64,000 bases of DNA from Pavona decussata. Lineage: Eukaryota. The position numbers and the translations under genes are program-made. Under the pieces are notes generated by a model. The model searched no databases. It had not been told where the DNA came from and saw only the letters and a program-made list of their open reading frames with translations. Where the stretch lies: contig CDRNST010000148.1 in the NCBI GenBank assembly GCA_977016875.1, positions 2,418,001-2,482,000 on the forward strand, given 5' to 3'. Of this stretch, positions 1 through 64,000 are shown piece by piece (position 1 is the first letter of the stretch; every line of letters begins with the position of its first letter).

Positions 1-1242
1 CAAGTTGTTTACTTTCACTTTCCGGTCAGGAATTGTTTAATGTTATAGTTAATAGTTGAGGTTTATGGGGGCGGAATGCGTCGACTTAGAATACTTTCAC
101 CAGCTCTAGCTAGTCTTGTTGATGACTGATGATGATATACAACCCTTTCTTTTTGCTATCTTGGTTTATTTAGGTGTTTTTTTTTTGTCTTGCGAAGGAC
201 CGTAGTTGTACTGACATGAATAATATTGTCGGTGGTAAAGCGGATGGAGCTTATAAAAAGAGACGGGAAAACTGTCGCATTCTCCTCCTTCAAAGCGTGG
301 CATTGTGCTTCCAGCGTAGCTTTAAACTGAACAAAAGTACTGTCTGTTTTGCAAACTTGCTTAAACGCTCCGCAGTAAATACGCCATACAGTTGGCATGA
401 AGAAAGACATCAGTTTGCGTTAATAAATACAAACGGAAGATTTCGTGTCAGATAACGTGATAAAACATGATCCCAGAGGAACGGGCTCAATTTTCCAACG
501 CTGTCCTTCGATCACGGTAGTATACTTTATTGCTGCAAGACGGGCAACTGCTGTTGTTCATTAATCATGTTTTTGAGACGAAGCTGAAATGACTCCATTC
601 GTCCACATTCGTGATAATTCGTCAAATCTAAAGTACCGACTAGCTTAAATGAAGTGATCAATTAGTTCTTTTTTTTGCCCCTTGTGAAAAGTTGTTGTTA
701 TCAACGCTGCAATATTCCCTCCTTTGACGCTAGTTTACCGTTCCCGTTGTCGCCTGTCGCCGACTGCCAAGCAACATATACATCAAATGATGGTGTAGTT
801 ATGGGGGTTAAATGAATGCATTGATTTTATGATCGAAAGATAGAGACGTTTTTAATCAGTCAAGATTTGCGGGTGTTTAAGCTGTTAAAATTCGCACCTC
901 GAGTACGAAACTCTTCGTGTACGTGTTTGTTCGCGCGTGTCATTTCCAGCGGCTAATTTACACCATGGTGTACGACTCGCTCGGTTTGTCCAAGAGTGTG
1001 GACTGAATGTAAATAAACATACTACTACGGCTAAGCAAATACGCTAAGAAGTTTTAACAACACATAAATAACACCACGACAACTATTAAGGAGCATTTCG
1101 AGTTCAAATGATTTGATAAGTCAGTCTTGAAGGGCTTCAAATGAGACCAGGACGTCTGTTTTCGGAGCAACTAACTGAAAACAGATTCGGTCATCGTGCA
1201 CGCGATTTTAGTCAAGTAGCAAAATATTTGAACGCTTTTTAC

Positions 1243-1546
1243 CTGGATGAGGATGGCTTAGATACTGCAAATTCTGTCTCTGGTGCCAGGACGACATCCA
1301 AGGAAGCGGCAGACCTTGATTAGATGGGATGTCGGCCATGTAACTGGGGTAGCTCATCTCGTTCGTGTACATGACTTCTTGTAGAACTCTCGCAGATGGA
1401 ACGATGGGATTCGGGCCAGTAACGTGTGGCTGACAGACCGAGAAAGGTGGCCTTGACGTACCAGTATTATTAATCCCATAACCAGGTTCTTCAAAGCATG
1501 GTGGCACTAGAGCAGGAATACTCACACCGTGACTGTTTTGTAGCAT
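1243..1546 (-). CDS. Probable first coding exon of an ANTP-class homeobox gene; homeobox exon would lie left of the window
   Basis: ATG in AAAATG context at 1546; 101 Pro/Ser/Tyr-rich codons with LPWM (1306-1295), ending HPHP-G|gtaaaa, a phase-1 donor at 1242. Same layout as Emx exon 1 in this window. No homeobox visible in 1-1242. Unspliced, it reads to a stop at 1208. Confidence 0.4.
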
Positions 1547-3300
1547 TTTCCTGGACAGTTCCCCTGTTGAATACTGGATAGTGGCGGAGAACTGTTCTGG
1601 AGCAAGTGTGCTTGAATCCTCTTCTCTAAGCCCTGATGTGCCGATAAATTTCGTCTCTTGGCTCTTTATCTCGACAATCGCAGGTCTGGAGAGTATTTAA
1701 GGCCGAAGGGGGTTTTATTGAAAGGCGGGCTTGTTATTGGTCGAGACATTTCTTTATGTCCTGCAACGTGTCATCGTGATGGCTTGATGAAGGAAGAATG
1801 AACTCCCTTCTCAAAATGCACAGTTTTGCGGCTTGAAAACGTAATTAGCAGATCACATTTCGTCTCGGTTGGCGTGGAAAAAGCTGAAGACCTACATAAT
1901 TGCAGTTAGGAGATAAGATAAGACTGGGGTCTTTGTTTTTATTTGGACTGAAATGTTTGCTTAGCGAGGTGAGTTATAAAGATGCAAGACAAACGTTTAT
2001 TTTTGCGGCATGGTGCTCTGGGCTATGGCTTTCTCATCTAGAGTATGTTTACTTCGTTTCCGAAGCGTGCGAGTTTTTTTAACACCATTGTTAGGTTCAT
2101 GGCGTTCTAAATACTGCTAAACGGCTGTTACACGAGCGTCGAGACCACCAACTTTGCGACAGGGCTGGAATGTAGGTGAGCGTCAAACAAGATTCCGAGA
2201 GAGGTATTAACCAGACGGACCAGACGTTGCATTGCGTTTTTAGAAACACTAGTGCTTTGGAGTTCCTCGGCGTATCATTCACATTTCTAGAGGGTCAACA
2301 AGCCTTTTAGGGTAGGGTGCTTTCCTGTAAAGTTAAGTTATCGTTCGTGATGCGCTCAATAATTGCGGCAGAGTTGTTTATTCAATCCTTTTCGAGTCCC
2401 TAAAACGTCGATGGTTATCAAACCGTTTGCGGCGAGATCTGCTTATTCAAGAACAACCTTGCGTTCGAGTTTCAACGCCTTGGCAAAACATCTTTCAACG
2501 GGGCGTGTGTTTTACCTTCCAACAATTTAGTCAGTTAACCGCAGCTGATTATGTTTATTGAGGGAAAGAATCTTTCTGGCGGCCACCGGCGTTCGAGAGT
2601 TTTAAGCTTTTGGTGTTAAATTGACTACGACCGAAACGGAAACCTTGAGGTTTACAAAGGAAATGTCACTTTTTTTACTTGTGTTGTCTGGAGACAATAC
2701 AAAGGAAGTTAATTTTTGTCCAAAAATAGAAGAGGTTTCTCCAAATAGCAACTCTGAACAAGCCTGTCACGGAATGTAGAAGAAAAATTCTTAATCTTTC
2801 GCTGTAATTTTGTAGCAAAAAGTGAAATTTGCGGCAACGGCCATAAATTTGTAGCGACGTTGTAATAATCTCCATTTTGTTTTCAATCGTGACCAACATC
2901 GAGTTTCCTCGCAGAGCGAGTTTTGCACACGCGTGTGCCCCTGTTTTGCTTTTGTATTATTTTGGTACTGAAAGTTATACAGTCTGATTTTTTCTTCATT
3001 TGTTCCTAAGGCATATTTTGTATTGATTATGGCAAAAAATTAGTCTGAATTTGCAATGTTGATCGTCCGGCGGGGAAAGAAAGCCCGTATGCGGCTCTCT
3101 TGTAAAAGGGCGGGGATACCCCACGGAAAAGTTGAATCAAAAGTACCCCTATCAAGGAAACCAATCTGGACGTGGCTCAAGCTTTCGACCCCTAAAAGCC
3201 GACCTAAAAGATACCATTCTTTTGAGGCAGACAAATATTAATGTCCATCAATGAGACTGTTAAATGATGGCTGTGAAAAAATTTTCAAAGACTTCATGCC

Positions 3301-3620
3301 GGACTGGAATGAAAATTTTGAATAAATTAGTGCAATAATGAATATCTATATGGCAGTAATTACGAAAAGAAAGCATTGTGTGATCAGATGCTCGTTTATG
3401 ATCAGGTAATTAAATTTATATGATTGCGTTAATGTGATTGATGGGAGTATTTTTGCTATTTTACCGCCATTGCACCCTGGGACTGGATGGAAATTTTGAA
3501 TTAATCAGTACAATAATGAATATCTATATGGCACTAATTACGGGAAAAAAAACATTGTGTGATCAGATGCTCGTTTATGATCAGGCAATTAAATTTATCA
3601 TGATAATTGAATTAATATGA
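3301..3620. repeat. Diverged direct duplication, period about 180 bp
   Basis: ggactgga..aaattttgaat..caataatgaatatctatatggca..cattgtgtgatcagatgctcgtttatgatcagg occurs at 3301-3437 and 3480-3620. Confidence 0.85.
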
Positions 3621-4862
3621 CTGTTTTTGAAATATTTCGGCCACATAACCAAGATAACTGATTTTAAAACGGTTTAGATTAGATACGTGTTTGATTTCAG
3701 CATGCGCAAGGTCCAATTGAAGTCACATGCACTCAGGTTGAATGTTCTTTTAAAAGCTTCAGGAGACTAAAGCTGGCAAAACTCCGCAGTAAATCACTGG
3801 TCAACGACTAGACAAACAGCGCAAATACCAAGTAATACACTTAACTTTGAGCGGTGCAACAGAGGGGTTGCTGATTGGATTCTTGTGTAATATTCAACGT
3901 GACTCAAATGCAACGTGTGAGTGATCGTTGCCTGGGTTGAAATATTCATTTTAAGATGACGATCTTCCCGTATGTATCTTCATGACGAAATATTCGCGAT
4001 AACAGTTACTGAAGAAAAGGATTCACATCGTCCACTACTCTGATTTTCAAATATTCGAAGGCGGACTCACTCTCTCTCCTTTTAGTCTCTCTTCGTGGTC
4101 GAACCGTCTCCGGTGGTTCTTATCCCCTTGTGCTAGGAGCTTGTACATGTTATTGTCAGTCGTGTCCTTAGAACTGAGCAAGGAGCACATTTGCACAACA
4201 TCATAAACAGCATCACAGGAAATCACTTCTCAATACTTAATTTGAATGGTCCCACTTCATTTATCAATAAACTTAAACTGACGTCAGGGCCATCCTGAAC
4301 AGTATAATGAATAGCACTCCACAGGAAAGTATTGCTTTGTTTGACTGGTCACACTTTAGGATTTAAAGCAGGGACTCTAATTTAGAGTCGCCTTGTACTA
4401 CCACCACAGACAAGTTCTGCTCAAAAGTTTTACCTGACTGATCAAAATTTAGCAATTCTGCACAGATTAAGAATTAGAACCACCTTGTAGAGCGTAACGA
4501 ACACCACAGCAGTACCGCTTATAATCAGTAGTTGTTATTTGAAAGAGGACATTTTACAGTTTTGTCTCCAGAAACTGTTTTTCGATCCTTTCTGTCCCAT
4601 TGTTTCAGGCCAGTGAGTGGGTTACCACCAGTGGTAAAATAAGGCAAGCTTACCATACTGTCACTGATAACCATGTTACAGTGAGAAGAACGAAATCCAA
4701 TCCCTTCACTTCAGTACAAATTTTGTCCATTTTCTTTTGTTTCACGGGACAACTTAACTTGTTGGCAAAAAAAAAATCACGATTATTCACCGAAGGGGAG
4801 GTAGAGAGTGGCTGTTTAATCGCCATTCACCCTTTCGATGGACACTGAGCTGTAAGGTGACT

Positions 4863-5247
4863 AATAGACCCGTCTCCAAAATGGCGGCAACAGATTTGAA
4901 TGAGTTAAAATTGAACTGAATGAAAAAATGATACAAGCACTAGAAAGAGTATCTTTACTTTAGTAACCTTGCAAAGTTTCAGCATATTAGGTGTTATATG
5001 AGCTTAGGAAATGTAAGATGAAATTTGACAAATTTACAGACGTTCGTATGACTGGGGGTATACGTCATACCCCAAGTCATACAAACGTCTGTAAATTTTT
5101 CATTTTTCTTTTCTCAGCTGATATTACACCTGATATGCAGAAACTTTGCAGGGTTACTAAAGCAAAAGTGCTCTTTCTAGTGTTGGTATACGTTTGTAGT
5201 TTTAACTTATTTGAATTTTCGGCCGCCATTTTGGAGAAGGGGCTATT
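4863..5247. mobile_element. Foldback MITE (whole element is an inverted repeat)
   Basis: Ends aatagacccgtctccaaaatggcggc / gccgccattttggagaaggggctatt; arms pair up to a central hairpin near 5070-5076. Confidence 0.8.
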
Positions 5248-5337
5248 ACTTTGATATGCCAAACCAGTCGATCGCCGCTAGCCCTAATTAGCCACACTTG
5301 GCCAAAAATACTCGCGCATGGAATCCAGAAAGTGAAT

Positions 5338-5594
5338 AGCAAATGCACGTTTCCTTGGTTTTGCATTTCTACGTTCTGTGATTGGTTAAAAAAACTCGCG
5401 CCACTTTCTCAGCCAATGGGAATCCAAACCAAACCCAATCGCATTTTCGCTGCACGCCTTTCCCGCGCTTGGCGCCAGTTACATGTATTTGATTCGAGTT
5501 CTGATTGGCTCGTTGTGTTGTTTACATCTGTTGCGATTGGCCAGAGTAATTCTTTTGGTTTTGGTTTTACGACACTCAATTGGAAACCGTTCTA
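5338..5594. mobile_element. Truncated non-autonomous interspersed repeat (gattgg-rich)
   Basis: Repeated gattgg motifs and terminus ttttacgacactcaattggaaaccgttcta, resembling an abundant coral repeat as I recall it; other end not seen. Confidence 0.5.
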
Positions 5595-5962
5595 TCTGGA
5601 GTTTCAATAGCTAACTACGCAATTTACCAGAGTGCATAAAAAAATGCTAACGAGTTAGCCCACTGCGGAGAATATTTTCTCTTCACTCACCATATATATG
5701 CTCTTTCTTATCCATGGAATCATTTATTTCATTCAGATTCATTTTCATGACAAACTCTTCTCTAATTTAAAAAAAAGAGCTTGATTTCTGACTACCTTAC
5801 ATTTTTGTTGCAAATCTGCAATTCATTTATCACATTCCAGTAGTCCCGTTCCATTTCAACTTTTCCACTCCAAGAGGCTCCCGAGAGGGACTAAGCACTA
5901 ATATATTTTTCTCTGCCCCAATCCCCGAACTGTACTTTCGAAGACGGTGTGTCGACGCAAGG

Positions 5963-8900
5963 ATGACAGATTATATTTACCTGGTTGTTTTGTGCTTTTT
6001 CTTCTGCAGTATTGCAGTAAACGTCAGAGCAGATCTGCCAGGTTATTGTGGAAAGGAAAGCTATGCTTACACTCCGCTAAGAAAGAGTGCTAGTGGGCAA
6101 TATACGCTGAAACAAGTTCATGTTGTTATAAGGTACGTAACCCTTACTTGCGTGCACGCAATGGTCTGCAACCTGTTTTGAGGACTTTATTGTTTCGATC
6201 ATGAATAAATCCACGTGTTGGTTTAGTGGGATTCAGATCCCAGCGTAGCTAACTATTTTTTAGTTGAAAGGAAATGGTAGGTCTTGTTTGGATAGAGGTG
6301 TGGTAAAGCCGCGGAAGCGAGAGGGTTTATATAAAATTAGATAAGTTCCAACCTCAAGTTCCTAAAAAAAAAAAAATTTTATTTTTTAAAACAACGAGAA
6401 ACAAACAACACCGCGTGAAAAGACTTTGCACTTGATATCTTGAATCAGATGAATGGTCACAGTTGAGAATATAAAAAATTGCAAATTGCATGACTCATGA
6501 TCACATGTGATTTGATCTCGGAAGGTGGGTGTCAATGTCAATTTAAAAAGAGAAAAATGCTCAGTTCCTGTTAATGTCTAAATTACTTAGTTGGTACTTT
6601 TCTAAATCCATTTGTTGTTTTCATCACCCAGCCATGCATAAGTTGATTCATTTTCAGTATTCCCCCCTAAATTTTGAGCAGTTGTGTGTAGAGTGGGGGT
6701 GTGGGTGTCCAAGACGTCAGCAGACATACAATTGAACAATAGGGTTAGGTTAGGTAATCAATATCATGTTAAATTTCCCATTGTGGTCTTTGGTAATTTT
6801 GAATGGATTATTGCAAATTTCAGTCATCTTGCAATATTGGATTTCCTACTTCTTGTTTAGTTGTAATCTGAGAAATCAAGAGCCTTAACTGCTCAAGTTT
6901 GACTGGACTATAGTTTTGGTCCATTTTGTTGAGGGACATCTGTACATTAGATGAGTTACAGCTGTAGATGATGCATTTCTAAATTACAAACTAATGCAAT
7001 GGCAGCCTCAACTCACTAGCACATACTCATGTTGTTTGAGTTGTACAAATATATTTTGTAATGCCTAATGGCCAAAGTACATGGCAAAGTTTGCTAACGA
7101 CATTACTGGGGAGTAGTAAAAATAAATTTAGAACTTGCACATATAGAGAGTGTGTACTAAAGCCATCCATTCACTAACTGGCACAGCACAGTGGCACATA
7201 CTTAACACCACCTGAGTTGTTGGCTTTTTTAAACCTTTGTTGAATTTTGGTGTACTGGTTTGTTTTAACCTTACCAAAGCTTGTTACAAACTGGGTACCC
7301 TGTGATTTTGGACAAATGCGGTTGATCTTTCTAACATGATTTTTGGAAACCGAATTGACTCAAAGAAAATATGCAACTTTATACAGTCACATCTCATTTA
7401 TGTCTAAATATTATTTTGCAGACATGGTGACAGGACCAGGGCTTTTGCTGCACCTTGCTGGGATAATGACACTGCTGAATGGGACTGTCTGCTGTCTTCA
7501 GCTTCCATCCCAGTCATCAAACATGACATCCATGATATAACTGTCAGCAGGGTATACAGAGATGGTATGTACATATATATGTTTTGGTCTGTAGTATATT
7601 TTATGAGTTGTGCTGTATTTTGATGCTCTCACGGGGTGAGTCAAAATACAAACAACATGACTAGTTAGTACAATATTATACATGGATACTTCAAAAACAT
7701 TTGACAAGAGATTTATTACCCAACTACTGAAAATATGTACTAAATCATAAAGAAGTGAAGTTTCATACCCTAGGTTCTTGACCAATAGTTTCAACCCCTT
7801 AACCCATACTAACTATTAATGAAATTGTACCCCTTGGACACTAACAATAATTTTTATTCCACTTGTTTCTTATACCGATGTCTCAAAGACATGCCAAGGC
7901 CTCATTTTTTCCAGACAAGTGCCAAGTGTAATCTTTGCATTAGAATTTCTTCTTAGTAATTGCAGCATCATATTCATAGCCTTCTACAAATTATTAATTA
8001 GGCATTTAAAATCACATTTTAACCCCTGGTTGGTTATGACCAATATCCAATTTGTACATTCACCGTCATTATCTTTATACCAGTACTGTTGTATTCTAAG
8101 CATGTGTCAGTAGTCTTTTTAGGTGTTGCCCTTATTAAACAAGTCTTTCCTAAACTGATGTCATGTTTTTGTTGATATAAATTTACAGCGTACATGGCAG
8201 GCCGTAATGACATGAAGGGTGACTGCGGTTTAGGCCATCTTACCTTCAAGGGATATAAACAACAAGTGCTTAATGGGGAGAATTTGCGCAAGGCTTATGT
8301 TGACACTGGATTTCTTTCTCCTGACTATCACATCCAGGAGGATTTTTTCCGCACTGATGGTGAGTTATTTTAATTTGTTAATTAATAATGATAATCTGTT
8401 ACCACCATGCAATGAAGAAGATGATATTTACAAATTATAAAATTTTTACTTGGATTTTATTCCAATTTCTGGCAAAAAGCCTGATCCTTATCATTTTGTT
8501 TTGTATTATTTTGTTCATAACTGGCCACCAAAATCTGAGCCTGTGATATGCAACTGAGTGGTTGATTACTTAAAATCTTAATGTTATCACTTTTGAACTC
8601 TAAAAAATGCTAAGAGTTTTCAATGCCAGTCTGTTTTTTTTTCTCCAGCAAACAAGATTTGGGAAACTTAGTAGGGTTTATTGATGGGCAATAATCACTG
8701 CCTCAAATCGTGCCATCTTGGGGTATTGGAATTTTTCAGGTTCCTCTGTGATCTGTCTCTTCCAGTGATCCACTGGTCAGCTTTAAGCCGCGGCCACACG
8801 AGCAATTTTTTGCTCGCGCAGGTGATGCGATTTTTTCAAATTTTGTCGCGTCACCAGCGCGAGAGGGTGGCTAAACGAGTGACAAATTCTAGTGAGTTTG

Positions 8901-11900
8901 GCGACAAATTGAAAGCTGCGTGAATCGCGTACTTTAAGAGACCTGGCGCTACAAACAGACTGATGGCAGACGGCCCTTTCGGAGGAGGATGTTGTTTTTC
9001 GTCTATTTTCATTCTTCTTCTTGACGATAAAAAGCAAACGAAGGAAGAAGAAGATTAAGAAAAGGTCAACATGGGTCTGTCCGTGGCTCGCAAAGAGAAA
9101 GGAACAAGGACTTTACCATCAACTTCTGAAGGAAATTTCAGTCGACCGTTGATATCCCAGTGTTTCCGAGCTATTGCGGATGACGAGGCTTAGTTGCAGG
9201 GTGGCTACACGGGCACTATCTCAACGATTTTGTCGCGAAAATTTCAATTCTGGCGACTTTTTTTGTGTGATTTTTTCACCTGTCGCGTCGCCAGTTTGAG
9301 GGTAGCTACACGTGCGATTTTCATCTCGCACTGGTGACCATCAAAATTTGAAAAAGTCGAATCACCTGCGCAAGCAAAAAATCGCGCATGTGGCTGTGGC
9401 TTTAGTGACATGGTCTTCATGTCTGAATGATGTACATTTATATTCACAATTGACTGCTGTATACAAAACAGGTGCTTTAACTTGCGTTTGCTGTCAAAAA
9501 ATTGTGTTATTTGGTAAAATAAAAGAAAAGATTTTCAAACTTTGTTTATAAATAATACAAATTGTCCTTAGATTCATTCAATCAATCTCTCGAATGTGTT
9601 TTTTTTTGTTTGTTTTTAAAGATATGTCAAGAACCAGACAGGTGAGCTGTAATTACCCTGAAGATTTTTGCCTAATATAGTGCATTGGTATTTTACAAGG
9701 AAATCTCCCTCTAAAAAAATCTTACTTAAAATTTACACAAAATTCAACTGCTATGGCATTTTGAAACACCTGACATCTGGTATAGCTCTAGTTCGATTAT
9801 CTGCAGAGTTCCACAATGAAGTTCAAATTGTGGAGAGAGCCAATTAAGCAGTACATACTCTGTGGTACTGTTTCATGATTATGCTGCAGAAGGTGATAAA
9901 TCTTACATAATTTTCATTTTGTGGAAAACAAATCCCTAAGTTTTGAACAAGAAATTAATGAAAGCTGGTTTTTGGGCAGTGCATTCTTTTTGTATATGTG
10001 TATTAAAAATCTTAAAAGTATTTGTTTCTAATATTTGGATGCTTGGCCCTGCTACTAGAACCGTGTGCTTGTGCTATAGGTTATTTAAATGTTTTTATGC
10101 TTCCTTAGAGTAACTGAAGAATGGCTATTTTTATGTTTATTTTTATTTTTATTTTTATGAAGGATTTGCAGTTGAAAGTAATTCAGGGTTACAGCTTGCT
10201 TTTTTTTTGGCACTAATTCTTTGTTGAGAATTATCTTAGTCTGTAGTTGAGAATTACTTCATATAATTTATTTCTTTGACAAACTTGTTTTGTGTTAAAC
10301 AACACGTTTTGCCATTGTTCTCTGCAGTCTGCTCAAGCTCTTGTATTAGCGCTGTTCCCGCCATCTGCACCTTCCCAAGGCAAATCGCAGGTTGTTGACA
10401 TTCATGTCATGGATAGAGATTACGATGACATTGAGCCAAATCCACGGTAAAATAATTTCGGTAAAACTATTGTTACATCCAATTAGTTAGGCTTGTCCAG
10501 TTAAACCTTTAAGCTTTCATATCAATGTACATATTAAATTTGTCCAATTGGTTTCAAGGTTTGGGGGAATGAAACAACAGAAATTACATTGAGGTTCAAA
10601 GATGAATGATTTATTTATTTTGTTTTATTCCCCTAAGCCTCAAAGCCAAGCTAGAATTTTAATATAAATTATTTTCAAAATTGATCTATTCATGTTCTCT
10701 CTATATTTCTTATGGTTTTAGTTGGGAGAATTTGTTTTAAGATCAAGGCATTTAATCTTGGGTGATCATTTCCTTATTCTCATTTTATACTTACCTGTGT
10801 GTTTGTAGCCTCCCACGCAGACGTTCTTCGGAGTTTGTCACGCGTTCCTGCCCCACGAACGTCTGCTGAAACAAACAGCCACTTCTGTTCGTCGGCAAAT
10901 TGCCTTTGTCTGAACAGACCATTCAGCATTGACTCATTATGACAAGTAAAGCCAATCACATACTGCGAAACAACGGAAATCATCACCCGTGGAGATATTT
11001 TCGCTTCCGGACGTGCATACAGTTTATACGATTGAAATTTTTCCTTCCACAACACCGGTCACCCTGCATTTTCTTCAGTGATTTCACTGAGAGAAGCGGC
11101 AAGAATTCCAAGATTTGCCAATTTGTCTATCTGGTCTTTCATAAGATTTACAAGCGGCGAAACCACAACAACAATCAGTGACCAGCAGCTTCAAGAATTG
11201 AATTGTAAACAAACGATAGAGCTTGATAAATAAGTGACTTTCCATAACCAGTTGGAAGGTTTACGAACACATTAGTTTTCTTCTGCGCAAATTGCACTAT
11301 AACTTCTCTTTCATACGCATTCAACTCTCTTATACCAAACGTTTGGCATACATGACGAAAAACCACATTATTTTAAGTCCGCCAGCCTGTAAAGGGTAAT
11401 ATTTTTAATATCAAATACGAGTTTACCCAAAGTTGGGAAAGGGCTCCTGATTGGTCCGCAGTTGACAAAGGGAAGTGGCTGTTCGTTTCAGCAGACGTTC
11501 ATGGGGCAGGAATGCGTGACGAACCCCTAAGAACGTCTGCGTGGGAGGCTAGTGTGTTTGTTGAAGTATATAGTGTTATAATAATAATTATTGTGGGATT
11601 TGACTGTTTTTATGGCTTTCTTGTAGCACAAAATGCCTATTTATACTTTTGGTGTTCTTTGCCCTTAAGTCCAAACCAAACTTTGCAAAAATATTAAGCA
11701 ATGTGGTACTAACAAATGCATTATGTAAGCTGACAATTGCAAACAAATAAATTATTTGTTAAAATTAAATCCAAGCTCATCAGTTTTTGCATAATTTAGT
11801 AAACTCCCCTCTTACATGTACAAACTGCCTGAATAACCTCTTTATCTTTGTATTATTACTAGTTATAATTATTATTGCTTTGCTTTCTTGGTTCCCATTG

Positions 11901-14900
11901 CCTTTTTTCTCTTTCTTAGTTATAGGGGCACTTATTGGAACTGCGTCTTGTTACCATCCCCTGCAACGTCATCCCCCTTGCATCTGTTGTTATTGTTTTT
12001 CTGCCAGTGTATATTTTGTACCCTCTGTGGTGTTGCAATAAATAAAAGTATATAAAAAAGTAATGAAAAGAAAGTAATTTCACACAGTGAGTTACTGAGT
12101 TATTAGCCTGAAGAAAGGTGACTCTGTGTACTTCCGTTCTTTGCAGACTTTGCCCTAAGTTGGAGCAGTATGAGAAGGAATTTTTTGCTAGTGACTTGTG
12201 GAAAAAGCATTACAGTGAAGTAACAGCACCACTGTTAGTTGAGGTTGAAAAAGCAGTTGGTTTGAAGTACAATTTGAGTAAGTCACCATAATGCGGCACA
12301 TTTTAATCCTAGTAGGATAACAAAGTTGAATTGTTGGGGTGGAGTCTGTTGCACACTCAAAATCTTGACATTTTTAAAGACCTCAACAACCTCAGAATTA
12401 ATAGATAAAACATTAAAGATTAAAAGATGCCCTCATGTAACTTCTTAAAGCTGGAAAACGTTTTGGCATGAAAAAGATTCAAACTCATGATCTTTGAAAG
12501 CATACCAGTATAGTGCTTGTACCAACTGAGCTGAACTGTTTCAGAGTACTTATTAAGATGTCACTTTGAGTACTCTAACTTGCGAAGTCAAGGGAAGGGC
12601 TGTCGTTAATTTTTGAGAAACAGTACATGTTGCATTGAACTTTGCATTCAGCCTACAATAATCAACATCACCTGTAACACGGACCAAGGTCCTTTCACAG
12701 GCATTCAGCTGTAACAGGTGTTTTGAGTTAACAGCCCTTAAAGTGCACCTAGCCCCCCCCCAATTTTTTTCCACTTAAATAAATCTTTGCACCTGTTCGA
12801 AATGCATTGAGCCTCTTTTCAACCAAATCTTGACTTTTTATAGGCTGTAAAAGTTACGAAATCTAGCCATCATCTGTCCCATGACCGAGCTAGTAAGGGG
12901 CATGGGTCTATTCCTTACATGTCGTCACAAACTGCTTTGCATGCAATTTCACAAAGACTTAATACAATGCAAATCAGTTTGTGATGCCAAGTAAGGAATA
13001 AACCCATGCCCCTTACTAGCTCGGTCATGGGACAGATGATGGCTAGATTTCGTAACTTTTACAGCCTTTAAAAAGTCAAGATTTGGTTGAAAAAGGTGCC
13101 AAATAGCGCAATATTTTTCCATCAGGTGCAAAGAAGTATTTAAGAGAAAAAAAAAATTGGATGGTTAGGTGCACTTTAATGAAAGCTCTGAAGGGGATGT
13201 AAAGAATCTGCTTTGATTGACAATCCGATTTTGCTTTTCTTGCATGCTCTCAGCATCTGATGGATTGGTACACATAGCCGACTGCTTGCTAACCCACGTA
13301 TGCCACGATTTCTCCATCCCCCCTGCTGTGACTCAAGACATGTTGAATCGAATAGCTAGTGAGTTGCAGTTCATGTGGTACTCCATGTACAGTTACCCGT
13401 CTATCCAAGAGTTCTCAAAAGTCGGCATTGGATTTCTGATTGCTGAGATGTGGCAGGTAAGACATGCACTAGAATCTCAAATATCTGCAATATAGACATG
13501 AATAGACTCGAATAGACTTTCTGACAAATTGTTGTTGCCTTGGGTTACCTGTGGAGATAATGAATCTCATTATGAAAGCGAGGCTAAGTGCAAAGCTTTT
13601 CCTATGACAATTAGTTTTGTTTGCACATGAATAAAAACTAATTTTCGTAATAAAAACTTTGCAAAGTTTGGCCTTGCTTTCACAATGCTGTTCCACAGCA
13701 ATTCGGAAATGGCCTATTGCCAAATCCCTGCTGAGGTTGCTGTAACATAGAATTTTCCTTCGATAAACAGCAGTACTTTCCTCCAGTATTCTTGGCTGTT
13801 TTATACAAGGTGGTTCTAACTTTCTAATCCGGCCTAAAATTGTTTCTGACCGTTTCTTACGAAGGCTACAGAGTTGTACTGTTCTTTGCTAGTGTCTGTT
13901 ACACGAGGTGTTTCTAAATGTTTAGTCTGTGGAAGTGCGCACACCACTGTTGAGCAGTACTTTCCTTTTGGAGCTGTTTATTGTGCTGTTCAAGGTGGAG
14001 CTATTGAGGAAAGTGTGGCCATTCAAATGAAAGCTATTGAGCATTACTTTTCTATGGCACTTTTTATATCTTCCCGAATTTTCGGAAATCCGAGTGGCCG
14101 ATGAAAACTTGACCGCTTTTCGTGAAATGGCATCGAGTCACGAATTTTATGGCGCCGTGAAGGTTGAGAATGATGCAAGAAGAGAGAGGCGAGGTGAAAA
14201 AAGATCATGCAACCTTTTGTTTTCATATCGGCAACTTTTAACGATGAAACGCCGCTCGCACCGCACTCTCAGTCAAAGGACCCAATTGTTCAAAGCCCGA
14301 TTAAGCTAATCCTGGATTAACGTGAACTTTGATTCGAGTTTAATTACTTATCGGTAAAGATTCTTCCAAAAGATTTTCGCCCCTCAGACTCAGTTTTGAC
14401 TTAGACTTTTCTTTACCTTTAGCTTGCAATAAGGCTTTAAAACCTTTTTAAACAAGCGAGATGAAAACTTCGATTAACTTTTAATCGTAGATTAGCGCTA
14501 ATCGGCTTTCGAACAACCCGGCCCAGGTTCATAAAAAAGTTGCACAAGGTGCACAAAGGCAGGAGCTGTCTGAAATAAACCGCACTTTCCTATTTTTCTA
14601 ATGTCGAAATTCCATATTGTTCTACATTGCGTTTCAAGGGAATATGTTTGTTTTGGCTTGATCAAAGATGAGCAAAGGCCGCAAATTCCCGATAACTGAC
14701 ATCGAATTTTTCTGTTTTCTCAGGCAATGCAAGACTCTATAGAAGGAGAAACGACTAAGAAGTTTTACCTTTACTCTGGGCATGACATGACAGGTACGTT
14801 GGAAGTAAAAATGCGAAACTATAACCTTAGGAGTGTCCTTGCTGCATAATCGTTTCGTTCCTGGTTTCGTTACAAAGTTAAGAATAAAAAATGTGATTGT

Positions 14901-15550
14901 TTCTCGTTTCGTAACAACGTTAACTATAAAAATTGAATTGTTTCTTGTTCTAAAAGCGACTTCGGCTTTAAAATGTTCCTAGCTACTTCTGTATATTTTT
15001 GTGTTCATGTACATGGGAGAGTAAATTGAGATCAAATATTATATCATGCGTCACTTTTAAAATGCAGCGAATCGTCCAAACTTCAGTGTAGAGAAATGAC
15101 TGGTAACCTTTCCAATAAATTGAATCTCTTGCCATCTGTTTCGCTTAGAGTTGTTGACCGTCGCACCTCAGCAACTGAGAACTCGAAAGACGACAGGTGT
15201 TGACATTTAGAATTCACAGTTAGATTTCTTTTGTTTCTTTAGTGATGCCATTTCTCCAAGCCTTCAACGCCAGTGATCGTAAGTGGTCTCCATACGCCTC
15301 CATGGTCCAACTAGAGCTTCTGGAGGTCACTAACTCTACAAACACAGATTACGCCGTACGACTGCTGTACCACGGTGAAGAGCGCCGCATCCCTTATTGC
15401 AGCGGCTCGCCATGCACCATGGCTGAATTCAGTGAGTACATCAAGACTATCACTCCTCAAGACCCTGCTTCAGAGTGCAAGATCACCAACCCTGGCATTA
15501 TGACCGGCCCACCCCCACCACTTCCAAGCAAGGCACGTGTTCTGTATTGA
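5963..15550 (+). CDS. Histidine acid phosphatase (His_Phos_2 / clade 2), secreted or lysosomal, 444 aa, 9 exons
   Basis: Exons 5963-6132, 7422-7564, 8189-8359, 9622-9641, 10328-10446, 12147-12277, 13254-13456, 14724-14793, 15243-15550; all GT-AG, phases consistent, 1335 nt. Signal peptide; RHGDRT catalytic motif; CGLGHLTFKG..Q; RTRQSA; LYSGHD proton-donor motif; SPYAS and VRLLYHG C-terminal motifs; no C-terminal TM helix. Confidence 0.93.
8786..9400 (+). mobile_element. PIF/Harbinger internal-deletion derivative in phosphatase intron 3
   Basis: TTA on both flanks; long imperfect TIRs (agccgcggccacacg / catgtggctgtggct); decayed KKRSTWVCPWLAKRKEQGLYHQLLKEI..ELLRM at about 9030-9185 resembles a Harbinger transposase N-terminus. 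Confidence 0.75.
10806..11551 (-). mobile_element. AcademH-like non-autonomous DNA transposon with RecQ-like helicase remnant (intron 5)
   Basis: TAG...CTA termini, about 75-bp TIRs (tagcctcccacgcagacgttctt / aagaacgtctgcgtgggaggcta), exact 9-bp TSD gtgtgtttg (10797-10805, 11552-11560); ORF 11366-11175 has VFVNLPTGYGKSLIYQ (RecQ-type motif I). Confidence 0.85.
12742..13175. mobile_element. Kolobok-like foldback MITE with TTAA TSD (intron 6)
   Basis: ttaa|agtgcaccta ... taggtgcact|ttaa; arms of about 200 bp pair almost throughout around a short spacer. Confidence 0.8.
13568..13719. mobile_element. Partial MITE (caataggccat family); related fragment at 58241-58311
   Basis: Ends cggaaatggcctattg; internal gcgaggctaagtgca..gcttttc matches 58241-58311, which begins caataggccatccgagttg. 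Confidence 0.55.
14278..14524. mobile_element. MITE in intron 7
   Basis: Imperfect TIRs ggacccaattgttcaaagcccgattaagctaatc / gattagcgctaatcggctttcgaacaacccggccc. Confidence 0.7.
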
Positions 15551-16003
15551 GATAAACCACGCCCTAACACGTGGTGAATCGATATCTGCTTGGAACTTTG
15601 CGTTAATTTAGAGCTACAGTTGTGCAACCGGATTTGACGAACGGATTACGTAGTACGGAAATGGTCATTTTTTAACAAACAGAACATTGATTCACTATGT
15701 GCTGAATGAGTCCAAATATAACCAGTTCAATTCACCAGGAAAGCAGTTTTCAGCCGAAAAGTTTAAAATGTTAACGAATGCATGGTTGCCGTACTAAGGT
15801 TCGTTTGTTGATTGAGCCCCGGCCCTAGTAAGAGCAGTTACCGAATTTTGGACCTTTAATGCTGTGTAATACCAATTTTTTTTAAAAAATTAAGCAAGCA
15901 AGACCATTTGTTGGTTCATTGAACTGTAACCTCTATTTAGCCCCAATAGAAACAAACCTCAGTTTCTTAATGAACATCAAGTGACGCATTGCCCAGAATG
16001 CTA

Positions 16004-16170
16004 TGGACCGTTATCACTCGGCGGCCATGTTGAGTCTCGGGGGAATGTGAAGCGTTGTTTTTGGATGGCAAGCCTCGGCCAGACGCGAATTCAGTGCGAG
16101 GCTTGCCGTACAAAAACAAAGCTTTTTACTCCCCTGAAACTCAACATGGCCGCCGAGTGATAAGGGTCTA
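16004..16170. mobile_element. Palindromic hairpin MITE
   Basis: tggaccgttatcactcggcggccatgttgag ... ctcaacatggccgccgagtgataagggtcta, with inner pairing ggcaagcctcg / cgaggcttgcc. Confidence 0.8.
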
Positions 16171-16171
16171 G

Positions 16172-16529
16172 AACGACGACGACAAGGGCAGCGAAAACGT
16201 CACTATAAAAATGAATTCGCGTTTTTTCAAACGTCGTCGCGATTATTCCAACTCGCTTTAAATGTCAAATGTAGGTGAAATTTCCTGGAGTTGAGTACTT
16301 GAGACCGCACCCAAGTTTAAAAGGAGAAAGAAAAATTCGTCGTCGTGTGTTTACATTCTCCATAAAACGTCGCATCAGGAAATTTCACGTCCTAGTCGTG
16401 TAGTGACGGCAAATTAATTTACCAAAACGTGTGATGCACGTGCAGAGTTGTTGTTTTGGTTATTCAGCCTATTGCTTTTTTTTTTTTTTGACGTTGCCGT
16501 CGCCGTCCTCGTTGCTAAAGCTCCCTATT
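16172..16529. mobile_element. MITE with truncated left end
   Basis: aacgacgacgacaagggcagcgaaaacgtca pairs loosely with tgacgttgccgtcgccgtcctcgtt; terminus gctaaagctccctatt. Confidence 0.6.
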
Positions 16530-16829
16530 GTTTCTCGCGACATGCTTTTCAAATTTAGCGCTCTGGACCACAGGAAGGTCCCGGATGTGTCGCGGCATTC
16601 TGGGTGATGCCGATTGGGGGACAAACTGAGAAAAAGTCCCCGACGGAAATCTAGCCTATAACCATCCTTAGATTGGTCGGATGCAGTTTATTAAGTTCAT
16701 GTGTGACATGCGCCCTGCTTGCCGCTAGGTTCAATTAATAGGAAAGCAATAAGAAGGCTCTAACTTTCGAAATTTGGGATGAAAGCTACCGGGGGTCATC
16801 CTCGATAGCTTTTGATGAAGTCCTATGAG

Positions 16830-17055
16830 CGTGTAGCCATTCAAATGAAAGCTACGAGCCGAGTTCTTTGCTGGATTAACATACCTTCCGTCCCTACATC
16901 TCATCACAAGGACGCCTGATATGCAGGTTAAGTCTAGAGTGACCATTAAATGAAAGCTACTGAGCAGTACTTTGCTGTGGTGCTGTTTTGTTATACTGTA
17001 TAAGATGGTTCTAATGTTTGAGTCTAGAGGACATATTTTAAATGAAATGAAAGCT
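16830..17055 (+). repeat. Degenerate copies of a dispersed gaccattcaaatgaaagctactgagcagtac repeat
   Basis: Related copies at about 4200-4560 (reverse), 9840-9980, 13760-14060, 22160-22200 and 51470-51530. Confidence 0.65.
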
Positions 17056-20000
17056 CTTTCTTTGTTTTTTGCTTGGCACGAACTCTAAAGACTCTCAACA
17101 GATTCTCCTCCATACATCTTCCGTGTGGACTCACGAGATTTTTTAGCACGCGATGCATGTGACCTTTCCTTCATCAATTTTATTAAAGAAAGGTGAGCCT
17201 GGTAATCTAACTCTTGTTACGTACCGACTTCACTCATTACATGCTGTAAGTAATATCAAGGAAAGTTGATCGTCTCCACCGAGTTAGATCGTGACCAACT
17301 ATTGTTACATTTGATGGACCTTGTCCTGAGGCTACTGAGGTAAGTGCAAGTGTATGCATCTCTAGCGCCATTTTACTAGAGTTGATAGTGTGGTGATGCA
17401 AAAGAAATCAAGGGCCAGGCGCATTTAAGAGCCGATTAGCTGTGTTCCAGGTACCGGTATTCCTTGAATAGTCGACACATGAAATATTCAAGATAATCAG
17501 TTTCGCATTCTTGTGGCAGCTGTGGATATCCGGCAAAAGCCGACGATTAGTTTTGATCCACGATTTTGTGCTGTGAAATTAGGCCAATACACTAAATGCA
17601 CCAGCAGTTTCTGTTTTGTTTCCGCACAAAACATTTGTTTAATCTGACTCGTGTGCTGGCAGGCAACGAGAACTTCAAAGTAGCACACTTCCTTGTGTAC
17701 TACGTCTTTCTATCTCTTAATTTAATTAAGAACTCTACAAAACAACAACTATATTTGGGCAAACTCTTTTTAATTGCGAGAATTGAACCAGGATGGTGAA
17801 AGCTCATGATTTGGATTAACAGTCTTTGATGAGCTGGCGTATTCTGCGTGAGCTCTGAAATAGAGATGACTCATAGAGTGATAAACCACAGTCCGGACGA
17901 CAAAAACAGGGAATTTATGGCATGTGTGACTCTTTATTGTAGCCAGTTTAAATTAGCCTGTGCACAGTGCACAGGTTCACAGGCTAGTTTAAATCCATCA
18001 TCGCGGTTCGCATTTCTTATTACATGGGTTGATTCTAGAAATTTGGGCACTGCAGACATTGTACGCTTATATCAGCTTATATACCCTGTTCGAGACGCTT
18101 GAGAAATGCGTACGAAGTTGTATTACATTCCACATCTAGTTTACTTTATAATATACCCTAATATTTAATTACCGTCGCCCTTCGGCCTTCCTGCTGTTGA
18201 AACTGTAACTCACGCATTGATAATTTCTTTTGGTGTGAAGCAAATAGAAGGAGTTGATTTCTCCTGTTGATTTCCAGTTATTGTTCCAGTTGCGCACTTA
18301 GCGAAGGATAATCGCTCTGAAATTTGGGACTTGGGCCAAAACCACTCGATTATCTAAAGTGCTGTACTCAAACCGCTGAAATGCGTGTTTTTACATAACA
18401 TCACTCCTTTCCTGTATATGCAAGATAAGATAGAGGTTTTTTGATTGAGCATGAGGTTTTCCAGATCAGTAGCATAATTTAAAAACGTCTACTTACATCC
18501 GTAAACGACACAGTACTAGACAAAACTTAACAACGGCCCAGGTAACACAACACAACTACGAAACAAACAAACAAAAATAATGTGTTGACATTTGCTACAT
18601 TTTATGATCATCGATCAAGCGAGGAGCTAGTTGTGTCTTGTCAGCCATTTATGGTAAGCGCTTTAACTTTAAGAATGTGGATAATTGTGATAACAAGATT
18701 TTGGCCTGGGGAAGCAGATCTCGGGGCGAGACTCTGCAAACCTGGGGAAACACACTCGCTGGCTGCGAAGAGGCTGGGATCTGTTACAGGAACGTTATCT
18801 CGGAGACTTCCGCAACATCACACAGAACTTTGGTCCAACAGTCGAGTTTTAATCCACTTCGTTACCAGAACGTAACCAAAGAATAGTTTACAAAGCATTT
18901 GTACTACAGAAGCGACACGATTAGCTAATTTTCATTCAAACGTCTAATACAACATTAACTTATGCGCTCTTTGGAACATAATTGGAGGAAACGGAGTCAA
19001 GCTTGTACAACATTAAAAAACAACACAGGTGGATAACAGTTTATCAAAAGGCTAGCGCAGGTTACAACAAAACTTCAACGCTTAATTACAGTTATGGTCA
19101 AATTAAACAACAGCATGTAACAGTCACGGTTATTGAACTGGAAACTCAAAGTGAATGTTGGTTTTTCAATATTTTTATCAGCGATGCAAATAAAACTTTT
19201 GAGCTTATTTCCCGCGAATTATGAGCATGTTTGTTCACCGTTCTTTTTTCGCGAATTTGTTACGTGTAAGCATCCACGAACTTGTCACCTTAAGGCTCGA
19301 AGGGAATTTCACCCCCAAAAATGATCTGCGGAACTGGTTTTGTTTCTAGAAACTTAGGGTTTATCAATATTGCTCATATACTGTATCCGCCTGTTGATCC
19401 ATATCTATATCCGGTCTAATTAAACAATACCGAACTGAATCCCGGAGGTCGGAAACCGATCGCGCCTACGTGGCTCAATGTCGGACAATGTAAAAACTAA
19501 TTACTGGTTGCTTGTACCACACCACAGATGGATATCCGCTAAACTGCCTTGCCTTTCAATATTTTAGCCTTTCGTGCTCAAGGCCATATTTATTGTCCTA
19601 GTAGACACTTGTTATGCCGGAAGAAAACCAGACAACGAGAATCTTATCCGTCGCATTAGGAGATTAATTTTGTAATCCGTTTGATTTTCCCCTTTTCCGT
19701 TCGAGTTCTAGACGACTTGCCTGTTAACCCGCTTCCCGCAGAACGCGAAACTTCAGTTACATAAAATGGATCTCTAGGACTCTCTGAATACTGAAATTCA
19801 GTCAAGCCTGACCGTTCTCAGAAGAACATACACTGATAAAACACTACCCGTTGAATTAGTGTGGTACTATAGCTTGAATGTACTTTAAATTTCGTACAAG
19901 ATCACTCTTTGCATCCAAAGTAAGTGTTTCCATTCGTTTTCCCGTTTAAAGCGACAAGTTTCATATCCTTGCCAAATTTGTAGTCAGGATGTTTTTCATG

Positions 20001-20919
20001 CATGTTCTCGTAAAGGTTGCGAATAAGGTGTCGAGTTTACATTGACTACATTAGAAAGCACCGGCGGGGAAGGCACCCGAACTGAATATTTTTCCCTTTC
20101 TTTTTTCTTCTTGATGACACTCCTGTAATTTCAATGTTGCGTGGGTTTGTTATCATTCATGTTCTATAAAAAGTAATGCACTTGACTCTAAAATGATCCT
20201 TACTTTGGAGCATTCTCGATTGAGTTGTAGTACTGATGTTGCCATCTGTTTTATGTTGTTTTTTTTTTATGAACCAATTTCTTATCCGGCTTGCCAAATT
20301 TTGTAGCTAAGCTGCATTTTCTAACAAAAGTTGATGAAGTAGTGAGTTTACTTTAAAAAGCACGCTGGAAGGCATCTGTAAGACTGATGTTTTTTTCTTA
20401 TGTCATACTTGTAAGCTCAATATTGCGTGCGTTTGTTCTCATAAAAAATAATGCACTTGACTCGAAGAGAAAGACGAGAGCCTTCAATGTAAAGCGTCCT
20501 TGTTTCGCGACCTGTCCTTCAAATGAAAATCCCTGTAACAAAACGCTTTGATTGGAACTTTCCGTTCTAATTACACGCCACTGTTATTGTTTAGTTTTTT
20601 AATTAGCCAAGATGACCTGAACAAAAGAACACGACCTGGCGACTAAACTAGTGCAAACAACGTTATCTTTGTTTTTGCAAAGTGGCTGATATTCGTACGC
20701 AAAGCTACAGTGAATACCGCAAATTAATTGAAATCCCTCCCGTGTCATGACCTCGAAGGCTAATGCGGCTTAGCCAAAGAAGTGAATACACGCTAGTCTT
20801 AATTCAGTCTAGTGCTGGAAAAACTTCACCATTATACAGCTCCGAACACGTGGATAAAAACTTCTGAACTGGAACTGTCGAGCTGGAAGCTTATCCCCTG
20901 GGATTTTGTTGCGTTTAGC

Positions 20920-20932
20920 GTCACCTAGCAAC
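20920..20932 (+). promoter_or_regulatory. RFX X-box
   Basis: GTCACCTAGCAAC matches GTNRCC-N(0-3)-RGYAAC exactly; about 300 bp upstream of ATG 21230. Confidence 0.5.
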
Positions 20933-21229
20933 AGAGTATTTAATTAAGGTGGCCAACTGAGGGGAAATACAAATTGGACCGATTTATTTGTGGTATCTGA
21001 CTACACGCAAGGGACCGGAGCTACGTGCAATAACAAACGTATTTTCAACGAGAGATCAGGTCGGATTTCAACCATAGTGAAAGAAAGGCGATCGTAGAGT
21101 ACAGAGCTACACCTCTGTTCTTTCATCTTTAAACTCTCTCAACGCCCGCCTTAGTCTTTTCGGTTGATTGATTTCCTCTCTTTGTAACAGAGAAAGGAAG
21201 TCGTTGTTGAGTTCCTGCATTGCTGAAAA

Positions 21230-24200
21230 ATGTCCCTGGAAAATTGCCGACCCCAGACATGTTATGCTGTTTCAAATCGTCCCAGGTAAGTCATCGCTGT
21301 TTCATTTGTTTTTTCTGGCGTTGTCTTTCAGTTGTACTACTGAATGGAATTTTACTGGTCCCGAAACTGTACGAGTGTGGACGAGGGACGGGTCTTTTAC
21401 AGCTTCCAGTTAGTTCTCAGAGACAATTGCAAACAATATCAGTTTATGAACAATTGACAGGGATGCTAAAAGAATGCACCGAGTCGCCACAAGATTGGAT
21501 TATGTTTTCTGCCGTGTGTCTCTGCTTCCGGCAATCAAAGAGAAATCTGCTTCGATTTATTTGAAAAATTGAAATATATCTGCTATCATTTGTTTTGAAT
21601 GCATGCATTTGTACTGGATCTCGTTTAGGAGCTGATATCATAACAGTAAGTTTCCAGTTTCATTTCGCGCTCCTTTCCCTTTTGCAGTAAGTACGGCGAT
21701 TGTACATGTATTCTTCGCAACCCATCGTTTGTTTATACAATGTTTGTATACTTGAACAGAATTGTTTTACACAACTTTTAAGAATTTGCATTCTAATTAA
21801 GTCGTCCTTTTGTATTTAGCGCTTGTTGAACAGTTTTAACAACAGCTGGCATCAGCTCGGCTACGGAATATGATGCTATCTACAGCCGAATGAGCTATCT
21901 GTGCTATCTTTAATTCTGAACTGGAACGTTCCAGTGTGAGGCGTTAATTTTCATAACAATACTGTCAACAATATATCAAAGATTTTCAAGAAGGCAATGC
22001 TTGACTTGAAATGCTTGCCATTTCTATTTTATTCTGTTTGTTTATGAAACATCTTCTATTCAAAAACAGTTTGTGGAAGTTTGACGCGGAAGTGTCAATT
22101 GTGCTAAAATCACTAATTACTAAATTGTAATCCTCCTACTCAACTCATCATCAGAACCATTACTTTTGAGTGTATGGATGAAATCCTTAAATTCACATGG
22201 GAGCATTGTTCCCTGGTCATGCTTTACATAACCTTTAATAAGAAACTTAATGGTCCATGTAATCAGCGCGAATTCCAAAAAGGTTCCAAAATAGGTGTTA
22301 GCCGGGTTGTCGCGTTTTTTTTTTTTTTTAATGTTTCAGTTTCTGCGACCAAATAAGGATCGATACGTTCATCAGTTTGATGAGTTGAATTTTGATATTT
22401 TTTTCCTCGAATTAAATTCTTAAGTAAGGGCAATCCAAAACCTGAACAGAGTTTATTTAGTTAGTATTTTGCAACCTTCAAACAACATCTTTTCACTGCG
22501 CCACGATTGCCTTTCAACTTTATTCAGTGGGTTAAAACAGATTGGAACTACCAGACGTTTTTTCACTTAATTAAAAATCTGACAAGACCTCCGCGCTCGC
22601 GTTTAGAATTGAGCTTTCTAACTCATTCGCGGTAATTTTGTCTATTTTAACTAAATTTTCCCTCAGTTCACGCTCACGTTCACTATAATAAAGTATGGTT
22701 CACAAACTGGTTTAATAGTAATCCATCTATTCAGTCTGTCAATGATCCTAAGGTGTGATCATTTGATTTACGAATGCTAACGAGTAAGGCCTCGCTGAGG
22801 TGCTGTTTTTTTCGGTTAAGATGGTATGCATGTAACATTTGAGCCTGTAGATGGAGCCTTCAAGGGTGAGTCCACTATAATTATGCACTACTTTCAGTTT
22901 ATGTGATGCTGTTTATTACGACGTCGTTGTCCAACTGTGATAGGAGATGTTTAAATGATGACCATTTAATATCAGTTTTTCACCCTTGGCCTTGCTTTCA
23001 TATGGTACCGATTCCATCTTGATCAGTTCTATGCGGCACCTTTGGCGGTTGAAAACAAATACGCCAGTCTAACTCCATGCCTGTTAAACAGATTGACATT
23101 TTCTCAATGAACTACCGTAAGATTCTTATTAAACACAAGCCCCCAAATCTTAGACGCTAAAATCCTTCCGATAATAAACCAATCCAGTCCTCGTTTCCGG
23201 AATAAAACTCATGGACTGTTAGGGTAAATAGTTTCAAGCTGTTTCCATTGTTCAAACCAGAAGTATGTCACCTTGCTAGATGGTAATCGCAGTTCAAACC
23301 CAACCAAGTTTCAAACGCAAAATTTTGTCCAATAATAACCCCTCCCCAAACACCTTAAAAACAGGCTCTTCACGGAAATAAGTCCCAAAACGTGCTTTGA
23401 ACTAATATAAACCCTGGGGTTGTATCCGGAACTTTACGGTTATTGTTTTCACTGGTTAATTATTCTCGAGTCATGTAGGTGTCCTGAATGAGAAGCAAGT
23501 CCATCCCATGGTTACCCCCAGTGAATGTTATGTACCTATCACGGGAGGGGTGGGGAGGCCAGGTAAAGGCGGGACATTTGAATTTAGTTGAGTTTTTTTT
23601 TTGTCCAAAAAGCGTGTGTGGATGGTCAAAAGAGTCTGTAAGCGTCTTTGAAAATTTGTCAAAAAGAACACTAAAACGGTCAAAATGTCGCCGTTACGGG
23701 CAGCTGCAGACTGATTACTGTCAAAATCCCCCGCCAATGCCCGGCCTCCTCCTCCCCCGCCTTCCTAGCGGATTGACAATTGATAGGTGTATTAGGATTC
23801 CTAGCTAACAGATTGGCAGGACCTAGGCAGAGAAAGACAATGGGAAACAAAGTTTCTCGTCAGGCAATAACTGCCACGATTTCCTGCCATCGCGTTTCTT
23901 CAATAGACGAGAATCTTTAATCCAGATTGCCATTTTCCTCGGCAAATCACTGATTTATACTTTCTCTTTGCTCTTCGCTCGTTTGGACAGGAGCTAGTAG
24001 CCTTCATTGACTCGCACGCCGTGCGTGTGTGATTGCAGGATACATCGTGTACATTTCGATATGTTTCATTTTTAGTGTGCTTGAGGTTTTTCCTGTTGCG
24101 GTTGTTTCTATTATAAATTTAAGGCATTTTCGATTCGATTTAGAAGTAGCAAAAAAAATATCTTTTACTCATTTACATTCGGTTCAGCAGATGTAAAGTT

Positions 24201-24525
24201 CGACGTTTGGAATCCATATCGTTTTTCATCAACCTTTGTAAAGAATTATATAGAAGCCATTAACATTTCTATAAAGAGCTTTTTAAAATCCTATTTGTAA
24301 ATTCCTTTTCATACGTGCAGACAACTAGTTTGTTCTAAAATGCGCGCGCAGAGGATAGCATTAGGCCCAGTCGTCGATGTAGAACTCGCACAAAGGGTCT
24401 CACAACCTTTAGATAACATACAGGAACAAAAGTGGCATAAACCTGAACCTTCAGTGCAAACCAGAACAAGTTGTTGTCCAAATGGTCGTCATGGTAGCTT
24501 CAAGTTCGCGCAGGAAAATTTCTAG
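21230..24525 (+). CDS. Putative spliced 86-aa microprotein (uncharacterised)
   Basis: Exon 21191-21285 (taacag| ... ccag|gtaagt) with AAAAATG at 21230, phase 2, joins in frame to 24321-24525 (ccttttcatacgtgcag|); AATAAA at 24624; possible non-coding exon about 19799-19919 (TCAGTC, donor |gtaagt). Confidence 0.5.
23115..23439. mobile_element. Tc1/mariner-like MITE
   Basis: ta|ccgtaagatt..aagccccc ... ggggttgtatccggaactttacgg; right TA degenerate. Confidence 0.5.
23528..23793. mobile_element. MITE with G-rich and C-rich subterminal arms
   Basis: ttatgtacctatca ... tgataggtgtatta; ggcgggacatttga pairs with tcaaaatcccccgcc. Confidence 0.6.
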
Positions 24526-25806
24526 ATCATGGCCAGTGACACTGAGAAATTGTGAGCCTAAATCTTAAAATACAACATTCATAACATTTTTGTTTTAATC
24601 CGCCTTACCAACCGACAGACACAAATAAATATTTAAGGTTTTACAGTAGTTTTAATGGCTCTACAATGTAATCCGATTTTGAACATTTTCCTTGTGTAAA
24701 GTTCCAAAGGACGCTTTCATATAAACACTCCTTAAACTGAATTAAGAGTTTTCGAGGTAAAGACAAGCCCTTGTTCAGTTACCTTGAGAGGTAGGTTAAC
24801 AGCAGGATGTCCGTTACTTGTTATGTAACGAGGAATGATACAACATTCGGTTCATTTAGGGTTCGGTTAATGCATGCCATAGGATGTGAAACGTATACAG
24901 TGTGTCGTGGATTTACTGAATGAATAAGATTCCATCCATTCATTTGCTCAGTTCAATTTTGCTCGTTATGATTTTGTCTTTTGGTACTGAAATACCAAGA
25001 TCAACTTCTAATGATCTGAAGGCTTAGTCATCATCATATTGCTTCTGGTTTAGAGAAGAAACTAAGTTTGCTCCGTATGTTGTTTTTCTCCCAGTGTTCA
25101 CTGACCTAACCCACAATACTGTGGGTAACGCTGTGATGGAGTGGCATCCCAATACGGCTTAGTATTACACAGTTAAATTCTTTCCCTCTGAGCCAAACCA
25201 GGTTTTACCCATGTAAATGACAGGGCAGCGCCGTCAGGAGAGGCATTACGTCAGGAACCTATAGAGAGTACTTTATAAAATTGGACTTACATGTAATGGA
25301 TGGAACATTTTGGGCCTTTTATTTAAAAGGACTGCATCGTTTATTTTTAGTAACAGCTTTCAAAATCCAAACGACTGTTTTTGATCAATAGCAGCTAAAA
25401 ACTAATGGCCCAATTAGTTCCAGTTTTAGTACATGAAAACTATTCATAAATGTTTTTTGCTATGGGTGACCAAGATGGCCAACCTGGAAATCCAGGGTAT
25501 CGCGATTTAAAGTTCCTTCTTATGATCTTAGATGAAAATGGTAGTACTGCGGCTAGTTCTGTCTTCGAAATATGGCTGAGTTGTTTTGTCCCATTGGTGA
25601 AGTTTCTAGTAAGGTACAAGCAAAGTCTCAAGATCCGGCAGTAAATAAAACAAATTTTGGACCAAAAATGGGACATTCCCCTCAACAGTGACTCCTCTAA
25701 TAAGTGGTGCCATGTACATATGCTTACAAGTGGAGCAACAAGTATGTTGAAGTTTAAGAACGTAAGAGAAGTTTGGGTTAGTGTTTCTCTACGAAAGCCG
25801 AGGAGG

Positions 25807-25971
25807 GACTTCCGACTTCGGACTTCTGACTTCCGACTTCCGACTTCCGACTTCTGACTTCCGACTTCCGACTTCCGACTTCGGACTTCCGACTTCGGAC
25901 TTCGGACTTCTGACTTCTGACTTCCGACTTCCGACTTCCGATTTCCGACTTCTGACTTCCGACTTCCAACT
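25807..25971 (+). repeat. (GACTTCC)n heptamer array, about 23 units; mirrored by about 13 (GAAGTCG) units at 27266-27360
   Basis: Read directly from the sequence. Confidence 0.95.
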
Positions 25972-26056
25972 TTTCTTTAATTTTTTTTATTTTTTATTTT
26001 TAAATAAATTCTAGTGAGCAGCACACAGCAACAGATCTTGTCAACTTCTTTATTAT

Positions 26057-26100
26057 CTACTACCGGTTTCGTCTGATAACACAGACTTCGTCAGGGAGTT
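26057..26100 (-). ncRNA. Minimal hammerhead ribozyme motif, Penelope-type, degenerate helix I
   Basis: Minus strand CTGACGA-A-GTCTG-tgttat-CAGAC-GAAAC-CG-GTA: intact core boxes, 5-bp helix II, GUA triplet. Confidence 0.6.
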
Positions 26101-26267
26101 AGAACAAGACAGTGAGGGAACATATTTTATACCTAATCATTGTAGTACACATCACGTTCCAAAATGGGTGTGAACAGCGAAAAACACCCAAAAAGCATTA
26201 CGTGCAGGATATGACGGAAATACTGCGTGACGCTGAAAATGCGCAATGTTTAATTTTGGGGCTCACG

Positions 26268-26648
26268 GATTTAACGTTACAGTCAATCCAGGTCACGCGT
26301 GAACAGTATTTCTAAGAATGAAATGAACATTCGAATTTCTCTTTGTAATGCCCGACGTGTGAATGGAATGTTGGACATTTCTCTGGAAATCGTTCCGAAA
26401 AAGACGCATTGACTGAAAAAAAGATTCAAAATACTTGGTAAACAATTGTTATTCTTGAAATATTCAATTTTGCAATGTAAAGAAAATTCATAGCTTTATA
26501 CCGTCAATAAGCTGGGGAAATTTATACGGGAACTCTGAAATCTCGTTGGCGATTTTCAAAACTGACATAAAATTTCAAAACTCCGTTCAAATTTCAAAAA
26601 TATCGTTCACGCGTGACCTGGGTTGACCGTAAATCTTAACGTTAAATC
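26268..26648. mobile_element. Nested MITE inside the composite element
   Basis: gatttaacgttacagtcaatccaggtcacgcgtgaac ... gttcacgcgtgacctgggttgaccgtaaatcttaacgttaaatc. Confidence 0.65.
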
Positions 26649-26649
26649 T

Positions 26650-27200
26650 TTAAAAGAAAAAACTACCTCCAAAGATACGGGACCGCAATGGGTACAAAGA
26701 TGGCAGTATCCTTTGCCAATATTTTCATGGCAGAGATCGAGACAGAAATAATTGGCCGTAGTGCTACAAAACTCCTTGCATGGAAAAGATACATCGATGA
26801 TGTCTTCTCTCTATGGAACGTAAGCAAAAATGAAATCCAAACTTTTATAGAGCTAGCCAACAACTATCATGCGACCATAAAATTCACGGCTGAAATTTCA
26901 GATATTGAAATCACTTTCCTTGACACATGTGTACACAAGGGCGAAAGAGTAAAAAAAGAATCAAAACTTGACGTGCGCACGAACTTCAAACCGACAGAAA
27001 CGTTCCAGTACACGCATTTTTCTTTGTGCCACCCTCCAGGCGTCAGGAAAGGCTTTACCAAAGGCGAAGCCTTAAGACCTCTCAGAAAAACTCTTCAAAA
27101 ACAAAATTTGAAGAAAACATCACTCTGTTCAAACAGACTACGCAACAGAGGTTACCCCTATAACCTTATAGATAAAATTTTGCCGTTTGTTACTTCACTA
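26650..27200 (+). pseudogene. Penelope-like element reverse transcriptase fragment
   Basis: NYLQRYGTAMGTKMAVSFANIFM, WKRYIDDVF, IKFTAE..ITFLD, KPTETFQYTHFSLCHP..GEALR, RNRGYP; truncated at both ends and apparently frameshifted near 27085-27130. Confidence 0.9.
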
Positions 27201-29703
27201 GGGTTTATTTAAAAAAAAAAAAAATAATAAAAAATAAAAAACAAATTAAAAAATTAAAAAAAAAGGTCTGAAGTCGGAAGTCGAAAGTCTGAAGTCGGAA
27301 GTCGGAAGTCGGAAGTCGGAAGTCGGAAGTCAGAAGTCCGAAGTCGGAAGTCGGAAGTCCCTCCTCGGCTTTCGTAGTTTCTCACTTGTGTGGCTCAAGA
27401 TATATACAGGTTCCGTTTTAGTCGGTGACAGGCGATCAGCGGTGAGTTGGGAAATATTTCCCTGATTACAGCATCATTACTGATCAGCATCGTGCGTAGT
27501 TGGACTCTAGAGTCGTTTCATTATACAGCGAACCGAACGAGCGTTTGAGCAATCTCGTACTCAGGGCCAGGGTTCTCCGCCACCTTAGTCAGCGGTTGAT
27601 CGCCAGACGTTTTTCCAACGACCTAGCCCGGACCATTGAGCCGGATACAAGATTGGCATTCGGTGCCGAGCTTAGCCAAGCCCTTTCTTGAGATGCTTTT
27701 CCATTTGGCAGCAGTTTTCCAGCTTGTAAGCTAACCAAGTCAGGCACAAGGTTGCGGCACTTGAGAAATTAATTAATTAAGCGGTCACGTTTGCAATAAG
27801 CGCACCCACATGTGCGGAGGGTCATTTTGTTTTGTGATTTGCCGTTGAAAATTGAAGCAAATTTGCCATAAATCGCGCTTCGTCTCTGAGATCCCCACTT
27901 CAGTTCACTTAATCTTATGTCCACAAATGATTTGAAATGAACCTGTTTGTAAATCGTTTTATACGCTTTTCAAGTGGGCGATCTTCTGGGCATTTTCTTT
28001 TCTTCGTCAGCACAGTTTTGCGCGACTCAACCACTTTACGAAAGCAAGCGAATCTACAACGTTTAGTACGGAGAGCTCACCCGTAAAGCGGGATCAGATT
28101 TGGTCCAATGAAGATCACCTAAATCAATATCCTCGGGGCATTTAGATTGCAGTACATGAGTGACTTCATAACAATACGTTCAGAACTGAACGTAATCGGT
28201 TCAATGACAGCGCTAGTAAATCTTGAGCGCATACTCGAAATATAATTGATAACTGAGAGGTCGCGGTTAAGAAGCCGCGCTCGTACTCCATTCTTTAGAT
28301 ATAATTGTAGGTCATGTATGGCTTGGGTAGTGATGCTCATTAACTGAGCTTAAAGAAAATGTACAACACAGTGGATTAAATATCATTTAATTTATCTTTG
28401 CCTGCCTCTATTGTGGTTGAGTGTGTATTTACAGAGTGAAGTCTCGCCGGGTCGGATCTCTCTGTACCATGTTAACCGAACTTTTTGATTTCGAGATAGT
28501 TAATAGTCAAAACAAATAGTTTATTTACTGTAGAGTTTAAGTGGCGCAAAGAAGACTGTAGAAGGATTATTTGTGCGTCACGGTTTATTAATAAGCTTGG
28601 CGGTATTGCCATGGCATTAAAGTGATTGTTAATTGTTGTTGCCCAATTCTTAATTTGCATGTTGGAGAGATAGCTCTTTGTTTCTTTTGATTGCGTAGAT
28701 TCAGACATTTGTTGATGAAGGATATAGGTGATGTGTATTTAGCGTTAAGAATAACGGCGCAGGCGGTATATGTCGCTGAACGCCAAGATAGCGAGAGAGG
28801 AACTATATAGAAGAAGCAATGAAATTGTCTCTGAATCGGCTGTTTCCTTGATGCGGTTGACTGTTAGCAAGTCACCTCGAAGACTGGAAAGTAAAGCGCT
28901 ATGAAAGTCACGTTTCGTCAACACTGCAAAGGTAAATCCTTGGAATTACTTAGGATTAACGAATGGCTTTATCAGACTGCTTAAAGCAGGATAGATTTTG
29001 CTGTCTGCGAGCTTGAATTAACTTCTGCTCCCTAAACAATCTTACAAAAATTTTAAATTTCGAAATTTCTTTTTGCGTAAAGTTGAAGGAAGCTGAACTG
29101 TAATATAGTGTGTGGAAAAGCTTATGTTTGAATGGTCTCACTTGTAAATTTCAACAGTAGAGCCAGGAGTCAAACCTTATCTAACTTGGCCGGCTTAAAT
29201 TTGACTCTGGAAATGAAAGGGCGAATGCCTCACTGCTTGTGCATTATGCCATGTTGTTCACTTCTCAACAAGAACATCTTTGTTCATTATGACTGAAGTA
29301 GTCAACAACAGAAGCTGCGCTCTCTGCTTATAACTAAACAATTATAACGAGATATTCAATAATGATGCCGGTATTCGGATAAGGTTTAGTTTTAGTGATT
29401 TTGTTTGTATTGATACTAGTTGACAAAGTAGTTGCTATAACCTTCATTAGTAGTAGTGATATAATCAACCTTAGACGAACCTATGATGAAATCGCCGTAC
29501 AGATAATTATGGTCTGTATCTAGATTGAAGAAGATTGCAGTACAAGCGAACCGGGAAGTGGATTACTGAGTGTGAAATTGTGTTTGCTGAGAGCAAGCTA
29601 GACAGGAAGTTTTCAAAAGGTCTAGGCGTTTATTCTTGAAAGCTCCTCTTGGAACTTCGATTTATTCTGATAGCCCTAACAGGAATAATGAATGTTTGGT
29701 ACG

Positions 29704-29878
29704 GGTTTATCAACAGAGCGGATAAGGTAATTTGGCCTCCGTAAAGCCGGAGATTCGAGTGCTGACGCTTCGAGCGTTAGCCCCTCGTCAGAGCTGACGA
29801 AGGGCTACCGCTCGAAACGTCACCATTCGAATCTCTTTACGGTGGCCAAATTACTTTATCACCTCTGTTGATAAAACC
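29704..29878. ncRNA. Palindromic repeat with two inverted minimal hammerhead motifs
   Basis: + strand CTGACGA-A-GGGC-tacc-GCTC-GAAAC-GTC (29794-29821); - strand gct-CTGACGA-G-GGGC-taac-GCTC-GAAGC-GTC-agc (29794-29761); outer arms ggtttatcaacagag / ctctgttgataaaacc. Confidence 0.65.
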
Positions 29879-30960
29879 ATTAACGTTCGTTTCCACACAG
29901 CACCGCAGTTTCTGTAGAAACTAACCCCCTAATCCAGTTAGCCAACCAGCCATTTAGTCCATTGGTCGGCTAGTGAGTCAATTGGAATAGTTGACGAACA
30001 ATGGGTTTTTGGGTCTTCCTTGACCACAGTTCTGCTTCAATACAGACAAGAATTTCGTAGAAGCTTTCTGAATTATTCCAATTACTAGATTGTTCGTTTT
30101 GTTCACATCAGGTTGATAATTAAGGCTTTCGCTATCCTTTGATCACCAAATTTGAACTTTTTCCACTTCTGCTAAATTTATCTCAAGGAATTTGAAGTCA
30201 ATTTCCTGCCTAATGCAAATTCTGGATAATTTTAGAGCACTTCAGCTATCATACCTTATTTAGAAAGTACTTAAAATTCCTGAAGTTAATAACTAACACC
30301 AGAAACAAGCAAATAAACAGGTTCCCTAGAAACAGATTATAATCAGGCTGAACAAGTCAAGTTTTGAATTGGAGACAAAATAAACAAGAAACTTTCTTTT
30401 CTGTTTTTTAGGCTTTAATATCGAACCTTGGTCAAATTTAAAAGTCATATTTATCGGGCTATTGACCTATTCTGATAAGGTATTATTTCGTTGAACCTCA
30501 ATACAAATAAGAATTAAATTTGATTGTTTTAGGGTTAAGGCATCATAAATTCAGTTTTGAAGTTTAATAACTTTTAGGATAATTGATTTTCTGAATCCTC
30601 ATTTTTGTATCCGTCACATATCGTAACCGTAATGGTGTAATTTCCGTTTGTTCTTAATTTCTTTAACTTGTTTTTGCTATATTTTTACAAGTGACTAAAA
30701 TGTTTACCGGTTCCAATCGATAACAGAATTATATACAGACGGGGCTACCCTTCTTAAATAAAAGTGTCTTTCCTATTGTCGTCCTATTTAATAAGGAAGA
30801 TACTAAATGCGCCAAACAATCTAAATAATTGACATAGTTTATGTTCGAATCGGATCGTGCGGTTTTTAAGTGTTTTGCCATCACGCTATTTACAGATGAT
30901 GTCGGCTGCAAATTACGAAGTTGAATATTGACAATTTAATCGCCGGACGAGGGCTTTAAG

Positions 30961-31144
30961 CTGCCCCGGAGATTTTTTTTCTTCCTTCTCCTCAAAGAGA
31001 ATTGAGCCGCGAAGCGGTTACAAGGTGCCGCAACGCGGGGAGAGCCCGAAACCGTTTCAGTCTCTCGCCGCTTTGCGGCTCTTGTCGCCGCTTCGCGGCT
31101 CGATTTTGCTTGGGGAAAAGTAAGAAAGAAAACCTCTGGGGGCA
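30961..31144. mobile_element. GC-rich hairpin MITE
   Basis: ctgccccggag ... ctctgggggcag, with gagccgcgaagcgg / ccgcttcgcggctc. Confidence 0.65.
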
Positions 31145-31414
31145 GGAGAGCTGAAAGCCGGAACGTTGAAAATGATTACATGAAACAGTGGCAAGATAAA
31201 AGAGAACTGCAACGGTAGATCTCTAATCCTGCACGTTTCACTTAACCCCCATTTAGTGAACAGCATCTTAATTCTCCTTATAATGTCACTACGTGATCAA
31301 ACATAGAGGTTATGAGAATAAAGGAAATGATCTCTAAATATGAAATGTCTTGATTTTAAAACTAATTCTCACAACTAGTGCTATGAGAAATAGAGAAAAA
31401 CTGGGAGGAGAACA

Positions 31415-31610
31415 TCTAGTCACTTCATGCTGGTATCCTAAGATTGACTAGCAACCCATCCGTGAGGTTTAGTAATACTCTTAGCTGGGTGTCCCGTGAT
31501 GGACTAGCATCAGTCCCATCTATGCCATGAGGTTTAGTTATACTCCTAGTCGCTTCATGTAGGGTATCATGTGATGGACTAGCATCCCATTCAGAGGTAG
31601 AAGTAGGCCT
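31415..31610 (+). repeat. Tandemly repeated SINE-core-like segment
   Basis: Three copies of (gatg)gactagca(t/a)ccca..gaggt..agt; related fragment at about 25125-25165. Confidence 0.5.
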
Positions 31611-31814
31611 CCTTATTGCTTCAAGCCAATGAAACCGAACAGTTGAAGCCTCTGAGACTTTATTTTTGTCCTGTTTTTTCTAGTTCGCAGAGCCAGCCGG
31701 TGAGGAACGACTGGGAAGCCTGGATGTCATTTCAAAGGCACCGCCCTGTTCCGCAGTCCGGCATGAGCTGGCCAAACTCAAGACCAGCTGGACGTAAGTA
31801 TAAGTATATAAATA

Positions 31815-31817
<3 letters not shown>

Positions 31818-31872
<55 letters not shown>
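31818..31872. repeat. (ATT)n microsatellite
   Basis: About 18 perfect units. Confidence 0.98.
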
Positions 31873-31874
<2 letters not shown>

Positions 31875-32151
31875 GTGATCATGACTTGCAACACAGTTCT
31901 TCTTACAGCTTAGCTTAACAGTTTGTTCTATAAGTTCACTGAGGCTGTTTGTTGGGAAGAAAATATGGTGCTTAGGAAAGTATACAGTACAGTAAATTAC
32001 CGTCCTAGGAAGCGCACGCATACTAAGCCGGTTCCTGTGTTCATCTGTTCGTTAAAATAATGCTCTGGTAACCAAGGACCAAGGATTGGGCCCTATCCTA
32101 TAGGATCACAGGAAGCACTTTATGGAATAAGAACGTTAGCCGTCATCATAA

Positions 32152-32440
32152 AGGCCGTTTTAGACGGTACAACTTTTGCTTACGACTGTCGCGTGCGATT
32201 TCTAGAGCGCGCGCTGCTCGCGTCATGCAAAAAAATCTCATACAATTCTCGTCATTCAACATTGCCTATACCTACGATTGTCGTAGAATTTTGAAACATG
32301 TTTTAAAATCCTACGACATTTTTAGTGACGTACACGACACTCGTAAGCAAGCTGTAGGTTTGATTTATACAAAACAATTCGTGACATTGGCCTGTTGTAA
32401 GCTTGTCGCATGCAACAAAGTCGTACCGTTAAATTGCCCT
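32152..32440. mobile_element. Harbinger-like MITE with TAA TSD
   Basis: taa|aggccgttttagacggtacaactt ... aagtcgtaccgttaaattgccct|taa. Confidence 0.7.
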
Positions 32441-32894
32441 TAACAATAGTGTGTGTTCGGAAGTTTTTTCTGCTGGCGGCAAACCTCACCAAGGAGATGA
32501 AATACACTAGGGTGGAATAGAATTGACCGGGGAACGTGTGAATCGCTTCAAATAGAAGCCGTTAACGGTAATTTTGAGTCTGTGTTACGAGTATTTCTGT
32601 ATATTCTCGGAAAACAGAGTTAAAATTATATTTCATTTCCTTATTGGCGTGCAAAATAAGGTCAGATATGATTTTCGAAAAGCGAACAGCAGGTATCAGA
32701 TCAGACGGAGTAGGCTTGAAAATTAAGTTCTACTTTAAAGGCCGTTAAATGATTTTGAAAAAACAAAATGACATGTTACGTATTTCGCGTAAATTCTCCC
32801 GCTGGTTTTTGCTATGTAGAAGGCTTGATATCTGGAGTAAAAAAGGTTCATTAAATAAATCTATTTTATTTTTTGACCAGTCTCTACTTTAGAA

Positions 32895-35800
32895 ATGGGT
32901 TTCGTCAGTAGGCGGCCACTATCTACCACAGAAACACGTGTCAGAAGCCTTCCACCAATCACAGACAAGCCTCGGCCTGGAAATCGGAAAGTGGGAATAA
33001 GAAGCGAGAAACAAGGCAAAGAACAAGGTTGCTGGGCCAAGAGCTGGGCGAGGGAACGCGCTGGACACACTTACATCCATTCAAATGGTTGTACGGATTG
33101 CACGACCCACAACGGACGGAACCATTTAGGTCCATCGAATAACGCCGGCTTTAAATCGGCGAGAAGGAAGAACGAGGTTGTGGCGATGAACGAAAAAGAG
33201 GCAATGTTGTTTAGGAGGCTCAAAGGAATCTACGCCAATTCCACGGAAAAGACTTTACGTGCTCAGCGATTACAGAGCAGTATTAATTCACTACAAACAA
33301 GAACTATTCACTCAGAAATAGATTATAGTTTGAAAGAGTATAAGAGGAAACAGGAGGAGGATAAAAAGAATAGATCAGAACTGAAACGCGTGAGAGATAG
33401 GTTTTCAAAAGACAGAGAACGTCGCTATAGACGTTCACACGTGAGTTTAAGTGCGCTAGAGATGCCGCAGGTGTCACGCCACGCGTATGGTCTTCCTGAA
33501 GATGGTCATGAATACAGTCAGTCTAGTGTGGTGCAGCACACTCAAGAAAAGTTGCGTGACATTTGGCAAAATGCTATGAAACGCGCCGCCATTGTGGATA
33601 AAATGATCAGAATACGGACAACGGAGAAAGAGCCATTACCGCAAATTAAAGTAAGGAGACGGAGTATTGCTCAAAAAGAAACAAGAACCCCAAGTCCAAG
33701 AAAAGAAGGTACTTCAGAGTTAAATCTTTGTGAAGGAGAAATGATTCCCGGAGGTACTTTTGTTGGGACTGTACCGCGCCCTTTGCCAAATCCTAGCCCT
33801 ATTTCTGAACAAACTACGTAATTTTCCTATACCCGTTTTCAGATCTGCCTTCTAACATCCACACCAATTTGTAGGACTTTCAAACTAAACTGCTTAAAAT
33901 CTATAGTCATTTTAGGCCCCTGAATCTCATACCCCTTGGGGCGGAACATATCTAGAAAGCTTATACAAGAGAGTCAAATGATTATCCGGCGCATTTTTCT
34001 ATGATCTACACGTGGGCTACATTATTGAGCACAGATGCAATGGTAGCAAATTAACCCTTAAGGCTTGAAGCGATATTTTATTGCAGATTCGATACTCTTC
34101 CAGCGTCATACGCTGAAACCGCACGGAACGCTGAGTATATGGACTGGCTTAATAACTCACTCATAAATGTTTGTTATTGTACTTTTAAAGGCCTCATCTA
34201 CAAATCTGTATATTCATAACCGCAACGATGGTTTTTTCATTTCATTATTTATTGTCAGTATTCAATTATATTTATCGGAAACATTCGAGCCGTTTTGATT
34301 GAAAATGACCACTTTGAGTTCATAAGTTGACGCAAAGGCGAGAGAGAACTTGGCAAAATTTGAAAGTGTATGCAAATTCCATCCCCAAAATAAACTAAAG
34401 CTCATAAACTCGCTGTTTTGGCAAATACAAAGTTTTTGTGTGTCAGTGTGGACACAAAAGTCGACAAACGTATTGGCGACGAAGAGAACCATTCTCTGTT
34501 TCTCATCGACTTCCCTAACATTTTTTTCGGGTTTGTGCGTGAATTAAACACACAGTGTCTACTCCAAACTGAAGAGAGAAGGATGTAGAAAAAGTTCTAA
34601 CAGACTCGGAAACAGTAAAACAACTGAAATTTCTTGAAGGCTTGTTGCGAGAAAACACCTGTTTGACAAGTTGTAGAGTGCACGATTATGCCAACTTGAG
34701 ACTACGGCGCCGTGTGAAGGCACCTTAATGCCATGTATGCAGAAACCACGAGGAGAAATCGCGGAACTATTTTTTGCTATCTTCTCCTGAGGAAGATAAC
34801 GTATGCAATGAGAGGTCACCTCAGTCTGTGATTTCTTTATATAAACTTCTTTAATCTGGCTAAATTTTTGTGGCTCGTAGGTGATTAACTTTTCATCGGG
34901 CTATATATAAGGCCTATGATAAGACTTTAATCATAATGTAATGTTTAACTATTTTTATTTACTTTTTACTTTTATTGAACATATTACGCTTTTTATTTTG
35001 TAATAGTCATAAATTACGCAGGGCCTCTATTGATACTAGCCTAGTGCTGAGAGGGCCACATTGTCTAAGATGACTTACTTGGCTTAAAATGACTCTTTTT
35101 GAACCTGCTGTTATCAATTTGAAATTTTGCAAAGATTGAGACATGGCTCTTATCATCAGTGATTCTTTTTATAGAGATTCGACGAGAATCAGTAGAAACG
35201 AAGAATCAACTTGAGGTGATGCTTGGAGAAATAGACGCCATGTCTACAGGTACGTTTGGTCAGAAAATAAGCTCGATATTTCTCGCAATCGGAGCTCTAA
35301 GACGGTTTCAATACATCCTGTGGTAAACTCAGTTTGTTTTCTTTTTCGTTCCTTGCCGCTATATAATCTCTGGCCAGCGCACAAATTTCTCTTGCAATAG
35401 AAAGGAGCAGTGGCAGTCTACACCTAAGCCGCAGTCAGCAGTCAGTCAGTCAGTCAGTCAGTCAGTCAGTCAGTCAGTCAGTCAGTCAGTCGGTCGGTCG
35501 GTCAGTCAGTCAGTCAGTCAGCCATTCAGTCAGTCAGCCAGTCAGCCAGTCAGCCAGTCAGTCAGTCAGTCAGTCAGCCAGTCAGCTAACCAGTCAGTCA
35601 ATCAGTCAGTCAGTCAGTCTGTCTGTTTATCTGTCTGTCTGTCTGTCTGTTGACCCGTCATTTAGCTAGTTGGCCAATCTCTCGGTCGGTCGTTTCGGTG
35701 CTCAGTTGCTTGGTTGATCGGTCTTTTCGTTATGTTTAGTTTTATAACAGAGTTGAGAGTTAATGACGTAAATTGGCCACCGTAAAGAGATTCGAGTGCT

Positions 35801-36112
35801 GACGTTTCGAGCGTTAACCCTAACGAAGAGCTAACTCTGGAAACTTCAGCACTCTGATCTCTTTACGGTGGCCAAATTACCTCATCAGATCTCCTAATGA
35901 AACTTTCGTTTCCCCTCCCCACTGGCGCAGCACCACAGTTTCTGTAGAAACTAAACCACTCATCCAGTTAGCCAACCAGCCAGCTGGTCCATCGGTCTGT
36001 CAGTGAGTCAATTGGTTTGTGGGTTTTTTTATTGCAAGTTTGTCATATTTTTCTTTTATTTGCAGTTCTTTCGGAATCAGACGAAGAAAGTGAAGAGGAA
36101 ATTGAGGATTAA
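32895..36112 (+). CDS. Uncharacterised basic/coiled-coil protein with acidic tail (about 311 aa)
   Basis: Long ORF from ATG 32895 (acceptor tttag| just upstream); phase-1 donor after 33708 (or 33753); exons 35175-35249 (EIRRESVETKNQLEVMLGEIDAMST) and 36066-36112 (VLSESDEESEEEIED*) join in frame. An extra exon at about 34087-34134 is possible. Confidence 0.7.
33747..33973. mobile_element. Degenerate MITE (cccgg..gtac family) overlapping the end of the long exon
   Basis: cccggaggtac..gccctatttc..acccgttttcaga..ataccccttggggcggaacata resembles a common coral element as I recall it; ends degenerate. Confidence 0.45.
35432..35649. repeat. (CAGT)n / (CTGT)n compound microsatellite
   Basis: Read directly from the sequence. 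Confidence 0.97.
35770..36016. repeat. Degenerate second copy of the hammerhead palindrome plus right flank (paralogous to about 29729-29986)
   Basis: Shared gagattcgagtgctgacg, tctctttacggtggccaaattac, cagtttctgtagaaactaa, tccagttagccaaccagcca and agtgagtcaattgg. Confidence 0.8.
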
Positions 36113-36186
36113 TTTAACAAAATTGGATAAGAAAAATTACAACTGTTACATCTTTAAACTTTAATCAATGTTTCATATCATTAAAT

Positions 36187-36908
36187 TATGCCACTTTCAG
36201 GTTCACTTTGATGTTTTCTGAAACTTTAAAAAGATAGTTAACAAAAAAAAAATAGGCTTCGAAGTTTAATTTCTTGGATTAGTGCTTTGAATTTAAACCG
36301 AGTTCAACTAGAAAGATATGAAAAACGATGACAACTCGGCGATGACATTCATTATAGTGAACGCTACAATCTGAAACAAAGTCAAAATACTTACGAATTA
36401 ATTTACATTTTATTTGTTTTCTATTGCCTCAATTCAAGTTTTAGTTATTTGCTCATCGAGAAAACATTTACACTGGGAAAATTTATTGTAGGTGATAGTA
36501 TTTATATAAGAACAAAACTTTATAATGCATTTTATATTATGTAAGTCTCTATTGCCCCTTTCAGGTTCACCTGGATGTTTTTTGAAACTTTAAAAAGATA
36601 GTTAATAAGAAAACCAGGCGTTAAGGTTTAATTTCGTGGAGTAGTGCCTTGAAATTAAACAGAGTTCAATTAGAAAGACATAAAAAATGACAACGATGAC
36701 ATTCATCACAGTGAACGTTACAATCTGATACAAAGTCAAAATACTTTCGAATTAGTTTGCATTTTATTTGTTTTCTATTGCCTCAATTCAAGGTTTAGCT
36801 ATTTGCTAATCGAGAAAACATTTAAACTGAGAAAATTTATTGTAGGTAATAGTATTTATATAAAAGAAAACTATATAATGCAGTTTATATTATGTAATAT
36901 CTCTATTG
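36187..36908. repeat. Tandem duplication, about 365-bp unit, just 3' of the gene
   Basis: ctttcaggttcac..gaaactttaaaaagatagttaa..caaagtcaaaatactt..ttctattgcctcaattcaag..tttatattatgtaa repeated, starting near 36194 and 36558. Confidence 0.92.
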
Positions 36909-39900
36909 TTGTCTTTATAAAGTTCATAAATTCGTGGTTATTAATTAATTCTTCCTTATGTCATATAATACGCCAGATTATTTATTGAAATATATTTTTG
37001 GGGAATAAGTATGTCAGAACTTTTAGAAAATTAATAAAATGTCTGAGGTATTTCTTTAAGTTCGTACTGAGTTTTGCCTTTTCTTTTAATTTTGCCATGA
37101 AAATTCGTTGCTATTCGTGAATTACAAGTTGTCATTTTGTACTTTTTTGTTCCGATTTTCTAACTTATTTTATTTACATAGATTTTACTTGAAATCGTCA
37201 AATCTTTCCCATTTTTTCCTAAGCGTAATGGCAGCTTGTATGCATGAGGATTACTAACCAATACCTCGTAAAAGAATACTCCCAAGACGTTTAGCCTTGG
37301 TATCTATGAGTTGAAATTTGCAAATTAATTTGAAATATTTTCGGCCAGATTAAACTACATTTCCAGTGTATTCCTTGAGTTCAATTCTAGGACATATATT
37401 ATGAACGGCTGTCATATCCACATGCGACTAAGACTCAAGTAGCCTCGCTCTTAGCCTCGCTCTCGGGATCGTCTTCTTTAAAGCCTTCCATCACTGCGTA
37501 CGCAGAAGACCGCTGGATTTAAATTTTTGTCGCCAGTTATGTTGGACGTTTACGATGCAAAAATATTTCTTCGTTTAAAATGTGGGGAATTATTAATAGG
37601 ATCATTTGCGTTTACTGTGTAAAGCAAATTGATAACTTGACCAAACTGCCTTCTTCCTAAAACCCACAAGGTCAAACAGACTTTGGTAATGAAAATATTT
37701 GGCTAAAAGAAATTATCACTGAACCAAAGGATACTGCATGTATACGGTCTCGATGTGCATGAAACCAATAACATCCAGACCGGCGCTACATGGAACAAGA
37801 CTCTGGAAAGAGAGCTGCATTTTGTGGTCAAGTTCATGAATGGTACGATTCAGTACAACTTGGCCTCTTCGAAGGATCTAAAACATTCCCCGCAATAAGC
37901 ATAAGGGACTAAAGACGGCCCTTGTTATTGAGATATCGTTAACAAGAGCTGAAACGCGACTGTTACAAATTTTCGATTCATATGCAAGCTACTGTGCCAC
38001 TAACAACCAGAACGACATGAAAGAACCCGATCTTACAAACCTTAACGTTGATTTGAACAACTTGGTAAGTAAATGCATTTATAAGATACTGACTGTTTGG
38101 GAAAGTGTAGTTATCCATCCAATGATCATTTTAGCTAAAGCGTTTCTCAGAGTTACCACCATTTGATGTTTACTTGTTTTCTCTATGGTCGCGGCTCATC
38201 TTCTTTAAACGGCTTTAGAGACTGTACAAGAAATACAAACAATTTGAAGCCTTTAACGTCGTTAATTAGACAGGACGAACTAATACGAACACGTGAAAAG
38301 TTCAGTCGCCATTCTTCTCGCAGTGCAAACTTTGAGAATCCTCTAATTGAAGGATTCTGCAGATGACAAATTCCCACTCAAATCTTGCCTCGGTCAGTAT
38401 GGCAAGAGCTCTGAGGTTGAACACTGGCGCAGAAGGCAACCCATTGTGGGGACACATGATTAAGCTTCGGTTACAATGGTCGGTCATTTTCTTCAATAAC
38501 GCGAGTTTGTCTTTCTCTTTGACAAAAGAAAATTCAACAAAGCAGTGATTTGATCGTTGAGTAAGGAACAATGGATCCGTGGGTCTCTCCGAGATAAACA
38601 CGTGCAAATTTTTAATTGTTGGTTGTTTCTTGCATAATTGCTTTTAACATTAAAGACGCATCAATTGGGCTTGTGGCACGCTTCGAAGATGTTAGAAATA
38701 AACTCTTTTCCTGTGTTCCTGCCTGTTGGATACCCTGCATGCACGCATTTTTAAAGATCAGAATTCTTTCCTTGAATCAATGCGTACGTTTCAAGATATT
38801 ACCCAGTTTTGTTAATCCTAAAATTTGCTCGTTAATACCCGAGTTGACCTTTTATGACAGAGGACAATTTAGGCCTCCGTGTCAGGCTGGACGCAAATTA
38901 AATTTGAATTTAAGAAGACAATAAGTTGGCACTTTTTAGTTTCAGTGGGCTGGAAGCTTCTTTCGTTTGCCTTTGAATGAAGCTACGACAAAAAAAAAAA
39001 AAGATGATGTTATCTTTTCATCGATGGAACTCGAATTGGCTACTTCGTACGGCCCGATAAAGGGAGCCAAAATTCGTCCTCCATTAAGTAGGTGATAACG
39101 CAGTGTCCACGTTTTTAGGTTCTGTTACGGTGAGTATTAGTTGTTTATACCAACTACAATCAAGTTTCCTTGAATGTCATCATTATTATTAGTTTTATAT
39201 TTTTGCGTAACTTTGTTCTGTACTCACTTGAATATACTCAGTATCATTTTGACAGCTAATTTATCTTCAATAAAATGACAGAAATTCAATTAAAAAGTCA
39301 TTTGTAGTTTTTTTTAGCAGTTGGTTTATTTAATTGTTTTGCTGTATCAAAAGTCACTTAACTTTTGAATATGTTCCAAAAGTTGCTCACACCTGATAGA
39401 GTCGTACGCCTGAGGCAATTCAAGCTATTTTTGAAATAAAAACTGGAAAGTTTTGTTTTCACAATCATTTGGCCTTTACTTATTCTCAGGAAAATGGATT
39501 CTCTTTTACAACATCGTTAAATACTAGTTTAACTATTTTGATGTGCATTTTCTATTTAAAATAACTTTCTTAATAAACACTGACAACAGTAAACAAAGTA
39601 TATTTAATAATTCTAACCAGAGATCTCAAAATAGCTCTCCACCATTTACCATCGGAAAATTACAATTGCCATTTTAAAAAGTGTCCTAAACAAAATATTC
39701 TTATGATTTTCACCTTTGAATTCGTTAAGTTCATATTTAGGTATAATATTCAGAAATTCATATTTTTACATTCATGTTAGTCTACACTTAATGGTCTAAA
39801 TTTGTCTTGTTAAGTTCGTATCAGACTGAAGGAACAGTTTGTTTAAGTTGCCAGATGTCGTAATGTGTTCCTTGCAGTCTTATATTTGCCTCTAACGCCT

Positions 39901-42900
39901 AGGGTAACTCTTTCTTGATACAATCGATGCTTTTAATTTCACTTTTAACAATGGATAACCTTAGAACTCGTTGTATCATCTCCCGAATGTTCTGATAAAG
40001 GCGGTTCGCTAATGCATTGTCGCGTCGTGAAAATTGCTCAAAAACAACATGAGCACAGACAATTGTGAGTTCTATTAGATTACAAACCAGTCACAGTAAT
40101 TGCCAACACTTAGGTTATTTTTCTCGTGGGAAATACTCTTATGCTGTGACTTCGCAAATTAAAGCAACAATCGAATCAACGAGGCCGGCTACAGTGAAAT
40201 TGATTCAAGGACAAAAGCCGGACTGGTTTTACCACACCTTGCCAGCTGATGTATGCTTTCAAAGGAGAGGAAATTTTACACACCACAAATTGGTTAGGCA
40301 TTTAAATGTGTGAAAAAGGAGGAAAGCAGTTATGCTCCATAGCAATTATATCACCTTCTGCTTTTAGAAGACATGGAATTGGCCGCATGAATATAGGTTT
40401 TAAAAGTGTAAAAATTAAATAGGGATTTGCTACAATTGATGCAAAGTTCCTTAATCGATGGAAATAATGAGCCCAGTTATGGCAAAGGTGTCCCTTTAGC
40501 TTATTTCAAGAACTCATTTGTTTAATGTATTATTTTGAAATACTAGCAATTAAAGTTGCTCCTTGATAGACCTGGTCTGAAAAAGTGAGTCTTTTTGTTT
40601 TAGGAGTGAACAAGGCCGCAAAGCATTTTGAAAGTCTCTTGGTTGTCAAGGAAACATAAGAGGCCTGTCACATTGAAAAGATGCAGTGAGCGATTGATTA
40701 GCCTCAATGATGTGCGCTTGAAGATTTGGAGTCCTCATCAACGCCTATTTGCCCTTTTCCCCATAGCTCATTTTGTTACTATAATCAGGTTTTCCGACGA
40801 AAACTTGAAAATTCGTAACTATTTATTTGACTGCACGGTTTTAAAATCGTCGTATTTCTTGTTAAAACTCAACTCTCACAAGGCCCCCTGCCAGCAGAAA
40901 AACCGATGGGATAATTATCCAAGAATTCTCTCGTGAGAAAATTTTTGCTGAATTGTTAATTTGAATTTCGATTTTAGTCAGTCAGTTAGTTCTGAAGCAT
41001 TTTATCTATAGCATTGCTGAGCATGGATCAATTGCTAACAACTATTCTTCTTTATGTCGCAGTTATGCGCAATTTGACGAGTTGGTATTCGGTACTTTTG
41101 AACACATTTCAGAATTATTTTTTTGTGAAAGTATAAATGGATCACTCCGGTCCATGATGTGACATTACTGGGAATGGTGATAGCTCGCCGCACACTTATC
41201 TTAGCATATTGACTGGGACACAAAAAAGATCTCTACAAGTTCACTTTCATGTTAGAATGACATCTTCAATGAGAAAGCGATAACCATTTCAGTAGTAATT
41301 AACATTAAGCATGCTATTTGTTATTTTTTTCTTTTATCGCAGATTCTTGCTAGCTCGGACCTTGGGCTTCTAGGTTTTCTTTCTATAAACCGGAACCGAA
41401 TGCAGTTTCATTGCTGACTCTTTTTCCAGAGTTACGTTGTCTTATAACCATGGACAACTCAATATTTTGTGAAATCGATAAATACTCCGCTTCCCCTAAC
41501 GTATACAGCCCCTGGGATTCTCCAAAAGAACACAGAGCTTGGAATCTCATTACTACTTAAATTGCAACTATAGTTAAATACAATTTTTTAAGAAGAGGGA
41601 GTTTGTTCCCCATTCCTGGGTAATCATCGAATACTCTTGTTAATTTTTGAGGCTTCTAATGTCCGTGTTAGTAATTTTTAAGTTTTTTTTTCAGTACATT
41701 TTTTCCAGAAGGCTGATTGCTTTGAGTAACGAAATGATACGAGACTTCATCACCAAACGTTATTTTTTGTATTAATTTACACCTTCATGCGTAAGTGTCG
41801 AATGTTTATCCCATGCATCTTTAAATTCCTTCTTAATTGAAAGTTCGTCTTTGCCTAATTTAATTAATTTCAATAAACTGTTTTTAGCAGTTACTTTGTT
41901 TGTATAATTTTTGCCTTGACAAATAATATATAAAGAGATAAAGTCGTTGGAAAACTCAGTTTGACCGCTAACTTACATGTTTTTAATGTTTTTTTTTTTC
42001 TCAACGTTCCTTCTTTGCGACGATCTTTTAATTTAATCGGGAATAACAGGGAAAATGCTTAAATTAGACTGTGTTTTTCTAATAGCTCCAACAGCAGTTC
42101 AATTTCCTATTTATCCCACGCAAAGCCTAATGAACTTCGACAGTCTTCGGTCGGCGATGACACTACAAGCTCGACAAACGAAACTAAAATATCATGTACG
42201 CCAAATAAACGAACGACAAATTAATTTGAACTTTTGCGCGACACAAGCTTACTTTGTACAAATATGCTATTTGAATATTTCCCCAGCGATCGTATTTTTC
42301 AACGGGTATAAATCTTTCATTAACTCCTATATTAACTCGATTTTATTTCCATTGCATGTAGGCAAAGGCCTTAAATGAGTTTTAAAGGCCAGATCAAGTA
42401 GAATTAGTCCAAAAATTACGTATCGATGGGAATCAGTGTGTTCGGTATCCAGCCAGACGCTAACTCACTCTTCTCATTAACTTTTGAGTTCATCTGGTCA
42501 ATTCTTCTCCAGTATACGAAAATAAAATATTTTTCCTTAGAAGTAGTAGTTTCAAACTGAATAATGTCTCTCTTCTCTTTATCTTTTGTTAGTTCGACTT
42601 CAGTCGGAAAATGCGAATTTCCCCCGCTTTGGAAAGTGATCTTAAAAACTTAAATTCAGCCGTCGTTAAAAAATATATTCGCTCTTTTTTGACAGGTGGT
42701 AGAATACTTATTTTCGTGGTATTTATAACATTTTCTTTCAATATGTGCTTACAAACGGAAGATTTCTTCAAATTTTGCTTAAACCGCCGGGGGAAGAACT
42801 TTCCCTTACACTGGCCTACATATGATGAAAATCCAATAAACGTCCATTGCTGTATTGTGGTAGATATAATTTTATATAACCTTTGCAGTAGAAACGAGGG

Positions 42901-43739
42901 AGGAAAGGGTATCCGTTTTTGTGGTTGGAAACTTTATGATTATCTCGCCTTATTCTGATTATGAGATAGTGCTAAAACAAACTTGCTTATTTTTGTTTCT
43001 AGGAGCCCAATGAAACTCATTTTCAAAACAACATTTCATAAGTTTGAAAAAACGTTTATTAATTTGTTTCTTAGCAAAGCATTTATATTTTTACAGCCTT
43101 ACATCACTTTTCTCGAGCTGAGTTGGCCAGCTAGAAATTATTTACATGGAGCATTTTCAAATGTATATATTTGTACAATACAACCTTATTTCGTTAACAC
43201 GAGTCTCACATTTCTTTTTCCTCTCATAAATACAGAGTTTTCCACGCGTTCAAAGCTTTCTTAAACCACAGTGTCGAATTTTTCTCATCCATGCAGTTTC
43301 CTTATATTGATACAGGTGTTATGTTGTTATGTACAGCATTCTTCTAATCCCTATCCACTAAGTTAGTATACTTATCGATAACACAATACGTCACAGTATG
43401 TTTTTAAAACGTTTCGGCCTCTTATCGTAAGAGCAAAATGAAATTATAACAAAAGTTAAGTCAGAAGGAGTAGCATTCTTCATTCTGAAAAAAGATAGCC
43501 CTATTTTTGTTATAGATGTCCAGCCGTAAGTCTTGGTTTCAGTGTAGACAGAATTCTGTTGCTTGAAATAAGTAGTGACCCTCTCTTTAAGTCTTTTGTA
43601 AAAAGAGTGCCTTATGAACCGATAGGCTCTATATTATGTTATTTGTTTTTTGATCGGCTCAAAGGCGGAGCAAATATTGTTCCAGAACGGACAATCGAGC
43701 TCGATAAAATTCGCAAGGTCTTGCAAAAATGCGTTAAAT

Positions 43740-44811
43740 TTATACTAGGTGATCACTTTCTTCCAGTTGACCATTGCTTAGGCCATGGCATTCACCCACA
43801 CTAATCCCGCCGGAACTTTTTGGAGGTTGCGACGAGGCCTTTTCTTCGGCTTGTTGGCGTTTCCATTTCGTCCTTCTGTTCTGGAACCAAACTTTGATTT
43901 GCGTCTCGGAGAGGTTTAGAAATGATGCCAGCTGTTTACGCTCTGTCCCAACGATGTAGTGGTTCTTTTCAAAGGCATTTTCCAAATGAAGAAGCTGCGT
44001 TGGAGTAAAGGCTGTCCGGATACGCTTGGGCCTGCGACATGCTACAAAACCTTCGCAAGAACAGAAAAAAGAAAATCATTGATGAGAATGGAAGCCAGGA
44101 ATATATCCTTAATAGTTTACTCATGGGAGTCATGCATACCGCTCGAGGCACTGTTTTTTACGGAGGAAACCACTCGTGTTTTAGTTCGCGCAGTTAGCTG
44201 CGTGCTTTCACCAGCGTAAATTGGTGTTTTGTTTCAGAGAAAGTGATGGAAAATTATCATTATAGAAGTTAAACAAATTACAACCCTGCAGGAAAATGCT
44301 CTCTTATGCTCATCATCAGCCGTGTATATCGCTCGTAATTAATCCTAGACGCGAGTCTAGAAACAGTTTTCTCATTTTTCTCGCCTAGAGAAATTGTGAA
44401 GTCATCGCTTAAAGATATCTGCGTTAAAGTTTACTTTTTCTCCGAATGATACCGTATTATGCAGGTGGAGAAGCAAAGTATGCGGTGACTTACTTATCTA
44501 CGGAATTCAGATTAAGTGTCAAGAAGGGAAGTGAATTGAGTCTTACCACTGTGTAGTGTGCCGGCGGTATAGCTGCAGTTCAAGTCGTGCACATATCGAT
44601 GGCTTGACGCACAAGGGTAGAACGAGAACGATCCAGAATTGTAGGCGGACAGACTGTGTAGAGGATGCGAATCAAACCTCACGGCCATGGGATAATCTGT
44701 TTGGGATTTGTAGCTTGCGTAGCTCTGTTGCGCGGAGGAAGGTTGTAGTGCCGAGTTCGGTCTGTACATGGAGTTGATAAACGACGACTGCGAGCCTTCA
44801 TATGCATGCAT
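43740..44811 (-). CDS. emx: Emx (empty spiracles) family homeobox transcription factor, 188 aa, 2 exons
   Basis: Exons 44811-44547 (G|gtaaga) and 44041-43740 (ttttgtag|), phase 1; homeodomain [60 protein letters not shown] with Emx-diagnostic KRIRTAF, FEKNHY and ERKQLA. Confidence 0.95.
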
Positions 44812-44872
44812 CTTTGAGCCAGTTGAGAGCTGGGCTGTGGTCGGTGTGGTTTTCTCGAGTTCTGGTTTAAGA

Positions 44873-44906
44873 GTGACTGCTTCTTACAAGCAATCCAATT
44901 ATATAG
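44873..44906 (-). promoter_or_regulatory. Emx core promoter (TATA plus Inr-like)
   Basis: Minus strand CTATATAA (44906-44899), then GCAGTC about 25 nt downstream, about 65 nt before the ATG; TAAT/ATTA cluster immediately upstream. Confidence 0.5.
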
Positions 44907-47900
44907 CTTACAATTTAATTATTATTACAATACATTGTTCCCATTTTCAATTAATGACTTGGAACTAATTAAAAGTATAAGCAGCGAAAAAATACAAGCT
45001 GCCGGATGCCTCATTGTAATGAAAACTGTGAAATTTGGAAATTAGGTTCGAGGTAAAGCTTCAACTGAGGAACAATAAACACTCGCCAATTTGCGGCCAA
45101 GCAAACAGCTCAGAATGATCAACAACCGAGATGAACGGGTCATTTGCAATTTCATTTTTATTGACGTCTTGGCTCTATTAAGCCAATGATAGCCGGGAAC
45201 AGATGATGAAAATTTTAAAATAGGAGAAAATGCTTCTTTCAATGAAATTAAATATAAACACGATACGAAAATCTGAATGATATGTTGTTTGGCGCAAATT
45301 CTTCCCTAATAAAGTAAAGCACGAGACAGGTTAATCAAGGTAGGCTCAAATTAACTTCCAGTTAAGATGCGTCCGGGATGTTTAGTGAGCAAAAATAATA
45401 AAGGTGTCAAATGATTATGAGATTCGAGAATCAGAATTTAAGAATGAATGCTACAAATTGTGATTTGTCAAAGAACTAAATGGGATCAGCGATTTCTTTA
45501 TCAGTCTTTGTTTCGTTTGCTTTCAAACTCAGAACCCGATTCTATTTTCAATGAAAACCACCATATGGTAAACTCAAAATAGCTTCATTACATTTTAATA
45601 ATCTCCCGTCGAATCTGTTTGGAAATTCACTAAATAATGAATTTCACTTAAGCACTGAAGTTTAGGGCATTAGCGCAAAAGAAAATACAGCACTGCCGCG
45701 CGTCCAAATTGTAACTCTTAGAATGACCAGCTCAAAATGCCATACCGATATGTTAAGAAGACCGCGTTCGGTTAACTTCGTGGTCTTAACCTATTAGCGC
45801 TCTACAAAAGACTACCTTTGTTTGTTTGAACAAAGATTGCCCATGGTTTATAAAGAAAGGCATTCGGTCTTCACAGTTCATTTATTTAAGCTAAGTAAAT
45901 TTCAATTAGGAAATATCCGGTAGCTTTTTGATACTTTCTCTACACAAAGTGAAAGTGTTAGCGAAATTTCCTTTACCGTTGTTGACCGATTTTTCAGCGT
46001 TTTTTGATGTACATTTATTGGCGGAGAAGAATGTTCTTAACAAAATTATTTCGTCAAGAAAACACCACTCTCACTTGAAATAAAACAAAGAGATATATTT
46101 TGGTGTAGCTTCCTAAAACATCGGAACTTCGTGGATGCTTTGCTTTATCCAGGTGAAAACTGAAATTCATTCACTATTTAATGCTTCAGTTTTAGCTCTT
46201 AAAGTGAATAAAATAATCTTGAATAAAATCGTCAAATTTCTTCGCACTTTTCGCCTTTTACGCTGTTCAAAATTTAATGAGATTTAAAAACATCTTCTAA
46301 GCTCTTAAAAGCAAATCTGAGATGATACTTTAGCGGCGAGCTGTTTATTTATATTTTATTTTACTCACTTGAACAGCGAGAAAAACTCTACTTAAAACCG
46401 TGGGATAATCAATTCTTTGCCTAAAAGTTGTGGTAATTTCGACGAAATAAACAGGCTTATTACAAGACTAGTCTATGCTGATCTACATACGTGCACCATA
46501 CGGACTATTTTTGTCTCGCTCCAAATGGAATACGAATTAGGCTATAAGAGAGGCTTTACGGTGAAATAATCATACTAAAGTTCGAGTAAATTAAGGGAGA
46601 TGACCTACTGCTGCGAATGAAAAGAAGGGATTGAAATTTTCATAATGGACGCAAAGCAAAACAGAACTGGGGGGTAAATGTGAACACACCCGAGTGAAAA
46701 AATGCTACTTTAAAAGTATTATTTTAAAATTAATTTCTGTGTGGAAGAAAACAGAACTGAAAGAGCTTAGACAGTTGACATAGTAGTTACAATTTTTTTT
46801 TCTCGATCGATTTAACACAGTGTCGATTGAAGTTCTGCTTTTCCGGATCAACCAATCTTTAAATTGCAAATCGATAATTCTGAATTTGTAAACTTCATCG
46901 TTTTTGTTCATACAGGTGAACCAGAATTACTGCTAATCAATCTAATCGTTACGTCATAACTTTAGCCCTTTTTCTTCTCTTTGTCGAACATTCAGCGACA
47001 TTATCTTTGCTTCTTTTAGCATTAAAAGGTTCAGCGATTTTGAATAAAAGATTTATGATATATTGTAATTGAGTTAAGTACGCGCTTCCGTGCGTAAAGG
47101 TTTTGCAGCTCCATGGGAAAGCCACATCTGTCCACCGCTGTTTGGCAAACACACCCCCGTACATTTTTCATAAGCTTGTTTATACAAGATGCAAACATCA
47201 ACCACACAGAGCCATTTGCCTTCACCATCATCGGCAAACGATCTTTTAAGTTTCTTAACCTGAATAAAAGAAGAATTAAGTTTTGACGAGTCAATTTCGC
47301 TGTCGAAAAACCGACCGACAGTTCTGCCACGACATCGTAGCTAGCTTTATTGCTAAGCTTAAAGATTCAAGAGTTCAATGGACTTGGTGTGTATAAAGCT
47401 AATGAAAGCTATCTGTAGCCAACTAAAGTTTCAGGAAGTAGTGAAACTTGCCATTGAATTTTGAAGTTCCACAGCTGTGGGAAAAATGAACAGAGACAAT
47501 AGCTAGATAGGAGCGAGATTAGCGCTTCAGCAAAAAAGTCGGATTAGTGCTCTATCCATCACTTAATGTAACTTAACTTAGCCCATAAATTTGTGAAAAA
47601 AGTTGGTTTCCAACCTTTACCCTTTAATGGTCAATCTCTAAACTCTCCTTACAGCCAATGCTTTAGAGGAAGCAGGTGGTGATAAGAATAATTTCATTAT
47701 AAGAAAACACATTTGTTCCTCGATGAACCGCTGAATTCTCATAACTATACTCAATTAAAAATGCATTAGTTAGTAATGAGAATTAAATTCTAGTTTCAGA
47801 ACGAACAAGTTAAAACCTTTTTCTGTGCGAAATCAAGGCCATGTTTTTTCTGAGGCAAGAATTTGTTTGAAAAGATCGACGGCGCGTAGGTTTTGAGGCA

Positions 47901-50900
47901 ATAGAGGTGAATATTTTTATAGAAACTGTGCGGTATAAATTTAAATTTATTATTATTTATTAAACGCATTAATTAGCAATTATTGTTCTTGATAATATGA
48001 GAAATACCATTCCATGATTGGCTGTTACAAGGCTACGTATCATTGGGTATTTCACCAAGTCATTATTTATCTTGTTTTCATCCCGTGGTCACGAAAAAGA
48101 AAATCTGAAAGTTAAAAACATCCTGCAGTTCCGACAAATGAATTGTTGTTCTTATCAACAGTGTTCTTTTGCCTTGCGCACCGTTAGAGAGATCCCTGGA
48201 CGAGTCTAATATGCGGCCATCTTGTTTTTTTTTCCCATCGTTTTAGTACGCATTCGAAATAAAAGCAACCATGTCATGAGGTTTCTCACAAAAAAGAAAC
48301 ACCCGAAAATAGGAAATATGATGAACGATTTCTAAACAAGGTAGCAAATATCATTTTCATTCAATAACAGCAAACTGAAACCGATCAAAGAAAATGCTCA
48401 CATTTCAGGAACCAAGAAGTTTACCACGAGTTTCATGTTTCCTCGGGACTAATCATTACATGTAGTTAAGGTCAAGGGAAGACTTTAGAAATCACACAAA
48501 GGTCTAATCACGTGACTCAACGCAAGTGACTCTTGGCTTTCTGGAAACTTGCAAATTTGCAAACAAAGAGTCAACTTGTTCTTAATTAATTGGAGCGAAA
48601 AAGCAACCTTATTTACTTATGGATTGATGCTTTCTGATTTCAGGAGCAGTGCTGACATTAAACACTCTGTTCTATAATTCCTTGATTCGCCATTCAATCG
48701 TTCTGCTCATGAATAAACATTCGACGAATGTCAGTTTAAGCGAAATGTAGTCGTACTTGTACATCTCAGTTGACTATCATATTTCGGCAATTGTCAAAGA
48801 TGCCCAAAATAAAGAGATACCTAGTGATCGACTATCTCATTTATTCTTGTTCCAGAATATCATGTGTACACAAAGTATGTCAAAGGCGCACTAAACGAAA
48901 CTAAAGAATACCTTAAACCTTTCAGACTTTTTAAAACCTCTATGTTAAAATCCAAGCCTTTGCGCGTGACAGGTAGAGTCGTGTTCAAAATTCCAAAGCC
49001 AGACGAAGGATGGTTAAGATTTCGGGGAATTGGAGGCTCGACTCTCACTTTCCCTAAATCTTAATCATTCTTTGGCTGCATCTTTATGGTTAACATCAAA
49101 CTTCTGGCGTTAGATGTACTTCTCCGTCTAATATATTTACATGAGTGTATGATATTGTCATGGTATAACTTAGCTGTAGATCTAGACTTTCTTATATACA
49201 ATTAGTTATTTCAGTACAATTGCACTTTCCATGTTTAAAAAATAAACTAAGAATGCTGAAATGTTATCCATTAAAAAGCGGTTAAATCGATGTATTATTA
49301 AAAGTTTTAATAGTCATAACTTATGGGTGGTAATCTTTTTTTGTCCATAATATTCGCTTTAGGTTTGAAAAACTGTTTACAATGCAAGGCAAAAAAATTA
49401 TTAAATACTTTGAAAAGAAAAACTAAACGTGACGTTCAACTTAATGAAGACATCTTCAGAGTTAAAGAATATCTTTAATTTTTTATTTTGTACAAACAGT
49501 GCGAGCTGCCTCGTTTTATGAAAATTTTATAACAAATAAAATAATTTGCCGTGAATGAGATATCTTGAGCACTTTTTGAAACCGATAATTTTGCGTCAAT
49601 CTTAATATGCTCTTTGCGAAAGTTTTCCAACAGAGTGTAAATTTTTAATTCAAATTCATCATTTATACTTACGACTTTAAGGCCCTGTTTAAACAAATGA
49701 ATTTGCGTTTTCAATCGCAATTTTTTTTGCGTGTTCATGTTCTGTCCAGGCTACACGAACATGGATAGGAAACGGAAGCTTTTGAGAACAGTCTTTAGGG
49801 TAAAATCTTTTAAAAACACCCGTTGAAAACGAACACTTTGGAAAACGCGTGACGGAGGTGCTCAAAATGTCCTTCTTTCTTTTTTGTTTTTTAGGCAATG
49901 ATAAATTATACCTTCATGTTACCCATAAAGTAGCTAGTATATAAGGTTTATTTCTACACCGGCAAAGAATTTTATACCCGATAGCTGTAAACACAACCGT
50001 AGACTGGCCGTTTTCTCAAAAATGGTGCTATCACCCGAAGCTAAGCAACAATCATTCAGCATTCTCTGCCTGCAAAGATCGCAGAGATCCATGGGAGGTG
50101 CGCTTATCAAAAGTCTCTAAACGTTCAGAGTCATTCTCAAAACTGGTAAACGGGAAAAACAGACAGAATTATATTTCAGAAACAGACTGAGACGGCTGCC
50201 TTGGTTTGCCTTTAGTTCGCTATATGGACCTGGATTGAAGTACTGGACTTGTTTTTACTTCAATAACAGCAATTACCGCAGGCAGAGATAATTGCTCGTT
50301 GTAATAGACAAAAATAGTATAAGATGAATAGAAATGCTTTGCTGAGAAAATTAATGACCCATTTCTCTCACACGTTTCTCTATAGATGTGCTTTTAAATT
50401 GAATCTTTTTTCCTTTAACGTGGACACGCTGTTTTTCCCTCGTTTCAATTATGTTCCAGCGAATTAAACAGCTTGGGTTTCATGACCAAGCCTATCGCTC
50501 TGTGGTAATTCAGAGAGATCTTGTGTTTGTTGGGTACCAGAAACACGTGAAAACACCAGGGCTTTTAATGCAATATTGTCAATTCACAGCGTAATTTTTG
50601 AATGAGATTCTTTGTTCGAAAACTCGGCATTGTTTTGAACAGCGTGAAGACATTTTCGCTCAATTGACGCTAAGTAATCTATCCTCGGCTTCTGAAGCGA
50701 CAAACTCTTGTTTTGTGTGTGAAATGTAACTGATCTATAACCATTGGTCATTGAACACTATTTGTAGTTTTATTTGCATGTTTGACACCTGGAAAATATA
50801 TCAAAGGTTTGAAACTGTAAATGGTTTGATAATCATTGCACTAATCCCTCTCAGTTAGCGGCAAAATCTACGTGTATCTTTTTGTGTGTACATGGCAAAA

Positions 50901-52139
50901 TTATAGCGTTTGTCTTAAAAAGGTGGTGAATACATTGTCCTAATATTAAATTAACATTTGGCTTTTTGAACGGCTGATTGTTCTATTCTTGCAGAAAATC
51001 AAACAGGCTCCCACGGGAAATTCATTGCCATTTTCACTCTCTACACGAGCAGATAAAAAGAGAGAAAAAAGGAAAGAAAAAATGGTATATGTGGAACGGA
51101 ACAAAACAGATGAAAGGCCCTGTAGTACATTAATCATGCAGTTTAGACGTTAAGTTAGACATGTTAGAATGAAAATCCAATAATTAAAACTCGTTTCTTT
51201 ATCAGTTTTTATTCCTAGAAATATATAAATATCAGAATTCGAAGTTAGCCGGAGAAAATCAAGAGAAGTACAAAGTAAACAACTTCATCATTTTGACAAA
51301 ATTCGAGGTTTTTCAGAGTCCTGCCCTTGCACGCGATGGAAATAGGGACAGAGCGGGAATAGTCTGGATTATGAGCCGGAGTGGAACTTGAGATCTTTTT
51401 GTCTCCACTGCGTTAACCGGCGTCCAGGAATAAACCTCAGTCTAAGTATTAACTTGTAAGCGTCTAGATGGAATTCTAAAGTGTAACCATTTAAATGAAA
51501 GTTTTAGAGCAAAAATTATGCTGCATAATTGGGACATCCTCATTCCTAGTGCCTACGCGTTTTTTTTAAACCGCGAGGGCTCTGGAAATAGAGATGTACA
51601 AGAAACTGATGAAAATTAAATTGCGCTTTCATGTTTACGTTTGTGTTAGTTTTCAATATTTTGGATTTAGTTTTCGTTTTTAACGTATGTACCCTGGCCC
51701 AGCACTCAGGGTCTTGATACTTAGTTTAAAATCTCGGAGTTACTGTCTAAAGGCTAACTAGTCATGCAGCCAATTGTCAGATGGAATTCTTAGGGAATGA
51801 TAGAAGAGTATAGATATTAGAGAGGGGTTGGTCTCAGCATAAGGGGTTGGGTCAGTAGATTTTTATCCCTTAAGAAGGACGGATCATAACATTCAATACA
51901 CATGTCAGTTAGTGGGCTTTCCCAGTCAGTGAAAAAAAAAAAAATAAAAAAAAAAATAAAAAAGTTAAAAAACCCGAAACTATTTGTACAACGTTATCGA
52001 ATTTATAAACCTGTATCTCTGATGAAATGCAGCTGCATTATATGATATCCTTAACCCCTTAATTATAGAAATACGCAAGTTCTTTTTAAATTCTCTCGTT
52101 TGTTTTGATCAACATAAAAATACATTTTTTAAAGACATA

Positions 52140-52275
52140 AAAGACTATTGCTGTTATGCAGGCAACTTGAGCAGTTTCGAAAACATTGAAAAACCGCGAA
52201 AAAATTGAGGCTTGAAAGGGATTTGAACCCGTAACTTCTGCCAAGTGAACTATCAAGCCGGCTGGGAACTGGAGT
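52140..52275 (-). mobile_element. Decayed tRNA-derived SINE
   Basis: gggatttgaaccc is a reverse B-box (GGGTTCAAATCCC); no cloverleaf; similar remnant at about 12425-12535. Confidence 0.5.
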
Positions 52276-52609
52276 TGTGGTCATATTGTGAGATTTTGGC
52301 TTGATATTTTTCATTTCATTCATTTATTTTTAACGGGTGATCTCACACATCACTGAATTAATGGGAGGGTTATTATTGAGTGACATCGGTTCACCGTCAC
52401 CTGGGTGAACACTTTAAGACAACGTGACAAAAGGACATAGTACAAGGGTAGCTACCCCAGTTGCACTCTTGGACCGTCCTTAGTATCCAGCGTTTGTGCT
52501 CACAGTCTGTATCTCCTGTTTCATTTGATTCAGTAAGGTGGTCTTATCTAAAGACTTGTTGTGTTTATCAGACAATTTCCTTCGTAGTTTTGAGCATTAA
52601 GCGTGACAG

Positions 52610-55255
52610 TCAAGACGGCATGTTCTCAATTCCATCAATGGGTCGAACCCTCATCGTATGGACTTTCGAGATCATTTTGACATTTGTTGTATATTGTCCA
52701 ATTTCAGCTTTCATGAACTCATTTGTGTTTTGCTCTGGGTGAAACAAGATCACAAAGAGTTTAGGTGCAAATACGCACAGAAGAAGTCCATATGCAGTGA
52801 CCAGGGCAGTGATGCAGGCCACTATGGTTGTGTAAAATCCCTCCAGGGACGAATCCATTGGAAAATAGATTGCCCACGAGATCAGAAGCACGTACATGGC
52901 CAGACCAATGTATCTTGTCTCGTTGAAATTTTCGGGGAGTCGTCTGGCTTTGAAGGCATAGATAGCGCACAAAAGGGAAAGGAATATGAAATACGTGAAC
53001 ATGACCGCTCTAAGCACCTTCCCCAGGGTTGTCCTGAACGGCAAACAGGTATTAAATACGTGTGTTTGTGGACGTATCTCCTGGTGCTGGTATGGAGAAT
53101 CTAAAGAAAGCCATAGCACTGTGAGAATGACTTCAACGATGTTGAGTGCGAGGACCACGAGAAATTGTCGTTTGCGGTTCACGATGTAGCGCTTGAACCA
53201 GTTAGGGATGATGTCAGTTTGAAATGCGCGGACCAGGCGGTTTGTTTTGAGGAAGAGGATGGATACGCAAGCTGTGTTGATGAAGTACCTACAGGGGTAC
53301 ACGATGCAGCAAAGAGTTGTCGTGGGTGGAGCAAGATGGAGAATCGTGAGCAAGAAACATGAAGCAATTGCGAAAAGCAAGAGAAAGCTTAGTTCGCGAT
53401 TGGAAGCCCTCACCAATGGAGTGTACTGGTTCTTCACGAACACAGCGAAGGTCAGGCAAGTTCCAAACAAACCAATTGCCGTTAGAATCGAACACACTAT
53501 AGCAGTGGTGTCTTTCCATTGAATGTTGATAACTGGCAAAGGTAGACATGTTGTGCCATCTTCATTGGACATATGTTGTTCTGGACACTCTGTGCAGTTG
53601 GGAGAACTGTACTGTGTGCTTACACTGCCTACAGAACATCTGATGCACTCCCAACAACACGACACTGTGGCGGTCTGCTTAGTTCCTGGGGGACAACTTT
53701 GGCTGCATGAAGACGTCGGAGGCTCACTCTTTCCGTCGCTCCACTTGACCAATTTACTTTTGATTGTAATTTTGGGATGTGTTCCTCCTCTCCAGGTACC
53801 CACCTTTACGTTTTCGTAATTCTCTCCCTGTTTCTGAAAGTTTACGATATCGTACGATGAAGAAAGAGGATCCCCGTTTTTGGTGAACTGTACTTGCCCC
53901 GTAATTCCGCGAAAGCTTATTTTTCTGATGTAAGACAATATATCCTTCGGTTTGATGTTGGAATTTGATTTTGGACATTTTCTACTCTGTGACAAGCCTC
54001 GAGGCTCTGTACATTTGAACAGAGAGTCGAGCGCGTGCGCAAGGGCATAAACAGCGTCCGTGAGATAGGGAATAAACGCGTTGTGTAGTTTGGCGAAGGC
54101 TCGCTCGTCCACTTTAGCCTGACAATCGAGTGCATCTTTTGAGCAGTTAAGGTGGTTTGTCCAAAACTCGTCCCACCATGGATTGGCACTTGTCCGAGTG
54201 TCTTCTACTGTGAGTTCTTTGAGGTGCTTCTCCAATGGCTGGTCTGCAAATAAGTGGGGTCTTATTCCTAATGCTCCCTTGAGGATCGCAGAGTTCTCTT
54301 CTAACACGTCAGGATTCATAACTGCAATTGCTTCGCTGATAAGAAATGTTCGTCCCTCCAAACCTTGAGCAGTCGCTTCTTGTAGGAATCGTTTCGCTGG
54401 TTCGTAGTTACTCCAAAGGACGACCACTTTGATGTTTTTAGCCTCTCTTAGCTTCCTCACGATTGTTTTTATTTTTCCTTTGTATCCAGACCGTGTGAAG
54501 TATTCCGAAAACGCGATGCAGAACGTCTTCCGATCATACGCTTCTCGTTCCAATGCACGCAAACCGTACCGTCCGTATGAATGATCAACGGCCACCGCCG
54601 CAATGTACGTCCATCGATAGTGCTCTATAATGTCCACCATGGCTTTAGCTTGCTCACCGTCGGGTGGTATGGTGCGAAAGAATGCGTTGAAGTAAGGTGA
54701 GCTCAGTTCCTCGCTGGTAGCGAAAGGACTTATAGTAGGAATGCCATCCACTTGAAGTAAACTTGAGACTAGTGTGCTACTGCTTGAATCTTCCGTGCCA
54801 ATAACCGCAAAGATGGGTGCCGTCAGATTCTGTACACGTATTGTAAGTTCTGATTTTAATCCAGTCCCATATTTCTGCTCTTCGAACAGTTCATTAAGAT
54901 AATTACTCTTGACAAAGTCGTTCGCCATTTTCATGGCCAGTACAGGTGAATCGCAGTTATCTCGAATGTCAAACCCCAGCGTCACATTTGGAAGCAAGTT
55001 AGGGTCATTGTTTATTCTCTCGATTGCAAAAGTGATGGCCTCGATGTATCCGAGGCCAAAAGCATAAAACTCACCGCAGTTTTCCTTTACAGTTTTCACG
55101 TGAAGTGGGAGGATAACTCCAAGAGTGACGTTTCCTTTCTGGTAGAATCGTTTGGTGTGACAAGAAACCGGTGAAAAACAAAGCAATGGCAACAGCAACA
55201 GTACCTGAAGTGACATTTTCTTACGAATGTCGAAAGCGGGGATGCCCAGATACAT
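52610..55255 (-). CDS. Class C GPCR, calcium-sensing receptor / GPRC6A-like; intronless CDS
   Basis: 881-aa ORF (likely start 55216, MSLQVLLLLPLLCFSPVSC signal peptide); Venus flytrap (LLPNVTLGFDIRDNC, FFRTIPPD, WTYI..YG, NPWWDEFW); Cys-rich domain (SSCSQSCPPG..CCWECIRC); 7TM (TPLVRASNREL, LFLKTNR, AFKARRLPENFNET, FAPK..ILFHPEQN). Confidence 0.96.
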   Translation of the reverse strand: MYLGIPAFDIRKKMSLQVLLLLPLLCFSPVSCHTKRFYQKGNVTLGVILPLHVKTVKENCGEFYAFGLGYIEAITFAIERINNDPNLLPNVTLGFDIRDNCDSPVLAMKMANDFVKSNYLNELFEEQKYGTGLKSELTIRVQNLTAPIFAVIGTEDSSSSTLVSSLLQVDGIPTISPFATSEELSSPYFNAFFRTIPPDGEQAKAMVDIIEHYRWTYIAAVAVDHSYGRYGLRALEREAYDRKTFCIAFSEYFTRSGYKGKIKTIVRKLREAKNIKVVVLWSNYEPAKRFLQEATAQGLEGRTFLISEAIAVMNPDVLEENSAILKGALGIRPHLFADQPLEKHLKELTVEDTRTSANPWWDEFWTNHLNCSKDALDCQAKVDERAFAKLHNAFIPYLTDAVYALAHALDSLFKCTEPRGLSQSRKCPKSNSNIKPKDILSYIRKISFRGITGQVQFTKNGDPLSSSYDIVNFQKQGENYENVKVGTWRGGTHPKITIKSKLVKWSDGKSEPPTSSCSQSCPPGTKQTATVSCCWECIRCSVGSVSTQYSSPNCTECPEQHMSNEDGTTCLPLPVINIQWKDTTAIVCSILTAIGLFGTCLTFAVFVKNQYTPLVRASNRELSFLLLFAIASCFLLTILHLAPPTTTLCCIVYPCRYFINTACVSILFLKTNRLVRAFQTDIIPNWFKRYIVNRKRQFLVVLALNIVEVILTVLWLSLDSPYQHQEIRPQTHVFNTCLPFRTTLGKVLRAVMFTYFIFLSLLCAIYAFKARRLPENFNETRYIGLAMYVLLISWAIYFPMDSSLEGFYTTIVACITALVTAYGLLLCVFAPKLFVILFHPEQNTNEFMKAEIGQYTTNVKMISKVHTMRVRPIDGIENMPS

Positions 55256-57499
55256 TTATACATTAACTGGTCGTGTCAAACCTGTAAAGGAAAACAAACG
55301 AGGTTAAATAGCCACATGATATGACCTTATTTAAAATATTTACCTTGACATTTTACGAGGTTCTTTCTCGTAGCTAATTATTGAGAAAGCTTTATCTTTT
55401 ATTGTCAGAAGTTTCATAAACGTCAAGAATAAATCAGTTATAAAAAAGGCATCGGTTTTTACATTAAGACGTTTTATAGACGTACCTTCTGTATTTCGCT
55501 CCACTAACACACCGTACGTTCTCCTCTTTGATACACTTTATCAACGGACCTTTGCGAAGGAATAAATGGTGTTCTTTCAACGTTCTTATAGAGCAAGAAA
55601 ACTTAATTTCAGGAAAATGATATCCACCGGTTTAAAAACACACATTCGTTGCTGTGGTCCAATTTGCCCTTGAGCAGGTGTACTAACAAAAACACGAAAA
55701 ACTGTCCGTACCAATTAGAGCCGTGAGAATTCAATCGGAGTTTTGAAAGCATCTAGCTTCCTTCCATGATGGTTGACTCAGTGTTACATGCAGTGAAGAC
55801 ACCAAGCAGCTACAGCAGCAAATGGAAATTTAATTTTAACCCATATGTGACGCCTCACCAGATAATTATCGTCTTCCAATTTTACATTTACCGTCCGATG
55901 ACACTTTCGAAAAAATATTACATTTTTAATTTTAGAAGAAGTGGGTAGAAATAAAACCTTTTTAGCGGAGTAGGTGTCATCATTAAGCCAAAGTGAATAA
56001 CCGTCGCCATATCTCTAGAATATCATTTCCCGTAGTGGACAAAATATAGAGATTGGTTCCGTCCGTTGGGTGTTAAAACCAAATCCAAACCACCTCTTGT
56101 TGAACTCAAAGTTCGCTTTTGATATGTAAATGACGCACTTTGTCGGTCATCCATCAACATTAAAATTGTTTATTTAGTCTCAATTTTTGAAGATTTAAAG
56201 AGTACAGTAAAAGACCTTTTCGTTCCATTCGTCTCTAAATCTATCCATACACAACATTTTTTAGACGCACTTGGCTAACCAGCCTCTATCTCTAAAACAA
56301 ATCTCTTTCACTTAAATTTATACTGTCGTACAGTAATTTATTATTGGCAATCATGAACCTCCCATTACATGTTTCTTGAAAATAAACCTATTTTCATTGG
56401 ATTCTGTGAATGCACTGTAATTTCTACCGGCTCTCTCGAACCGCACACGATTTGGAGAACCAAGCAACACCCACCAAAAGCTCCAAGAAAGGCCCCACCT
56501 GGTTACTTTTTAACTGAACAGAACCGTGTTTCGTTTGGATACTACTTAAACTGTTTACGTTAATTTACTACCAGCTATCTCGAATTCCCGCGACCTAGGA
56601 CAACTTTCCGCCTCTGTTTAATGTTTAAGACAGCAGGTTTCTGACCGAATCTATAAGCAGGAAAAAAAACTGAAAGAAACATTGAATGTAGCAGTGGGCA
56701 CGGAGATCTTTTAACGTCAGTTTCATGCTGTTTTCGCTTCGAGTTTTCTTGGATCACGAAATTCGTATTAAGCTTTTTTTGGATTTGTTAAGGCAATCCA
56801 AGGAGATGAATTAATTGATTTTTCGGTTTTAGTTTAAATTTTAAGCTCTTTTATTGGTTTTGATCCATATTTCACTAATTTTGAACTGAGAAGCTACTGA
56901 ACTTGAAAATTTTGTTTCAAGGCCTACCAGTTATTCAACCACATCTAGCTGTTTGCTTTCCAGCTGGAAATATCCGCTTTTATAAGCTATAAAACATAAT
57001 GAATCACGATAGCATTATTTTGGGATCCTTGGTCAGAACTTTGACGACCTTCGAAAAGTTGAAAAGCTAAGAATCAATTAGTGAAATCAAGCAAGGTAAC
57101 TGACACATTGTATGTGAGTACGAGAAAAAAAAAACCTCATACACGGAACTGCGGATGAAGTATCCTGTGTACTGATACTGATCGAATGACTCTGCACTGC
57201 ACTGAAATAAGCAACGTGGAAAGGAGTTGTATAAAACAACGTGAAAAAGGACTTGTATGAAGAAACTTGAAATATTAATATTTAAACAGTCTTGAATCCG
57301 TAGATCTATACGCCGGGGAATAACTGAGACTGTCTCATCCTGTTGACACAGCTGCTCGTCCGTTTTATCACCACATTTGATCAGAAGTATTCCAGGGCTT
57401 TTGTAGCGTTCTGTCAAATTTGCATTAGGATAGTTGGATCCAACAGCTCAAGGCAAAGAATCTTCTGTTTCGTTGTTTTGATCTGGCCGGTCAGAACAC

Positions 57500-57815
57500 A
57501 GTCCAGGGACACTTTCCACTGATTTAGCCATCATTTTTGGTTCAAACGGAAGTTTCTCGGAACAAACGGACGACCGTTCAAGGATACTCCACTTTTTTCC
57601 TTTCAACCGGTCAGAGCTGAAATTACCGTTCCATTTGATAACAATTTTCAATTCCACTTTGTTGTGTTCTTCCACAATCTTTGCGCCATCACGTATTAAG
57701 TTGTTTAATCTACCATTGAAAAATTGGAACAAATGGAGGAAAGCCAGTTTCCATTCGACAGCGAAAGTTTTCGGAATTTTCAACCGAAAATGTTGGCTAA
57801 ACGGAAAGCCCCTTT
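57500..57815. mobile_element. Partial MITE
   Basis: ttccattt / ttccattc / aaatggaac-type motifs and terminus ttggctaaacggaaagcccct. Confidence 0.45.
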
Positions 57816-58567
57816 GCTAACATATTATGATGTAAATATTTTTTTTAGAGCAATGCACCAGTATACCAAGGTCATGGATTGAAATCCTTTTCATGCCTTA
57901 ATTTTATTGAGGTTGTTCTCTGTCATTCCGGCTTTAAATCTCGATGCAACCAATACTACTTACACGCATACGGTTGTACACATAATTACTCCAATGGAGC
58001 CGAAAAATTAATAAAAAAATTATTGGTTCCTTCCAGTAAGGTTTTCGGTATTTTTTCTTTGCGCGTCTTATTCTTACTCATTTTCGTCAAAATAACAGAG
58101 CGACATTTCGCGAGTTTATTTATTGAAGCGTATGGAATTTCGCTAAACATCTTCATCACTACCACCTTAAAAAATCCTGGAGTCACAAGTTAAGCTTTTA
58201 ACAATCGGTAGCAGAAAGAGGACCAGCAAACCGTGAACTTCAATAGGCCATCCGAGTTGCTTTAAACCTCATTGCGAAAACGAGGCTAAATGCACGGCTT
58301 TTCATGTGAATGTTCGCGCACACAACTCTCGTAATTCAACATTGCCGATGCCTGCTATTGTCGTTGGATTTTACCTACATTAAGGCCCGTTTACACGTGT
58401 AGCGCAGCTTATGGATGTCAAGGAACCCCTTTCAGGTACCCTGTCTAGCCTATAATCTGTTTGTACACGACTTACCGCCAACTAACAACTAACAATTCTC
58501 TCTTGGAATTTCTGCATCGTTTAAGTTAAGTAATGCCGTAAAATCCCGGTTTAAGGGTTCCACCTGG

Positions 58568-59089
58568 CCTTATTATAGGAAATTAACGCTTCATGAAATT
58601 AACAGAAAATTTTAAAAATTCGCGTTAATTTAAGTCGCTTTAATTTTTGTTAACGTTAATTTCCGCGTCATTAATTAAGTGGCGCATTAATTTTCACGAC
58701 CTTAATTTCCATAACTTTCACCCCAAATTCTCGATACACTCCAGAAAGGAATAAGCATTGTTTTACCAGGGTGGAATCTGCTGGTATCGTGGATACTGCG
58801 TGTGAAGAACGCTCAAAGCGGCGAGATTCCTTCGCTTAACCCCTATGTTTACGGACAGCTTGAATTTCGGATTTTTTCACTGAGTGTTAAAATAGTTTAT
58901 TTCCTCTTGTCCCGAAAAATTCTTTTTCTTTGTGTAAGTCGCGTTAATTTCCCTCATTTTGAAATTTTAACACCTCTTTCGCGTTAATTTCCTTTATTGG
59001 GAAGTAATTTTCCTTCAATTCGCGTTAATTTAAGTCGCGTTAATTTCAAATACCTTAATTAACACAAGCGTTAATTTCCTATAATAAGG
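58568..59089. mobile_element. MITE with subterminal cgcgttaattt repeats
   Basis: TIR ccttattataggaaattaacgctt / aagcgttaatttcctataataagg; several internal (c)gcgttaattt copies. Confidence 0.8.
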
Positions 59090-59865
59090 TAATATTCGGG
59101 TTTTTTAAAAGCCTCCTCCGGGTATAGGAACCCTCCATTTTTCCTTGTTTCCTGAATATAAGTACAGTTAGAAAACAACGTACAACTTCAATTAAAAATC
59201 AGGAAAAATTTAATGCAAGCGAAGTGTGGAACAGTAATTTAAATCATACTGATAACCTTACAGGTATTTCTATCACTGACATAGTAGCACAGCTGTTCAA
59301 CGTTTTCAGCGCTTTGCTGTATCATTAGTTGTTTGTGTTCCAACTATTGAACAAATTCTCGATTTCAGTAATTGTGACGCTTCAAAGCCCTAAGACACGA
59401 ATAAATGGAAAATGTATTTGAATAGCCTTATATGTTAATCCTAATATTTTTTCAGAGCTCCTGCATGCTGATGGCATATTGAGCTTTCACGGATATTTTC
59501 TAAATAAAGCTGTCCTCTATCTTGAGTTAGAAAGTAAAGGCGTTTTCTCGCTATAATAGCTATTGGAATTCCAAAGTCCGGACGAACTTTGAGAAAATTT
59601 GCTGAATTAAGCATAAAACGGTAACTAAGCTTTCCAATACTCTGTGAAGTTCCCGTTATGTTCTTAACTGCAGTAAATCGTCGTAAGTGATGACTGTGTA
59701 CCGATTGAGGCACTTTTACGTTCAGCCGTCATTCGTGTTTTGTGATTTAGTAAAAGCTTCAGGGTGAAAGTGTCAAATCACTAGACTTAAATCACACAAA
59801 TGAATATAAGTTTACAAATTGGTGAGATTAAATGCGCAGTAAGGTCTACATTGTTTGCAAGAGTC

Positions 59866-62800
59866 TTAGTTATTTTGAAATTGTGCAAGTGACTTATAGC
59901 CAACATTAAGTTTTACGTTGTTGTTCTGGCGCAGAGATCTGATGTAATTAAATGCCGCTTTCTCCTCGTCTGTTGTTATTCCCAAAGTAAGGTACATATT
60001 TTTTAGGCCGTCAGATCTTGCTTTCTCCACAATACCGAGGGCATCTGCTTTGGCCTGGGCACCAATAACAGTAGCCTGAGCAGTTGCATTCTGGGCAATC
60101 TCCCTGGCCTCGTTGTAAATTATATTTTTCTGTTTTTCGGTTTCTTTGCGGACCACCTGTAATGTATGGAAACACAAGGATGTGGTTGTGGATTTACTTT
60201 AACTTAAAGATGAAGGAAATTCTAAAGGAACGACAAGGTAGGCTATGTGGCTGGCTGTACTGTGTTTGTGCGACTTTACAGCTCTTTCAAACTATGCAAC
60301 CGACAAGCTAGCGAGGTTACCACTGCATGACATTTCGTTTTCTTAAGCCCTTGCATAGATTTCTACGCTCTTTGCCCTCTAGCGATACCACAATATCTGC
60401 ACAAAAAGCCTTTTTAATACCCATGCGGCTCATGACAGCGTCTGAGCACAGAGAAGCAGACCCAGGGGAGTTTTACAGTGGAAAGAAAATGTTTTTGTTT
60501 GCATTTTTTATCATCAGTCTCTCCTCCCCCGTTCTTCATGGAACCTGAGGGATTCGCGTTGGCTTTTACTGTTCCTTCCCCACCCTCCCTACTTACACAA
60601 AACCCTAAATTCGCCCCTAGGGAGGGGAGAGGCTCTGGCTAAGCCATGATCAGTGGCGTTGTCTTTAAGAAAAGGTTAATTCTTTCGCACACCTTAAATG
60701 TTAAAAAATCAAAATAGAACATCCTGAAACGGGTAGGATTAGCCATTGCTTAGCTCTGGGAAGAAACTCGATTCTGTTGTGATTTGTCGCTAGTTTAAAC
60801 CTTCATTTCGAGTGTAAATTGAAAGGTTACCTTCTCCTTCAGTTCAAACTCTGCCCGTTCCTCCTCAGCTGCTTCTGTGACCTGACGCAGGTATCGACTC
60901 TTCACATCTTCGTGCACATCAACTGCGAGGAGCTGGAAATATCTGACTTCCACGAAAATCCCCTTCTCATTGCTCTTGCAGAGGGAAATAGGGATACAAT
61001 AACCACAAGGCGGCATATCTTCTGCCTTTGTTGGACACGTCTCTCTGCAGCAACCATCCAAGCGTTTGGATAATGCTTTGAAAAGCTCTTTCTCGATATT
61101 CTCCCGATTTCTGGTAAATTAAAACAAATGTTTGTAAGAAAAAAGAAAAGATTGCGGGCTTTAATTTTGGACGGTAAAAAATATCGTTTTCTTCTCTAGC
61201 CCATTAAGTCTTTCTGGCAACTTTTAAGACGAGCAAAGAAAACGCCTCGACCCTATTTGTTCAATTATACCTTACTTGTGCAGTTGGAATCTTTCAAACA
61301 AAATCACTAACTTTGACGATGTCGACTGTCTATCAGGGAGCGTTCTTCAGAATCAATGAGATCACTTGTACATGGTTCGATGGCACCACCGAATTCGCTA
61401 TAAATTTACAAAGGAAACGTTTGTACAAGAAAAGTGTTTGCTACGAATAAAGGTCTACCAGCTCTGTTCGATATTAGTCCCGAAAATATGTTTACAAAAA
61501 TCAGTTACAGTAAAAGAAAAATTAGACGCACTGTGAACTGCAATATTAGAGAGATTTAGAATTCAAAAGTTTTCGACAGACGGCAGACGGCAAATTTAAA
61601 ACCACCGGGCCTCGAATGAACATAACAGCACAAACTGAAAGTAGTGTATGGCAACTTGCATTTGAACGCGTTGGGTTCATGCAAACTGAAAGGATTAGAA
61701 GAAGGTTTTCACTCAAACTTTTTTCCCGCCAGATGCTGAGATGCATATACCTGATGTAATCGTCGATCGGCAAATCCGCTGCCCTTCCTTTTATGGCGTC
61801 GATTGCCGTTCCTTTGACAACGGGTTTGTAGTCAACATTGTAGGCTTCATGTAAATCTGGTAGAAAGTCCTTTCTCAGAAAATACTGAAAAGTGCAGGTG
61901 ATTTTGATTTCGATCTTGTCTCCTGTCCAGACAGCGATCTTATCCAGCTTGACAAAGTGTGCATTGGCTTGGAACACTTTGAAAGTGAAGTCCGGGCCAA
62001 CGAAGTATCTTCCCGAGGTATACACCTTGTCGACGTCCACAAAACCAGTTGACTTACGTTTTTTGAAGCCGAGCTGTTTTGAAATATAATAATATTTGCA
62101 TATGTTTCACTTCCCTTTGTTCTGGGTTGATTTTCTAAAATTAATAGTGATTGGAACTGTTTACAACTAGACATCGTTTTTAAGAACAGCGAAAAACCTT
62201 TCTATTCACAGCTGACCATGACCTCCTATGGATGTGTAAGGTTTAATATCCTAAAATGTGGGTTGCATGCAAACAATCATTTGTTTTGCAGGGGGATATG
62301 AACATGTCACATTTTAAACCTATTTTTTGGTGATTTTAACTTCCTTGAGAGTATGCAAAGTTTATTAGAAATTGGTAATTAATATCCCTTACACTTGAAG
62401 AAAAAGTGTTTAGCAGATCAGGAAATTCTTTTGCATCTAGAACAATATTATTTTACTATGACGTAACATAATTCTCTTGGGCGTAAATGTTACTACAGGA
62501 AACATCTCCTCGTTGAATTTTGGTGCATTGCCAAGCCAGAAAAATGCGGTCAATATAGTGTGGAAAAACGAAATGTTAAACTTCTTGACGTTGTGGATGA
62601 AAAATTATATGATAAAATCGATGCGAAGACGCAAAGTTTCGAAGTTGTCACCGATATTACAATCTTACGCCCCCCTCCCCCCAAAAAAGTCCAAACTAGT
62701 TTATAGATTGCATGTCAAATGCAAGTAAACAATCCTTTGTGTATTCTTTATGCTGCTTTATGGTGGTAACGTTCTTCTTGACGTGATGAAGTCCAATTTG

Positions 62801-63299
62801 TGGTTTGCAAGTAAAACTCTGCTAATATATATGTGAATGATATGGTAAAGCGAGCGCGAATCCCGGGACGCGAATGTAGAATGAACGGTCAAGAATACGG
62901 AGAATAGGACGATCGAGATTGTTTTGATTTTAAAAACCAATCCCTGCTTTTCATAACCTCAGCGGGGGTGGTGGAACTAAGAAAGGAAGATACTGTCTCG
63001 TAAATACATTTCCCGGACATGTATTTTTGCCCATCTCAGTTGATCTCTTATATGTTTTGGAGGATATGCAAGGCTTTTGGCTATCAAGAGGGCTTTCACA
63101 ACAATCAGTGTGGTTTGAAGCGCTTCGAAACGTCTCAATCAGTAATAATCCCGTGCAAATTGATGATCTTCGCTGAATAAACTCGAAAGCTTACCTCGTA
63201 ATATTCAACATCAGAGAAACTTATTGGTATCAAAATAACGATGAGAAGAACTGCAACTCCAATGACACCGATGATAATAATTTGAGTTCCGTTCGCCAT
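59866..63299 (-). CDS. SPFH / band-7 (prohibitin-like) membrane protein, 332 aa, 4 exons
   Basis: Exons 63299-63195, 62073-61751, 61110-60831, 60156-59866; phases 0/2/0; 999 nt. N-terminal TM, then SFSDVEYYELG, GRYFVGP, WTGDKIEIKITCTFQY, DDYIRNRENIEKEL, IFVEVRYFQLLAVDV and an Ala/Glu-rich coiled coil (AQAKADA). Confidence 0.85.
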
Positions 63300-63807
63300 G
63301 TTGATGGCAAATTATGTTAATTTTGTTTATGTATGTATCCAGGCCACCGCCTTAAAATACAGCTAACAATAGAAAAATTCATTGTTTATTTCGGTATTGT
63401 CAAACGCGCAGATGAAAAACACTTTGACAGATGCTATTTAAAGATTAAGTGTTTGTTCACAATTTTCGGGTACAGGCGCGATCAATTTCGCTGAATTTTG
63501 CATAGGTATCAGCAAAAAGGGTCAAAAAGAAATCACTGCTCAAAACGTTCAGGTTTTAACCATTTAGCAAACATACTCCGCATACGTGCATACCTGCATG
63601 ATTTTCCGTTTACCACTGAACCTGGAATATAAGTGGATCATTTCCCTGAGGTCATATAAGCCTTTCAAAACAGTGGAAACATTTAATATGCGCATATATT
63701 TGAACAGAAGTGTCACGGCGTGAAAGAGCTGACAGGCATCACTCGGGTGTAGCCAACTCGCAGCTTCTTCAACACTGTTTCCCGTTCTAGTTCAGCGGCG
63801 TTGAAAT
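63300..63807. promoter_or_regulatory. Probable bidirectional promoter
   Basis: 508 bp between divergent ATGs at 63299 (-) and 63808 (+). Confidence 0.55.
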
Positions 63808-63922
63808 ATGGATTTCTTAAGTAGTAACAAAACGAAGGTAGTTTGTGCTGCCGTGGTTGCCGTTATAATTTTCATCGGTGCAATGGTAGGGACATCTCTA
63901 CGCAAGCTGAGCACAGAAGAAG
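63808..63922 (+). CDS. First exon of a probable second SPFH-family membrane protein (continues beyond the window)
   Basis: MDFLSSNKTKVVCAAVVAVIIFIGAMVGTSLRKLSTEE + G|gtattt (phase 1): TM helix then SLRKLSTEE, aligning with SFSDVEYYE of the neighbour; both exons end at the equivalent Glu. Confidence 0.6.
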
Positions 63923-64000
63923 GTATTTAAAACCAGTTTGCAAGACACCGAATATCGAAGTAGACACCCACCCAACTACTTCTCTTAGGATAAATCAGCA

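What the first reader, a model, noticed from the sequence alone, without database searches (positions are those of the whole stretch)
59866..63922. Head-to-head pair of divergent SPFH genes: candidate undescribed heteromeric membrane scaffold
Seen: a complete SPFH gene (-) and, 508 bp away on +, a 38-codon exon absent from the ORF track with the same plan (TM, then S-x3-[VL]-x3-E, then an intron) but low identity. Known: many SPFH proteins work as two-paralogue rings or cages (PHB1/2, ERLIN1/2, FLOT1/2, HflK/HflC), often with a protease or ligase, and HflK/C are co-transcribed. The complete protein does not look to me like an orthologue of the known animal pairs. Inference: a further heteromeric SPFH system co-regulated by a bidirectional promoter. 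Only exon 1 of the partner is visible.
Basis: partly seen in the sequence, partly recalled or inferred. Interest (0 to 1): 0.75.

Follow-up and report, generated by a model that had tools for sequence, protein, structure and literature searches.

The report
Ancient head-to-head SPFH gene pair
Two distantly related membrane-scaffold (SPFH/Band 7) genes sit back-to-back around a 508-bp shared upstream region in this coral genome. The same two-gene layout recurs in sea anemones, amphioxus and diatoms, which suggests an unstudied two-subunit membrane cage of the prohibitin/erlin type.

Summary
The minus-strand gene (window 63299..59866, four exons, about 332 aa) and the plus-strand gene (start 63808, four exons, about 308 aa, ending about 3.7 kb past the window) are both intact, single-copy SPFH genes. 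Their start codons lie 508 bp apart.

They share only about 22% identity but align over their full length (hhalign E 1e-21). They belong to two separate families annotated only as "uncharacterized / Band 7 domain-containing".

AlphaFold models of close orthologues (pLDDT about 86) match erlin1/2, PHB1/2 and HflK/C protomers end to end at 13-19% identity. Canonical PHB1, flotillin-2 and stomatin genes lie elsewhere in this genome, so the pair does not belong to those known subfamilies.

The head-to-head layout recurs in another coral-like contig, Actinia, Nematostella (partner incomplete), Branchiostoma floridae, the diatom Cylindrotheca and three further protist contigs. A tree and an AU test (p 5e-42) place the duplication before the animal-diatom split. 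Between two cnidarians the pair is inverted as a unit.

The pair is unlinked within 10 kb in starfish, sea cucumber, snail and annelid loci. A heteromeric cage is the best-supported inference (about 0.55).

The parts
59866..60156 (-). Minus-gene exon 4 (96 codons plus stop). It encodes the end of the long wall helix, a short helix and the C-terminal strands, and carries the family-conserved N-A-[ST] sequon.
   Evidence: The junction ...ELKEK|VVRKE... matches P0012 and P0022.
60831..61110 (-). Minus-gene exon 3. It encodes the second half of the SPFH domain with a Cys-rich insert of about 26 aa (six family-conserved Cys) and the start of the long helix.
61751..62073 (-). Minus-gene exon 2. It encodes the first half of the SPFH domain, including the invariant RKSTG motif.
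   Evidence: Band_7 19.3 bits. 92.5% identical to Porites lutea P0209. Single copy in the genome.
63195..63299 (-). Minus-gene exon 1 (35 codons). It encodes a short tail, a transmembrane helix and S-x3-V-x3-E, followed by a phase-0 GT donor.
   Evidence: The junction EYYE|LGFK matches P0006 and P0028.
63300..63807 (.). 508-bp divergent intergenic region, the candidate bidirectional promoter. It is AT-rich (34-45% GC) with no CpG island. TATA-like words occur near 63353-63360 (minus strand) and 63655-63664 (plus strand). No transcription start site was mapped.
   Evidence: No alignable conservation with L006 or Actinia.
63808..63922 (+). Plus-gene exon 1 (38 codons plus 1 nt). It encodes a basic tail, a transmembrane helix and S-x3-L-x3-E, followed by a phase-1 GT donor. 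The rest of the gene lies beyond the window, at L002 1611..1872, 2687..2834 and 4298..4693 (window 64611..67693).
   Evidence: The same intron position and phase occur in L006, Actinia and B. floridae.

Best explanation
The locus encodes the two subunits of an undescribed two-paralogue SPFH membrane scaffold.

Each protein is a single-pass, N-terminally anchored protein. It has a tail of a few residues, one transmembrane helix, an SPFH domain, one helix of about 85 residues, a short helix and C-terminal strands.

By analogy with PHB1/2, erlin1/2 and HflK/C, I infer that the two proteins alternate in a ring or cage that sits on the non-cytosolic face of a membrane and fences off a patch of it. 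The basic tail of the plus family suggests an N-in orientation. The acidic stretch after the minus-family transmembrane helix, the conserved Cys and the conserved N-x-S/T sequons suggest that the bulk of the protein faces the lumen of the secretory pathway or the cell surface.

I also infer that the divergent arrangement around a spacer of about 0.4-0.7 kb provides coordinated, roughly equimolar expression.

Shown: gene structures, SPFH domain and fold, paralogy, exclusion from PHB, flotillin, stomatin and HflK/C, and deep conservation of the head-to-head layout.

Inferred: co-expression, co-assembly, topology, compartment, and any client protein.
For: 1. Both genes are intact, single-copy and spliced as in orthologous mRNAs.
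2. Profile-profile alignment of the two families covers 274 columns at E 1.2e-21, probability 99.4.
3. AF2 models have pLDDT 85.6 and 86.5 and the same element order. The wall helices match in length: 212-296 versus 179-262.
4. Foldseek finds full-length matches (about 270-340 columns) to erlin1/2, PHB1/2 and HflK/C at E 1e-12 to 1e-14. All three are complexes solved with two paralogous subunits.
5. The head-to-head pair, each gene with its orthologous partner, is found in:
   - the window (508 bp between the start codons);
   - L006 (365 bp between the start codons);
   - Actinia L029 (about 381 bp between the gene models);
   - B. floridae L005 (about 3.3 kb; adjacent LOC118407677 and LOC118407678);
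   - Nematostella L010 (partner incomplete);
   - Cylindrotheca closterium L011 (410 bp between the gene models);
   - TARA protist L012 (655 bp between the gene models);
   - lagoon protist L013;
   - JGI protist L030-L032 (358 bp between the gene models).
6. In the tree the minus clade has SH-aLRT 99-100 and the plus clade 84-96. Each clade contains both an animal and a protist subclade. The AU test rejects independent duplications (delta lnL 131, p 5e-42).
7. Relative to a conserved 413/433-aa neighbouring ORF, the pair is inverted as a unit between the window and L006.
8. Named hits of both families come from the same restricted set of taxa: cnidarians, amphioxus, echinoderms, molluscs and protists. 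Neither list contains a named vertebrate, arthropod, nematode, fungus or plant.
9. Conserved Cys: C81 and C133 are present in 51 of 52 plus-family rows. Six insert Cys are present in 42 of 57 minus-family rows. The N-A-[ST] sequon is present in 34 of 57 rows.
Against: - There are no RNA, promoter or interaction data for this genome.
- No partner gene lies within 10 kb in Asterias (L007), Pomacea (L008), Apostichopus (L014) or Dimorphilus (L016). Linkage is therefore dispensable in some bilaterians.
- Only the C-terminal half of the plus copy was detected at the Nematostella locus.
- Exaiptasia has two minus-family genes on one contig, and annelids appear only in the minus-family list. The minus protein may therefore work alone in some lineages.
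- SPFH proteins can also form homo-oligomers, for example stomatin and the Erlin2 oligomer 9wff among the Foldseek hits.
- The intergenic sequence shows no detectable conservation.
- No conserved third gene such as a protease or ligase lies next to the pair.
Confidence: 0.55

Rival explanations
1. The genes encode two separate homo-oligomeric SPFH scaffolds, perhaps in different membranes or cell types. They stay adjacent only because they share regulatory DNA or an inseparable bidirectional promoter, and the proteins do not co-assemble.
For: - Stomatin and Erlin2 homo-oligomers exist among the structural matches.
- The pair is unlinked in four bilaterian loci.
- The two families differ by a Cys-rich insert of about 26 aa.
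- The minus family seems more widely retained in the named hits.
Against: - Adjacency and orientation have been conserved across animals and diatoms. That is hard to maintain by regulatory entanglement alone over such a time.
- The intergenic sequence itself is not conserved.
- The wall-helix lengths match.
- The closest structural relatives are two-paralogue complexes.
Confidence: 0.3
2. The pair is a lineage-specific inverted tandem duplication of one SPFH gene, or a chance adjacency, with no special coupling.
For: Tandem SPFH arrays do exist in this genome: stomatin clusters on contigs C35 and C110 (scan note s1-489194).
Against: - Identity between the two genes is only 22%.
- Each gene has orthologues in amphioxus and diatoms that are themselves paired.
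- The AU test rejects independent duplications at p 5e-42.
Confidence: 0.03
3. The two genes are simply the coral orthologues of a known pair, either PHB1/PHB2 or ERLIN1/ERLIN2.
For: The plus-family profile hits Prohibitin-2 best (E 1.6e-11), then Erlin-1 (2e-7). One source labels a protist member 'prohibitin 2'.
Against: - Structural alignments show only 13-19% identity.
- The minus-family profile finds no PDB chain at E<1.
- A single 52-aa exon on contig C46 of this genome matches human PHB1 at E 1e-24, so canonical PHB1 lies elsewhere. Flotillin-2 also lies elsewhere, at E 3e-33.
Confidence: 0.02

Closest known systems
Prohibitin complex (PHB1/PHB2), mitochondrial inner membrane
   Same: N-terminal anchor, SPFH domain, long wall helix, and two paralogous subunits in one cage. 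It is the best sequence-profile hit of the plus family (PHB2, E 1.6e-11) and the top Foldseek hit (8rrh, 9o9z).
   Different: - Only 14-19% identity.
- This genome has its own canonical PHB1 elsewhere.
- The new pair carries conserved Cys and N-x-S/T sequons, and one subunit has a Cys-rich insert.
- From my own knowledge, not tested here: the PHB1 and PHB2 genes are not adjacent in animals.
Erlin1/Erlin2 complex, ER lumen
   Same: Type II orientation with the SPFH domain on the luminal side, and a two-paralogue ring. It is the top Foldseek hit of the minus family (9vvj, E 1.3e-12) and is hit by the plus-family profile at E 2e-7. The proposed luminal topology resembles it most.
   Different: - 15-18% identity.
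- No sequence-level hit for the minus family.
- No evidence here for an E3-ligase partner or for ER localisation.
- A canonical erlin gene in this genome was not located.
HflK/HflC with FtsH (bacteria)
   Same: Two paralogues that alternate in a cage on the non-cytoplasmic face. The genes are adjacent and co-expressed. Foldseek E 1e-11 to 1e-14 (7vhq, 7wi3).
   Different: - The NCBIfam HflC model scores 19.9 bits against a cut-off of 134.4.
- The bacterial genes are co-directional in an operon rather than divergent.
- No protease gene lies next to this pair.
Flotillin-1/2 and stomatin
   Same: Same superfamily and cage architecture. Flotillins form a two-paralogue complex (9bq2).
   Different: - They give weaker matches.
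- They are anchored on the cytosolic face by a hairpin or lipid (my own knowledge).
- Canonical flotillin-2 and stomatin genes are present elsewhere in this genome.

Membership tests
SPFH / Band 7 superfamily | Pfam Band_7 (PF01145) domain above the gathering score | tested here: met
   Plus exon 2 alone scores 24.4 bits (cut-off 23.6). Orthologues P0302 and P0209 score 61.4 and 40 bits. Minus exon 2 alone scores 19.3 bits.
SPFH / Band 7 superfamily | Cage-protomer fold: membrane anchor, SPFH1/2 domain, long CC1 helix, CC2 helix, C-terminal strand | tested here: met
   AF2 models of the orthologues have pLDDT 85.6 and 86.5. Foldseek gives full-length matches to erlin, PHB and HflK/C at probability 1.00. 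The models are of orthologues (about 85-90% identical), not of the joined window genes.
Prohibitin (PHB1/PHB2) | Orthologue-level sequence similarity to PHB1 or PHB2 | tested here: not met
   The best profile E-value is 1.6e-11, with 14-19% identity. The minus family has no hit. A separate exon on contig C46 matches human PHB1 at E 1e-24.
Erlin (ERLIN1/2) | Orthologue-level sequence similarity to erlin | tested here: not met
   The plus-family profile gives E 2e-7. The minus family has no sequence hit. Structural alignments show 15-18% identity. No tree with canonical erlins was built, because no reference sequences were at hand.
HflK / HflC | NCBIfam equivalog score above the cut-off | tested here: not met
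   TIGR01932 hflC scores 19.9 bits against a cut-off of 134.4 for P0302. P0209 has no hit.
Two-paralogue (heteromeric) SPFH cage | Two distinct paralogous subunits encoded in the same genome with matching architecture | tested here: met
   hhalign E 1.2e-21 over the full length. Wall helices of 85 and 84 residues.
Two-paralogue (heteromeric) SPFH cage | Co-expression of the two subunits | not tested
The only indirect support is the conserved divergent layout and spliced mRNA contigs of orthologues in other corals.
Two-paralogue (heteromeric) SPFH cage | Physical alternating co-assembly | not testable with these tools
   No multimer prediction is offered here. This needs co-immunoprecipitation, cryo-EM or AlphaFold-Multimer.

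The most novel reading that the evidence does not exclude
This is a further eukaryotic two-subunit SPFH cage, distinct from prohibitin, erlin and flotillin. It was already present as a divergently transcribed gene pair in the common ancestor of diatoms and animals, so it would be close to the last eukaryotic common ancestor. It has been kept head-to-head for well over a billion years, faces the lumen or the cell exterior, and is stabilised by disulfides. It was lost in vertebrates and in the usual model organisms, which would explain why it has never been studied.
Probability: 0.4. Interest if true: 0.8.

Novelty: new variant of a known kind. Interest (0 to 1): 0.66.

Why it matters
SPFH cages (prohibitin, erlin, flotillin, HflK/C) have only recently been solved, and they are thought to fence off membrane patches for proteases, ligases or lipids.

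A further pair would widen the comparative basis for asking what the two-subunit design is for. This pair has several useful properties:
- It lies outside the known subfamilies tested here (PHB, flotillin, stomatin, HflK/C).
- One subunit has a Cys-rich insert.
- It is probably oriented towards the lumen or the cell exterior.
- It is present in tractable organisms such as Nematostella, Exaiptasia, amphioxus and diatoms.

The genes also form one of the few divergent gene pairs whose adjacency and orientation appear conserved between animals and a stramenopile. That makes them a natural test case for why bidirectional pairs persist.

No paper on either family was found in six full-text searches. 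Those searches cover only the open-access library.

Tried and rejected
1. A candidate extra exon of the minus gene at 61405..61310 looked plausible in one frame. It was rejected because its phases do not fit and orthologous mRNAs splice exon 2 directly to 61110.
2. phmmer of single exons against PDB sequences found nothing relevant. Profiles and predicted folds were needed.
3. The 5838-aa hit P0035 in the big search is a repetitive artefact that matches only residues 12-35 of the query.
I did not pursue it further, and read laying was therefore not used.
5. Aligning the intergenic regions of the window, L006 and Actinia showed no convincing conserved block.
6. I looked for a conserved third gene (protease or ligase) next to the pair and found none. 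The 413-aa multi-TM neighbour is shared only with L006.
Exons were searched by reference, and the full-length orthologues P0209 and P0302 served as stand-ins for Pfam, NCBIfam, folding and atlas searches.
8. No tree with canonical PHB, erlin or stomatin sequences was built, because no reference sequences for them were available through the tools. The outgroup was distant HflC-like hits.
9. Six literature searches found no description of these families.
Full report
**The locus**

The window is G000:C148:2418001-2482000 of a 602-Mb genome. The genome is evidently a stony coral: the nearest named proteins are from Porites, Montipora and Pocillopora.

On the minus strand, an ATG at 63299 opens a gene of four exons: 63299..63195, 62073..61751, 61110..60831 and 60156..59869, with the stop at 59868-59866. 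All introns are GT-AG. The junctions are instead confirmed by transcript-derived orthologues. P0006 and P0028 read straight across exon 1|2 and 2|3, and P0012 and P0022 read across 2|3|4. A tempting extra exon at 61405..61310 was rejected on phase and on this evidence.

On the plus strand, the ATG at 63808 lies exactly 508 bp from the other start codon. It opens an exon of 38 codons plus one base. I fetched the sequence beyond the window as L002 (window 63001-73000). The rest of the gene lies at L002 1611..1872, 2687..2834 and 4298..4690, followed by the stop. The four exons tile Porites lobata P0302 (302 aa) without gap or overlap at 83-86% identity. One residue is left for each split codon. 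Each gene is single-copy in the assembly, as far as the exon searches can tell.

**Both are SPFH proteins and are each other's distant paralogues**

- Pfam Band_7 scores 24.4 bits on plus exon 2 alone and 19.3 bits on minus exon 2.
- The full-length orthologues score 61.4 bits (P0302) and 40 bits (P0209).
- Exon by exon, the two genes share 22-25% identity or none detectable.
- Profiles of the two families align over 274 columns at probability 99.4% and E 1.2e-21.
- The only large difference is an insert of about 26 residues, rich in Cys, in the minus family.

**What they look like**

AlphaFold2 models were built on 57- and 52-sequence alignments headed by P0209 and P0302. I used these orthologues in place of the joined window proteins. 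Mean pLDDT is 85.6 and 86.5.

Both models have the same order of elements: an N-terminal transmembrane helix, a beta/alpha SPFH domain, a single helix of about 85 residues (212-296 and 179-262), a short helix, and a C-terminal tail or strands.

Foldseek aligns both models over about 270-340 columns to erlin1/2, PHB1/2 and HflK/C (E 1e-12 to 1e-14, 13-19% identity). Stomatin, major vault protein, QmcA and flotillin follow. The top three are complexes solved with two paralogous subunits.

**They are not members of the known pairs**

- The plus-family profile reaches Prohibitin-2 only at E 1.6e-11 and Erlin-1 at 2e-7. The minus-family profile reaches no PDB chain at E<1.
- The NCBIfam HflC model scores 19.9 bits against a cut-off of 134.4.
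- By contrast, a single 52-aa exon on contig C46 of this genome matches human PHB1 at E 1e-24. An 80-aa stretch on contig C318 matches flotillin-2 at E 3e-33. Stomatin-like exons cluster on contigs C35 and C110 (scan note s1-489194).
- A canonical erlin gene was not located in this genome, so the case against erlin orthology rests on sequence distance alone.
- Every named member of either family is called "uncharacterized protein", "hypothetical protein" or "Band 7 domain-containing protein". One automatic "prohibitin 2" label and a few "HflC" labels sit on protist or metagenome members.
- The nearest ESM-Atlas clusters carry only generic Band 7 names.
- Six full-text literature searches found nothing on these families.

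**Distribution**

- The exhaustive HMMER search with plus exon 2 returned 150 representatives at E<=0.001 among 1.84 billion, 33 of them at E<=1e-10 (150 is also the number listed, so the true total may be higher). All classifiable full-length hits are plus-like.
- Named plus-family members come from stony corals, Actinia, Actinostola, three Branchiostoma species or hybrids, a sea cucumber, a snail, the choanoflagellate Salpingoeca urceolata, and MMETSP protists.
- Named minus-family members come from corals, anemones, Branchiostoma, starfish and a brittle star, many molluscs, two annelids, and the diatoms Cylindrotheca closterium and C. fusiformis.
- Neither list contains a named vertebrate, arthropod, nematode, fungus or plant. 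The word-based searches scored only the 8000 best candidates, so this absence is suggestive, not proven.

**The layout is ancient**

This is the main new result. I fetched DNA around homologues and ran tblastn with both families. The same arrangement (plus-family gene on one strand, minus-family gene diverging from it) appears at these loci. The window and L006 gaps were measured between start codons; the others are gaps between the called gene models.

| Locus | Gap between the two genes |
|---|---|
| Window | 508 bp |
| L006, an ENA contig of another cnidarian-like genome | 365 bp |
| Actinia tenebrosa L029 | about 381 bp |
| Branchiostoma floridae L005 (adjacent LOC118407677 and LOC118407678) | about 3.3 kb |
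| Nematostella L010 (only the C-terminal half of the plus copy detected) | not measured |
| Diatom Cylindrotheca closterium L011 | 410 bp |
| TARA protist scaffold L012 | 655 bp |
| Lagoon protist contig L013 | not measured |
| JGI metagenome contigs L030-L032 | 358 bp |

The protist contigs carry ordinary eukaryotic neighbours (cofilin, F-box, mTERF, ABC transporters). They are therefore not animal contamination.

The maximum-likelihood tree used 59 rows, and then 54 rows after removing long branches. The rows left out were P0331, P0341, P0332, P0081 and P0094.
- The minus family is one clade (SH-aLRT 100 and 99).
- The plus family is one clade (SH-aLRT 84 and 96).
- Each clade contains an animal subclade and a protist subclade.
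- The choanoflagellate branches next to the animals in the plus clade.

Forcing all protist sequences of both families into one clade would be expected if the duplications were independent. This costs 131 log-likelihood units (p-AU 5e-42; the group was named after the first tree had been seen). The duplication, and most simply the divergent linkage, therefore predate the split of these lineages. Transfer of the pair as a unit is the only alternative, and that too would treat the pair as a unit.

Two further details fit a unit under selection:
- The first intron of the plus family keeps its position and phase 1 in the window, L006, Actinia and amphioxus.
- Relative to a conserved neighbouring 413/433-aa ORF (48% identity), the pair is inverted as a whole between the window and L006.

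**Limits**

- No partner lies within 10 kb in Asterias rubens, Pomacea canaliculata, Apostichopus japonicus or Dimorphilus gyrociliatus.
- Exaiptasia has two minus-family genes on one contig.
- The intergenic DNA is AT-rich, has no CpG island, and shows no alignable conservation with L006 or Actinia. The TATA-like words I note are only words.
I therefore have no transcript evidence for this genome. The only support is that orthologues in other corals occur as complete, intron-free ORFs on contigs of about 1.0-1.6 kb from Logan assemblies of public sequencing runs (for example P0028, P0211, P0297, P0298, P0307), which fits spliced mRNA.
- No multimer prediction was possible.

**Mechanism proposed**

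I propose two type II, single-pass subunits that alternate in a closed SPFH ring or cage on the non-cytosolic side of a membrane. They would be produced in matched amounts from a compact divergent promoter region.

The orientation is inferred from several features:
- Plus-family N-terminal tails are basic.
- The residues just after the minus-family transmembrane helix are acidic.
- Two Cys are nearly invariant in the plus family (51 of 52 rows).
- Six Cys are conserved in the minus-family insert (42 of 57 rows).
- An N-A-[ST] sequon is conserved in the wall helix (34 of 57 rows).

An intermembrane-space location like that of prohibitin cannot be excluded.

I put the heteromeric cage at about 0.55. 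Independent homomeric scaffolds that merely share regulation get about 0.3. Every other reading gets a few percent.

**Verdict**

The pair is a new, unstudied variant of the two-paralogue SPFH scaffold. Its gene-pair organisation is unusually deeply conserved.

Noticed in passing
window 52610-55255 (-): An intronless 881-aa ORF encodes a complete class C GPCR (ANF_receptor, NCD3G and 7tm_3 domains). It lies about 4.6 kb downstream of the minus SPFH gene.
   Followed up: partly
L002 7443-8684 (-), i.e. window 70443-71684: An intronless 413-aa multi-pass membrane ORF with no Pfam family. It is 48% identical to a 433-aa ORF beside the pair in L006. Relative to it, the SPFH pair is inverted as a unit.
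   Followed up: partly
L006 9121-9297 (+): A second exon-1-like segment of the minus-family orthologue (transmembrane helix, SFSYVEYYE, then a GT donor). It lies 1.9 kb downstream of the first one at 7293-7400. It may be an alternative first exon or a partial duplicate.
   Followed up: no
L010 5679-6239 (-) (Nematostella vectensis): Only the C-terminal half of the plus-family partner was detected at the paired locus. It may be truncated, highly diverged at the 5' end, or incompletely annotated.
   Followed up: no
G000 contigs C35 and C110: Clusters of Band_7 exons, some containing TAG stops. They fit the stomatin/MEC-2 tandem arrays noted earlier in this scan. The near-identical scores on the two contigs suggest haplotigs.
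   Followed up: no
P0201 (Actinostola sp., 567 aa); P0220 and P0221 (Exaiptasia): The Actinostola model looks like two minus-family genes fused. Exaiptasia has two minus-family genes (LOC110238397 and LOC110238398) on one contig. The minus family has therefore duplicated locally in anemones.
   Followed up: no
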